In this document: positions 1 to 64,000 of the stretch, one piece after another
How the letters are laid out: each line of letters begins with the position of its first letter
Position numbering within the stretch: position 1 is the first letter of the stretch
From: Octopus vulgaris
Lineage: Eukaryota
Length of the DNA stretch: 64,000 bases
Direction of reading: 5' to 3'
Assembly (NCBI GenBank): GCA_951406725.2
Contig: OX597815.1
Span: forward strand, 150,226,001 to 150,290,000
Made by a program: the position numbers and the translations under genes
Notes under the pieces: model-generated
What the model was told of the DNA's origin: nothing
What the model saw: only the letters and a program-made list of their open reading frames with translations
The model's database searches: none

Positions 1-616
1 ACATTATCAATGTAGCTAGTTTCAGTTTAAAACTAAATGGCACAAGTATATTCGTCACTAAAGTGACTAAGTGTGCCTCGACTAAGTATAGCTACGAACA
101 AAGCAATTAGCTATTGACTGCCGAGGGAGACCACCAACCTACAACAAGCTAGGGCGTTAGATTTCGCATACTACTCCGTAGCGTAGGGCTAATGTAACTC
201 GCCTTGTCAGTTTATACAAACATCATAGGAATCGGTGCCTGATTCAGTGGAATGGTAAAGTGAAAATTGTAAAATATGAAGGTGGTTACTCGCAATTTAA
301 AAGCAAAGGCACAAGTACAATCGCAATTAAAGTGACTATGGTTGCAAGTCAGCACCAGTAGGACTAGAAATAAGAGTCAAAACAACTTTTAGCCACGAAC
401 AGAGCACTATTTATTGACCGACAAGGGAGACAACCTCCCTACAGCAGAGGGTCAGGTCATCAATGATTTCGGATACTTTTAGTAATGCTGGTGTAGACTT
501 TCATCCTTAGTCAATTTAGTGTCTATTGCATATGTATGTGCGTGTGCGTGCATGTGTGTGTGTATGTGTGTGTGTGTGTGTATTCCGAATTTGTGTGAAT
601 GTGTATAGAATAATAC

Positions 617-921
617 ATCAGTTTAATAAACTTAAAACATGGTCCGGTTTACATATCTTTTTAATATCGTATTTTAACATTAAAAAAATATTTTGCAATA
701 TTCATAAAGTTCAATTAGCGCTTTCATACGTTCGTAGTAATCATCAGATTCAAAATGTATTTAACTGATTGTTGAGTTCTTAACAACTGTAGAACGCTCC
801 AACAAGCTGAATTTTTTTAATACGGTTTTCACCAATCCGCTCACAAAATATATTTTTAATGTTAAAATACCATAATAAAAAACGTGAAAACCAGACCATA
901 TTTTAACTTTATTCAGCTGAT
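617..921. mobile_element. Small palindromic element (about 80-bp inverted arms) with an internal hammerhead motif, abutting (TA)n
   Basis: 617-695 (atcagtttaataaacttaaaacatggtccgg...) is the diverged reverse complement of 844-921; the right arm runs into (TA)n; HHR motif at 713-750 on the minus strand. Confidence 0.7.
713..750 (-). ncRNA. Minimal hammerhead ribozyme motif
   Basis: Minus strand reads aat-CTGATGA-ttactacgaacgtat-GAAA-gcgc-TA-att: core boxes, palindromic stem III and a 3-bp stem I. Confidence 0.6.
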
Positions 922-2919
922 ATATATATATATATATATCAGGAATGTAGGGACGATTTTATAATAAAAATATACAAGTATAAGTTGACAAACCGACCTT
1001 TGTTTCACCTCTATTGACTCTATAGCATGGAAAATCCAGTCATATAATTTTATTTATCGGCGATATACTAACTTGCTTCTTGTTTTGAGATTTTGAACAC
1101 TTCAAAGGGTATTTTATTGTTATTTGCTTAGTTACATAAATATGAACTTTAAAATTTACTATTTTGCATATGTGACTTCTTACCGTAAACAACGAACTGT
1201 ACGATTTCATCCGCAAATGATTAATTCGAAGTGCGCGAATGAACTTCTTTGCTCACAAACATAACAGGGAGGAAAATAAATATTTATGAATAGAAGTGTT
1301 TCATCTTGGTAATGTAAAATATTTCTGATAGCATAGTTTACCAAAATCTACTACGAAGCCTCACCTCAATAAGAACGAAATAACTACCATATTTAAGTCA
1401 AAGAAAACAATTCATAAAATAATATTGGACATGACATCAAACTAACCAGAAATAAAATGTATATTCAGTGCTTGAATTTTTATCATTTAATGAGCATATC
1501 CTTTATAGCAACGCAACCGTGTATTCACAGGGGCTAATGGAGTTAAATAATTATCTTTACAGATGGTACTGTTTTAGTTTATTCCCATAAAGATCCATTA
1601 TTTTTGAAAGAAAAATTGAAACCGTAAACTTGGTTCGATCGTAATAAAATACTGGCGCTGTCTATAAAGTCTAAATGCAATGTCTTTTAACCAAAAAGGC
1701 TATTAAAGTTATCGACATCGTTTCTCTAAAATATAGCTCGGGAAAATAATATCCATAATCGTTGAGAAAAAAAATGTTTTGCATTCTGTAAGATGAAATG
1801 CGTAACATTAAATAAAATACACACATGATATTAAAGCTGAATATTAAATTTAAATATTTATAGAAATGCAAAATTTTATGCATATAAATATAAAGAATGT
1901 GTATCGCTGATCTAATGCTACTATAGCGTCGAATGATACTTTGAAATAAACGTAGATACGACGAAAAACGCTGTAACCCATAGAAATCAAACTGCTACGT
2001 TGTAATTTTTAAGGAAAATCCATCAATAAGGAAAATTCATCAATAACGCACTAAATTTACTGTACATAAATTAAAAGAGGAGCACTTCTTTCCTTCTCTA
2101 GGTACAAGGCCGTAAAAGAGAAGCAATTAAGAATACAATTAATGTTCATGGCTTTTATCTTTAGTTTATATTCTATAGATTTGATTGTCTACTTTATCAT
2201 CCGACATATAATGATATATTGTTCTGATTATTTTAAATTATTAAAAGTGTAACCCGCATTTTAAAATTTTGATCGCTCATTGTGTAACTTGAAGTTATTC
2301 CAGCATTTGTGCGACCGTTGTCTGTTGCCGCTTGCGTGTAAATTTTGCGTTGAACAAGTAATGTTTGATATACTGAAAGTTTTCAGACGATCGGTATCAT
2401 TCTTGTGCGATATCAATGCTGTTTTGAAGAATTGAGAGTTATATGCTGAAAAATTCCTCGTGTATTAAATGAGATAGATTCTTCTCCGTGACATTAATGA
2501 ATGTCATTTTTTAGAGAATTCTGGTGATTATATGCGCCGCTTACGACCCTGCATAGCGTGGCCAATGTTATACATTATTCCCCTGGTTAAGAAGCACATA
2601 GCTTGCACATATTCAATCTCATGTGTTAAATGGTGTTGGATCAGTATAGATTATTTATGGGTGAATGACTGAACGGGTCTGCGATGGGAACATAGAAATG
2701 GGAAATTCTAACAAAAGAAATTTATTGACAACTGTATTAACCTTATATAGATAATATGGAAATCAGAAAGGCGTAAAGTGTTAGATAATGTCTGTTAGTA
2801 AAAAATAATAGAATAACAAAGAATTTATTTCAATGATGATACATTAAAACTCTTTCTTCCAGTTGAATTATTATAGTTACACCAGCTTACAGGTATTTGA
2901 CGGTAACTAGATATTAGTT

Positions 2920-3099
2920 TCAAATTTTGGCACAGAGCTAGTACATTCGGCGGGAGGGGTTTAGTCGATTACATCGACCCACAGCACTCCACTGCAAATT
3001 ATTTTATCGGCGGAAGTTGAACTCTGAACGTAAATATGAACGAAATGCCGACTAAGCATTTTGCCCAGCGTGCTGTTGATTCAGCCAGCTCGCCGCCTT
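2920..3099 (-). mobile_element. tRNA-like SINE family A copy
   Basis: Reverse complement of head ggcggcgagctggc and body gttcagagttcaa...gtcgatgtaatcgact; matches more than 30 other copies in the window. Confidence 0.8.
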
Positions 3100-4824
3100 T
3101 CACTGACTAGATACAACAAATTAAGTAGTTTGTGTGTAAAATCTTGTACTCAGGATTAATTAGCATAATATCTGACACTGCGGATCGGTTGAAAGAAGCA
3201 ACGAATATCAAAAGAGTTTTCTGTTGCGACTATAGAATGGAATCTGTCTTTCTTGTTGGAATAATAATATTCTAATCTCGGTTTTACAACTTTACATCTA
3301 ATGGTCGCACACGTATCTTAAATGATTGGTTACTTTCTTCATAAACCTGTTCAATGGAGCAAAATTACTTCAAATAAACCTGTCTTAAAAGAAAATTAGA
3401 AAGTGGAACCAGTTTCACATTGAAATTTACAGATATTTTATTTTCCCGTGGGTTTATTATTGTATAATAAGTCTTGATGCCATTGCTATACTTTCGAAAT
3501 ACGTGTCCAGAGATGATTTGTAATAGGACACTGCATTTTATAAAGATATATAGTTGCTCTGGGTATACCATATTTATATTTGTTCCAATAGTAAGTTATC
3601 GATTCGTCTATTTTTATTTGTAAATGGTGAAGTACCTGCAAATGTAAACGGTGGAGTAGTTTGCAGATCAAAAGCTTTGTTAATTCACAAGTAATGTATC
3701 AATAATTTTGATTGATAGGGCGAATCCTCCCTTGACTTCACTGGCTTTTGTCATATCTAGGCATTCGCACAAATGATTAATACAATTCGTATTATCTTCA
3801 CTAAAGTATAGCATTACGAAATAACAGCAGAGAAAATTCTAGATTCAATTGCACTGAAGCACCAAACGTAATTTCAAACATAATTCGGCTGTATTAAGGA
3901 CCTTTTAATAGACATATTTCAGTTAGATGAACCTCCTTCCTTTTCCTCGGTGATCCTCTTTTTGTTGAACATCCTATCACTTTGACGGGGATCAAGAACG
4001 TATTCCGTCCGCTTATATTCCTTTATTTTCTCCTACACATCATATTATTTTATTATTCACAAAGAGGATATCAAGGCCATGACTTTTAGGGCAGCCAAGG
4101 CTCTCCCACAATTCCAATAGTATGTAAAAATATATTGAGCACCCTCGTCCATACTTTTGACATCAGATTGTGATTACATTCTCCTTCACTTTTCATCGCA
4201 GCTGCCTAACACACTAGTATTCATACTTCGCCCTTCCCTATAGATAATAGATGAATAGGACCCTTCATCATAAAATTCTACTAATTCCATTTCTAATGCA
4301 TCTTATATAATTTATGCATCTTACATAGCTTTCTTGATGAACGAGTAGAATTATATAAATTAGCATTTCTCTCTGCTCACAAAGATATCAATATTAACCT
4401 GTGATGTTTGACTTTATGAAATTAAAGGTAAGCGACCTACTCCACAACTCGTAATAAATATTAATAACGATAAAGTCCTCTGCGGCATTTATATTAACTG
4501 TCTTAACTAAAAAAAGAAATCAGCAAATTGTATCTGCATCGTCTGAGATATTGCAGCGATTACAAAGAGAAAAGAATTTGCGTTGGGTAGCTTTACATAG
4601 AGAATAAACCAGTTTAGTGCTCTATCAAAACGTCTAATCAGCCATGCGGAAATCACACGTTGTAAACTATTCCTTTGTTATCCATCAGAAGAAATCTGGG
4701 GAATTGGGTCTTTTATTTTTAATGCCATACTTCGATAGGAACTGTCAGAGTCGTGTGTCTATGAAGTTTGCCATTCAACCGCTTAACTATTGATTTGACT
4801 ACACTTGGATAGATGTGTATGTGA

Positions 4825-4857
<33 letters not shown>

Positions 4858-4859
4858 GA

Positions 4860-4876
4860 CAGACAGACAGACAGAC

Positions 4877-4952
<76 letters not shown>
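4860..4952. repeat. (GACA)n/(GATA)n microsatellite
   Basis: Direct inspection. Confidence 0.95.
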
Positions 4953-4953
<1 letters not shown>

Positions 4954-5379
4954 TAGTATGTTAGTAGAGATAAGACAATCCAGGCGTTTGCCTCACGCAT
5001 CACTCATGCAAATGGCGTCTTTGAAATTGTATAAAGAATAATTCGCCATTCAAAACATAGATCTAAATGAAACAGAAACGAGGAAGATTTCTTCCGCCGC
5101 GATGGATAAACGATAAGTGGAGAATGGTTCTCATTCATGGGTACATACATGATGATTGATTTGTCGCCCGAGTGTTCGCGAAGCAATTGTAAATATGCGA
5201 TTTAATATAACTGACATTCCAATTATATTATACATAAAATAAAGACTCGTTCCACCAAAATTCTCCGTTCACCAAATTCACAATGATCAGCCTGGATTGA
5301 AGACTCGTGACTGGGAAGCGAACTAATCAATCACACAACAAACGTTCATCTCTTACCTTTTACATGTTTCATTGATTAT

Positions 5380-5706
5380 GCTGTGGCACCTTGAAGAATC
5401 TCAGTCGAACGAATTGAACCCCAGTATTTATTCTATCGTTTCCTTTTGCCGAACCGCTAATTCAAGGGTACTTATACACATCAGCACCGGTGACCAAGCA
5501 GTGACGGAAAAAATACAGATGCACACACACACACAATCCTTACACACACGCACACATAAATATAAGTATGTATATATGTGCGTCAGCCAAATACACTGGT
5601 GTCTCGAGGTTATAAAAGAAAAAATTACCCAAGGTGCCACGCAATATGACTGAACTCAGCACCTTATGCTTGAGAACCAAACTTCTTACCACGCAGCCAC
5701 GCCTGC
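5380..5706 (-). mobile_element. SINE family B copy (diverged)
   Basis: Reverse-complement match to the full copy at 30963-31443, including the internal (CA)n tract. Confidence 0.75.
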
Positions 5707-6989
5707 ACAATGATGAAATAAATCTAACTCTCTAATTCTCTACGTAGTCATTAATCTTGCAATCCATATATCATTTATGAGATTTGATTTTCGTTTAGCG
5801 CTACAGGAGGACGGTTGCTCTATAACCAAATTAACTTTCATTATATCACCCTGAAGGACAAATAATCTATATCGACCATCAAAAGGTTGAGAAACCACAA
5901 CCGCTAAATTAACATTTGACTCGCAGTAACAAACAGATAAATGATAATAAAATTGCACTTAAATTTTCATCAACAAAAACGTGAGGAATTTTCCACAATA
6001 ATAATCGGATTATAGTTTGTGTGTTTCTGTATTTTTGTAATACAATCTAAATTAACTCTATAGTTATAGAGAGACAATTCACAAAGGCTAAAGAGAGATA
6101 CACTTATGATATCATTAAGCCTAGAATGTATCAATTTGTATACTCACTTTTCGGCTCCTCCCACTGTCAGACTGAATAGTTTAAAAGAAAAGATGTTCAG
6201 TTTGAACAATAAATACGCTATTATATGAAGTAACATAATTGTTGCACCCGTCGGCTGCCAATTTTACTCGGATGATATCTAGATAAATATGAAATTACAA
6301 TACAATATACTAAGTAGAGATTGCATATCGTTTTAGACAATGAAACATTTTACAAATAACAGAAACGCCTCTAATCGAATTATCATTGATATCTTTTATA
6401 GGAAGTGACCTAGCAGATACAAACAACAAACAACAATGATACTTACATAATACTTCCTGGTAATAACTCGGATAAAAGTATGTTACTCCATTGATAAAAG
6501 CAGCTACTACATTGTTTCGTTAACACATTTAAGACACCTTATTCGATCTGTTGGTTAGAAATAATTTAAATGCAAAGTCATGGAATGTTGTGACCGCAAC
6601 TCGAGTTGTATGGTGTTGGTCTCTAACAGAATAATTCCATACGATTACTGTGCAGCTGTGTACCAGAAACACTTCTGAATTAGATTTATATAGAATGACT
6701 ACATTTTCCAATTGTAGAAGGAATCAATATTGTTCATTATATGAAAATACAATAAATATAATTGTAAATAACAAGTAACTGCATCAATGGTATTCTTTCA
6801 ATGGTTTTAGTCATTGGCCAGGAGCCAAGTTGGAGCAACACCTTCAAAGGTTTAGATAATCACATCAACTTTGGTACATATTTAAGGCTGGTAAATATTA
6901 ACAACTACTGTTTATCGAAAATATAAATTCCGGACTTTTGATATAACCCTGCGTTGATTTGTATAATACACAAAAAAGCCCACTCATAT

Positions 6990-7140
6990 AAAGGGTGCGT
7001 AATGTTTTGGGGCCATTGCTGCATATTTTGCTCACACTGTATAATCTTTGTTTCAGAAAATAATTATGACAGACCTTAAGCTTACTCAAGAAATGAAGAG
7101 ACACGCTGTTATTGTGGTTATAAAGGCTGAGCATAGCGAT
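6990..7140 (+). mobile_element. 5' fragment of a Tc1/mariner element
   Basis: Translates MTDLKLTQEMKRHAVIVVIKAEHSD, similar to the N-terminus of the 9660 transposase; truncated at (TA)n. Confidence 0.45.
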
Positions 7141-7234
7141 TAATATATATATATATATATATAATGTTGCTATTATGCAAACATGTCGTAAGTCCAAAAT
7201 ATTGCCTCCACCATTCAGTAGCAAAACCATTGTA

Positions 7235-8453
7235 CAGTATGTTCAATTTAAAAGTTGACTCGACTGTATTTATTAATAGTTATAAAGGATGTGTAATAGT
7301 ATTATGCACAAACATACTTTTATCAAAATGCTCATTTAAAAGTTACAACGTCAAACTGGTTACAAAAGGTGTTGTAATTGTTGGCCGCCATGTTGTAGAC
7401 ATAAGTCAACACAACGACGTTTGTTCTGGAACACATTGATCAAATATTCACGCGGGATATTTTGAACAATATCAGTAATATCCATACACAGTCCATCAAA
7501 TGTATGCGGATCCTTTGCAAACGCATCGTCCTTGATATAGCCGTATAAAACGAAATCGAGTGGCGTTAACTCTAGCGATCTGAGTTGGCAGAGGCATTTC
7601 GTGATAAACCTGTGTTCAAACGTTTATCATGAAACAAAGTTTGGTTGCTAACATGACATGTTGCTGAGTCCTGCTGAAGCCTTGCGTTACTTTTTTCATT
7701 CTCAATAAGCTGCTCAACAAACTGATCAATTATCTCACAATAACGTTCCGAATTCAAGGTTTTTTGAGGAAAAACATCGGTCCTACTATTCTTTGCCTGC
7801 TGATAATCATCTATACACCAATCTCCACTGCATGTAAGGGTAATTCGACAAACTTGTGAGCATTGAGAGCAATCCAGATGCCAGTGTTTTGCGAATTTAG
7901 GTATCCCGATTGGTGAATCCAAGCCTCATCACTGAAGAAGGTCATGTGAAGTTGGTTATCATTCATATTTTCTTGAAACCATTTGCTGGGTTTTTTTTAA
8001 TCAGCAGGAATAAGTATGGGCACAATTTCAGCGATTAGCGAAGAGCAGTATGGCAGCTGCCAACAGATAATCCACTTTCATGAGACAAACGTCGTACACA
8101 TTTCCTGGGACTGCGAAGAATTCGTTGACGGATATCTTCCACGACATCATCAGAAAGGCGGGGACGTCGGCGAACATGTTTCTTGTTTTCAACTGAACCC
8201 GTCTTCCTAAACTTTTTAATTAGAACATTAAAGGAGTAAATCCATCGCCCATTGATAAAAAGTCTGATCTAAAATAAGATTCCACAATAAATGAACGTTG
8301 CTGCGCTAAGACCATTACAACTCCAGAGGAAATCTCGAATGAATGCGTTACACTTGTAAAAGGCTAAAATCAATTTGGCATAGCGAGCCAATCGGTGAGA
8401 GTCAATAATTTGACAGTTAATCAATAGAGTCAACTTTTAAATTGAACACCCTT
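7235..8453 (-). mobile_element. Full-length decayed Tc1/mariner-superfamily transposon (DUF4817-type N-terminus)
   Basis: TIRs cagtatgttcaatttaaaagttgactc (7235, preceded by TA) and gagtcaacttttaaattgaacaccct (8427-8453); minus-strand peptides MVLAQQRSFIVESYF, FFSDEAW, LNSERYCEII, LQQDSATCH, broken by frameshifts and stops. Confidence 0.85.
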
Positions 8454-8576
8454 TGACAATTTTCGATATTGTGTCATCTGAAGCAGCTGGAGATGCGATA
8501 GTTTGGTCAAAGGAATCGGATATTGCAAGCAAAAATAAATATTGAAAAAAAAACGCATTTGGCCAAATTTGGACAC

Positions 8577-8605
<29 letters not shown>

Positions 8606-8607
<2 letters not shown>

Positions 8608-8608
8608 G

Positions 8609-8684
<76 letters not shown>

Positions 8685-8693
8685 GTAGATAGG

Positions 8694-8771
<78 letters not shown>
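8606..8771. repeat. (GATA)n microsatellite
   Basis: Direct inspection. Confidence 0.95.
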
Positions 8772-8773
<2 letters not shown>

Positions 8774-9120
8774 TGTTAGAGAGAACAACAGATGTTACGG
8801 CATATACATTAATAGTATTGGTAAACATTCAAAATATTACAGCTGTTTCAGGGATATCCCAGTGTATGAGCTATTCCGTCATCGGAGACATATAGGGAAA
8901 ATTAGAGGGATATAGATTAAAGAAATGACGACAGTGAGGACAGGAGTAAATGAATAAGGAGATAAAGAAAGAGAAGAAAAAAGAAGCATAAAAGTTCAAA
9001 CTTCAAATTCCCGATTTTGTAGAAATAGGTGCAACCCAGCCTAAATCCATATGGGTTAAAGTCTTGATATTGTAAACATCCAGAAAAAAGACACAAATAT
9101 ATCAAATATCAGAGGTTTTG
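8772..9120 (-). mobile_element. Penelope-like element 3' remnant ending at (GATA)n
   Basis: Minus strand: FWMFT...PYGF-like GIY-YIG C-terminal remnant (about 9040-9090), then a decayed HHR at 8833-8890 (CCGATGA...gatatccct-GAAA-cagctg-TA). Confidence 0.55.
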
Positions 9121-9168
9121 GCATCCAGAAGCCATAACACTGCTTTGCCTTTGTTGTCTCATTTTTTA

Positions 9169-9222
<54 letters not shown>

Positions 9223-9361
9223 CAAAGAAACTACCTGCAAAATATCAAGAAGGGATTAGAGTAATATACTAAGCAGTGAAGTTAGTCGCCACATCAAAAT
9301 GGTTGTTCCCTAGTTGAACACCAGGCATATCTTTCGCCAGTTGGTTATCGTTGTTGCACCC

Positions 9362-9498
<137 letters not shown>

Positions 9499-9529
9499 TG
9501 CTAGAAGGGGATCGAATCCCTACCATCCT

Positions 9530-10246
9530 GTAGCAGAGATGAGTAAATTGTCGTCATTTTATATTTTTTATTCCGTGCACGCGTATTGTTTATTTTTTAT
9601 CTTTCGATTACACAGTATAATATGATCAGTTGTGCACCGTCTGTGAGAAAACCAGCGCCATGACGCAGTTCACTCCTCCAGAAATATGGAAATAACATGT
9701 TGTACTGCTTGGCATTCGCGCAGGAGAGTCCAATACGATCAAGTACCAATATGAACCTGTACCGGGAGTGGTAAAAATTAAACATCCAGTCAACATCATG
9801 GTGCTTGGTGTAATCATTAGTGATAGCGACGTTATGTCTCCTTTCATCTTCCCACACGGCCTCGCACTCAACACGGAGTACTACGGAGGTAGTGCTGACC
9901 TGGTTCAAGAGGAAGGCTGCTGGAAGACTCCTATGTCTGGCAACAGGACTCTGCAGTATACCACACATGCACGAGAACCCAGTCACGGCTGTCAAGCAAT
10001 TTCTGCGACCACATCGACCCTAGCATCTGGCCACCTAACTCCCGACACTGCAACCCCCTTGAATATTATGTGTGGGGCGCAGTTGAGCGCGAAACCAACA
10101 AAACTCCTTTCAAAACCAAAGATGAACTGAAGGTAAGGATTATGGCAGCATTCACCAACTTAAACAAGACAATATATCTGTTAAAATGAGAAATCAGTGT
10201 TATTTTCATTTTTGCGTAATTCAGACGACAATATAGTCACTGCACC

Positions 10247-10249
<3 letters not shown>
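9530..10249 (+). mobile_element. Internally deleted Tc1/mariner (DD37D/maT-like) transposase pseudogene
   Basis: Peptides KHPVNIMVLGVI, YVWQQDSA, IWPPNSRHCNPLEYYVWGAVE, KTKDELKVRI; terminus caccctg followed by TA. Confidence 0.8.
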
Positions 10250-10289
<40 letters not shown>

Positions 10290-10303
10290 CATACATACAT
10301 ACA

Positions 10304-10368
<65 letters not shown>

Positions 10369-10420
10369 TGATATATGTAATATGTGTGTATATGTATATA
10401 TGTATATACATATATATATA

Positions 10421-10478
<58 letters not shown>

Positions 10479-10530
10479 CACACATACATACAAGCATATA
10501 TGCATGTATATACGTGTGTGTGTGTGTTCG
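10250..10530. repeat. Compound (TA)n/(TACA)n/(TG)n microsatellite
   Basis: Direct inspection. Confidence 0.95.
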
Positions 10531-11208
10531 CGCACTCATGCATACATATATACAAACAATCGTATATGTGTGAGTGTTTGTGTGTACTTATGTAATGTAC
10601 CAATGGCATTTGTAACACTTATAAATATTATTTTGATATCCAGCGTGTTATACAATGTTTTGTAGTCGATTTATATGCCTCTTCTGCATACAGTCACAAC
10701 CATTCATCAAGAGATATATTAACAGCTTATTGTCATTTTTTCTCTGGGAAAATGTCAAGTCTGCTGCGTGATAGCTGGCAGTTTGACTGTCTGCAAACTT
10801 TGAATGCGATATTTACGTTGTCATTTTTGTGAGACTGATGAAGGTCTGTAGAAATTGGAAAGGATATGTTTGTTCATTTGGAATTGATTGCACAAACATG
10901 CACTATTTTTATTGTTGTTGTTTCGCAGTCTTTTTCGACGAGTATGTTCGAAGTATCTTTATTTAAGTTGTATGTTGTTTCGGAAAAAATACTCCTGCCA
11001 AACAAGCAGTTTTTTTTATTATTTAATTTATAGTGTAAGGCAATGAGCTGGCATTTCCTTCGTCTTTACGTTCTGAGTTCAAATTCCGCCGAGGTCCTCT
11101 TTACTTTTTATTATTCCGAAGTCTATAAAATAAATACCTGTGATGTACTCATTTATCCCCCTCCCCTAAATTTGGTGGCCTTTCGCCAGCGAAAGTTTCA
11201 AACCATTA

Positions 11209-11435
11209 CCGTAGCCTGCGCCATATCGCCGTTCACATATTGCGGTTCATCTATCGCAGTTTATTATTTAAGCTTATGTCGATTCCTCTGTGGTGTTATT
11301 TTGCATTTATAATAAATAAATATTTACAAATTATTAAAATAATAGAAGGAATATAGTGTTGTTTCTACTACGCGGATTTTCACCTATCAAAGGGGATTTT
11401 GGAACATAACATCCACAATAGACGAGGGATTACTG
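11209..11435. mobile_element. Tigger/pogo-like MITE, copy 1
   Basis: TA-flanked; ends ...gagggattactg|TA; homologous to 27982-28206. Confidence 0.7.
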
Positions 11436-11921
11436 TATATTTATAATAAAATCCCCATGAACTATTTTTATGTCCTTTCAAATTCCGCTTTTCTCCAATT
11501 ATCCTGGAAGTAATAGCGAACAGTAATGATGATTCTGTCAGTTAGATTGTATTTGTTTCCATAATTATTTATCTTCCCGAAGTATTCTTTTATTCTTTTG
11601 TTCTTTAAATCATTAAATGGAGCCGTGATGTTGCATCGAAGGATTTCATTTTAAATACACACAAACACACACACATACACACGTACGCACACAGGTATTT
11701 TAAAAGGAAGAAGTTGACAGTATTTTGAAGTTGCGGCTTAGTAGTCTTCAAAAGACAGTCTGATGTGAACTACTGAAGTGAAACATTGAAGGAACTGTCA
11801 ACCATTTCCTTGTAAAGATAAAATAAATATGATAGTCAAGTGAAAGTTATTGAGTGTTCTTCAATTTAATGTTTGACTGCTTTATAACTCTGCATAAAAA
11901 CAAATATTAATATGTTTGTAT

Positions 11922-12062
<141 letters not shown>

Positions 12063-14577
12063 CGCACATATATGTGTGTATATGTATTGTTCGGGCAGCT
12101 TTGTGTTTTTAAGAGTGATATAGTTAGAGAGAGAAGGAGAGAGAGAGAACAATTGTGTTATGTAAATATTTACATTTGCATCTAAATGTAAATAACATTA
12201 AAATAAAAATTCTTTCCAGTGTTTGTGTCCCTTGGCCTTCTTGCATGTCGTCTCTTGGCGTATTTAACTTAGCACAAAATAAATAAATGATGTTGCTCAA
12301 ACTAAACTTAATGTAGGTTTTAAAATGTATTACTTTAGTCGTAAACTGTCAAATCGTTAACAATGTATATCTTCAATAATTAATATCCTCTAAGTGCCTA
12401 TGGTTTCGTACATTAGGTAAAACTTCTTTCTGCGTTTGCTTACATCACTCACCGTTCAAATCACGCTGATGTCGACTTCGGTATGGTTCATAAAAATAAA
12501 GCAATTGATACTTAGAAAGAAAATTATTATACATTGCTGTATCGCCATCACTGATTATCAGGTGTAAAGTAGAAGTGAAGATCTTAGACGTAATCGCCTA
12601 CTATCCGTTTCTTTTCATTATTTCTGGTCTGTATTGTACTCCAAGTGCTTAAGTTCGTCTTCGGTCGTATGGAGTTGCTTTCCATTCATAAACCGCTTCT
12701 TCTTTTCTGTGCTTTCTGTCCTACATCCATTTTCTTTGCGCAACGAGGAACGCGGAATGGATGATGGGTAAAGTTGTCCCCGGCTAGAAATTAATTCAGA
12801 AACCAGAAGCCCCAAGTAAGTACTACAATCTATTAACCCGACGCTCGAACGATTCAGCGAATTTCCCACCTTAATTGTCTATATTGTCCCCTAAATACAT
12901 TGGCCTTGTATAGGTATCATAATTAATTGCTTCTAATTGTAGCTGGTTGGCAGAATCGGTAAAGAAATTAGCAAAATGTATTTATGATATTTTGTATACG
13001 TTAGGCTTTCAAATGCAGCTGGATTTCATTTAACCTTTAATATCCTTATCAGTAATGCACTGGGGGCGGGCCCATTCCATCAATTAGATCGATTCTTAGA
13101 AATGTTGATATTATATTAGGAAACAAATCAACGTTTTATAGGTTTCAAGTGAAATGGTAGAAATAACAGTTTCGGTTTCAATACATAGCGGTACTTAATT
13201 GAAAATATTATTTCCGTTCCCTTGTTAAAATTCTATAAACGTTTACTTTACCTTTCATCAATGACATAATTACTAATAATAAATAAATAGTGAGATCGCT
13301 CCAATTGAACATAACCCTTCATTTACGCATACATGTATAAGTTTCTAGTGAAGTTAGAGATCGATACATAATAACCTCGGATATTATAAATTATAGGAAT
13401 GTCAATGAAGGGGAACGGAGTTACATTCCATCAACCTCGGTCATTTAAGGCTACCATACCTTTATGGTTGTTTATCATGTTCAGTGGATATGCAATTTAT
13501 AAATCCTTTGATTCGCTGCCTTGGCTACGAAATTTAGCTGATAAAAGTCTAATCGCACTTCTTAGGAAAGTTCTACTCGTAGAGAAATGATCGATTTGTT
13601 TCCATTCTAACCATAATGTTCAACAAAGGTACTTAACAGGCTTTCATGTGAATTAGAAAGGTGGTCGGTAACATTAATATATAATGCCTTCCTCAGCTTG
13701 TTAGCTTTCATTACTTTATCCTCTGCCGCCATCTCTTCCTGCAATGCACTGTCGTTGAAAAATGTCACTTTGGTTTGTGTTCACAATTGGCCCCTTCCCA
13801 AATGTGCAGCCTCGTATGCCTTTGTTATCAATAATTATCATTGTTATTGTTATGAATCTTTATCCTTCTCCTCCTTCTGTTACGCATCATCATTATCGTT
13901 TCCTTTACTTACCCTATTACTAACTATTACAACGCTTTCATAGTTCTCCCTCTCTATATATCCTTCAATCCCCCCTCTCTCTCTCTCTCTCTCCCTTCCT
14001 TTCTTGATTGATTTGCTTCTCCACAGTATTTCCTTTTCAGTACTTTCGAGTAGATTGTTAACGTAACTATATTCAGCATGAAAACCAGTTTCTCTCTTAA
14101 TCCATTATACCGAAAAACAAACAAAAATTGAAGCTGCAGCAGAAAATTATTCCGTGATGTTAATGGGTTTTTTTGCAATGTAAGTAAAATCATATTCAAT
14201 TCTGTTTCTATAAAATATATATATAACAATTTCTAATTTATTTTTGCTTTACATTTATACACGTTTCTCGGTTCACCGGTGTTAAAATAATTATTCTACT
14301 CTTCCATTTCTAAAATAATAATTAATTCCTGCTTGAATACACTACTGTTATATTTTTTTTTAACCGTAGCACATTTGCAGAATACTCTCTCACCTTTGTG
14401 CATGAAGCAACATAGAAGAGGTAAAAGTAATTACTTCTTCACTTTCTAAGTGTTTTACTTCAAATTGGTGTTCTATAAAACGTACAAATGTCACCAAAGT
14501 AACAATTGAATAGCAAAATTACCACCATTTTGAAATATTCAGCAGATATTTTCACCAAAATGTAAAACATTGATATA

Positions 14578-14630
<53 letters not shown>

Positions 14631-14655
14631 TATGGGACAATAATTTGGTTGCCAT

Positions 14656-14715
14656 AGTAAAACTCCGAGTTTCGGATGTCGGGGCGGAAATCTGCTCCGG
14701 CATCTCGTCAGTTAT
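14656..14715 (-). ncRNA. Type I hammerhead ribozyme motif, intact core
   Basis: ataa-CTGACGA-gatgccggagcagatttccgccccgacatcc-GAAA-ctcggag-TT-ttac: long pairing stem II, stem III ctc/gag, GUU cleavage triplet. Confidence 0.75.
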
Positions 14716-14738
14716 CAAGGCGATCAAAAAATGCCTTC

Positions 14739-14797
14739 ACAACCGACGAGATACCGGAGCAGATTTCCACCCCGACATCTGAAACTCGGAGTTTTAT
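14739..14797 (+). ncRNA. Hammerhead motif, second copy (core CCGACGA, U4 to C)
   Basis: acaa-CCGACGA-gataccggagc...cccgacatct-GAAA-ctcggag-TT-ttat. Confidence 0.6.
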
Positions 14798-14901
14798 TAT
14801 GGCAACCAAATAATTGTCACATATTATATTACAGATAAATTCCTCTATTTCCATAATATCTGGGTTACATTGATTCATTTATCATACCATTCCTACTGAT
14901 A

Positions 14902-14951
<50 letters not shown>

Positions 14952-15031
14952 ATCGTTTTTTTTATTAAAAACATAAAACCAGGGAAGAAGCACACTCTAA
15001 GAAGTAGAGCAGTCCATGTTTATTACTCGTG

Positions 15032-15089
15032 AAGGCCGGTTTGGGTTTCTCGCCATAAAGGTTACCTTCATGACTTATCGTCAGACCTT
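15032..15089 (-). ncRNA. Degenerate hammerhead motif in a short element between (TA)n tracts
   Basis: aaggt-CTGACGA-taagtcatgaagg-taa-cctttatggcga-GAAA-cccaaaccgg-cctt; stem II pairs, but no clear cleavage triplet. Confidence 0.45.
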
Positions 15090-15207
15090 AACCCCTATTC
15101 TTACCCAGGGTAACACTTTAAACCGGTTTTCACCACTAATATATATGTGTGTGTATATATATATATGTATACATATATATGTATGTAAATGTATATGTAT
15201 ACATATA

Positions 15208-15258
<51 letters not shown>

Positions 15259-15686
15259 CAACATTTAATAAAATGATGTAGTACGTAACGATTGTACCAA
15301 ATTACCGGAGTCATTCTTGTTGCTTATTTTGGTTATAATCACCCCACAAATTTTTATGGATAACACCATACAAAATTCTGGTGCATCTAAATTAAGTACC
15401 ACTGCTTTAATATCTCCCCTTCGTCGTTTGGGCTTTTTTTTTTGTGAATTCTCACTATATATATATTTAAAATAGAAATATGTTACAAAAAGAAGATAGA
15501 AACTACACGTGGTAATGTAAGGGGAATGTAAGAAAAATAAACGAAAATGCACATTGTAAATACAAAAAGTAAAAGCTTTCTATGAAAAGTAACGAATGAT
15601 ATATACAATTAGATGAACTGAGGTAGGAATAAAAGTAATATAAATATATACGTATCTATATATGAATATAAATATATATGTATGTA

Positions 15687-15728
<42 letters not shown>

Positions 15729-15747
15729 AATATATATGTTTATATAC

Positions 15748-15794
<47 letters not shown>

Positions 15795-15798
<4 letters not shown>

Positions 15799-16215
15799 AG
15801 GGAGTATCCAAAAGCAACCGGAAACTTTCTCTGTGAAACAAACCCGTTGTAGTTCGGGGGCTGCCGCTAGAAGCCACTCAATGTGACCCTCAGGCCTCAG
15901 TCTGTCGACCGATGTCGTCGACTAGAGTCCTACTGCCACGTGGTACCTCATTGTTTTGCAATACTTCTTCCCTATTCGTTGAATTTTGTGATGGCTAATA
16001 CGAGGGAATAGCATTTTTCTGTGAAATTCTGCTTTCTGCTGGGGAAAACGATGGGCAAAATATTTTTCGTGCTTCAAACAGCTTAGAAGGAAGCTGCAAT
16101 GAGGAAAACACATGTTTACGAGTGGTTTCCGCGCTGTAGGAATGGTCACTTGTCGCTTGGGGACCAGCCGCTTCCAGGACGACCGTCGACCGCTCGAACA
16201 AATGAAAATATTATG
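15795..16215 (+). mobile_element. 5' part of a mariner transposon (HTH domain pseudogene)
   Basis: ATG at 15991; VKFCFLLGK...VYEWFPRCRNGHLSLGDQPLPGRPSTARTNEN with the GRPS motif; begins at (TA)n. Confidence 0.8.
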
Positions 16216-17005
16216 CATTAAGCGCAGGAGTGCCTTGTTGTAAGTAGCTTGCTTACTTCCGGTTACCCAGAATGCAACACTAGTTGGTCTGGACTGTTGT
16301 AGAGAGAAGACGTGAGTTTTGGCTCCATTAATAGAAAAAAGAACAAAAAGAAAAATTGTCAATTGTGTTCTCATCACCATAACGGTGAATTAAGAATTTT
16401 TGCTTGAAAATTCTTAGTGTGGCTTTTTTTCGCCAAATAATTTGTCAATACTAGCGGGCGTATCTCGCTAGAAAAAGTAGAATTTTACCGAACTGGAGTA
16501 CTTCAAGAATAACCCGGACTATTGGATTACCTGTTGGAGTATTATACAAAGGATTCCCTGTCTGTTCTATTTGTGAGGTTTTTCTTTTATTTTTCCCCTC
16601 TTCTAATCTTTCTTTCTCTTAAATTTTGGTTCATTCTTTTCATTATTTTAATTTCAGTTTCCTTTTCTTCTCTTATTTTCTTTTACTTCTATTTTTATTC
16701 GGTTTTACTTTTGTGGTGGACTGTTTTTTTTAACTACTTTCGAACAGTTTTTTTTTTTTGGGGGGGGGGGATGGCTGAGAAGGAAGTAAAAAGAAGAACT
16801 CTGTCTTAGAGTGAGAAATTAACCCGTCTAAGCAGTGGTTAAAAGATATGGAGGAGATGACGTGGTGGTTAGAACTTATTCTAAACTTCTTGATTCCATC
16901 ACCGTCTTCCCAAAACCAATTATAGAAAATGAACTGAAAGACTATTTGTCCTCTGTGAAATACATATCCCGTGATGTCAAACATGCAACTATATGGTTGC
17001 TGTTC

Positions 17006-17470
17006 GAATCGTGGAAAACGCGCCGGGACCGGTGTAAAACTAATTGAATGAAATAATACTGCAAAACACCATGTTTTGTGAGGTTACCCCCTCGTGCTTT
17101 GAATCGGGCAAAACGTGCCGGGACCGGTCTAAAACTAATTGAATAAAAGGATATTGCAAGCCTTCGGATTTTGGATTACCTCCTCGTCCTACGAATCGTG
17201 AAAAACGCGCCGAGGCCGGTGTAAAACTAATTGATTAATATGATATTGCTAACTTCGGATTTGGTGGCTTATCCCTTCGTGATACGAATTGTGGAAAATG
17301 CGCCGGGACCACTGTAAAATTAATTGGATACAATAATATTTCAAAACTCCGGGTTTGGGTGGGGTTGCTTCCTCGTGCTTTGTATGGTGGAAAACGCACC
17401 GGGACCAGTGTAAAATTAATTGAATAAAATATTTCAAAATTACAGGTTTTTGGTGGGATTACCCCCTAGT
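17006..17470 (+). repeat. Minisatellite: five diverged units of about 94 bp
   Basis: Unit starts at 17006, 17101, 17193, 17286 and 17382; core gaaaacgcgccgggaccggtgtaaaactaattga. Confidence 0.9.
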
Positions 17471-19027
17471 GTATATATGCATATATATGTATATACATGT
17501 CTGTGTGTGTGTGTTTGTGCGTGTGTGTGCGATCTCTGTAGTAAATATATAAGCGGGGAAAATTTAACTATTTCTTCGTAGATTAAAAAAAGGCGATCAG
17601 CAGCGCTAATTGATATTCGAACGTTATTGTGTTTTTATCGGTGTTCACATTGCTTCAATCAAGCATCCAATCGATTTATATACTCAACAGATCTAGTCAC
17701 TACAAAGAACTGGAGCTACTAATTTGTATACCATAGGCACTTAACGCTTCATTCAATATCAGCAGCCTGTCAACAGCGTTCTTAGTCTACACAGCATGAT
17801 ATAATAAATGTATACATGCTACTGACATTCCCTCAATTACGACCATGAGGCTTCCGGTTGATCCGGAATGGCCTGTTCGTGAAATTAACGAGCAAGTGAC
17901 TGAATACTCCACAGACAAGATTGAGATGGAAAGCGCTACTCACGAAGTTTTACTTGAATATTCCGAAGAAATATTTGTGAACGCAGAACAACTGAATGAG
18001 TTTAAGCTACGTCAGTAATAGACAAACATATTGTGTTCGGTTCCCTGTAAACCTCAAATACAGTACCGATTCAAATGTTATAAATTCGTCTGTAGCGTAT
18101 GACTGCTTGTGGCAGCAGCCGACTATGCAAACTAACGTAAGAAGTGAAACGAAAAATGTCACACGACGTTTATAAATTTCCAGATGATGGCTTACAAACG
18201 TCATTTGTCGGCATTTTAAGAGAAGAAAGAAGAAAAAGCATTATTTAAAATTATTTAAAATCTATTACTTCCATTCTGTCGAGATATCTTGTGGTATTTT
18301 TGCCATCTCCTTCCGAGATGTCTTCTTTGGCTGACTGACTTCCTACGCTGATTTATTTCTCGGCTACTTTTAGTATAGCTCCTTCTGCTGGAAGTATGCG
18401 AGTTGTACATAATTTCTTCCGTTCCTCTAAACAAAGGTACCATACTACAGAGACAGGAGATCTGGAAAGCAAGAGAAATGAGTGTTGATAAATCGGGAAT
18501 TCAATACGAAAACGTCCAATGTGATAACATCTCTTGTGACGCTTGCATTGTAATGTAAATGAGAAGCAATGCCAGGAGCAAAATAGCAAAACCGAATGAA
18601 AATATTGTGCTATATATATCATCAGCATGAAAATTTGTTATTCTTTTATACGTACTGAATTAAAGGGATCTTCGCCAGAACAGCGTTTCATTCCTTTTGT
18701 GGGACTTTTGTGATCTCCTTCGTGGAATGCAGCCTCTTCTGATTAGTTTTACCTCTTAGTTCCATGTAATTCTTGATTTTCTGCTTTCTCCTCTTTATAT
18801 TTCTTGTTGACTCGATTTGTACCATTTAACACACGCCATATAATCATTAGACGCATAATATATATACACCCTGTATGCGATTCGTCTGATATCCAGTTGT
18901 TCATTCCGCTCCGCTGAACCAACATATTAAGCCATAACTTTATGTATAATTTAGTCAACAACGTTGACTGATTTGCACTAGTAGATCGCCCGATCGAAGA
19001 AAATAGTGTAATATTAGCGCTACATAC

Positions 19028-19097
<70 letters not shown>

Positions 19098-19099
19098 CC

Positions 19100-19290
19100 G
19101 GCATTCGGCATGATAGATCGCTAACCACTAAACCGTTTTCTATCTTCTCTTGCTTCTTATTTCTGTGTTCCTTTCTGTTGAAGAGCGTAGGCTCAAGACG
19201 TAAAAGACTTTCTCACTTTTAGAACGTTAAACTAATACATGTTTGTTGTTTAAACACCCATTTTTTTTGTTTTTTTTTGCAAATGCTCAC
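19100..19290 (+). mobile_element. Penelope-like short element with a variant HHR, between microsatellites
   Basis: cttt-CTGTTGA-agagcgtaggctc-(aaga)-cg-TA-aaag at 19171-19206; same family as 26810-27015 and 28240-28395. Confidence 0.55.
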
Positions 19291-19364
<74 letters not shown>

Positions 19365-19380
19365 GGAGACCCACCGTTTT

Positions 19381-19426
<46 letters not shown>

Positions 19427-20556
19427 CACACGGTGGGTCTCCTATTTCCGCTAATCAAACTCGCTCACAAGATAGAGCAGAAGACACTTAAACAAGATGC
19501 CGCGCAGTGACTACAAAAGAGTTTCTTAACACAGCACACTTATGTCGGCACCTATCTATTAAATAATATCAACAAATTTCATTGAAAGAAACATCTCAGA
19601 ATTTATGCTAGAGTTAATGACATCAAATTCTGTATAATCAACAGATAAGAAACTGTAAAACAATCCAAAAATCGGGTATGCTAATTCGGTAGTTTTGTTT
19701 TTAAATATCCTCTTTTACTTTGTTACAAGCCCAGCAATTTTCAGTGGTGGAAAACTTGACCCCAGTACTCAACTGGGACTTATTTCATCGACTCCGAACG
19801 AATGAAAGGCAAAATGGAAGTCAGCAGTTTTGTAACAGAGAAAGTAAAAGACAAAATACCACTGAGAATTTTGCAAGGTGTGCTAACAACTCTGTCATAT
19901 CGTCACCTTCGCTATTTTTTTAAATATCATAAAAGATATTACACCGAGAGCTTCACAAAAATTTACTCACCGCATAAACATCCAGTGCATCGAAAGACAG
20001 GCACTTATCACCGCAACAGATAGTCTATTTATTCCAAATGAAGGTTATTCTATGATATAAATTTTACTTGGTTTCATACTTACGGAGCAAATGTGCATGA
20101 TAATTAGTTAGGGACAAATGTTTAATTGGTTAGATATTTACTAATCAGCGATGACCGGATAATGAAATATGATATGTGGAGATATGTACAAGGCTGAATA
20201 TTGATTACTGAAATGAGAACATGACATATATGATTACATAATATGGAATTAACTGTTGTTTTCGTTAACAATTTAACGCATAAGTGCTATGCAATCATTT
20301 CATTAGACATTGAGACGCAAAGCTAAATTATGTATCTTCATATAGAGTGTATGAGTCTCTTTTTCACTGCAAAGCTTCATGAATAGATGAAACAATTAAC
20401 GAAAGAATATTACGTAGTGATATCCACTCATTCTCGATCATGGGTGTGAGTCATGTTATTATTATTGCTGTTACTATTCCGCCGAGGTTGACTTGGCCTT
20501 ATATACTTTCGGAGTCGATAAATTAAAAACCAGTGAAACACTCGGGTCGTTATCTT

Positions 20557-21342
20557 ACCTTGTTTGAAGTGAAATTCTGTACCCCACACCCCATTTGCAG
20601 AGTACAGAATTTCACTTCAAACAAGGTGAAGCATTTAAGATAAAGGGAAATTTCTCTTAATCTATGTTATTACCTGCTTAGGTTGCGAAAACTACTATAT
20701 AGGCCAAACATGAATGTCCCTCAGACGAAGAACAAAATGTCACAAAAAAGCAAATCCGCTTCCCAAACTATAGACATATACAGGTCAGTGAGCACATAGA
20801 ACCTGAAGTTGCTGGGAACCTTAGACCAAACATCTCAGTGCAGCAAAGGGTAGATAAAAAAGCAACTTTCATTAATATCAACCACAATTTAACATGAACC
20901 CATAACTTAATACAGGAAACTACTAACCTTACTAATACCAATAATCCCACTAATCCTCATACATCGCACATACTATTCCTATTCTAGCAATCATATCTAC
21001 AGTAATTGCATCACTTTCAGAACTGCTTACCTCCTTTGCATGTAATCTTTTCACTCAGGTACTATTAGACCCAACAGCGTTTGGAAATCAGTGTTGACTC
21101 AAAGTCAGTGATCAGCTCTGACGAAACCGGTATGACTTTGAATTTCTATAATGACTCATAAAGATGATTTCTATATTTTCTAATTCCACCTCAGATCATT
21201 ATTTGGATGTATATGTCTTTGTTTTTTTTTTTATTTTAAAAAAGCCATTACTTGTATACCTAATGTGTATTTCCTTTGTTTCTTTTTACTTGCCCCTAAT
21301 TATACCACGTGTAATGCTTTTTCGTTGAAACCTGTTTCTATT
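20557..21342 (+). mobile_element. 5'-truncated Penelope-like retroelement: GIY-YIG remnant plus HHR-bearing 3' region
   Basis: From 20657: LIYVITCLGCENYYIGQT*MSLRRRTKCHKKQIRFPNYRHIQVSEHIE; HHR at 21099-21141; ends at (GATA)n; 26-bp inverted duplication at the 5' junction. Confidence 0.85.
21099..21141 (+). ncRNA. Minimal hammerhead motif with mutated core
   Basis: tcaaagtca-GTGATCA-gctctgac-GAAA-ccgg-TA-tgactttga: perfect 9-bp stem I, palindromic stem III, two core substitutions. Confidence 0.65.
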
Positions 21343-21406
<64 letters not shown>

Positions 21407-21689
21407 ATTTATGTAGAGCTATATACATGTCTTCTTAGCAAATTTATATCTATATTTTTAAAGCTTTTTTAATATATTTTTAAGTGTATTTATATATTAA
21501 TATTTCTGTATATTTTTAGTACATGATTTTGTGCACATAATAGGTTTACAACAGAATATATTCCAGTAACCTATCTTTTGTCTCTCATCATTATTTTTCC
21601 TACTTTTCTATGGCTCAAACTTACTAAGCACTTCAATATGTCCTATATATAAAGAAAATTTCATCTCTAGAAAATAGATTATTTATATT

Positions 21690-22060
21690 ATTTTACTCTT
21701 TTATTTGTTTCAGTTATTTCAAAACGGCCATCCTGGAACACCCAGTATTTATTCTTTGTAAGCCTAGTACTTATTCTATCGGTAACTTTTGTCGAACCTC
21801 TAAGTAACGGAGGCGTAAACCCACCAGCATTCGTTGTCAAGCGATGCTGCGGAGACAAACACAGACATACGAACAAGCATACACACATATACATATATAT
21901 GACGGGCTTCTTTCAATTTTCGTCTTCCGAATCTACTCACAAGGCTATGGTCGGCCTGAGGCTATGGTTGAAGACATTTACCCCAGGTGCGTCGCAGTGG
22001 AACTGAATCCTGATCCATGTATGTTGGTAAGCAAGTTACTTACCACACAGCCATTCCTGC
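21690..22060 (-). mobile_element. SINE family B copy
   Basis: Reverse-complement match to 30963-31443. Confidence 0.85.
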
Positions 22061-22062
22061 TT

Positions 22063-22278
22063 CAAATGTTGGCACAAAACCAGCAATTTCGCGGGTGGGG
22101 AGGCAAGTCGATTATATCGATCCCAGTGCTTAACGGGTACTTATTTTATTGATCACAAGATGAAAGCCAAAGTCGACATGGGTGGAAGTTGAACTCAGAA
22201 CATAAAGTCGGACGAAATACCACTAAGCATTTTGTCCGGCGTACTAACTGTTCTCCCAGCTCACCGCTCACCGCCCTG
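22063..22278 (-). mobile_element. SINE family A copy
   Basis: Matches other family A copies. Confidence 0.85.
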
Positions 22279-23695
22279 ATATATAGTACCTCATGTCATG
22301 TTATGTTACATTATATTTTGTATTATATGTATTATATTTTGAATCATTTGTATTTCAGGTGAGATTGCATTATTATGGTTAACCAATGCTTAGAACTCGA
22401 TGTAAATTTATGTATAACCAATTTCCAGTTAAGTATGAAACAATTTGACCTCCGACTTTGTTTTATAATTAGATACAATCCTAAAGTAATGTTTTGGTGA
22501 ATAACGTTGGATTAAATTACTATTTCCTTCTGAAGACCTGCCGCGTCAATGTTATTATGCAATCGTCTGCGCAACGATTAACGCAGACTATATTCTAGTA
22601 TTCGCTTGCAAAACGCGTGTAATGATTATGTAATTTAAGATGTTATTGTAAAAACATAAGCTGATTTTCTTGTTTTACTCTGCTCTCGTATATATACAAA
22701 ATAATACTTGTTCATCTATCCTAGTCTATCACTAATTCATTCACCAAAATGTCAACCGTGTTCTGCTTATGAAGAATAGATCTATGATAACACTAATCGG
22801 CGCTCAATCAATCAGTCTTCTTTGACCGCAAAACCGTACCTCAGCGACCATTTACAATTGTCAAAATAACTACGGACCTCGGAATGTAATGTATCCCCTG
22901 ACTCATATGTTCTATTATTCTGTTATCACCGATTCATTTAACAAAGTGTTTTTCCCTCTCTTTCGAACCAAACACCCGTGATAGGCGAGGAAATTGGTAT
23001 TGACTCAGAGATTATCCGAAGATTAACCACAACCATTTCTTTAATTCTGAACATCTAAGATCAAATCGACAAAACTGAGAACTGATAATTGAGCGAAACA
23101 ACAAAAATATCCGAACACTCTTGAATATTGTTTGAACATAATTTCTCCACCTGTCTCAAGTGGAGATGCCATTTTGTAAACGCATTATCATAACACACCG
23201 TATTTCACCTCCACTAATAAAATAAAGATCGTGTATTTTGTCATCATTAAATATCCAGACTGGTTTATTATTTCTCTACTACCTGGCTGCCGAAACTGAT
23301 ACGATGTCAACACAACGATGATAATATTGATATCATAAGCCCAATGGACATATCAAACGTCAAAATATTAATATCCAAACTTCAAACTATTTTGTGATTA
23401 TTCTTCTTCTATAGATATTTCTGAAATATTTGTTCATATGTTTTAATATCAAATTATTTCATTTCGTTTTCTTTTTTTATTTTATATAAATTCACAAATC
23501 AATAGCTTTTATATAAGCCTCTTTAACGGTATAACCAATACACTTGATTTCAAAATTCTTTGTTATATTTCCTTTTTTATATAGAGATAGTGGCCACTTT
23601 TCAAATACTAATGATAAATCACTTGATTTTTTTTTTCCATTTTAAAAAATTTCATTGCATATTGTGTGTCGAGTTTCACATGAATTGCATCATAA

Positions 23696-23696
<1 letters not shown>

Positions 23697-23729
<33 letters not shown>

Positions 23730-23856
23730 GTCATCATCATCATCATCATCATCATCATAATCATCATCATCATCACCATCATCACCACCACTATCATCAT
23801 CGCCGTTGTCGTACTCGTCGTAATCCTCATCGTCATCCTAATCATCATCATCATCA
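23697..23856. repeat. (ATC)n-rich trinucleotide tract
   Basis: Direct inspection. Confidence 0.95.
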
Positions 23857-24751
23857 GGTTTAGACCCACGAGGTAACTCGGTGTGTTATAACAGCCTTTT
23901 ATTAGCTGAAATCGAGCTAAATCCATTGGACATTTAGCCTCACCAGATGGTGCGGGTCCTTATTTCTAACCGATTGAAATAGACTAAGAAGAAAATGAAG
24001 TGCTTTGCTCAACAGGGAATCAAAGTGATATATTCTCAACAGGGAATCAAGCCCATGACCTTACGATTGTCATCCGACACCGTAACCCTAAGTTCAAACA
24101 TATTCGCAAATATCTTTTATCTTTTACTTGACTCAGTCAACAGATTGCAATCACACTGGGAAATTCATTTGAAGAATTTCGTCAAACGAATTGATTCCAA
24201 TGCTTAAATTTTTTCTAAGTCTGGCATTTATACAAGCGGTCCTCTTTTGCGTTGAATTATTGAGCAAGGGGCTCTATTTCACACTAGTTTGGGTGACTCA
24301 ACTGTAGATGAATCAAGCACAGCCTCCGTTTCTGGATCTGCGGGGAATCATATTTTGTGGTAGTGGGGGAGGGGGCGAGAATAAGTCTATGTTTATTCGC
24401 GACTACACGGGCACCTAAAGCAATTAACGAAAGCAAGGTACGTGTTACACAGTCCTATTGACGACTGGCTGTATTATACATTTTGCAGTGCACTTTAGAT
24501 AAGTATCGGCATTAACCGATGGTTGAGCGAGCAAGGGGCTCTCATCCCGATCAAGGAGAGGTCGTATACTCACAATCACTTAGATGTCATGCAACTAAGA
24601 CAAGTTTCATTCTGATAAGTGAGTAGGCTTCAGGCGAACTTTTATCCGCAATACATTGTTAATGCATGTTGCATCTTCATACCGTAGATATTAAGAGATT
24701 GGGCGGTGATTGTATATTCGTCATTGTATATTTAGCACGTGTAGTCTAAAT

Positions 24752-24990
24752 GAACGTGGTTTAATGGTTATGGCGTTGCATTTGTGTTTGGAAGGTTGTG
24801 GTTTCGATTCCTGGATTGGGTGTTGTGTTGTTTTGTGTTCTTGTGCAAAACACTTTATTTCACGCTGCTCCGGTCCTTTTGTTTGTGTGTAACCCTACGA
24901 CAGACTGGTGTCCCGTTCGTGGACCTCGTTGAGCTCTCGAACACCTAAACCATGAAATTGAGTAAATGGCCCAGTGACTCATCGGAATCG
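24752..24990 (+). mobile_element. SINE family C (tRNA head plus CORE-like segment), diverged
   Basis: A-box-like tggtttaatgg, B-box-like ggtttcgattcc, then tgtgttcttgtgcaaaacactttatttcacg; homologous to 58815-59112. Confidence 0.65.
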
Positions 24991-26113
24991 GAACAACAAA
25001 CTCCAGGCGTTCATTATGATTTAATATTTCCCCTTACGAACTTCTATAGCAGTTGTGCTAACTGCCATGTTTTTCGTAGGGTTTAATTATAATGTCCTAT
25101 AATTTTGGAGAAATTTGCAGTTGTTTTACTTAAAACTGGAACTCTGGTAAATGATGATTGTTACTTGAATATACTAATGGTATTGTTTTTGTTGTTGTTG
25201 TTATTGTTGCTACTGCTGCTACTGCTGCTGCTGTAATTGTTGTTGCTTATATCCATTTCAGAGATAACAATGCAGACACATAATCATGTGTTCTCGCCAT
25301 TAACACCCACTTTCAATGCAAATATAGGACTACATATTCCAATATGTTCTTCCTTTTCTAGAGTAAAGAATATACAGATTTTGTTGTAAATTCACAGTCT
25401 ACAGTAATCCGTGGACGACAATTGTGGAAAGTATTATGTCATAGTTCTCGCTAACGTCATATCTTAACGAAGATGGTGTATTAATTACTTCACAATTAAC
25501 TGTAGCTGTCAGCCTCGTCTGACAGCTACAGATATGAAGAAGTCAGCTTAATCATATCACAGGCTCGTTATCGACCTTGTTCAGCTGACAACATCTAGGC
25601 ATTCATCTATTGTGAAATGACGTAGTGCCGTTAACTGAAGAAGAATAAGTCAGTTATAAAAATATGCTGCTACGATTCACAGCTTCAACACCCTTTGTTC
25701 ATTCACAGTTACTAATTGCAAAATATTTTTTTGTTGTTGGGCCTTCAGGTTGTTGGTCTAACAAATAAGTTTTAATATTGCATTTCAGATGCAATCGTAT
25801 TGTATCATGTCAATTAAAATTGCAGGAAATATTCATAATTGGGAAATACTTGGGGAACAAATGACCTCCTTGTTTTTGATTGGTTGTGAGATATTCTAAA
25901 CATCCTGAAGTATTTCATCTCAAAACCGATTTCGTAATATTGTTCCTTGCTTTAATTTGAAGATAACACATGATAAAAGGACAATGATCTGAAATACACT
26001 CAGGGAAGGAAATTACTCGACAAAGTCAGGTTGAAATGGAGACACTGGTTGTTGCAAACACTGCATGAAAAGTTTTAACGCCGATATAATTATTATTTAT
26101 ATATATATATATA

Positions 26114-26724
26114 TATAACAATTTAATAAATAAATCATATGCATACATACATACATACATATATGTACATACCTACATCTATATGTATATATACATGTAT
26201 ATATGGGTACAGGACACCACAAATAAACACAACGAGAAACGAAAACATAAAAACAAAACAAGGAAATGGCCTTTTTTAACAACGAAAGAACAGAGAACAA
26301 GACAAGCAACACAAGGAACATGTCCCTTCTTCAGCTGCCCCTGTTTAGACTCAATGCGTGTTTCGAAGGTAAGGGCAGAACACGACTAGGGGAAACAGTC
26401 CTTCCCGAAAAGCGAATTAAATAAAAAAATTTTGCGGAGGAGTAAAAAAGGTGACAAGAACAGGACGTAAAAGCAATACAAATAAAGAAAAAGCAGTACA
26501 AATAAAGATGTTTTTCTTTATATGTTTTGCTTTTACGTCCTGTTCTTGTCACCTTTTTTTTACTCCTCCGCAAAATTTTTTTATTTAATTCGTTTTGCTG
26601 GAAGGACTGTTTCACTTTAGTCGTGTTCTGCCCATACCTTCGAAACACGCATATATATATACATATAGATGTAGGTATGTACATATATGTATGTGTGCAT
26701 ATGTTTTATTTATTAAATTGTTAT
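26114..26724. repeat. Long inverted repeat between (TA)n tracts, probably Penelope-derived
   Basis: 26114-26492 pairs with 26511-26724; about 160 bp of the left arm (about 26195-26352) is missing from the right arm. Confidence 0.85.
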
Positions 26725-26762
26725 TATATGATCGAACGCACTCGTCGTCTTCTTCCAAGTAA

Positions 26763-26806
<44 letters not shown>

Positions 26807-26809
26807 ACG

Positions 26810-27015
26810 GGAAGGTTTACGAAAGTAAATAAAAGACTAAGGCAGGTGGAGTACAAACAAACAAATGTATTAGTATAGCGCTCAGGAATAGAAATGGAAA
26901 AAGGATATTACGTTTCGAGTCTACGTTCTTCGACAGATACACAGAAAAAAAAAACAAGGAGAGAAAAAGGAAAGAAAAAAAGGAGAGAAAAAAGGTGAGA
27001 AAAAAAGGAGAGAAA
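26810..27015 (-). mobile_element. Penelope-like short element with a variant HHR, in (TA)n
   Basis: Minus strand tat-CTGTCGA-agaacgtagactc-GAAA-cg-TA-ata at about 26905-26940; (TA)n on both sides. Confidence 0.6.
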
Positions 27016-27041
27016 AAAATATATATATATATATATATATA

Positions 27042-27255
27042 CAGTTGCGGCCAAAATGTTCAGAACGGCATTGTTTTCGTCAGAAAAGTAGGTATAAGAT
27101 TTTATCAAAGTTGTTTTTTAGTCTATAATTTTTACAGACAATACATACAAAGTTCATTGTTATTGTCTGGGATTTTGGTGTAATTTGTGCGAATAATACA
27201 AAAATTATGGATGATTTTGTGATTTACTGCAAAACCCATGGCGGCCAAAATGATC
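27042..27255 (+). mobile_element. Solo IR/DR-type Tc1 terminal repeat
   Basis: TA|cagttgcggccaaaatg at 27042, with internal direct repeat gcggccaaaatg at 27241. Confidence 0.55.
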
Positions 27256-27926
27256 CATCGCAGGGTTACTCATTTAATATGAGTTAATATGAAATGTTTT
27301 GATCTGAAACACACTGCATCGCCCGGTCTAGGAAAAGGAACCTCAATCTTACGATCATTAGTCCATCACCCTAACCACCAGGCCATGCGCCACTAAAATA
27401 GCCTGTGGAAAACAATAAAAATGGTATCAGTTGAAGGGAGAGACGTCTTCATATTTCTCGTTCGGGACTGATTAGATTGTTAATTAAATCTATATACATA
27501 AATGTGTAATGGTGTCTGTCTCAGTGTGTGTCTGGGGCTACTCTAACCTATTTTAAGGATTTTTGTCACATAGGACTTTGAGTAGGTTTCAAGTGTAGGA
27601 GTGATAGCATGATGGGCTTCTCAGGTGAAAAATCAATTAAGGAAAACAGAAAATAAAATAGACCAAGTGATGAATAAGTGGATTAATATGATTGTTCTGC
27701 AAAGCGATATTTTCCTAAAATATACAAACAGGAAATATAGTGTTGGACTTGAGTGACAGCATTGGCTGGAGAGGAAAGTGGAACTGCAAATGAATAATAA
27801 TGGATAATTGAGGGGGAGATAAAGGAAATATACAGAAAGTAAAAATATGTTTAACTCTTAATATAAAACCCATACATACACATATGTGTGTATATAAATG
27901 CATGTGAATATGCATATGTGCAATAT

Positions 27927-27959
<33 letters not shown>

Positions 27960-27981
27960 CATATATATATGTATATATATG

Positions 27982-28203
27982 CAGCAATCCCTCGGCATTT
28001 CGCGGTTCACATATCGCGATTTATTGTGTAAGCTTACGTCGATTCCTCCGTGGTGTTTTGCAATTATAATAAAATGAATATATTCAAATTGTAAAAATAA
28101 TAAAACGAATATACATATACATTACAGTACTATTTCTACTTCGCGGATTTTCGCCTATCACGGGGAGTTTTGGAACGTAAAACGCGCAATAGTCGAGTGA
28201 TTA

Positions 28204-28206
<3 letters not shown>
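27982..28206. mobile_element. Tigger/pogo-like MITE, copy 2
   Basis: TIRs cagcaatccctcg and cgagtgattactg, within (TA)n; homologous to 11209-11435. Confidence 0.75.
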
Positions 28207-28239
<33 letters not shown>

Positions 28240-28395
28240 TGTACGAAAAACAACAAAGACAAAGGACGGTGAGAGGACAACCAGCAGGGTGTATTTGTTT
28301 GACATTCAGGAATAATGGAGGAGACCTTGACGTTTTAAGCTTATGTTCTTCTACAGAGAGAAAGGGCCAAAGAAAACAGATGAAGAGAAGAAACG
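28240..28395 (-). mobile_element. Third, decayed copy of the variant-HHR short element
   Basis: Minus strand CTGTAGA-agaacataagctt-aaaa-cg-TC; shares the caggaata and tgtatt segments with 26810-27015. Confidence 0.5.
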
Positions 28396-28991
28396 CGTAT
28401 ATGTATATATGATATATATTTACATATATATATGAATATCATGTGTATATATTTATATACATACATATGTGGATGGGCGAGGGAAGGTGAGGAACCTCAT
28501 TCGTATGTTTTGAATTCGTCGGTACTGGACGTTGAATATGATCTGTCTGATACTGTTTTGAATTGGATAGGTATGTCCAATTTTTTCCAGTGCTCTCAAA
28601 TTTAACATCGTGGAATCCTATGCTGAAGAGGAAAATGTTTGGGTGAAGTATGATTTTTACATTTTTCATACCGATTTAATTCCGAAACGCGTCCATAGGT
28701 TATCAAATACCGAGTGAATTTCGTTATTTTTCCTATATGTCTGCGTGGGTTATTTTGAGTATTTTGTTTTGTCTGAATGTCTCTTCTTATAGTAGAAGAA
28801 ATAGCTAAGATTCTTTGGCTGCTATTTCTGAACTTCGGTATGTGGTAAAGCAAATCTTTACTGAACCCTAATTATAAATATACTCGTAATTATAAAATAT
28901 TGTTTAAGTTTACCGAAAAATGGTCCTTTTTCATGCCGATTTCTACTTGATGGAATTATTAATTGCCCGTTAATTAATTAAGTTTATCCTT

Positions 28992-29039
<48 letters not shown>

Positions 29040-29148
29040 GGCTTCTTTCAGTTTTCGTTACGAAATCCACACACAAGGCTTTCGTCAGCCTGAGGTTATA
29101 GTAGAAGACACTTGCCCATGGTTGGTAAGCAAGCCTTTTGCCACATAG

Positions 29149-29235
<87 letters not shown>

Positions 29236-29639
29236 GTATCTAGCTTATAACTATTCTATGTAGATTAAGTAGGTCTATGTTATATGGACCGTTGCCTTTT
29301 ACTCTGTGAACGTAGTTATGTTGTATCTTTTATTATATCTGCTTTTAAACATAAGATTGGATGAGATTTCTGTGAAGCAAAACTAAAAGACTAGAAAATA
29401 ATATTTTGGTGTTAGAGTCAGATGGAAATCTACACAAATATACGAACTCAAGACGACACACTTACTTGGTCGCTGAAATATATGCAGAGAGGCTATAATA
29501 GGAACTGGTATACAGAAAGACAAGATGTTTAAAAGAAGCTATTTTATCGTAGTCTGGTCTGTAAAAAATGACCCCCCGGTGGATAAATAAGAAGGAGCGG
29601 CAGGAATAGACGTAGAAGGGGTAAGGGGAAGCAGATAAT

Positions 29640-30530
29640 CTTGTAGTAGTAGCAGCAGCAGCAATGACAAAATATAATGAAGATGATGATAATGCTAATA
29701 ACGATGGTGGTGGTGGTGGTGGTGGTGGTGGTGATGATGATGAGGATGATGATGAGGAGGAGGAGAAAGAGGAGGAGTGGAGGAGGGACGACAGGTACTA
29801 AAACAGAAAACCTGGAACGAGACTGAAATTTTCCATGAATGGTCAACAGAAATTACGATCATTTTGGCAGACATGAGCATGTAATTGTCTGCTGATTCCT
29901 ATAGACAAGAGTCTGTACTCTTGGCAGTGTCTGAGTAGAGAATGATGTGGCTGCTATTTCTAACAATGAGGGTGGGGTTGCTAGGTTGTTAGTAAATTGA
30001 TTTGGTGATAGTTGATAGTTACATGTTGCCAGATGATAATTTTTATCTTTAAAAATAATTAGAATTGGTAATTTTCGCTCAAAGCAAAAGATTGAAATGA
30101 TCGATTCTTGTGACGACGACGACAATGAGGATGATAATGATGAAGGTGACGACATCTGTGACGGTGATGATGATGGTGACGATGAGGACGACGACTACGA
30201 TGGCGATGACGGTAATAATGGTGATGATATTAATGATGAAGATGCTGACGACCACGATGACGATGTCGGTAATAATACTGATGATGATGATGACGACAAT
30301 GACAAGGATGACAATGATGGTTATGATGAGGATGATGAGGAGGAGGGGGAGGAGAAGGATTGGGAGGATGGTGATGACGGTGACCACAGCGTTGATTATG
30401 ATGCTAATGATGACGACGACGACGAAGACGATGAGCTGACGGTAATCATGATGATGGTGATGATGATGACCACGATGACAACAGCCACGAGAAGGCTATA
30501 GGGATGCTGTTGACGATGATGATGATTGTA
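29640..30530. repeat. Degenerate trinucleotide tracts (GGT/GAT/GAC/GAG)
   Basis: Direct inspection; these tracts produce the spurious Asp/His/Ile-rich ORFs. Confidence 0.9.
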
Positions 30531-30962
30531 ACGACGCTGTTGATATTGATTAAATACCACACTCTTGAAAAATGTTCTTTACGAATATATATATCCAACG
30601 TAAGCCGAATTCCGTTTATCTGGTAGTCAAGATTATTAGTCTGCATTGGCATGGTGTATTACACAATGGAAATAACTTTTCCCAGCCACTAAATTCATTT
30701 TTAGAAATGAAAAGTTGCTTAAACGCAGGAAGTAAAAACAGAAAAAAAAAGGAAGTAAAACCTACCGCAGAACATTTTGTCAGACGATTGACGGCTTAGT
30801 ATCAGTAGGCCGCTTAACAGCATATATCTACTAAGAATTGCATATAATGTTTAAAGCTACCACAGCATATATACCTTATACCAGGGGTCACGAAACATGT
30901 TTCGCGGTGAGCCGGATAAATGAGAGAAGGCAAAGCGCGGTCCGCATAACAATTTTGTTCAA

Positions 30963-31129
30963 TAGGCGTAGGAGTGGCTGTGTGGTAAGTACCTTGCTTA
31001 CCAACCACGTGGTTCCGAGTTCAGTACCACTGCGTGACACCTTGGGCAAGTGTCTTCTACTATAGCCTCGGGCCGATTAAAGTCTTGTGAGTGGATTTGG
31101 TAGACGGAAACTGAAAGAAGTCCGTCGTA

Positions 31130-31191
<62 letters not shown>

Positions 31192-31443
31192 AGTGTGTAT
31201 GTGTGTGTGTGTGTCTGTGTGTGTGTGTGTGTTTGTGTCTATTTTCGTCCCCCCAACATCGATTGACAACCGATGCTGGTGATGTGCTTACGTCCCCGTA
31301 ACTTAGCGGTTCGGCAAAAGAGACCGATAGAATAAGTACTAGGCTTACAAAGAATAAGTCCTGGGGTCGATTTGCTCGACTAAAGGCGGTGCTCCATCAT
31401 GGCCGCAGTCGAATAGCTGACACAAATAAAGGATAAAAGAATA
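30963..31443 (+). mobile_element. Full-length tRNA-like SINE family B with internal (TA)n(TG)n
   Basis: Head aggcgtaggagtggctgtgtggtaag (A box), ggttccgagttcagtacc (B box), conserved body and A-rich tail; many partial copies in the window. Confidence 0.9.
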
Positions 31444-31479
31444 TCCGAATCTCAAAAACTAAGCAGCAAAAATAGCTAG

Positions 31480-31775
31480 TGAGATTTGTGAAACTGGTGT
31501 TTAAATTTTAAGATATCATCAATATTTGCTTTGGAATTGCCGCATCCAACCTAGCGAGTTGCTTTGAAAATGTTTATCAGTCAACTTCGTTCGATGTGCT
31601 AACTTGACATTCTCCTTACTGAAAATGAGCTGTTCCAAACACTGATGCTATACCAGAGGCAAAGAAACTGTCATTGCAGGTACTTTGACAAAAGGTACAG
31701 TGCGGTGGTGTGCCGGATGAAATGACCTCTCGGACTGGATCCGGTACATGGGCCATAGTTTGGTGACCACCCCGT
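31480..31775 (-). mobile_element. hAT (Charlie/Buster-like) remnant
   Basis: Minus strand NVKLAHRTKLTDKH resembles the hAT C-terminal dimerisation region; plus-strand ggatccggtacatgggccatagtttggtgacc resembles Charlie-type ends. Confidence 0.55.
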
Positions 31776-32044
31776 GCATTATACTGATAGTATATTATAT
31801 ATTATATATGGCTTCTATCAAATAAATGGTAAAGAGGGGAAGAGTGATAACACATTTCTTTTTGGAGTTGAGGCTTTCTTACTGGCGAGTTCGAATTCTG
31901 CCACGGTAGACTTTGCCTTTTATCCTCTCCGAGTCAATAGAATAGGTATCAATTAAATACTAGTGTTGATACAATCGACTTTCCCCTCCCTTCAGATTTC
32001 AGGCCTTTTGCCTATAATATTAAAAACATTTTAGTACAAATAAT

Positions 32045-32648
32045 GGTTTCAAATTTTGTTTCAAGTGCAACCATCTTTGTGGGGAGGGGATGAGTCGGCC
32101 GCATTCACTCCAGTGTTCAACTGGTATTTATTTTATCGAACCCAATGTGATGAAAGGCTTCGTCGACCTTCCCGGAATTTGAACTCACCCCTAAATATTT
32201 TGCCTGGCTAGCTAACGATTCTTTTCTACTCTAAGCACAAGGCCCGAAATTTTAGGAGAGGTGGCCAGTCGTTAAGATCGACCTTAGTACGCAACTGGCA
32301 CTTGACTTATCGAACGCAAAATGATGAAAGGCAAAGTCGACTTCGGTGGAATTTGAACTCAGAACGTAAAGACAGGCGAAATACCTCTAAGCAATTCGCC
32401 CGAATTTTTAGCGTTTCTGCCAGCTCGCCGCCTTAAATATTATTTTGTACTCTAAGCACAAGGCCCGAAACTTTTGGGGAAGGGGCCAGTCGGTTAGTTC
32501 AACTCCAGTACGCAATTGGTACTAAATTTATCGACCCCGAAGGGATGGAAAGCAAAGTCAACCTCGGCAGAATTTGAACATAAAGGCAGACGCAATACCC
32601 CTAAGCATTTCACCCGGCGTACTAACGTTCTACCAGCTCGCCACCTTC
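32045..32648 (-). mobile_element. Three tandem SINE family A copies
   Basis: Units at about 32045-32220, 32221-32434 and 32445-32648. Confidence 0.9.
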
Positions 32649-33681
32649 AATTTTGGTGCTAATAATAACCTTTCGTTGTGTGCTTAAATTGCTTTTACAA
32701 AATTGAATTTGTCTGAAGAGGTTCTACACCATCATCACTTTCATCATTCCTCGTATCATGCAATCGTTACTTAAATTTCATCACTATATCTTTCACTTTG
32801 ATGCTATCATCATCTTCATTACTGTTAACGTAGTCGCCATTATCATCAGCTTCATTAACGTCATCATCATCATCTTCACATGACCATCATCATTATCCTC
32901 AAACTTATCATCAATATCGTCATCATCCTCACCATCATCATCATTATCATCATCACCTTCATCATCTTAGTCACCCCTTTCTGCATTAGCTGTTTTTCCT
33001 ATGTATTTTCTTCCATCGCATACCTCCCTCATTCCCAATGATCAATCAGTACCTGTAATATATACTAATTATGGCCATAAATAGCACTCCGACAAATATG
33101 CTATAACATTTCCACTCCACCTGCTGCAAACAATAACCACGGCTACGTTATATTATATTTTGAGACCTTGACGTCTCAAAAAAGAAAATAAAAGACAAAA
33201 AGAAACATATTGGGCGATGCAATTATACAGTATGGATTCCCTAATGTATGACAAAGATGGGATTATCTTGATTTAAGTGTGTTTGTGATATATTTGCTAG
33301 TTCATGGTTGACTGGAGTTGAACAAAAGCAACAACGCCAGACTATTCCCTGAACCTACAACAAAAATTAAAGTTATCTCCCTTTAGGCAGTTGCCATTTA
33401 GATAAGTTATTTCATCAGTAGCATAATGCACGGTATCTTTTGTTCTTGTTTTATTTTAATTCTTGGACTGCGACCTTACTGAGGCAGCGCCTCAAAGTGT
33501 TTTAGTCGAACAAATCGATTCAAGATTAATGTCGTTGTTATTATATTTGGTTATTATTCTATCGCTTCCATTTAACAAACCACTAATTACGGGGACGTAA
33601 ACGAACCAACACCACTAGAATGTGACAGAGACGCAGAAACGCACACACACACACATATATATATATATGAGTGTATGTATA

Positions 33682-33728
<47 letters not shown>

Positions 33729-34433
33729 GTATGTATATATAATATTATTAACTAAGAGAATTCTCTGTTGGAGAATCTCAATTGATCAACATGGAGTTTT
33801 ATTAATGTCTATTTGTCTCTGAAGATATTTTATTTTAAATATTCAAAAAGCAACCTTATTCTATTCTATAGATTTGTATTGAGTGTGAATTAAAACAACT
33901 GTAGGCCTTATTAAAATGTTAATAAATCAATTTATATCCATTAAATATCTCCATTTTCTTAATAATATTCGATATTAATAATATACTTATTTTTATATTG
34001 ACGAGATATTTCTCAACAATACCAGTAAAACTTGGATGAAACTCTACCTATAACAGGTTTATATATCGTCGTAGTCACTGACGGGCTTCCACACAATTTA
34101 GGCCTACCAAATTCACTCAGAAGACACTGATCGGCCTAGGATTATAATATAAAAAAACAAAAAACACTTGCCTTTGTATCCTCACCGAAACCTCGTAGAT
34201 GCGAAGTGAACTTTATAAACTACACAAGCATGTCTCTTCGAGTATGACATACAGTTGTATACTTAGGTTTTTTAACCTACATACAAAACTCCTGTTATAA
34301 TACTTTTGTGTTTATTTAAATGTATTCAACGACGGAATTCATTCTTTTTTTCTGTTTTTGTTGCCAATGGTAGTAGAATGGCACTTTGAAATATCTGTCC
34401 ATGCAACTGAGAACTTCTGTGCAAATACAAAAC

Positions 34434-34470
<37 letters not shown>

Positions 34471-34548
34471 TTCGAACATATAACAGAATTTAGAGAGATA
34501 AGTATATGAAATTAGATTAGTATTTCTTTTTCTCGCCGTTTGTCACTT

Positions 34549-35730
34549 CACGCTGCGTTCAACACAAGATTAGAGGGTGTTACTGAATCAACCAGTTCTT
34601 GAAAATAAATCGGAAGGCAGTGAGCGAAATATCATGACGGATGGATGGCAAGTATCTGCAGAAGGGAACTAAATTGTTTTTCACCGTGATAAATGTTATT
34701 GAAGCAGTAAGTATCAGTGTTGGTGATAAATACAAACCGAATTGCAAATTCTATATTTTGCAATAGGAATGTCTTTACCTAATGCTATCTTGAAACTTAC
34801 CATTCCATTCAGTTTGTAAACTTGTTCAATTCTTTTATCAAAGATAGATATTCTTGCATAATTTTGTTTCTTTTGCTATGTCTAACTTCTCCACATGTAT
34901 AAACACCCAAATTTTCTCACTAATCATTATCTATACTGCCATTATTTCTCGTGAAACGTTAAAATATAACAGCTGGTTATCGCTTAGCTCTTTGGTGGAA
35001 AACATTAGAAAGTGAAACTTGTTACTGAGTTCAATAAAAACAATAACAAAGATAAGCTGGTTCTACACCGGCTTCATTAATGCTACACACCAATCTACGC
35101 TCTGCTTTCGTCATGTTTTTTTCCCCCCAACTTGCTGTAGTTTTATTCCATTAAGCTCTAAACATTTGTATTTCAAACGAATATTTACCAATAAAATTTT
35201 TTTTCAGTCCATCCCTCTAATTTTCATGTGATCCTGTACTTTGCTACATTTTTAATGAATTTTGTTTGACGTTTGACTTTCTAATCTGTTCCAGAGGTAA
35301 GAGATAACTAGCTGTTATATTTTAACGTTTCACAAGAAATAATGACTCTACAGATAATGATGAGTGAAAAATGTTAGGTTTTTATACATGTGGAGAACTT
35401 AGACATGGTAAAAATTTATGCAAGAATATTTATCTTTGATAAAAGAATTGAGTAAATTCACAAACAGAATGGAATGGAAAGCTTCAAGATAGCATTAGGT
35501 AAAGTCATGTTTGTTTTCTAAAATTAGAAATTTGCATTTTGGTTTGTATTTATCAACATCGCTGATACTTACTGCATCAATAACTTTTACTAGAGTGAAA
35601 AAGAATTCGGTTTCCTTCTGCTGATACATTGCATCATTATTTCACGATATTTCGCTCACTGCATTCCGATTTATCTTCAGGAACTGGTTGGTTCAGTAAC
35701 ACCCTACAATCTTGTGTTGAACGCAGCGTG
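34549..35730. mobile_element. Non-autonomous foldback-like DNA element with arms of about 490 bp
   Basis: cacgctgcgttcaacacaagat... (34549-35040) is the diverged reverse complement of 35249-35730; spacer about 210 bp; no ORF. Confidence 0.85.
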
Positions 35731-36329
35731 CAGTACCAGCAATTTTTTAATGTCAGTATGTTAGTCGATACCATCGAATTGTACTCTATTCTCTTGAGCC
35801 TGAAGTGATGAATTTCAAACTTTACCTCGGCGAAATTTGAACCCGGAACGTAAAGAGCCGGAAGAAAATTTGTAATGCATATCTTCCGCCACTCTAGCAA
35901 CTCTACCAACTGACCTCCTTTATAATTTGGAATAATCCTTTCTATTGCAGGTACAAAGGCCGGGTTTTGGTGGGGAGGAGGATAGTCGATCACATCGCCC
36001 CCAGTACTCAACTGGTACTTGATTTACAGACTCCGAAAGTATGAAAGGCAAATCGAGCTCAGTAGAATTTGAACTCAGAACGTTTGCCCACCGGGGGCCA
36101 AACATAGAAATGGACAGAACAACTGAAGAGATCAGTAAAGCGATATGACTTTACTTATCATGTGACTTTAAAAATTTAAATACAATATATGACAAACCGA
36201 ATGGAATTACCAATACAAAGACAATACAAATGAAGCGATGATCAGGCCACGCTCCGACCCCACAAGCCCCGATCTACCGCTGGTACCTTTTTTGTTCTTT
36301 TTTTTTTCGTCTATTCACACGGTTCCTTG

Positions 36330-39250
36330 CACGCACAACACTCGTGCAACACGCTTCCATCTCTTTTGAAACGTAGACTCCGACAGACATCTCTTCTCCA
36401 ACTACAGCTTCCTTTTCAAAGGAAAAGAAAAAAATGATCGTAAATTGTGGCAAGAGATAAAGTTGCCTGACTGAATTCCTTTTATCCTAGTTTTCCATAC
36501 TGCCTCTTTCGCTATTGCTACAACGTGAGAAAACAATTCTTACCTTCGTTCGTTAAAACTCCCGGTGGGTCAATTATTATAATTGACTCAGTGGACAGCT
36601 ATACTCTTCCTTCGCTGGACAATAGGTGTTCAGCATAAGCCCACATTTCAGTTATCTCCAGACATTGAACAATAGCGTGAAGGACGGTTTCCCTGTGTCT
36701 CTCCCCACTGCATCTTGGACAGGTCAGCGACTGACGCTTACCATGTCTTGCGAGCTTATCCCAAACGAGCATTGCCAGGTTTAGGACTTTTGGAAGTTAT
36801 CTAACGTCCTCAACCCGAATGTACGGTGAAACCGGCTGTCCAGTTGAATACACCCGAGACCCAGAGTCGCCCCCAGACCATCGTCGCATTCAGGCTCTAC
36901 CAACCCACTATATACAATCCGTGTTGAACCCCCACCGCTGGCATTTCCCGAGCGCTAGAATAGCAAGTGGGATTTACGGCACTCTTTATGCCATGCACTC
37001 GACCTCGGTCTACGAGAACACCAGGCTTCCTGTTCGCAAAAACTTTTGAACTCGGGGAACATATGTTTGGTCTGCGGAGACCACACCCGTTCACTGTCCA
37101 GGAGAATCCAGAGGTGCCCCAACCTCAACGCATGTCTGCGCATCATTAACCAAGGCAACCCTAAACCTCCCTTTAAAGGCTTTTCACAGCAGACAGAGCG
37201 TTTCACAAGTGGTGACCTGTCCTTCCACAAAAAAAAACGTAAGAGCTGTCTCTCCAACCTGATAAACCACGAATCCAGACTGGGCACGACGGTCAGTGGT
37301 AGGTAATGACCAATGCAATAAACACATTGACCACCTCCGCCCTCCCTTTCAGGGATAGCCACCGCAAAGACCAGGTCTTGACTACTGCAGCCACCCTGCT
37401 CAATAACTCCGTCCACTTCTTCTCTATTTGGAGGCCTGGTCCAAACCAAACTGCCAGCAACTTAACCGGTCCCTCCGTACAGCGCCTATCAATGCTGTCT
37501 GAAGGCATCGACTTGCTAATCCAGGTGCCAAGCTGCAACCCGACCGACTTTTCCCGGTTAATCTTTGCTCCTGGCACCTTCCCGTAAACCTCAATAGCCT
37601 TACTCACTTCACGTAGGCGTGCTACCGAGGTTACGCTAATAGTGATATCATCCACGTAAGCCGGAGCAAACTCCTCTAGATCTTATTTTCTCGGGATGAC
37701 ACTCAACCTTCAAAGTAGGGTCTCGAGAGCCATCACATGCAAAATTGGTGAGAGCGGATATTCTTGACGAACCGTGCGTCTGATGCAGAACGGCTTCGAA
37801 AGGAAACCGTCCACCCAAACTATCGAGTGAAAGTAGTGGTACAACAGTAGATGCCCGAAGAAGTCTGGCATGCATTTATACAGCTCGTACGGAAGAGCAT
37901 CAGGTCCCGGCGACTTACCCGCTTTACAGTCGACCAAAGCCTCCATCACCTCCACAGGCGTGATTGGCCCTTCGCAAGACTCCGCATCCGACCTCGAGAG
38001 GCACGGCAATCCGGCAAGAAAGTCCTAGAGGGCTCTTCCACCACCAGGACCACCGTCCCTCCCGAACAGCTGGGCGAAGTACTCCCGAAAGGCCTCACAC
38101 ATTTTCTCGGGTTCATTTATCAAGATACCATTTTGATTCGTCAAAGATCGAATAGTGGAAATATTTCCTTGCCGAGCTTCCACCACTCGGGCCCATCCCA
38201 CGGCCTTGATTCCTTCACTTACCATCGCACGTAACTTAGCTCTGGCAATACCTCTCAGGTGTTGGGCTTCAAGATGCTGGTTTAGCTCCAGTCTTTTCAC
38301 CCTCGCTTATTCCGCATTACCAGTCCTCCAGGCTTCTTCTAGTTCCTTAACTAGACCATCTCCTATTCTACGTCCCTTCTTGGCTAAATTTATGCTAAAA
38401 CTAATAGACTCATATTTGATGGCTCTTTTTAGGACGTACCACCATTTGTTATTAATGAAGGTACCTGTTAATGCCCTCTGTATTAACATCTTGATTCGCT
38501 TTCTGTACTCGTTAATCGCCAAAAGGGACGTATTAAGTTTCCAGTAGCCAGATCCCTGACTATGCAACGTATCTACCATCTTGTGGTCACTGTAGCTGAC
38601 TAGAAAAAACTGTAAACACTGCTATGGACTTATCTGTTTCTAGATATCCTATCTAGATATCTTCTGGAAGACCCGTCACTATTTGACCACGTCCACTGTG
38701 GAGTGTTCGGTTGTTCCAACCTATATGGATCTGCTAGCTGAAATTGACTTAGCAGAACCTGTAACCCCGGGTTACATTTTCTGTTCATGTTAGAGCCAAC
38801 ACAATCTGTGTGTGCTTCTCTTGTTGTGTTAAAGTCTCCTAACAATACTAGCGAATGCGACGTGGTTAGGAACTTGCCCGGGTCACGAAAATATTCACTT
38901 TGTAGGCCCATAATGTTGGGTGCATAAATAGCGACTAGCCTGATTATCTTGCCACAATCGAATGTCAGGTCAAGAACGACTAGCATGCCTTCTGGGTCAG
39001 AAAAACAAACTTTTTCTAGGCTACACGGTTTCTTTTTAGTAGGACCAACACCACCACCTCCCACGACTCGGAGAAACATATTTCTCGTAGCCGCTCAGGA
39101 GGGGGAGCAGATCTCTTGGCCCCATCACCCGGGTTTCTATTGCAACAATTACATCCAAATTTCTCGACCTGATGTTATTTAGGAAGCCCCCTTACTTCCA
39201 AATTGACATCAGGAAACGAACATTTATACAACCAATGTGAATAGACGTGA
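36330..39250 (-). pseudogene. LINE ORF2: APE endonuclease plus reverse transcriptase, frameshifted
   Basis: IGCINVR, AIYAPN, LLGDFN, WTW...YLDRI, GSGYWKLNTSLL, GKSPGPDALPYELYK, VRQEYPLSP, (Y)VDD, GAKINREKS, LSLKGRAEVVN, KGGLGLP. Confidence 0.92.
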
Positions 39251-39379
39251 CTTACCTTTTAGATCGGGGCGTCCTGTGGAGAGGGACTTAGATTGGTGAA
39301 AATCGAATCTCAATGTTGAGACTAATTTTCTATGTGTTAAGATAATATACATTTTTTTGTGTCCAATTCGTAAAAGTCA

Positions 39380-40498
39380 TAGTTTTTATATTTATCTGAC
39401 AGTTCAATTAATCTGGTTGCTGATTTTTGCTTTTTATCTTTCGCAGTAAGTCTTCGTTTTTGCTGTGTAGTGCAGCTATCCCTCTGCTCGTCACCCCTCC
39501 CCATCCTCGGTCTGTCTCTCTTGGTTTTTTTTTGGGGGGTGGGGGCTCGGCTCGCTCTGCTTTTGCTGGTTCGTGCTTTCTATTTTCCTTTTCTTATTTA
39601 TTTTCCTTCCGTTTCTCTGTCTCTCATCACCATCTGAGTCTTCTACACCTTTACAATATTATTTAATGTGACACAGTTAGGCACACCGGAGTCATTAGGA
39701 CTTACGCCCCTCAACAAAAATATTTAGAATTTCCTTCTGTACTTCCACGATTTCTGGGAGCTGTTCTAAATTTTTTGGTCAGCCTGCAGTATGAGGTTAA
39801 GCGTTTGACCAGTCCAATAGGTATTCTCTATGACGGTAACCTGCAGGAGGTTAATATTATCTCCCCTGTTTGCCAGGACTGCCGCCATCAAGCGCATAGG
39901 GTTTACTCCAGGTCGAACACTTAATATTCTCACCGTTGATGTTCTCATTCCCATGTAAATTAGGATTAACATTGTGTCTTCCGACTCTAAAGATTTTACA
40001 GGGTGTTTTTGTGCCGTTTCTGGATTCTTGAACCTCATCACGATGGTTCCAAACTTCTTCCCTCTGGTTAGATATTTAATGTCCTGTCATATGGGTTTTA
40101 GACATTTTTCAAATTTGTGCTCACATATCTTATCAATTTTACGAATTTTTAAGCAGAATGTCTTAAAAATAATATTTTTTTTCCTTCGTTAATTCTTCTG
40201 GTATTTCCACTTTTACTATTCCATCTCGTTCTGTTATCACATCTTTGTATTTTAGTAATTCATTTTTGTCAGTTGTCCGCTGTTGCGTTCCACTACCAGC
40301 TGCTGACGCAAAACTTTTCCTTTCTTCATTTTGGATGGTCCTTTCTTCTATATTTCTTTTGGTGTTCGTAACTTTTGGTAATGCTGGGAATTTGATTTCC
40401 GACACATCAGAAACATTATCAAAAATTAAACTCTCTATTTTCTTTGCTTCTCGCTCAGTCGATGATTCATCACCCGACGAAGACACAATTTTCGGCAT
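39380..40498 (-). pseudogene. LINE ORF1 (gag-like, decayed CCHC zinc knuckle)
   Basis: ORFs 40163-40498 and 39766-40041; KSFASAA motif; FVEGR followed by a degenerate Cx2Cx4Hx4C near 39660-39720. Confidence 0.7.
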
Positions 40499-40680
40499 CT
40501 TGCCGGCAATTAATGTTTTCCCCCACAGGGGAAAACCACAGATAGCGTTCGAAAGAAAACTATACTACAATTGTTTACACAATAAGTCCAACAATAAGCG
40601 CAACAAGAGATATAACAATTAACAGAAACTTATGAACACACTCCAATCATAAATTTTCAATAACAGATGTACGAAATACC

Positions 40681-40913
40681 TATTTCTTTACTACCCACTA
40701 GGGGCTAAACACAGAGAGGACAAATAAGGACAGACAAACCGATTAAGTCGATTATATCGACCCCAGTGCATAACTGGTACTTATTTAATCGACCCCGAAA
40801 GGATGAAAGGCAAAGTCGACCTCGACGAAATTTGAAGTCAGAACGTAGCGGCAGACGAAATACCGCTAAGCATCTCGTCCGTTGTGCTAACGTTTCTGCC
40901 AGCTCGCCGCCTC
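40681..40913 (-). mobile_element. SINE family A (tail-B variant) inserted into another SINE head, 15-bp TSD
   Basis: Flanks gatgtacgaaatacc (40666-40680) and gacgtacgaaatgcc (40914-40928). Confidence 0.85.
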
Positions 40914-41004
40914 GACGTACGAAATGCCACTAAGCATTATGCCCGGCGTGCTAATGTTTCTGCCAGCTCGCTACCTTTTTTATAATTTGCGATAAAAACG
41001 CATT

Positions 41005-41731
41005 GTAAGTTTTGTACATGACCAGCAATTTTGAAGGGAGGGGCAAGTTAAATGCACCAACCTCTGTACTTGACTGATACTTGAAGGGATGAAAGGCAAT
41101 AGTGATCTCAGCTCAGAACGTAATGAACCAGAAGAAATGCCGCTAAGTATTGTTATCGGAGTTGACCAGCGTATCATCTTATATTTTGGAATACCGAAAT
41201 TTCAGATTTTGACATGAGGTCAGCAGTGTTCACAGGGAGGTGGTTGGGCGATTACTTAATTACTTTAACGATCCCGAAAGTTTGAAAGCCCAAGTTATCC
41301 TCGAGTGACTATGAACACGGGAGTTAAATATTTATTTTGGAATAATGATCCGAAATTTGGGGGAGGGGTCTAGTTGATTGCATGGATCCCAGTGCCCAAA
41401 TAGTTATTATTTTATCGGTTTTTGAAAATTGAAAGGCTAAGTCGACCTCGGTGGAATTGGAACACAGAACCTAAAGACGGACGAAATGTATTTATGATTC
41501 TGTTTGCTCACTCTCTTATCTTCAATTAATAAACCAGCTGAAAATTCCAGGGAGGAGATAAGTTGATTAAGCCGACCCCAGTACGTAATAGGTTCTTATT
41601 TCATCGACCCCGAAAAGATGAAAGGTAAAATCGACCTCAGCGAATTTTGAACACAGAAGCGTAAGGACGGACAAAATGCCGCTAAGTATTTTGTCCGGCA
41701 TGCTAACGATTCAACCAGCTCTTCGCCTCAG
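41005..41731 (-). mobile_element. Cluster of four diverged SINE family A copies
   Basis: Repeated body motifs; the last copy is flanked by atcttcaattaat at 41518 and 41732. Confidence 0.75.
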
Positions 41732-43328
41732 ATCTTCAATTAATTATAAAATGCATAAATATTAGCTGGTTTCTGGATACGTTCCAGAATCTGACGATAT
41801 GTATTTTTGTTTCACTCTGTCAGAATAACATCCTGAATTTTAGCAATCTGAAAATATATTAAAGTTGTTTATTTATTTTAAAGGAACTGGATCACAAAAC
41901 ATAAACCTTTGAAAGCAAATGTTTATAAGATCTCGATGTTTACTTCATTGAGAAATATTTAATCTGTCGATTCTGAGCGATCATTTCAACGTGAAGTAAC
42001 ATCATCGGGCTCACATTCTCATACATCTAATCTTAAGTATTACAGTCAAAAATACGAAGTCCCTTTGTGATTATTTTCTGAAGACAGTTTTATTTTTTTT
42101 AATACCCAAGTATGTTTAAACATTATAGCTTGCTAGATTTGAAGTTGTCGTTTCGTACAACACCCAATGCGGAAAAAAAACAAAACCAAAAAAAATACGA
42201 TCTTTTTTTATTTTCCAGAGAAAGTACAATATTTATTTAGTATTACATTGGATATTTCTTATACTTGAGTAGATTCGATGGATAAATCCAAAAGACGTTT
42301 CCAAAAGAAAATCATAATTACATGGGATTCTACAGAAGAGAAAAATATGTATTGCAGTGAGAAATGAGTGATGTGTATCATGTAATTTTATATTCAAGAG
42401 GAGAATATTTTAATACAGATAAGTAAATACAGAGTTAGTCACTGGATTTGTTTGCTAGGGCATGAATTGCTTCAATAGTTTCCAGTGCCATAGTATCCGA
42501 AACATTTGTTGATCATCCATTACACTTGAAATTGTAATGTTCAAATAAAAAACATTCCGTTTTTCATTATACATTTGTCATGTGTCATATCAATTATCAT
42601 ATTATTATAAGGTGAACTTGGAAGAATCGTTAGTTCGACGGACAAAAATGCTCTTCCGGCTCTCAATTTTCGGAGTTCAAATTCCGCCGAATTCGATTTT
42701 GCCTTTCAACCATTCGAGGTCAATAAATAAGTACCAGATAAGCAGAGGGGGGTCGATGTAATCGACTAGCCCACTCACCCAAAATTTCAGGTCTTGTGCC
42801 TACAGTTAAAATACTTATTGTGAGAACGGGAAAGGTTGAGGAATTATTATAACCATTAGGTGTTCGGGAAAAATGTTCTTCTTTTACTGGGACTTTACTT
42901 TCTATGTTCAAATCCCACCTAATTCAACTTCGCTTTCCATCTCACTGGGGTTGATAAAACATAGCAACAGCTTAGAACTAAGTCGATAGAATTAACTATC
43001 TCTCTCCTCCAAAAGCTAATGTTTGATTCTCTCTCTCTCTCTCTCTTCACTCCCTATCTCTCTCCCTGCTCTTAAAAGCTAATGTTTGACTCTCTCTCTT
43101 TCTCTCACTATATGCATATATGTATGTGTATTGCGCCCTCTCTTTGATGGAATTGTAGAACTTCTGTTGTGACATACTGTGTACATCGGGCATTTTCATC
43201 GCTGACGGAGCCTATCCCTCTCAAAGTTTAACCAAAGCTGACTGCTTTCAAGGAAACGAAACGGAAGGGGGGAAAGAAAGAATATATATATATATATATA
43301 TATGTGTGTATGTGTGTGCAATTTTGTT

Positions 43329-43369
<41 letters not shown>

Positions 43370-43531
43370 CAAATCAACGCTACGTAGGAACCTACAAGTA
43401 CATTACTTCAACAATTCTATATTGATTTTTCTTTAACTCTTCGACTTGCAAATTCAAGAATTCGAATACATCCATACATACATACACACATTCATATATG
43501 TATATATATGTATATATACATACACACATTC

Positions 43532-43582
<51 letters not shown>

Positions 43583-44005
43583 TATCCCTCTATTGAGAAT
43601 AATATTTTGGCTTTCAATTACCCAAAAATGTAATAAATTTGTTTATTTAATCAATTTAAAGGAAGAATGGATTACAAATGATAATCCTTTGAAAGCAACT
43701 GGTAGTAACATAGAGATATTTTCCACACTGAAGAATTTCTCTCGGTTATTCTTCTTTTACAAACATTTCTACGTGAATAAGATTCATATTTTCTCGTTCG
43801 CAATCTCATAGAATTAATCTGAAGGATTACTGTTAAAATATGAAGTTGCTTGATTTATTTTCAAAATACCGTTTTATTATGGTTTAAATATTCATATATA
43901 TTTATTTAGACTTCGGTAAAAATCTACAGTCCATAAAACTGGTTCGATCCTTACCAGAACCTCCAAACTCATTCCCGACTAGTTTTGTAGGCGGAATCTC
44001 AATTA

Positions 44006-44335
44006 CACTGGCCAACAAATTCTAACTTTTTTTTTTGCTGACCTAAGTCTGAGACCTGTTTTGGTGTAATTTAGGGGTTACTGAGTTTTAAAATGGCAAT
44101 ATATATTTTTTCTATCACAACTAGTTTTTTTTTCTATTGGCTGGCCCATACTGGTCCCCACCTGTAGCTCCATATTTTAAATGGTTTAATTCCCTTAACT
44201 CTTTTTGTTATATATGTGGTTGTTTTACAGTACCAAGTCATAGAATGAACCTTAGTGACATTGTAATAAGAGCCTACTTGGCTTACTTAAAGATTAAAGT
44301 TGGTGATAAGGATAAATCGTGGGCTCGCACAATGT
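44006..44335 (+). mobile_element. Chapaev-type (CMC superfamily) transposon 5' fragment
   Basis: Terminus cactggccaacaaa; peptide NSFCYICGCFT...IVIRAYLAYLKIKVGDKDKSWA resembles the FCYICG...GDQDKSWAPH motif recalled for this transposase group. Confidence 0.7.
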
Positions 44336-44924
44336 CTATAAACCGTATGATATTTTGTTATTGTCATTTTCGCTGTTATTTCTTGTTGCTACTGTTAATG
44401 TCTTTTGTGTAAATCCGTAATAAGTTTCATTGGAAACAAATCCTTATTCCAACACAGATCAAAATTCTTTTATAAAATTTGCGGCTGAAATGCATCGAAG
44501 CTTCCTTGCCTGTTTAGTTCTGAATATCTTCACTGACACCGTCGATGAGTAGGAAGCCATCAGCATCAGTGCACATCCTAATTGGAATCCACATCCAGAA
44601 CAGCAATATGTTCACCGGATCACGGTCCTTTCCTAAATAATACAGCCATTTTCATAGCGGCATAGGGCGATGACAGAGGCTACAATTCATAGTCAGCCAC
44701 GAAAATTGCCATTGGCTACTTTTCGGTGTGCTAGTTCACGTTAATATCTATCACGTTTGAATTAAATGGCCTCATAATGTTGAGTAGGGCTCTCATTTTC
44801 CAGATGCATCAGGGGCATGAATATTTAATCATCCAATCGTCAATCCTACCATTGTTGCTATCAAGGGAGAGAGGGAGAGAATGGGGGAGAGAGAAAGTGA
44901 TTCAGAGGGGAAGAGAGTGTGTGT

Positions 44925-44961
<37 letters not shown>

Positions 44962-46084
44962 ATGTGGATCAAGTTGTACTTACTCGCCCGGAGTAATTTT
45001 ATTTGTTTCGGCCTCTTAACCAAAGCCATAAAATATCAGAAATTTGTTTCAATAAGACAATTACTCGCACCAACTGCTTTTAATAGTCTCTAGTTACCAT
45101 TTAATGCAACAGTCTATAATTTTGAGATCTGAAGAGAAATAATATGAATTGGCCTCAAAATGACATTAATTTTCTTTATTTAGGTCCTTTTTTTATCTGA
45201 ATGCTGTCCCTCCAAAAACCTTGAAGTTGAGGAACCGAGCAGAAGCAGTCAGATTTCCAAGTTACATATTGATGCTCATATTCCATAAACTAGCCATGCC
45301 TTTTATTCACCCTTTTATTCCCCTCCCCCATCTTTCCGCCTGTCTCACCATCGTCAGATTGCCCCTTACATCGAAATTTCATACGCTCTTTAACGTTGGA
45401 AGGCAACAAACTGACAACGTTGCCTGACGATTTTGGTTGACTTTAATCTGGCGGATACATCTTTCTAAACTTTGATGCCTCTTATCCACATCTACGGTGT
45501 TGGCAATGAGAACAACTAATTTACATTTTGACAGCCATCTGTTGAGCGAGAGCGTTTTACCATTTAGTAGATTTTGGGCCTTCCATCTTATAGATTGTAC
45601 CTCTCACTCCTACTTCCTGGTAGCTGAGCTCTGTATATTTTCTGAGTAACTCGTACTTGCACGACTTACATAAAATATTTTACCAAAACCCAGCTCAGTA
45701 ATGGTTCGCTGTTTTATCTCATGGCCCTGTCCACAAATCTAACATTCTGTTGCCATAGTTATGACGATGAAATTTAAGGGTCAGTGTGATTCATATGAGC
45801 ACCAACTATCTCATGGTTCTTCTATTTTTATATCAAGGGCTAGAGTCTCAACATCATCTGTAGCAGATTTATTTTTGGTCTCAAACATTTCAAATACTGC
45901 CTTTGGAAGTTTGATCGTTTTCAATGTAGGAGAGGCGACTTGGTGTAATATTTGGCCTCACCTCCACAAACTCCTCGAACAAAGAGATACGATTACTTAT
46001 TTCGTAGCATGCCCATAGCCCCACATTGTAACAGATCAGTCTTCTATCATCGTAGTGCAACTGCTGAGGCTGTTGCTGCTGAGA

Positions 46085-46174
46085 CCGCTGCGGGTATTGA
46101 GGATGAGGAGGTTGAGGATGGTGTCGATAATGTCGATGATGATGATGATGATGATGCTGATGTTTGCGATGATA

Positions 46175-46212
<38 letters not shown>

Positions 46213-47045
46213 GATGGTGATGATGATGATGATGATGATGATGTTGATGATGGTGATGATGGTGATGATGATGGCGATGATGATGGTGATGATAGCGATG
46301 ATGATGATGGCAGTGGCGGTGACGATGACGACGATTATGATGAAGGTGATGATGACGATGATGATGATAACTGCGAGGAATCAATGGCGGTGTTGGTGAG
46401 AGCGGTTGTAGCAATAGGTTTTGTAACGGTGTACTAGTGGTAGTGAGTGTGCGGTGTTGGAAGGCAGCAGTGATGGCGGCTGTGGTAGTAGTAATGATGC
46501 TGGTGGTGGTGGTAGTGGTAGTGGTGGTGGTGCTGGTGGTGGTGGTGCTGGTGGTGGTGGTGCTGGTGGTGGTGGTGCTGGTGGTGCTGGTTGATAATGA
46601 GAATCTTGCAGACAACAACTAAGACAACGCTGATGATCATCATAACCATCCTCATCATGGTCGTCATCATTATCATCACCGTAGCCATCATCATCATCAT
46701 AAACATCGGCATTGTTCCCACGTTTTCTTTCCACTGGTATTGTTCACTTCATTGATGCTGCTGATGCTGTTGATGATGATGCTGAGGCTGCTGATGATGA
46801 TGATGCTCTTAGACATTTGTATCTCAAGAAGAATCCTGGTGTCATTGTATTGTGCGACTGAGATGGCATTTCTGTCTGTTGAAGATGGTGATTGTGTTGC
46901 TAATAACGGTGGTTGTATAACGAACTGGTTATGTTGAAATTGGTGGTAGTAGTAGTAGTAGTAGTAACAGTAGTAGCCATTCATTGTGCAGTTACTCGTG
47001 CTCACCTCGCCACCACCACCACCACCACCAACAACAACAACAACT
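46085..47045. repeat. Compound trinucleotide tracts (GAT, GGT, ATC, TAG, CAC, CAA)
   Basis: Direct inspection. Confidence 0.95.
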
Positions 47046-47839
47046 GACGCCTCTCCGTGCCTTCAGCTACCACACGATGGGTGCCATATTGTTTATTATT
47101 TTAATTTTCCAATCACAGTTTACCGAAGGAAAGCATTGCAGAAGTTTCATCGCTGTCCATGTTACGGCGATAACGGCGGTGATGCTGATGACAGTGATGA
47201 TGGCGGTTATAGGAGTGATGTGTGTGTGTGTGTGTGCGTATTTGTGTATGTGAGTGTGTGTGTGTATATTTGAGTATGCGAGTGTGTGTTGAGCGTCGTT
47301 GGGTTTTCTGTGTGCGTGGGTGTATGTATGTGTGTATGTTTGTGAGTGTATGTTTGCAGAGAAGTGAAGCTGATGGCGATTGTTGTCGTGGTTCTGCCCC
47401 CATCAGCACACCACTGCCATCACACTCACTAACACCACCCCTTCTTCAGCTGTTTCCACGACATTTTGGCACCATATTGTTCATGTTCTTTAAAATTTCA
47501 AAAAGATTATCGAAGCAATTAAAAAGAAACAAATGGTATCCCTTAAGAAAGGATAATTAAATCTGACCAACACTCTCAATTGCTGATGGGTTCATCAACA
47601 AAGCACACAACAATAACTGTTTTAAAGTTTGGGAACGAGGCATTGGATTTTAGAAAAAGAATTTAAGTCGATAACATCGACCCCTGGTACATGACTGGTA
47701 TTTTATTTCATCGATCCCAAAGAGATGAAAAGCCAGTTTGATCTTGAGAGAATTTACACTCAGGACATAATCGGAAGAAATGCCTGAAGCCACATTGTCC
47801 GACGTGCTAACCATTCTACCAGTTCACTGCCCTAATAAC

Positions 47840-47894
<55 letters not shown>

Positions 47895-48574
47895 ATTCGG
47901 TGGTTCCCCAGAAGAAGTCACAGAAAATGAGAATTGCAAAACCCCATGGGATGCAATGATCCAGTACGATCACCTGGCCAGTCCTCGGAAACAGAGCATT
48001 ATTGTGATGAATAAAAAAGAAAGAATCATGTATGATTATCAACATAGCATGCCCCGGTGACAACAGGATCAATGTGAAAGTAGAAGGGGAAAAATAAACA
48101 AGTATAACTTTAATAATTGCAATTTCGGTTGACAATCTTACTAGAGAGGGTGTTTTGATGAAAATACCGGTTGGTGGCTAGCCTTGAAACGCAAACTTCA
48201 TTGTTGAGTGAAAATGTCTAATACAAATGAATCGAATAATGGTGTTATTGGGGCTGGAATCAAAGGCGAAAACCTTTCGTCCAGCAGGTGGCCTGTGGTT
48301 GAGAAGAGCAGGCCCGGTCGTCATCGAGAGACTGCTTGCACACAAAACCAGAGGCAGAGAAAAAGGTAAGATAAGGAGGCATACCGAACAGTAATTGAAC
48401 GTTGGATAAGGAGTGAACCCACTGGAAGTGGATTCCAAATAGGGTGCCCAGAAGAACTGATAAAAAGGTTTGCCGCCTTCATACGCCCCGGATAGTCAGG
48501 AAAATATTAAATAGCTGAAAAGAATGGATAACATGGTACCGTAGGCTGCAGGTAGCTGAAAAAAGTATGTAATA
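47895..48574 (+). mobile_element. Rearranged remnant of an R4/Dong-like non-LTR element with restriction-like endonuclease
   Basis: PEEVTENENCKTPWDAMIQYDH...IIVMNKKE...MIINIACPGDNRI (PD..D region) and C-terminal HTPRIVRKILNS*; flanked by (AGT)n and (AAG)n. Confidence 0.75.
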
Positions 48575-48997
48575 AAGAAGAAGAAGAAGAAGAAGAAGAA
48601 GAAGAAGAAGAAGAAGAAGAAGAAGAAGAAGAAGAAGAAGAAGAAGAAGAAGAAGAAGAAGAAGAAGAATTTGGCACAGGACCATCAGTTTCATGGGAGG
48701 GGATATGCTGATTCCATCGACCCCCAGTACTGAATTGGTACTTATTTTGTCAACCCCAAAACGATGAACCACAAAGTCGATCTCGACGGAATTTGAACCA
48801 AGAATGTATAAACGCACGAGATACTACTAAGCATTTTGTCAGCGTACCAGCCATTCTGCCAAATCACACCCTTCATAGGTTTTCAAATATTGACACAGGA
48901 CATCAATTTCAGAGGAGCAGGTAACTCATTTAGATTGATCCTAGTGCTTAGTTGGTACTTATTTTTATCGATACCGACGGGATTATCATTATTATTA

Positions 48998-49584
48998 TTG
49001 AGTGAGAGAGCAGTGCATGCCATCAAAGTGACACTGGAATAAAATATACGAAGCCCAGTATACCCATCATGACTACCCGTCTGATAAGGATACACCAGGC
49101 ACATGCATCACAACCATGTGTGCGCATCATGGCGATCTCTTATCAAGGTAAACAGCACATGAACTTGCAGGTGGGGCCCAGTTAGAACTTTCTTCTGGTC
49201 GAGTAGCTCATCCCGCTCAAAAGGTCCGTGAATAAGGGTTGTTTAAGGATGTTGATCGAAACACCTATCTTTCTAGAGGATAATTATTCAAACCCCAAAG
49301 AATCCCTCTCAACACATGGCTATGATGCTCCCCCACTACTTCTGCTCGTGATCAGAGATAAACATATCGTCAGCGACTAAGGGACATGCTCGACTAGTCA
49401 AGGTCAAACAACTGACAAGCAAATCTGTTGTATTGAGCAGAATAGCCCATCTTTTATACCGATACAAAACAATATACATGATAACACTTCCAATCAGTTA
49501 AGATCAGAAGCCACGAGAGCCATTGCCTGGTACTGCATTAGGGCATTGGTACTGCATCAAGGCATTTGTACAGCATCAGGGCAT
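48998..49584. mobile_element. Non-coding repeat of about 580 bp within (ATT)n, copy 1
   Basis: Bounded by (ATT)n; homologous internally deleted copy at 49625-49848. Confidence 0.75.
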
Positions 49585-49624
49585 GAATTATTATTATTAT
49601 TATTATTATTATTATCTTTATCAT

Positions 49625-49848
49625 CGAGTCAGAGAGCAGTTCATCTCATCAAAGAGACATTGGGGTAAAATATACGAAGCCCAGTATACCCACCGTGACT
49701 ACCCGTTTGATAAGGGTACACCAGGCACATACATTACGACCATTTGTGCGCGGCATGGTGATCTCATGTCAAGATAAACAGACTATGACCTTAGCTAGAT
49801 TTGCCAATGCCTGGTATTCCATAAGGGCATGTAACTGCATCAGGGCAT
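49625..49848. mobile_element. Internally deleted copy 2 of the (ATT)n-associated repeat
   Basis: Shares the first about 165 bp and the last about 45 bp with 48998-49584. Confidence 0.75.
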
Positions 49849-49897
49849 TTATTACTATTATTATTATTATTATTATTGTTATTGTTGTTGTTGTTGT

Positions 49898-49942
<45 letters not shown>

Positions 49943-50241
49943 CAGCAGTAGTATTGAATGCGACAAGATGGCAGAGCCATTAGCATGGAGCACAAAATGT
50001 CTTTACGTTTTTGATTCCAGTTCTGTCGAACTCAACTTTAACTGTCATACTTTCAGAATCGATGAAAAAAAGTACAAATTGAACCCTGGGATCGATGTAA
50101 TCGGCCAGCACCCTCCTCCAAAAGTTCAGTCCTTTTAGCTATTGAAGAAAGTATTACTATGTTTTACTGCAGTCACGTTAAAGGTGAGACAGTTTTCCAT
50201 CTGCATCTGCATACAACTTCTGTGTTGAATGAGGCAGCTGT

Positions 50242-50671
50242 AAGGCGGCGAGCTGGCAGAAACGTTACCAGGCCGGGCGAAATGCTTTGCGGTATTTCGT
50301 CTGTCTTTGCGTTCTGAGTTCAAATTCTGTTGATGTCGACTTTACCTTTCATCCTTTCGGGGTCGATTAAATAAGTACCAGTTACGCACTGAGGTCGATA
50401 TAATCGACTTAATCCGTTTGTCTGTCCTTGTTTGTACCCTCTGTGTGTGGCCCCTTGTGGGCAGTAAATAAACAAGTAACGGTAGTACGCCGGGCGAAAT
50501 GCTTTGCGGTATTTCGTCTGCCTTTACATTCTGAGTTCAAATTTTGCTGAGGTCGACTTTGCCTTTCATCCTTTCGGGGTCGATAAATTAAGTACCAGTT
50601 GCATACTAAGGTCGATCTAATCGACTGGTCCCCTCCCCTAAAATGTTGGTCCTTGTGCTTAGAGTAGAGAA
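50242..50671 (+). mobile_element. Dimeric SINE (tail-B monomer plus 5'-truncated tail-A monomer) with perfect 15-bp TSD
   Basis: gaatgaggcagctgt at 50227-50241 and 50672-50686. Confidence 0.9.
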
Positions 50672-51754
50672 GAATGAGGCAGCTGTTTTCTAGCTTGTAC
50701 TTCCAGACCCATCGCTTTTTCTGCCGCATAAATAATCAGGAGTGGTTCAGGGACTGTCTTCCAGTTTTTGTGGTTATGAAAATTACGCCTCCATTAAACT
50801 CGAATTCTTTTTGTGTTTAGAACCTCTACATAATGATCCATGTAAGTGGCAGCTTATAAAAAATTAATGTCGTGACTAATTTGCTTAACCTTAACCCTCG
50901 GATTTCGCTGTTTCGAGTCCCGAGACACAAGTTGACAAGTTGATTACTTGGCCTGTTGCTCGTCCTCTATCTGTTGTACCTCGTTGTCATTTCTGACGAC
51001 CATACACACAGAGGCGTGTAATACCTGTTTTGTTTTGTTGTCTTTTGTTTTTTTTAATTGAAATAATATTCACCTTTAGTGTCGACCACAGTGACCTGTA
51101 ATCGTTGCCTCGATCATGCAAGAGAAGCTCAAACCCTGCTGAGAAAGATAGTTGTGATTCGACATATTCTTTTTCAGTAATAGCAAAATCCGGAAGGAGG
51201 ACAATATTCCTTGTCATTGAAATATTCTCTCATACAGTTCTCTGTTTTATTCGTTCGCTCACATTCTACTGCTCTATCTTACTATCAACGCTTAAAATAT
51301 AATCATTGTGTCTTCACACATTAGCGTTTGTTTATCTGTGTATAAGTGTGTATGTATATGTGCATGTGTATAAGAGTGTGTTTTTGTGTAATGCGTATGT
51401 GTGTGGGTGTGTGCGTGTGTGTGTATACTCTTAGTGTTGTCAATAGATTGTTTTTTTTTGTTCCACTATGTCAATATTTTCTTCTTACTGAATGTCAGAT
51501 GACAAAATATTTTTGTCTCTTTTTTCCAATTTCATTTTGCTTTCTTTTTTTTCACAAGTTTTTGTCTGTTGAAAGTGCTTCTTGCTGTTGTTATTGTCAT
51601 TGTTCTTTGTTCGTATGCTTCTTGTTGTTGTTGCATTCCGTTTATGACAATATTTTTACGTATCAGCGAGAAGAAATCTCAAGTCCTCCAACTAAGCGGC
51701 TTCCTTCAAAAATAAAGACTAGTTTTGAGAAAATTCTTCGTGCCTATTTTTTTT

Positions 51755-52552
51755 TTCTTTTTACTCTTGGCACAAGGACCAAAATTCTGGGGGAGGGAGC
51801 AAGTCGATTAGATCAACCCCAGCACGCCACTGGTTCTTAATTTATCGATCCTGAAAGGATTAAAGGCAAAGTCGATCTCGGCGGAATTTGAGCTCAAAGA
51901 ATTAAGACAGACGAAAGTTTCTATTTCTGACCACAAGGGGTTAAACATAGAAGGGACAGACAAGGACAGACAAAGGGATTAAGTGGATTACATCGACCCC
52001 AGTGCGTAACTGGTACTTAATTTATCGACCCCGAAATGATGAAAAGCACAGTCGACCTCGGCGTAATTTGAACTCAAACCGTAAAGACAGACAAAATACC
52101 GCTAAGAATTTCGCTCGGCGTGCTAACGTTTCTGCTAGCTCGCCGCCTTAGGAATTCTTTTCGAATCTAGGCTCAAGGGCCGAAATTTTGGGGGAGAGCA
52201 TCAATCGATTAGATCGACCCCAGTACGCAACTGGTACTTAATTTATAGACCCCGAAAGGATGAAAAGCAAACACGACCTCGACGGAATTTCAACTCAGAA
52301 CGTAGCGACAGATGAAATACCTATTTCTTTACTACCCACAAGGGGCTAAACACAGAGGGGACAAACAAGGACAGACAAACGGATTAAGTCGATTATATTG
52401 ACCCCACTACGCAACTGGTACTTAATTTACAGATCCCGAAAGAATGAAAAGTAAACTCGACCTCGGCGGAATTTGAACTCAGAACGTAGCGGCAGACGAA
52501 ATAGCGCTAAATATTTCGCCCGGTGTGCTAACGTTTCTGCCAGCTCTCTGCC
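51755..52552 (-). mobile_element. Two tandem SINE dimers (four monomers)
   Basis: Alternating tail-A and tail-B units; junctions gacgaaagtttctatttc (about 51915) and gatgaaatacc|tatttc (about 52321). Confidence 0.85.
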
Positions 52553-53139
52553 TTCCTCGTTTCTATTTTTAATTCTAAAACATTTCGAATTGGAAAAGAA
52601 ACACCCATCGCTCCTCCAATAATCATTATAAATTGTTTCTAACATAAGCATTAACCCTAAAATTTGTGAAGACGTGGCGATTAATCGATTAAATAAAACC
52701 TAGTTCTTGTATGGCCCATTATTTTATCAACCACGGGGAGACAAAAGCCACAGCTTATTTCGGCTAACACAGAACGTAAAGAGCCAGAACGAATTATTCA
52801 AGACAGCGTTCCGACTTTTCACCAATTCTGCTATCGTCCTACAAGAACCTCAAATTAATAATTAGTAACTGTAATGACTTGAGTTGGTAGAATCGATAGA
52901 ACGGTTAGCGAGGTTTTGAATTTTACGTCAAGAGTTCAAATCCCACCAAGATAAACTTCGTTTTTATAACTTTTAGGGGTTCGATAAAATAACTACCTGT
53001 TGATTACCGGAGCCAATGTAATCGACTTGCACTCCGCTGCCGAAATTGCTGACCAAAACTGAAACGCTTTTGAAATTAAATGGATTGAAACTGTTAAAGT
53101 GATGGGACGCCACGATGAATGATATTTATCTATTATCAT

Positions 53140-53510
53140 TCATCTGTTTCAGTCGTTAGACTGTGGCCATGCTGTGACACTGATTTAAATAACTTTTAGT
53201 CGAACGAATCGATCCCAGTACTTATTTAAGTTAAGCCAGTTACTTATTCTGCCGGTATCTTTTACCGAACTACTAGATAACGGGGGCGAAAACACACCAA
53301 CAGCGGATATCATCCGGTAGTGGATGGCAAACAGAGACACAGAGCGACAGTATATATACAACGAGCTTCTTTCAATTACCGTTTTTCAAATACAAGCTTG
53401 TGCGTCTCGAGGTTATAGAAGAAGACATTTGCCAAAGATGCATGCAGTGGGACTAAACCCGGAACCGTCTGGCTGAGAAACAAGCTTCTTAAGGCGCAAC
53501 CACGCCTGCG
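53140..53510 (-). mobile_element. SINE family B copy (diverged)
   Basis: Reverse-complement match to 30963-31443. Confidence 0.75.
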
Positions 53511-53819
53511 GACTTCGATATTTGTGCTTATTTTATCGATGTTGGAATGAGAAAAAGTAAAAGTGATCGCGCTGGGATTTGAACGCAAAACGTAAAGAAT
53601 CATAAATATATGCCGCGATGCAGCTTTTCCGATGCTCAAAAGCAATGCTTCTCAGACTATTTTGATTTTCCCCTTTTTCTTTTACCAACACTTTTTGAAT
53701 GTTAATATTTTAAAGTGATCGATCTCAGTTCAAAGTCCGCCGAAATCAACTTTGCCTTTCCTCCACTGGGGTCTATGTATCGACTTAATCTCTTTGTTTG
53801 TTCTTGTTTGACCTCTCTA

Positions 53820-55034
53820 CAGGGGTTGGACAAAAAAATAGAAACACCGAGCATCATAGAATCATAATTTTGAAATATCTATAAAACCGTCATAAGCTTG
53901 TCTATTCTTATGTTTTTTTGGTTTAATATTAGTGTTGCTTAATATGGTTTGCTAAAATTGCTCTTTCTTTGCAGATATCATCTGAAGAAGGTAATTGAAA
54001 TTCATTAAAATGACAAATCTATCGGTCTTTCAAAGAGTACAAATTGCAGGCGCTAGCGTAACGGAAACAGCCGAAGTGTTTGGCGTATCAAGATGTACTG
54101 TCTCGAAAGTAATGACAGCCTTTGAGAAAGAAGGAAAAACCTCCTCGTCGAAACAAAACCCCAGAAGAAAACCAGAACTTTCAGATGGAGACCGTCGGAC
54201 TCTTATCCGAATTGTTAGAAAGGATCACAAAAGTACAGCTCCCCAAATTACTGCAGGGCTTAATGACCACCTAAAACTGTTCTCCGGGAGCTGAACAAAG
54301 CCGGATTTCACGAGAGAGCTTCTTTCAGAAAACCACTACTTTCAAATACAAATGTTACAATGCGTTTAGAGTGGAGTAAAAAGCTACATAATTGGTCCCT
54401 AGAGCAGTGGAAGAATGTTATATTCTCGGAGAGTCATCCTTTACCTTATTTCCGACCACCGGCCCAGCATACATGTGGATACAGTTAAAAGAAACATTTG
54501 GCCCAGACTACTTTCTTCCAACTGTTAAACATGAAGGAGGATCTGTGATGATCGGTGGGGAGTGCTATATCTTGGAAATCTGCCAGCCCAATGGTTTTCT
54601 TTCATGGAAGAATTAATAGTCAAGTCTATTTAAGCATTTTATCTCATCAAATTCATCCTGTGGTTGCGGAACTGTTTCCGGAGGGAAACGTAATCTTTCA
54701 GGATGATAATGTACCAATTCACACAGCTTAAGTTGCTACTGAATGGGGAACGAGGAACATTCTAGTGAAGTTGAACATCGTTTCTGGTCAATACAGTCCC
54801 CATATCTCAATATTATTGTACAGTTATGGTACATTTTAGAAAGACAAGGAGTCGATATCCTCGACCATCATCGCTACAAGAACTGGTCACGAATTCCTTT
54901 GGAAACAATTCAAACGTTGTACGAGTCCATACCTCGTAGAATTCAAGCTGCAATTACTGACAAAGGCGGTCATACTCCATATTAAAATAAATTTGTTTGA
55001 GATTTTAGGTGTTCCATTATTTGTCCAACCTCAG
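53820..55034 (+). mobile_element. Full-length Tc1-family transposon with TA TSD, inserted in a SINE tail
   Basis: TA|caggggttggacaaaaaaatagaaacacc ... ggtgttccattatttgtccaacctcag|TA. Confidence 0.92.
54010..54985 (+). pseudogene. Tc1 transposase (DD34E type), frameshifted
   Basis: HTH region AEVFGVSRCTVSK; WKNVIFSGESSF, PTVKHEGGSVM, FQDDNVPIHT, SPYLNIIVQLW, LYESIPRRIQAAITDKGGHTPY; first D and the E are mutated. Confidence 0.9.
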
Positions 55035-58000
55035 TATGTTTGTGGGCAATAAAGAAATAAATATTCTAAAGTGATTTCACCCTTTCGGAATTGATAAAAT
55101 ATGTACCACTTGATCGCTGGGGTCGATGTAATCGACCAGCCCCGTCCCTCGAACTCGCTGGACGTATATCAAAATTTGAAACCGATATTTTAAGCTGGTT
55201 CAAGGTAACGAGCTGGCAAACTTGTTACGGCCGCATTTCATCCGTCTTTACGGTCTGATTTCAAATTCCACCGAGGCCAGCTTTGTCTTTCATCCTTTCG
55301 GGATCGATAAATTAAGTACCAGTTGATCACTGGGGATCGATGTAATCCATTTATCCCCCACTTGCTGGTCTTGTACCAAAATTTTAATTCAATTTTCTTT
55401 GATAATTCACACAAAGAATGCAAACGTTTTAAAAATTAAATGCGATCTATCATGCCACTACCGGCTCTGTTGTCTCCAGTAACCGTATAAAATTTTACCC
55501 AGAAAACCCCCTCTCATTCCAGAGGACGGTACCGCTTATTTTCTTAGGTACTGTTCTAATGATTTTATCGACTCATCGAAAGTTTATTATCTGTATGAAA
55601 ACTCCAACCTAATGCTTGTTTCAAATTTTGGCACAAGAGCAGCAATTTCGTGCGAGTGATTCAGTCGATTACATCGACTCCAGTCTGCAATTGGCACTTA
55701 TTTTATCGATCCCAATGTTCAACTTGGAAGAGTTTGAACTCAGAACACAAAGACAGACAAATTGCTGTTAAGTATACTGCCCGACGCGCTACCGATTCTG
55801 CCAGCTCAGCGTCTTGTTACAGTCTAACGAATCGACAGAATTTACTAAATGCCCATAAGTCATCTATACTAACCATAGAAGCTTGATTGTATACTGGATC
55901 GTTGACATTTATACTTCCTATAATTTAGATTAACATACCCGCAAGTGTATTATTTTTTAAAGTAACACGCTATCTTGTATCAGAATACATAAAAATGTGT
56001 GTTTTATTATAGAAAGATGTACAATATCTTATATATTCGGTGATGTAAAAGCATTATAAAATTACTTTTATTTTTCTGTCTGCTTGTCAATTGTTTGATA
56101 AAACTTTCCCCTTCATAGAAAATATCAATAAAAAGATTGCATTAAATTGTATCTTACCTATATACCTTTACTGAACCTATTAACCACGAGATGAATTACC
56201 GCAATAAAACAATATTTATAGTTTATTACAAAACACAGCAATATAGTCGGGTTTTTTTTTACTTAAGAAAGTAATATAAATGACTGTTGCAAACCAACGA
56301 GGAACATCTAATTGGTCTGGCATGACTTGCTAGAAAAAAAACAGTAAATCTCTCTCTAAAATAATGATTTCAAATTTTGGCACAAGGTCAGCAACTCCGA
56401 TGAGGAGTAAATGAATTACATCGACCCCAGTGCTCAACTGGTATTTATCTTATTGACCTTGGAAGGCAATGTCAACCACTGCACAATTTGAACTAACGAA
56501 ATGCTGTTAAGCATTTTTGGCCGTTTTGCTAAAAATTCTGCCATCTCGCCGCCTTGAAAATCTTTATAAAATAATAACACTTTGTTTGAAAAGCTACATT
56601 TAATATTCTCTTACGAAATATTTCTGACTTCGAAGCCAACTCCCTGGATACAAGCTTTAGGAATTCAGCCAACAGAATCTTCCAGAGCTGGTGTATGGGA
56701 TGAAATGCTGAAGTTTCAAGATCAGAAAATGCCCTCTGACATTTGTATATTCGGAACAAATGTCAGTCAGAATTAAACCATTGAAATTCTCTTGGAGAGG
56801 TAAATAATGAATGAAGTCATTGTTCGGGAACGCATTTGTTAAAATGAAAGTAAGTAGAATTCATAAACTGACGGACGCAATGGATTAGATTGTTGTCGAT
56901 ATAAGATATGTGAATGATATTAACGAAAATATAAGGTCATATATGTGAGGTTTTCGACAGAGATCAGCCTGAAGTATTGTGGCTGACCTGAACAACAGCA
57001 ACGAGTAACGACTATAACGAGATAAAGAATCAAGACTGAAAATATTTCCAAATGTTTTACTAAAGACACAAGAAATTAAAGCAGAAACGAAACACAAGTT
57101 TCAAACTGAAATATATTGATGCCACACATACACACACACACAGCGTTGTCCTCAATCTTATCTAGGAAAATATAAAAACATGAATATATTAATATTCAAT
57201 GTTTTTATATTTATATTATGTTATCATCAGATTGTCTTTCATCATTGCATTATCTTTTATTGTTTCCAAACAGAATTTAAATTCTTTCCTAATTGTCTAC
57301 TTAATATCGCAATGCAAATTACCAAAATACTTTAAAGAAAAGAATGAATATAATTTGCTTTTCTTTTAAAATATGAGTTCTTCTCTCTAATTCATAATGA
57401 GAGACTATTACTGAACAGAATGAAAAATTACACAAAAAATCTATCTGCATTTTATGGATACTCTAATGTGCATTTTATAAATAATGACAAAATGTTAAAC
57501 TAGGTGAATTCGAAATTACAAACGCCAACTAAAAATGTCTTACTTTTAAGGAGATACCTGACGAACTTCTTATGTATTTTCTTTTCAGTGAGTTCTTTCC
57601 TGAAAACTGACCCTAAAAATTTCGAATAATATACATCAAGTGACATGGTGGAAACCTGATTCATCAATGCTTCACAGCATATGCCGGGGCCGGGAGGTTT
57701 TGGACATTTAAACGTTGGTGACGTGTACTAAATATGTACATTCTCATGTTAAGGGTTTTTCATCTCACAGTCAGAAAATTAAAGTTTCGATATCTGGAAA
57801 GGATGACGCGTTGTGTCCTTGAGCAAGACATTTCATTTCACGTTCCTTCCTGCTTCTCAGTTCAAGCTGAGACCGAGATGAATTCGAGAACAAACCTTCT
57901 CTCCTTACAGCTGCCACACAGTCAATGTTTAGCTGAGTCAAGTGGTGCGAGTGCCGAAACTGTCTGCCGGCGGCTTCCATAAATACATTTTGCGGTTAAA

Positions 58001-58439
58001 CCAATTAGCGAAGCCATGTACATTCTCCCAAATCATAAACGCTTGGAAATGGCTGCTATGATTTGGTTCATACAGCATGAATAAATTCTCATATGATTTT
58101 TGACACATACATTAAAGAGATGCGACATCATGCATGCATTTGGTCTCTTTAAGTTGATGAGAATCCACTTTGCAATAATCAATAGTGAAGGGAAAAATTC
58201 CTGCTTTCCTCTAATTAACATTTTATAAAGAGAATGAGAAGCAGAATTATAAATTTATACAATATGCTGCTTAAAAATCATACCTTACCAAGTATTACGA
58301 GTTACCGATGATGAATACTGGATCATTCGTCAAGAAAGAAACGGGTGATATGTTCCTCTCAACTATTACTATATTATCTTTAAAAAAACATAAAGTAAAG
58401 CGACTTTTAGTAATATAGTCCATGATATATCGTAAAGCT

Positions 58440-58652
58440 AAGGCAGCGAGCTGGCAGAAGCGTTACCACGACGGACAAAATTCTTAGCCGCATTTCTTCT
58501 GTCTTTATGTTCTGAGTTCAAATTCCGCCGAGGTCTACTTTGCTTTTCATCCTTTCGGGATCGGTAAATTAAATATCAGTTGCGTACTGCGGTCGAGCTA
58601 ATCGACTGGACCCCTCCCCCAACAATTCGGGCCTTGCGCCTAGAGTAGAAAA
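58440..58652 (+). mobile_element. SINE family A (tail-A) monomer with 14-bp TSD
   Basis: gatatatcgtaaag (58424) and gatatatcgtcaag (58653). Confidence 0.9.
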
Positions 58653-58814
58653 GATATATCGTCAAGAAATTAAAGAAGAAATCTATTATTGAAACACGTT
58701 GATCATTGGCCTTCTTGATCACAACTGACCTGACACCAAACAACTACCATACTTCTCCATAGGCAACTAGGCGGGGTACGGAATCTGTTGGGAAGGTGTG
58801 TTGTGAATAGCAGT

Positions 58815-59112
58815 TGGAGGTAGTCTGCTTAGTAGTTAATGTATTCGGCTCATGGTAGTAAGGTCGTTAGTTCAATTCCCAGCACCACGTTGTCCTTCAG
58901 TAAGTCCCTTTAAGTTGCTCCAGTTCATTCAGCTAGTTAAAAAAGAATAGTGCTTGTATTTCAAAGGGTCGAGCATGTTACATTCTGTGTGACGCTGAAT
59001 CTCCCTGAGAACTCCATTAAGCGTATACATGTCTTTAGTGTACTCAGCCACTCATACGTTTATTTCATGAGCCAGCTGTTACGTTGGCGGGATCGAATAG
59101 AACCGACGGAGA
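58815..59112 (+). mobile_element. SINE family C copy
   Basis: tRNA-like head with agttcaattccc B box; segments shared with about 17865-17920 (minus), 24752 and 63895-63990 (minus). Confidence 0.7.
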
Positions 59113-59947
59113 GCGTTTTAGAGATGTCTATTGTTGACAAAATATGCGCCTTATATTCAGAGGTAAATTCAGATCCACTCTTGAGATTTTTTTAACAGTG
59201 ACAAAATAAGGGACAAAATACGTGGTTACTCAATTAATCTGCTTAATATAGCAGTAAAATTATCCACAAAATATATACTGTAGACTTTAAAATGAAGGAC
59301 ACATTAGAAAATAGTTCAATCCAACTCAATGGAATTGTCCTAGCTGGAAGCTTCAACTCCCTTGTTCATCCGCCTACTCGATTGAAGTAGACCAGGGGCT
59401 AAATAACAATAACTCTGGAATACATGATTGCTATGTGCACAGATGAGGGTGCTAAAGGATTGGTAAGGTCACGATATAAGTGCTCTCATATTACCGCTCC
59501 CGTGAGACCGGTAGACAGACAGAGACAAAAGCGGAAAGAAATCGAAGAAATGAAAGGGAAAATTGACCTAGACGGATTACAACTGGTATCATAAAACACG
59601 AATAAAATATTCTCTAGTTATTGTATACCTTCATTCTCATAACTCTGTCAATTCATCACTTTCAGTGTGTGACATCTATAGACGAAATTTTAGTAATCCT
59701 CCTACAGTTTAATAGCTTAACAGTATTAGCACCTATCTTCGTTACCATTTCAAAACCGTCTTAAGGCGAGATGCGAGTGCAAATATAAAAAAAAAACATA
59801 TTGGAGACCTTGCGTCACAGATGTCACACGTAAACAATTTGAAATGAAATTTAGATAGAATACAACCAATTGAATGATGAAACCTTTAACCAACATAAGC
59901 ATGCTATAACTAAACCACTCATGCATATAACCTTTCTTTCATTCTCT

Positions 59948-60000
<53 letters not shown>

Positions 60001-61007
60001 GTCTTCTCTTGCACAATTCTACTAATATTGTTGCTTCTCGAGCTTAGAGAGATGTACAACCTCCCAATGTATCTATCCCTCTTTCTCTTCGCAACCGTAT
60101 TGCATCCAAATTTGTTTTCTATCTGCTAACCATTTTGCTCATGACACTACCAGATTTCACAGACATTGTCAAAGCTTCTTCTAAATGCATTATACGGAAA
60201 ACATCACCTTCAATACAATGTCATTTACAACATCAAACTATACAAATCCGAAGAGGACAAACGTTAACATTTCGGATTGAATTTCAAAGAAGAATGTTAA
60301 TTGAGAGCAGAGATAAAGGTCCATATTATTGCCATATCTATAAACCAAAATACCATTTCTACTGAATAAAAGAAACGACAATTCTCAAAGTTTGGACTCA
60401 AGGGATTTTACTCGTAATTTATCGAATGACCTTATTCTTGTAGACAAATATACCAAATATGTACTTTCAAATCGCTGTGATTTCGTATTTTTCTTTTAGA
60501 CTGTATTGTAATATTCGTTCCAAATTTTGGCACAAGGTCAATAATTTTGGTGGAGAAGGGTTAACTCGATTACTTCAACCCCAGTACAGTTCTATATTTA
60601 AGAGGTAAGGAATTATGTACATTATTTAGATTATTTACATTATTTACTTTTGACGTTTATTTCTCCTCATCTTGTTTGTTGTTAACACAATGTTTTGACT
60701 GCTACTTCTGCTATTGTGGTGCCTTGTTGGTACACTTCATTTCAATTATATCTATATTATTATATACTTACAATAATTATTACCTATCTGAATTTTCCAT
60801 GCAGGCCACTAGATATAATCGTATGTTAAATAATCGTCTTATCCATTTTTATATAAAATATGTATATTCCCTCCGTATCATCATGTTTACTGCGGTGATA
60901 TTTTGACCATATGGCACATGGCGTAAGACGGGCAAATGAATTAGTCTGGTATATACGTGCACATATATGTATGTATACGTGCTCATATGTAAGTATTCGT
61001 ATGCTGT

Positions 61008-61834
61008 ATATATATATATATAAACGGCAGTTTGTCTGTCTGTGTGTCTGTCAGGTTGTACCCTCACCCTGACCACGGCTTTCAACCGATTCTGATGAAA
61101 CTTGACACACACATAGCCCAATGTCATAATTCAAAACTAACGCAGCGAAAATTTTGAAAAGATCCCCCAGTTCTGAAAAAAATTGATAAATTCGACATGA
61201 GGTCGAGAATCTAAGCTTCTTATATGCAACACATTTTCTGTTGTAGTTTTCGCAACTTGCAATCGACTTTCACCAAACTCATGGTGAAGCTTAATGTTAC
61301 CATAAGAAACTTAATTCTGACGTTAGTTTTCCATGCAATACCTTACCATCAGAAAAAATAGATAAAATCATGCCATTTTGGGAAATCGCGTTCAAATTCA
61401 AGATGACATATTTTCGACAATATCTTTCACAAATTGGCAGGATTTTTTTTTATTCACAGCGAGCATCATGTCTGCTCCAAGGAGCTATATGACCCTTTTT
61501 ATTCCAATAGGATACTTTATTACTGGAAAAAATCGGTTAATTAAATCATATGTGGCACACATAGCAAACCGATTTGTGTATTAAACACAAACCACAGACT
61601 GTCTAGGGGAAGCAACTCGACCTTTTTAACTCTCTTGGGAGGCGCAATGATTTTTATGTTTTCGCCCAAAGGGACAGATAGGACCATCGTATACACAGAA
61701 GTATTCGAGTGAAGAGAAGACATTGCAACCTACACATACGCCTTCGTTCCATAGGGGGAAAGGACTAGATTGGGATTAGTCGTTGCCTACTAGGTGTTCT
61801 TACATACCCGGACAACGCCGGGCTATGCTGCTAG
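61008..61834 (+). mobile_element. Non-autonomous Helitron
   Basis: 5' tatatatataaacggcagtttgtctgtc; helicase C-terminal remnant TIVYTEVFE* near 61684-61713; 3' hairpin cccgg-acaacg-ccggg followed by CTAG|T. Confidence 0.8.
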
Positions 61835-61846
61835 TATATATATATC

Positions 61847-62424
61847 AGGCAAGGAAGAAAATGGTGAAGAGATTCAATTGACAAACATCAGCAAGATCAA
61901 TTTATTGAATTCGTAGGAATAAATGAATAAATAAATGGATACAATTTACACTCTTGCAGCTTTTTCTACTTTAGAAGGCCAGTATGCCAAAGATGATATA
62001 TCATACAAAAACTGAACCCCAAAGCTTCATCAGAGAGTCACTAAGTCGAACATGGTAAGAAGTAATAAAGTCCAAGGTTATATCCAGTCTTACTAACTCT
62101 TGGATGAAGCTTTGGTTTCAATTTCTGTATGACATGTCATCTTTAGCATACTGGACCCCCAAAGTCGAAACAGCTGTAAGAGTGGAGTTGTATTTATTTA
62201 TTTATTTTTCCTATGATTATAATAAATAAATCTTACTGATGTTTGTCAATTGAATCCCTTCTTTCTTGCCTTATGAATTCTGGATAAACGTTTGTTTCCC
62301 TCCACTTACACATATCATTCCATTGCACTATTGCTTTACAATAGTAAGTTTTTGGATGTAAATAGGAATCTCTCCAGTAGTATATTGATATTTATTATCC
62401 CTTAGTTGGTTACCTAACCTCTAA

Positions 62425-62428
<4 letters not shown>
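61847..62428. mobile_element. ORF-less palindromic element of two head-to-head HHR-bearing arms, between (TA)n tracts
   Basis: Arms 61847-62046 and 62088-62271; HHRs at 61950-62038 (minus) and 62096-62183 (plus); unpaired extension to (TA)n at about 62430. Confidence 0.85.
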
Positions 62429-62485
<57 letters not shown>

Positions 62486-62527
62486 ATCTGTGTGTGTGTG
62501 TGTTTAATTATCTACTAATTTTGCTGT

Positions 62528-62585
62528 ACTTCCACTGATGAAGGCAAAGTATTTTATCACCAGCCTGAAATCCTCGATATGAAGT
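62528..62585 (+). ncRNA. Type I hammerhead ribozyme motif, intact core
   Basis: acttcca-CTGATGA-aggc...gcct-GAAA-tc-ctc-ga-TA-tgaagt: all three stems can pair; lies in about 300 bp between two microsatellites. Confidence 0.75.
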
Positions 62586-62805
62586 TAACCATTCAATTTT
62601 TGCTAATTTCTGTGTTCTTTTATATTATCATTCGTGCTATATGAATACATGATGTGGTTCTATAGTCAGTTTTGACTGCAATTTCTGGAATGGTGGCGCT
62701 GCTTCGGAACCCTTAATTATAATTATATTTATATTATTATATACCTATAGTAATTATTAAACTACACGGAATTTTCCACTTAATATGGTCGTATTCTAAA
62801 CCCTT

Positions 62806-62864
<59 letters not shown>

Positions 62865-63015
62865 TGTGTGTATGTATGTATATATATATATGTATATATG
62901 AACATGTATCTATATATATATGTATATATGTACATATATATATATATATATGTATATATATGTGTGTGTGTATATATATATATATGTATGTATATATATA
63001 TATATATGTATGTAC
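62806..63015. repeat. Compound (TA)n/(TG)n microsatellite
   Basis: Direct inspection. Confidence 0.95.
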
Positions 63016-64000
63016 TATGAATGTTTGCATATATATGCCATTACATTCATCTCTCTAAGGCGGTGAGTTGGCAGGAGCGTTGACACTGGACAAGAGGCTT
63101 AGCGGCAATTGCTCTAGTTTTCTGTTCTCAGTTCAAATTCACCCTATATCCCTCTCATCGTCTCGGCATCGATAAAACGAAAACTAGTTTAGCACTGGAT
63201 TCAATGATATTGCAAAGACGTTCGTCCCTCATACTTCCACGCTTTGAGCTGGCCACCTACAGCTTTTCAAATAGAAATATATTGATTTCTGTCATCGGTA
63301 AATAGGTTCCAATTTGTCGGAATTAGAGATTAAACGATTAAATGATTCCTATTATTTCACTACTACCTCTTTTATTGGAGTTAGAAGTAAAAAAAATTAA
63401 ATAAAATAAAAAGAAGTAGGTTTCGATTTCACGTGCCGTAGTGAAATATTCACAAAGCATTTTGTGCAAAGCATTACGGATTCTAGTAAATCCATTGCTG
63501 TTGCAAATTCCGTTTCTATATTGTTTTTATATTTAGTTATTTAGGTTTTGTTACTCTTATGGTAGCTATGATGAATCATTCATTAATTTTAGTGCTGTTC
63601 TTCAGTCTCAGGTTTTTGTCCAACCACTCGCTGTTGTTTCTTTCTTCCCAAATTGACCTGATTAATTATCAAAGAAGGCTGCCTATCCAGATATCTTTTA
63701 TATAAGAATACATTAAAAAGAGTCAAGCGTTAACTAGTATACTTTCATGATTTTTCTCTCTCTTTTTTCATATTTGTCTATAAGTATACTGCTCGATTTC
63801 CCACATTTTATCCAGTGGCACATCCAGGATGGGGTCTCTGGAGAAGGGGAGAGAAATAGAGAGAGAGAGAGAGGAGGAAGAGAGACATAATTGTACCAGC
63901 ACTCGGGTCGCACCTATTTTTAGCTGAATAAACTGGAGCAACGTAGAGCAAGGTGCTTCAAAGAGAGACACAACACACATTCTGTCCAATAAATTGAACC

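Follow-up and report, generated by a model that had tools for sequence, protein, structure and literature searches.

The window, a stretch of 64,000 nucleotides from the Octopus vulgaris genome, carries an inverted repeat embedded in (TA)n whose arms (14625-14721 and 14733-14829) are 97 nt each, 90% complementary and separated by 11 nt. A hairpin of about 195 bp with 92-bp arms had been described in an earlier note made from the letters of the window; it is real, with 9 mismatches across the 92-bp arms and a repeat that extends to 97 nt. The predicted fold reaches -163 kcal/mol, compared with -63.8 kcal/mol for shuffled sequences (z -21.5), and none of 200 shuffles equals it. On a scale that places C3 of the hammerhead ribozyme (HHR) core at 0 and the predicted cut at +50/+51, the left arm (14625-14734, minus strand) corresponds to a tail-less, 5'-truncated 3' end of a Penelope-like element (PLE) running from -23 to about +86. 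The right arm (14732-14900, plus strand) runs from -11 to the element 3' end, as judged by alignment to an old copy (L080), which matches the whole arm, and to a young copy (L114), which matches from the core onward. Only the right arm bears a tail of about 70 nt (about 14830-14900, plus strand), noticed earlier as a one-sided extension; it probably spans the stretch from one reverse-transcription start site to the other. No true spacer separates the arms, despite the 11-nt 'loop': the left arm extends to -23, the right arm begins at -11, and the two overlap at the head-to-head joint in 3 nt of microhomology (TGC/GCA, 14732-14734). This joint recurs in L002, a locus of a different N7 lineage, and in mirror form in L023. 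The target microsatellites lie at 14573-14629 on the left (14573-14633 in the TRF call) and at 14899-14948 on the right, in agreement with the microsatellite targeting proposed earlier and with the habit of Hydra-clade PLEs, which target (TA)n according to the available part of PMC8557442. The element was said to lack an ORF, and tblastn indeed detects nothing of the parent ORF there. The copy is an old, probably inactive relic of an older sister subfamily, of which no intact master was found in the genome searches.

Two hammerhead motifs lie head-to-head in the hairpin with their 3' ends pointing outward to (TA)n, as had been claimed. The left motif (14649-14723, minus strand) is a predicted type I HHR with the core CUGACGA, GAAAC and GUU, C3 at 14711, H17 at 14661, an extended stem I, a long stem II and a palindromic stem III (ACUC-G-GAGU). 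One extra pyrimidine stands ahead of GAAA in an otherwise canonical core, and cleavage is predicted between 14661 and 14660. The right motif (14732-14805, plus strand; C3 at 14743, H17 at 14793, predicted cut site 14793/14794) is decayed, with CCGACGA in its core (U4C), two mismatches in stem I and one in stem II. Core and stems are those of a type I hammerhead in the left motif and depart from them in the right, by U4C and the broken stem I. Rfam returned no hammerhead in the window at E<=5 or even E<=10, and only hairpin-type families below the gathering score; the HHR identity is argued from the motif itself, from how it varies between copies and from the published Hydra-clade HHRs. Across 27 distinct arms, drawn from several subfamilies, pairing holds in 91% of 513 cells and 5/19 pairs have changed on both sides; the search pattern had fixed part of stems II and III beforehand, and kinship inflates the shuffle test. 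Lineage variation concentrates at N7, H17 and the centre of stem III (ACTC-N-GAGT), and distal stem I covaries (GCC/GGC in 34, GTC/GAC in 4 and the wobble form GTC/GGC in 11). The same stem III form is listed for several Hydra HHRs in PMC8557442, and palindromic stems III are described as typical of dimer-acting PLE ribozymes in the accessible sections of PMC4209133 and PMC6765202. HHRs of the window type are predicted to need a dimer for self-cleavage, with a stem III self-duplex of -12.1 kcal/mol.

The hairpin had been expected to compete with ribozyme folding, and in prediction it does so heavily: the window transcript folds at -163 kcal/mol as a hairpin and at -73.8 kcal/mol once the left HHR is imposed, a cost of about 89 kcal/mol. 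Ribozyme cleavage within this transcript is unlikely on these models because the hairpin wins energetically and each strand holds only one sense HHR. In the old family, the strand antisense to the ribozyme forms a 13-bp hairpin with G.U pairs across stem II (14676-14705, plus strand), and the ribozyme strand has A.C mismatches there; the young subfamily differs. The young, apparently recently active subfamily (L113-L132, e.g. L114:5150-5334) combines a U4C HHR core with YKDD at the reverse transcriptase (RT) active site. U4C is present in 139/140 parsed young arms, and this change is said to reduce hammerhead activity in vitro (excerpt of PMC3088659). The young-subfamily ribozyme may, to judge by its sequence, be decaying within a successful lineage.

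The parentage of the window arm in a PLE follows from longer copies, which run upstream into a putative RT-endonuclease ORF. Their homology extends more than 850 nt upstream beyond the arm, and L062/L076 retain a decayed ORF end upstream of the HHR arm. With that fragment as query, the genome gave 10,462 candidates, of which 150 were scored. Among these, a young subfamily (L113-L115) has an intact ORF of 709 aa counted from the first Met; it is 75% identical to the old fragment over 113 aa, and the 3' end of the young element is 78% identical to the window arm over 120 nt. The ORF contains RWK38, DKT115, CSCRNKELC558 (CxCX5C), CGLC661 (CxxC) and CPH692 (CxH), together with YKDD and YVGLT motifs, the full unit is 2,589 nt, under 3 kb as in the Hydra clade, and insertions sit in (TA)n as expected for that clade. 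RWK, DKT, CxCX5C, CxxC, CxH, a unit below 3 kb and insertion in (TA)n are the Hydra-clade marks given in the part of PMC8557442 at hand, and a comparison by eye with Hydra-1_Obim in the available supplement of that paper shows long peptide stretches in common, a likeness that points to a cephalopod as host. Pfam and PDB sequence searches with the ORF returned no match, one of 40 ORF homologues matches GIY-YIG weakly, and none of the 120 homologues listed carries a name. Taken together, the motifs and the upstream homology leave us in very little doubt that the arm corresponds to a Hydra-clade PLE 3' end, and the Penelope-like origin with inverted 3' arms that had been proposed is upheld.

The family is large. 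The family search of the 2.8-Gb genome gave 3,887 candidates, of which 40 were scored and 30 loci retrieved; a loose pattern of HHR core plus stem II matches 8,279 times (control 0). In the young family, one 32-nt motif 3' of the HHR has 2,203 exact genome matches, and the first 100 of them, all on contig C1 and covered by 63 loci, form the insertion sample. For ends in the old subfamily there were 191 motif matches, the first 100 of which gave 60 loci; tandem junctions come from the first 100 of 149. Arm lengths range from tens of nucleotides up to the complete 2.6-kb unit. The 3' ends of young arms fall at about +90 in 44/113 and about +157 in 61/113, and of 37 two-armed young insertions, 36 combine a tailed end with a tail-less one. 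A 5'-truncated copy with an adjacent inverted truncated copy is present, as in PLE insertions, in which inverted truncated copies and a tail on one side are the rule. By its sequence, the two-armed tailed anatomy belongs to an already known PLE kind, and what is added as a testable mechanistic part is a short class of palindromes and a set of leader concatemers, described below.

The two arms of an insertion share a history. In old pairs, excluding 10 pairs found through core patterns, the arms agree at N7 in 34/41 (expected 19.4) and at H17 in 36/41 (expected 20.6), which indicates that both arms of one insertion derive from one source lineage. Mean arm identity in the old subfamily is 0.882 within pairs versus 0.825 between pairs, a modest excess because the copies are old, and only 18 of 102 old arms have their own partner as the strict best match. 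Larger structures also occur: L241/L242 (G000:C1:57.208-57.223 Mb) and L323-L327 are head-to-tail arrays of four to five 2,589-nt units, some forming one giant inverted structure, and L410-L413 (G000:C1:206.0-207.1 Mb) represent a single insertion present four times together with its flanks, in a segmental duplication cluster.

Very short palindromes make up a separate class, bounded 1-37 nt upstream of the HHR core. For 62 young insertions, the 5' end of the longest arm lies at -37 to -1 in 15, at -137 to -38 in none, at 0 to +100 in 6 and further upstream in 41, and the two arms of a young insertion (n=39) are both short in 11 cases, mixed in 3 and both long in 25. The old subfamily gives 17 ends in the hot zone against 5 in the compared zone among 59 anchor arms, after removal of L164, L166, L189, L251 and L268, long copies with deletions whose ends (-36 to -56) had been misread as short. 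In a pooled set, which combines searches directed at short pairs and at jumps and from which 8/63 hot-zone and 27/127 upstream 'ends' were dropped as alignment stops within longer arms, the 55 true hot-zone ends cluster from -36 to -10 with a mode at -14 (C|A).

These ends have features of RNA starts. Pyrimidine-purine (YR) steps occur at 30/55 hot-zone ends versus 24/100 upstream ends, and an untemplated G stands directly before the end in 25/52 versus 17/74. With jump joins excluded, a direct G is found in 15/40 versus 17/74 (p=0.13) and G or GA, a class defined post hoc, in 22/40 versus 19/74 (p=0.002). An extra G opposite the cap is a signature of RTs, and YR starts are typical of RNA polymerase II. 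A dC-adding RT could produce the same signal without a cap, since the R2 RT adds untemplated bases, mainly A, and requires such additions for jumping (PMC8857657, in the part available). For Drosophila Penelope, the available text of PMC2377424 and PMC4209133 places an internal start 46 nt ahead of an intron whose end lies at HHR helix I, a similar leader length. A splice acceptor was tried as the cause of the hot zone and rejected, as no exon sequence is common to the regions upstream of the ends. Cleavage by the HHR as the cause of truncation was likewise not supported: ends at +51, 52, 55 and 57 amount to 4/72, one of these is accounted for by stem I microhomology, and adjacent bins are equally dense. 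In the old copies L078-L080, three repeats of a AACGGTCA-like word, which resembles Myb or initiator sites, lie upstream of the hot zone between -150 and -30; one lineage has a single repeat.

A second group of products contains the same 5' boundary in direct repeat. Eleven loci (14 matches; L391-L404) and L350 contain an ORF-less leader unit of about 270-330 nt, consisting of the HHR, the tail and the 5' UTR to +247 to +296 (the ATG is at +262), followed by a jump to -36 to -9. The search pattern confined both ends to a window of about 60 nt and left inserted bases unconstrained, so the clustering of concatemer ends is partly imposed. The base before re-entry is an untemplated G in 10 of 12 loci, with GA in one and T in one; in three loci both arms re-enter at an identical base, and L385/L399 have GG before -36 on two successive passes. 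Five concatemers exit at an A-run near +293 to +296. Because the joins bear an extra G and lie away from the HHR cut site, the concatemers point to template jumping rather than to ribozyme-made circles.

We consider it probable that the hairpin in the window is a very short two-armed Hydra-clade insertion in (TA)n, likely one short leader RNA copied twice and joined head-to-head. In the proposed pathway, the PLE protein, probably as a dimer, would cut both (TA)n strands, and priming at two internal start sites, separated by about 67 nt, would yield two cDNAs, with the interval between the sites appearing as the tail. The template would be a short sense RNA that starts in the dispersed, probably capped cluster at -36 to -10, with its mode at -14. 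Both cDNAs would run off the RNA 5' end, be trimmed and anneal via a few self-complementary bases, and the enzyme would sometimes jump from the RNA 5' end to about +247 to +296 and recopy the leader. The ribozyme would be a passenger, as its cut site at +50/+51 does not bound the products and the finished hairpin is predicted to sequester it. The step that calls for a short capped leader RNA, taken on its own, has in our judgement a somewhat better than even chance of being right. The mechanism is carried over to the window copy from the young sister subfamily, the window copy itself lying in the older one. A wider proposal, which we hold tentatively and place just short of an even chance, is that one capped PLE leader RNA, with the start cluster, the HHR, the tail, the 5' UTR and an end near the ATG, is copied twice per insertion and recopied by cap-to-3'-end jumps, and so is the source of both the thousand-odd hairpins and the tandem ribozyme repeats. 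If true, retrozymes can arise without ribozyme cleavage, and the template would be fixed as a sense, capped RNA.

The best-surviving alternative, which we regard as unlikely, works from long templates only: the RT would stall at or just past a folded or protein-bound HHR and the cDNAs would join or fold back, or long palindromes would lose their centres. Tandem-junction ends are in broad excess from +100 to -37 (29/100), as a stall would predict, and some joints exploit stem I self-complementarity (L243, L256, L384). Long inverted repeats are unstable, which favours loss of centres, yet kilobase palindromes persist in this genome at 97-99.7% identity to the reference copy. A stall sits poorly with the sharp edge at -36 and the 0/62 insertions in the next 100 nt upstream, with the untemplated G and YR bias at the ends, and with leader concatemers whose two arms share the re-entry base. 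The hot-zone stop rate is also lower on the second pass: at tandem junctions 6 of 71 cDNAs that reach the zone stop in it, against 22 of 98 for the first pass (p=0.02, from arms that are not independent), and four of those six stops are themselves leader-jump products. Moreover, 27/100 tandem-junction cDNAs continue past 1.3 kb. The lower second-pass rate and this run-on make a simple stall at each pass the poorer fit. The rarity of such stops among long cDNAs also counts against the leader reading: most long copies would come from templates that extend further upstream, so that -36 to -10 would not bound every RNA, and one fixed 5' end common to all RNAs was rejected on the tandem-junction ends. 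Long copies appear to derive from tandem or circular templates. Four contig sets, from runs guessed to be RNA, have the tail-to-unit tandem joint in 4/4 and no splice joint; these contigs are without molecule ends and are silent on expression, and their step in depth near the HHR was left out of account. Among tandem-junction ends, 9/72 fall at +83 to +101, around the tail-less start site (L309, L349, L366, L390 and others), several with tail micro-palindromes.

A second alternative, close to the one first proposed for this locus, takes the palindrome as a non-autonomous element whose full length is transcribed and retrotransposed. Its appeal lies in abundance and in shared joints: the two-core head-to-head pattern, with cores 3-50 nt apart, matches 921 loci in the genome against 4 in the control (3 of the first 50 matches look unrelated), and among the first 50 loci five share one perfect joint and four others share another together with its flanks. 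The five, however, are centred on the 6-nt palindrome TGGCCA and differ in lineage variants and tail side, and the four are segmental duplicates because their flanks are shared. A spacer common to many copies had been suggested as a check, and private joints as evidence against the proposal; no spacer is identical among 58 short pairs, and in another set 28 of 28 loci differ in their centre by eye. Recurring joints are self-complementary words in different lineages or lie in duplicated flanks, and arm sizes form a continuous range up to full length. As joints are private or recur through microhomology, the palindrome is best read as an insertion product rather than a replicating unit, and whole-palindrome mobility is very unlikely. 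Of the double-hammerhead element first proposed, mobility as a palindrome is therefore not supported, while a short non-coding template is probable, in the form of a single arm.

Very unlikely too, and by a hair more so, is the model of PMC3846280, whose available part argues for an antisense template in PLE head-to-head repeats, with self-priming on an antisense transcript making the repeat. Perfect or near-perfect palindromic joints in L041, L240 and L253 would suit it, as would the better antisense pairing of old-subfamily stem II (3 G.U versus 3 A.C). The longer arm, however, may be either the tailed or the tail-less one, many arms differ by hundreds of bases, the G and YR signs stand at sense 5' ends, and the young subfamily has, by eye, no antisense pairing advantage. 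Priming at two start sites from both sides of the cut is the better fit to the anatomy than antisense-RNA fold-back, as far as sequence can tell. Finally, a TA-targeting MITE of a DNA transposon, named earlier as an alternative and suggested by the short inverted repeat in TA context, is refuted by the asymmetric ends, variable centre, absence of a fixed length and contiguous RT-type ORF.

The closest known relatives are the Hydra-clade PLEs (Craig et al. 2021, PMC8557442), with Hydra-1_Obim nearest. The octopus family resembles them in unit size, RWK/DKT/CxCX5C motifs, a putative C-terminal endonuclease, (TA)n insertion, a 3' HHR with an actc-n-gagt stem III and an inverted 5'-truncated copy. 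It is distinct from Hydra-1_Obim since its HHR sequence differs from the one listed there. Against the Hydra clade as portrayed in the accessible part of that paper, the octopus tail is about 67 nt rather than 30-40 nt, the RT motif is YKDD rather than YRDD, and the HHR differs in the extra pyrimidine before GAAA and in the prevalence of U4C among young arms; the same part makes no mention of a short-product class or of leader concatemers for the clade. Paired minimal HHRs in Schistosoma mansoni are likewise close, on opposite strands and ascribed to truncated PLEs, in the sections of Cervera and De la Pena (2014, PMC4209133) available to us, but lie 100-700 bp apart and are described there with no analysis of their ends, whereas in octopus the two cores commonly stand 3-50 nt from each other and have a defined limit upstream.

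For the biochemistry, the nearest precedent is Poseidon PAc in vitro (Frangieh et al. 2024, PMC11167929), for which the available text describes cleavage and extension of both strands, a tail set by two internal start sites, and dispensable HHR cleavage. PAc belongs to a different clade and its tail overlaps the ORF start, whereas the octopus tail stops about 105 nt short of the ATG; joined palindromes are not among the in vitro products described in that text, which gives two start sites in vitro and does not show a finished insertion. Non-LTR retrozymes (Li et al. 2026, 10.64898/2026.07.22.740005), ORF-less and pLTR-derived with type I HHRs in the excerpt at hand, resemble the leader concatemers as direct repeats of HHR units. 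The window element is inverted and not tandem, unlike those retrozymes, and direct repeats occur only in the 12 concatemer loci elsewhere. A start-site-limited mini-palindrome class or PLE leader concatemers were not found described in the literature searched, which included few subscription papers and not Repbase.

In young-family insertions, start sites, 5' ends and joints can be read to the base, which makes both twin priming on sense RNA and a template-jump origin of retrozyme-like repeats directly testable. About a thousand near-perfect hairpins of about 200 bp could also feed double-stranded-RNA pathways if transcribed.

Further repeats lie elsewhere in the window. The sequence at 15794-15990 begins right after a TA tract and resembles a mariner-type terminal repeat. 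A 92-bp unit is repeated 4.5 times with 75% matches at 17005-17431, and broken ORF pieces at 36958-39094 (minus strand) look by eye like a LINE endonuclease and RT. A 405-bp unit occurs in two copies at 51765-52554, which we take to resemble an octopus SINE.

Follow-up and report, generated by a model that had tools for sequence, protein, structure and literature searches.

What kind of element places two copies of a hammerhead ribozyme motif head to head at positions 61846-62427 of the 64,000-nt stretch of DNA analysed here (the window), and how was that arrangement made? The first-pass annotation of this locus gave no element class; the architecture is one that has been published for Penelope-like elements (PLEs). 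We propose that the locus is very probably a decayed head-to-head pair of two 5'-truncated PLE pseudo-LTR fragments, created by one insertion into a TA microsatellite in which both nicked strands likely served as primers. It is likely that this is a new family of an already described kind, the architecture itself being in print in substance.

The segment is an imperfect palindrome with one side longer than the other (Table 1). Inverted arms of about 190 bp had been claimed, and local alignment of 61851-62045 (minus strand) with 62089-62272 (plus strand) bears this out, with 155 of 183 aligned columns identical and a score of 182, where the maximum among 300 shuffles was 31. Global alignment extends the arms to approximately 61846 and 62277, with 31 of 189 columns differing (about 84% alike, K2P 0.19), corresponding to a decay of about 0.09 (about 9%) per arm if the arms were identical at insertion. 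Contigs from three public sequencing runs (X1, X3 and X4, with two organism labels) cross the palindrome centre, differing from it at 1, 0 and 1 letters respectively, so the junction is real and an assembly artefact is ruled out. The 43-nt spacer that holds the junction has no hairpin (DNA fold of -0.3 to -1.5 kcal/mol). Read-through RNA of the whole palindrome is predicted by folding to form a hairpin with 159 inter-arm pairs (-222 kcal/mol), and such a hairpin would bury the ribozyme.

Table 1. Features of the palindromic locus and its flanks, in window positions.
Feature	Positions	Strand	Description	Basis
Helitron-like 3' end (flank, outside the element)	61807-61834	+	hairpin 61807-61822; CTAG 61831-61834, then T	sequence, depth
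Left (TA)n flank	61835-61845	.	11 nt only; directly after the Helitron-like 3' end	
Left arm	61846-62045	-	inverted 5'-truncated copy; ends at the family's main 3' end, without tail	alignments; family depth peaks beside the end and drops beyond it
Left type I hammerhead motif	61950-62038	-	stem I 62034-62038 with 61950-61954; core 62027-62033; stem II 61967-62026; stem III and UH 61955-61966	
Spacer	62046-62088	.	43 nt; holds the inversion junction; low copy; no hairpin	
Right arm	62089-62277	+	5'-truncated copy in forward orientation	alignments
Right type I hammerhead motif	62096-62183	+	stem I 62096-62100 with 62179-62183; core 62101-62107; stem II 62108-62166; GAAA, stem III and UA 62167-62178	
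3' extension	62278-62427	+	one-sided, about 150 nt; family sequence in far fewer copies than the arms	contigs, depth profile
Right flank	62428-62503	.	(AT)30(TG)7 microsatellite	

The two motifs carry the complementary lesions first described for them. The left motif has an intact CTGATGA core and a damaged stem III and UH (AAGCTG-CA after GAAA); in the right motif the core is damaged (TGGATGA) and GAAA-CAGCTG-TA is intact, with cleavage predicted between 62178 and 62179. Stem I has 5 bp in both arms (ACTCT/AGAGT). The insert between core and GAAA, which represents stem II, measures 60 nt in the left arm and 59 nt in the right, in agreement with the length of about 60 nt originally given; its description as unusual must be tempered, however, since a second motif in the window, at 28617-28699, has a stem II of 54 nt, so that this element is not alone in having a long one. 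Stem III is palindromic, the sequence ACAGCTGT at 62170-62177 being its own reverse complement, and this self-complementarity predicts that cleavage in the parent family would depend on dimers. Dimer dependence has been reported for PLE hammerheads (PMC4209133; reviewed in PMC6765202). At this locus both hammerhead copies are predicted to be dead. The term "double hammerhead", under which the locus was first described, has no functional meaning in cis, since the motifs lie on opposite strands and any transcript carries one sense motif together with its antisense, so that they cannot dimerise within one transcript.

A hammerhead descriptor matched the window three times (both arms and 28623) against 0.33 matches per shuffled window (30 shuffles), this descriptor having been composed after the element was seen and having missed the motifs at 14630 and 62530; an earlier strict scan of the window had matched only 28623 and one poor site. 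The two ends of stem II form 9.2 and 11.8 expected pairs with one another, values that 7 and 0 of 300 shuffles attained, in a 14-nt end window that was picked after the fact. Stem II as a whole shows no exceptional stability (59 and 28 of 300 shuffles folded equally well), and free folding of the arms gave neither a hammerhead nor unusual stability (z of +0.86 and +1.09). A two-sequence consensus fold retained stem I and not stem II, and the minimum-energy fold of the family model was not the hammerhead. Full sequences for covariation in helices I-III numbered only two, and the family change 61973 A>G, seen in three runs, restores a G-C pair in stem II. No hammerhead family was present among the 113 Rfam matches in the window or the 18 in 61800-62700; the matches in both searches were microsatellite-driven miRNA matches only. 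Since Rfam misses such motifs here, hammerhead families with a long stem II may be under-annotated. Among metagenomes, a strict-pattern scan for relatives found no match. A looser scan found 23 loci (approximately 16 distinct) with both boxes, none having a 5-bp stem I or any likeness beyond the pattern, and these were rejected as chance. Since 0 of these 23 chance loci has a 5-bp stem I, its presence in both arms counts in favour of the hammerhead.

Each arm has a perfect 12-nt palindrome at the apex of its stem II (62129-62140 and 61993-62004). A paired double change distinguishes the two palindromes, with C-G in one arm and T-A in the other, and they are reduced to 10 nt when the family letters are applied. 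The apex may be a possible second dimer contact, or chance.

Family copies were seen in contigs from four public runs (X1, X3, X4 and X5, representing three organism labels and three studies), which were placed on 61780-62430 at 80% likeness; contig depth is not equivalent to copy number, and in X5 no contig crossed the palindrome centre. In all four runs depth over the core was greater on the left arm (left/right ratios of 15.9, 26.7, 56.2 and 132.4) and depth over GAAA and stem III was greater on the right (right/left ratios of 29.4, 31.0 and 26.7, with 727 against 0 in X1). Each of the type I boxes (CUGANGA, GAAA, UH) is thus intact in one of the arms, with the family depth on that arm in each of the four runs, and helix I is kept in both arms. 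Since family depth gathers on whichever arm is intact at each box, the lesions look private to their arms, and the family likely keeps both the CUGAUGA and the GAAA-CAGCUG-UA boxes, as judged indirectly from contig depth. The other-letter evidence for the family consensus comes from the 40 rows listed of 97.

It had been claimed that the consensus of the arms rebuilds a complete hammerhead. This stands for the two boxes, which depth on the intact arm makes likely for the family, but completeness also depends on the C at 62166 in the right arm. The base before GAAA is A in the left arm and in 79-87% of family depth (80, 87, 79 and 85%). Since A and not C precedes GAAA, the G10.1-C11.1 pair is absent in most family depth, and it can form in the right arm only, with a bulge. 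This pair is highly conserved in PLE hammerheads (PMC4209133), and its absence here lowers the case for a canonical PLE hammerhead but not the case for a PLE-like architecture. A family variant in X1, X3 and X4 has 40 extra letters within stem II at 62007-62011, showing stem II length to be variable in the family.

Relative to the locus contig, depth summed over the arms was 11-51x in the bin at the 5' end and 46-197x in that at the 3' end, and depth in the extension was 2-35x. X1 and X4 showed a clear rise toward the 3' end and X3 a mild one, and X5 was flat; the summed depth profile is that of dispersed copies which are 5'-truncated and anchored at the 3' end. At the centre bin (62088-62109) depth was 39, 57.5, 4.5 and 23, or about one contig in each of the four runs. 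Since the centre is at approximately single-copy depth and the junctions of other copies differ, the palindrome itself is not the mobile unit. This bears directly on the possibility of a MITE or fold-back DNA transposon, in which long terminal inverted repeats with a captured hammerhead-like piece would move as a unit into TA sites, as the long inverted arms, short centre and TA flanks might suggest. Such an origin is extremely improbable and largely refuted, the whole palindrome including its centre not being the repeated unit: the arms are many-fold deeper than the centre in all four runs, the junctions vary among copies, the two ends are not symmetric, and the extension belongs to the family.

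At least six joints, among the 15 listed of 24, cross from the left arm into the right at breakpoints of their own, and a seventh appears in a separate table of the same contig analysis. X3 alone has four other head-to-head joints besides the intact centre, and the 62040-62117 joint corresponds in depth to a contig that differs by 17 letters, which places at least some of the joints at other loci. Taken singly they are weak, since five of the six skip joints, placed at 80% likeness, have a short side of fewer than 30 letters; 62046-62047 could also mark where the alignment gives out and not a breakpoint. The joint 61879-62208 would leave no hammerhead in either arm. Eight "opposite strand" joints were set aside, being taken as arm-switching of ordinary copies; the skip 61894-62006, a deletion inside one arm, is not head-to-head; and record 13 of X3, which has a head-to-head look, was left out of the count as a possible allele. 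The family therefore has the inverted, 5'-truncated head-to-head copies with variable breakpoints expected of a PLE, with the reservation that most of the joints have short sides.

The window contains a further element of this design at 14628-14905 (the 14630 element). As had been stated, the two share polarity, the 14630 cores lying at 14705-14711 (minus strand) and 14743-14749 (plus strand), and they share no sequence similarity, their best alignment score being 23 where shuffles gave a mean of 21 and a maximum of 33. The one-sided extension was likewise confirmed, with about 150 nt on the right of the present element and 80 nt in the 14630 element. The arms of the latter are 86% alike and therefore younger-looking, and it has an odd 7-nt stem III region with UU at the cleavage position.

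These recurrences also weigh on a different history, that of a single inserted fragment which was later duplicated in inverted orientation through an error of DNA repair or replication that had no connection with integration. The surroundings are AT-rich and microsatellite-rich, and the arms have at least one non-majority letter in common, as such an accident would allow. We nevertheless consider it very unlikely, since the same polarity is found in other family copies and in the unrelated 14630 element, and the left arm ends at the family's main 3' end and not at a random place.

That the extension is family sequence is indicated by diverged contigs covering 62272-62411 (X5 record 31) and 62318-62411 (X1 record 8), and by a joint at 61843/62276 that connects arm to extension in X3 and X4. 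With the family letters applied, no open ORF start was found in the extension. Its last 55 nt (62374-62427) are at 24-213x depth and are common to a more abundant repeat, which has the same 3' end beside TA; in X3 a divergent upstream loose-end consensus occurs at 62374-62427.

The claim of TA-repeat flanks was correct in that TA adjoins both ends, but the left run is short and directly follows the Helitron-like end. Positions no more than 3 nt from the edge of an array make up 0.6% of the window, a figure to be read as one locus whose left TA is common to the Helitron-like end. The left TA is also reached by two diverged family contigs (X1 record 1 and X5 record 24). The hairpin, CTAG and T of the neighbouring end match the description of Helitron 3' ends (PMC8969392), and 61812 is A>G in nearly all of its depth, which makes the hairpin perfect. 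Depth over this end was about 700,000 in X1, compared with 39 for the locus contig, and was extreme in all four runs. Since many Helitron-like copies elsewhere also run into TA, the left flank is not independent evidence of the target. The Helitron-like non-autonomous element itself is approximately 825 bp (61010-61834) and lies between TA runs, its 5' side being near the TA run at 61007-61022.

The assignment to PLEs rests on several published features. In PMC8557442 an inverted 5'-truncated copy is described at the 5' end, with a 30-40-bp tail that is often at one end only, and a (TA)n bias is reported for Naiad and Neptune elements; in PMC3846280 head-to-head is the most frequent PLE arrangement; and in PMC4209133 opposite-strand hammerhead pairs 100-700 bp apart are considered to be probably truncated PLEs. 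Compared with the EN+ PLEs (Penelope/Poseidon, Neptune, Nematis and Hydra; PMC8557442, PMC3846280), the locus is alike in its head-to-head inverted copy with 3' ends outward, its one-arm extension, its arms of about 200 bp, its (TA)n flanks and its type I hammerhead within the repeat. It is unlike them in having no ORF in the insertion and no palindrome at the junction, and its extension of about 150 nt, the end of which overlaps another abundant repeat, exceeds the 30-40 in print. With the PLE hammerheads of Cervera and de la Pena (2014; PMC4209133) it shares the type I form, a 5-bp helix I, an extra base after core position 9, a palindromic helix III/loop 3 that predicts dimers, and the occurrence of nearby opposite-strand pairs, mostly away from full elements. 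It differs from them in most family depth lacking the G10.1-C11.1 pair and in its helix II region of 59-60 nt, where they have a stem II of 6-8 bp. A long helix II did not appear in the passages compared, PMC4209133 giving 6-8 bp and PMC13725137 describing viral helices of 6 bp, although supplementary alignments may hold such cases. Poseidon PAc of the green anole (Frangieh et al. 2024, PMC11167929) has a short tail and an ORF whose start lies within stem II, whereas no ORF start is evident here.

Among 49 short frames around the hammerhead elements of the window, no Pfam match was found below E 0.03, and so none to a PLE reverse transcriptase or GIY-YIG domain, as would be expected since the fragment would be pseudo-LTR only. 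Three Pfam matches at E 0.04-0.09 all fell below the cut-off and were discarded. The missing ORF in the local frames can also be read as a sign of a non-autonomous hammerhead family, SINE-like or retrozyme-like, whose exact pseudo-LTR is carried by no autonomous PLE and of which the palindrome is a by-product. Depth falls 2-9 fold directly upstream of stem I (62044), as if many copies begin near the ribozyme, although this drop may merely mark where the spacer of this copy stops resembling the family. PLE pseudo-LTRs are the reported source of animal retrozymes (10.64898/2026.07.22.740005), and the non-LTR retrozymes resemble the locus in being non-coding, low in GC, PLE-related and provided with a type I hammerhead (PMC7229834; 10.64898/2026.07.22.740005). 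They are, however, direct tandem repeats of 150-450 bp (PMC7229834), whereas the locus is an inverted pair: a direct-repeat search of 60800-63000 found no tandem period above 20. The tandem retrozyme form thus fails at the locus, which has no direct units of 150-450 bp with a hammerhead, and we regard a non-autonomous family in the wider sense as unlikely.

Within the PLE reading, the arms themselves suggest how they were joined. Their 3' ends face outward into TA, the left ending at the family's main end and the right bearing the rarer extension. In the green anole, a PLE protein cuts and extends both strands and prefers AT-rich DNA; cDNA starts at two internal sites bounding the tail, and RNA that has not been cleaved by the hammerhead is used (PMC11167929). 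By analogy, a PLE protein would nick the two strands of a (TA)n target. The free end of the bottom strand would prime cDNA at the distal start site, giving the right arm with its tail, and the top-strand end would prime at the proximal site, giving the left arm without one. Both cDNAs would pass through the uncleaved hammerhead and halt just upstream, and repair would join the two truncated cDNAs head to head. The hammerhead would then simply be carried along with the pseudo-LTR, and its cleavage is predicted to require another RNA copy through the self-complementary ACAGCUGU. Given a PLE origin, such two-strand priming is somewhat favoured over the other routes together, and two start sites for reverse transcription directly explain the different outer 3' ends of the arms. 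The parts of PMC11167929 considered here make no claim that two-strand priming produces head-to-head copies, and that step is our own inference.

A shared mechanism that makes this architecture repeatedly had been suggested earlier, with fold-back priming as an example. The recurrence is supported by the left-arm-to-right-arm joints described above, but the fold-back step is unsupported, the junction having no hairpin. A PLE-derived palindrome for which an antisense template primed itself by folding back, or for which synthesis switched template on nascent cDNA, is on the whole rather unlikely. Self-priming was proposed for rotifer PLEs because palindromes occur at their inverted junctions and head-to-head copies predominate (PMC3846280), and a single template for both arms is hinted at by the T that both carry at 61993/62140, where another letter occurs in 61-90% of depth. 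The spacer without a hairpin speaks against it, though a small one may have been lost as each arm decayed by about 9%, and so do the different ends of the arms, which two start sites explain directly. If a PLE origin is granted, antisense self-priming is a good deal less probable than two-strand priming, and all remaining routes together are slightly less probable again.

A bolder version of the PLE reading, which we hold to be doubtful, is that of an undescribed PLE family with an active ribozyme variant. Its hammerhead would have a 60-nt stem II that tolerates a 40-nt insert, a palindromic apex as second dimer contact and closure by an A-A mismatch, and its reverse transcription would start at sites about 150 nt apart.

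Other elements of the window were noted in passing. The motif at 28617-28699 (plus strand) is a hammerhead without lesion by descriptor, with a 6-bp stem I, CUGAAGA, the 54-nt stem II and GAAA-CGCG-UC; it is a single arm, with a TA array approximately 300 nt downstream at 28995. We take it as a third PLE-like family, unrelated to the other two, and as the candidate best suited to a cleavage assay. Between the TA/TG arrays at 62503 and 62808, positions 62529-62587 (plus strand) hold a hammerhead-like motif, seen in sequence only, with CUGAUGA, an AGGC/GCCU stem II, GAAA, UA and a stem I that contains an additional base. Its downstream portion (62669-62778) is related to 60692-60799 with 77% likeness. 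A broken LINE at 36955-39094 (minus strand), with endonuclease (PF03372, E 1e-4) and reverse transcriptase (PF00078, E 3e-4) matches that are both below the Pfam cut-offs, is not a PLE. A dispersed repeat of about 230 bp, which we take to be SINE-like, is present in many copies on both strands (32218-32435, 40677-40912, 50241-50675, 51758-52554 and 58438-58654) and accounts for most long inverted pairs in the window.

By itself the locus is a dead repeat fragment, and its value is as a marker. The origin of head-to-head inversions in PLEs is an unsolved question according to PMC8557442 and PMC3846280. Several unrelated families that invert in (TA)n within one genome could yield hundreds of junctions with which to test models of this process. 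If the PLE family with an active ribozyme variant proved to be true, its many junctions could decide between two-strand priming and antisense self-priming from genome data alone.
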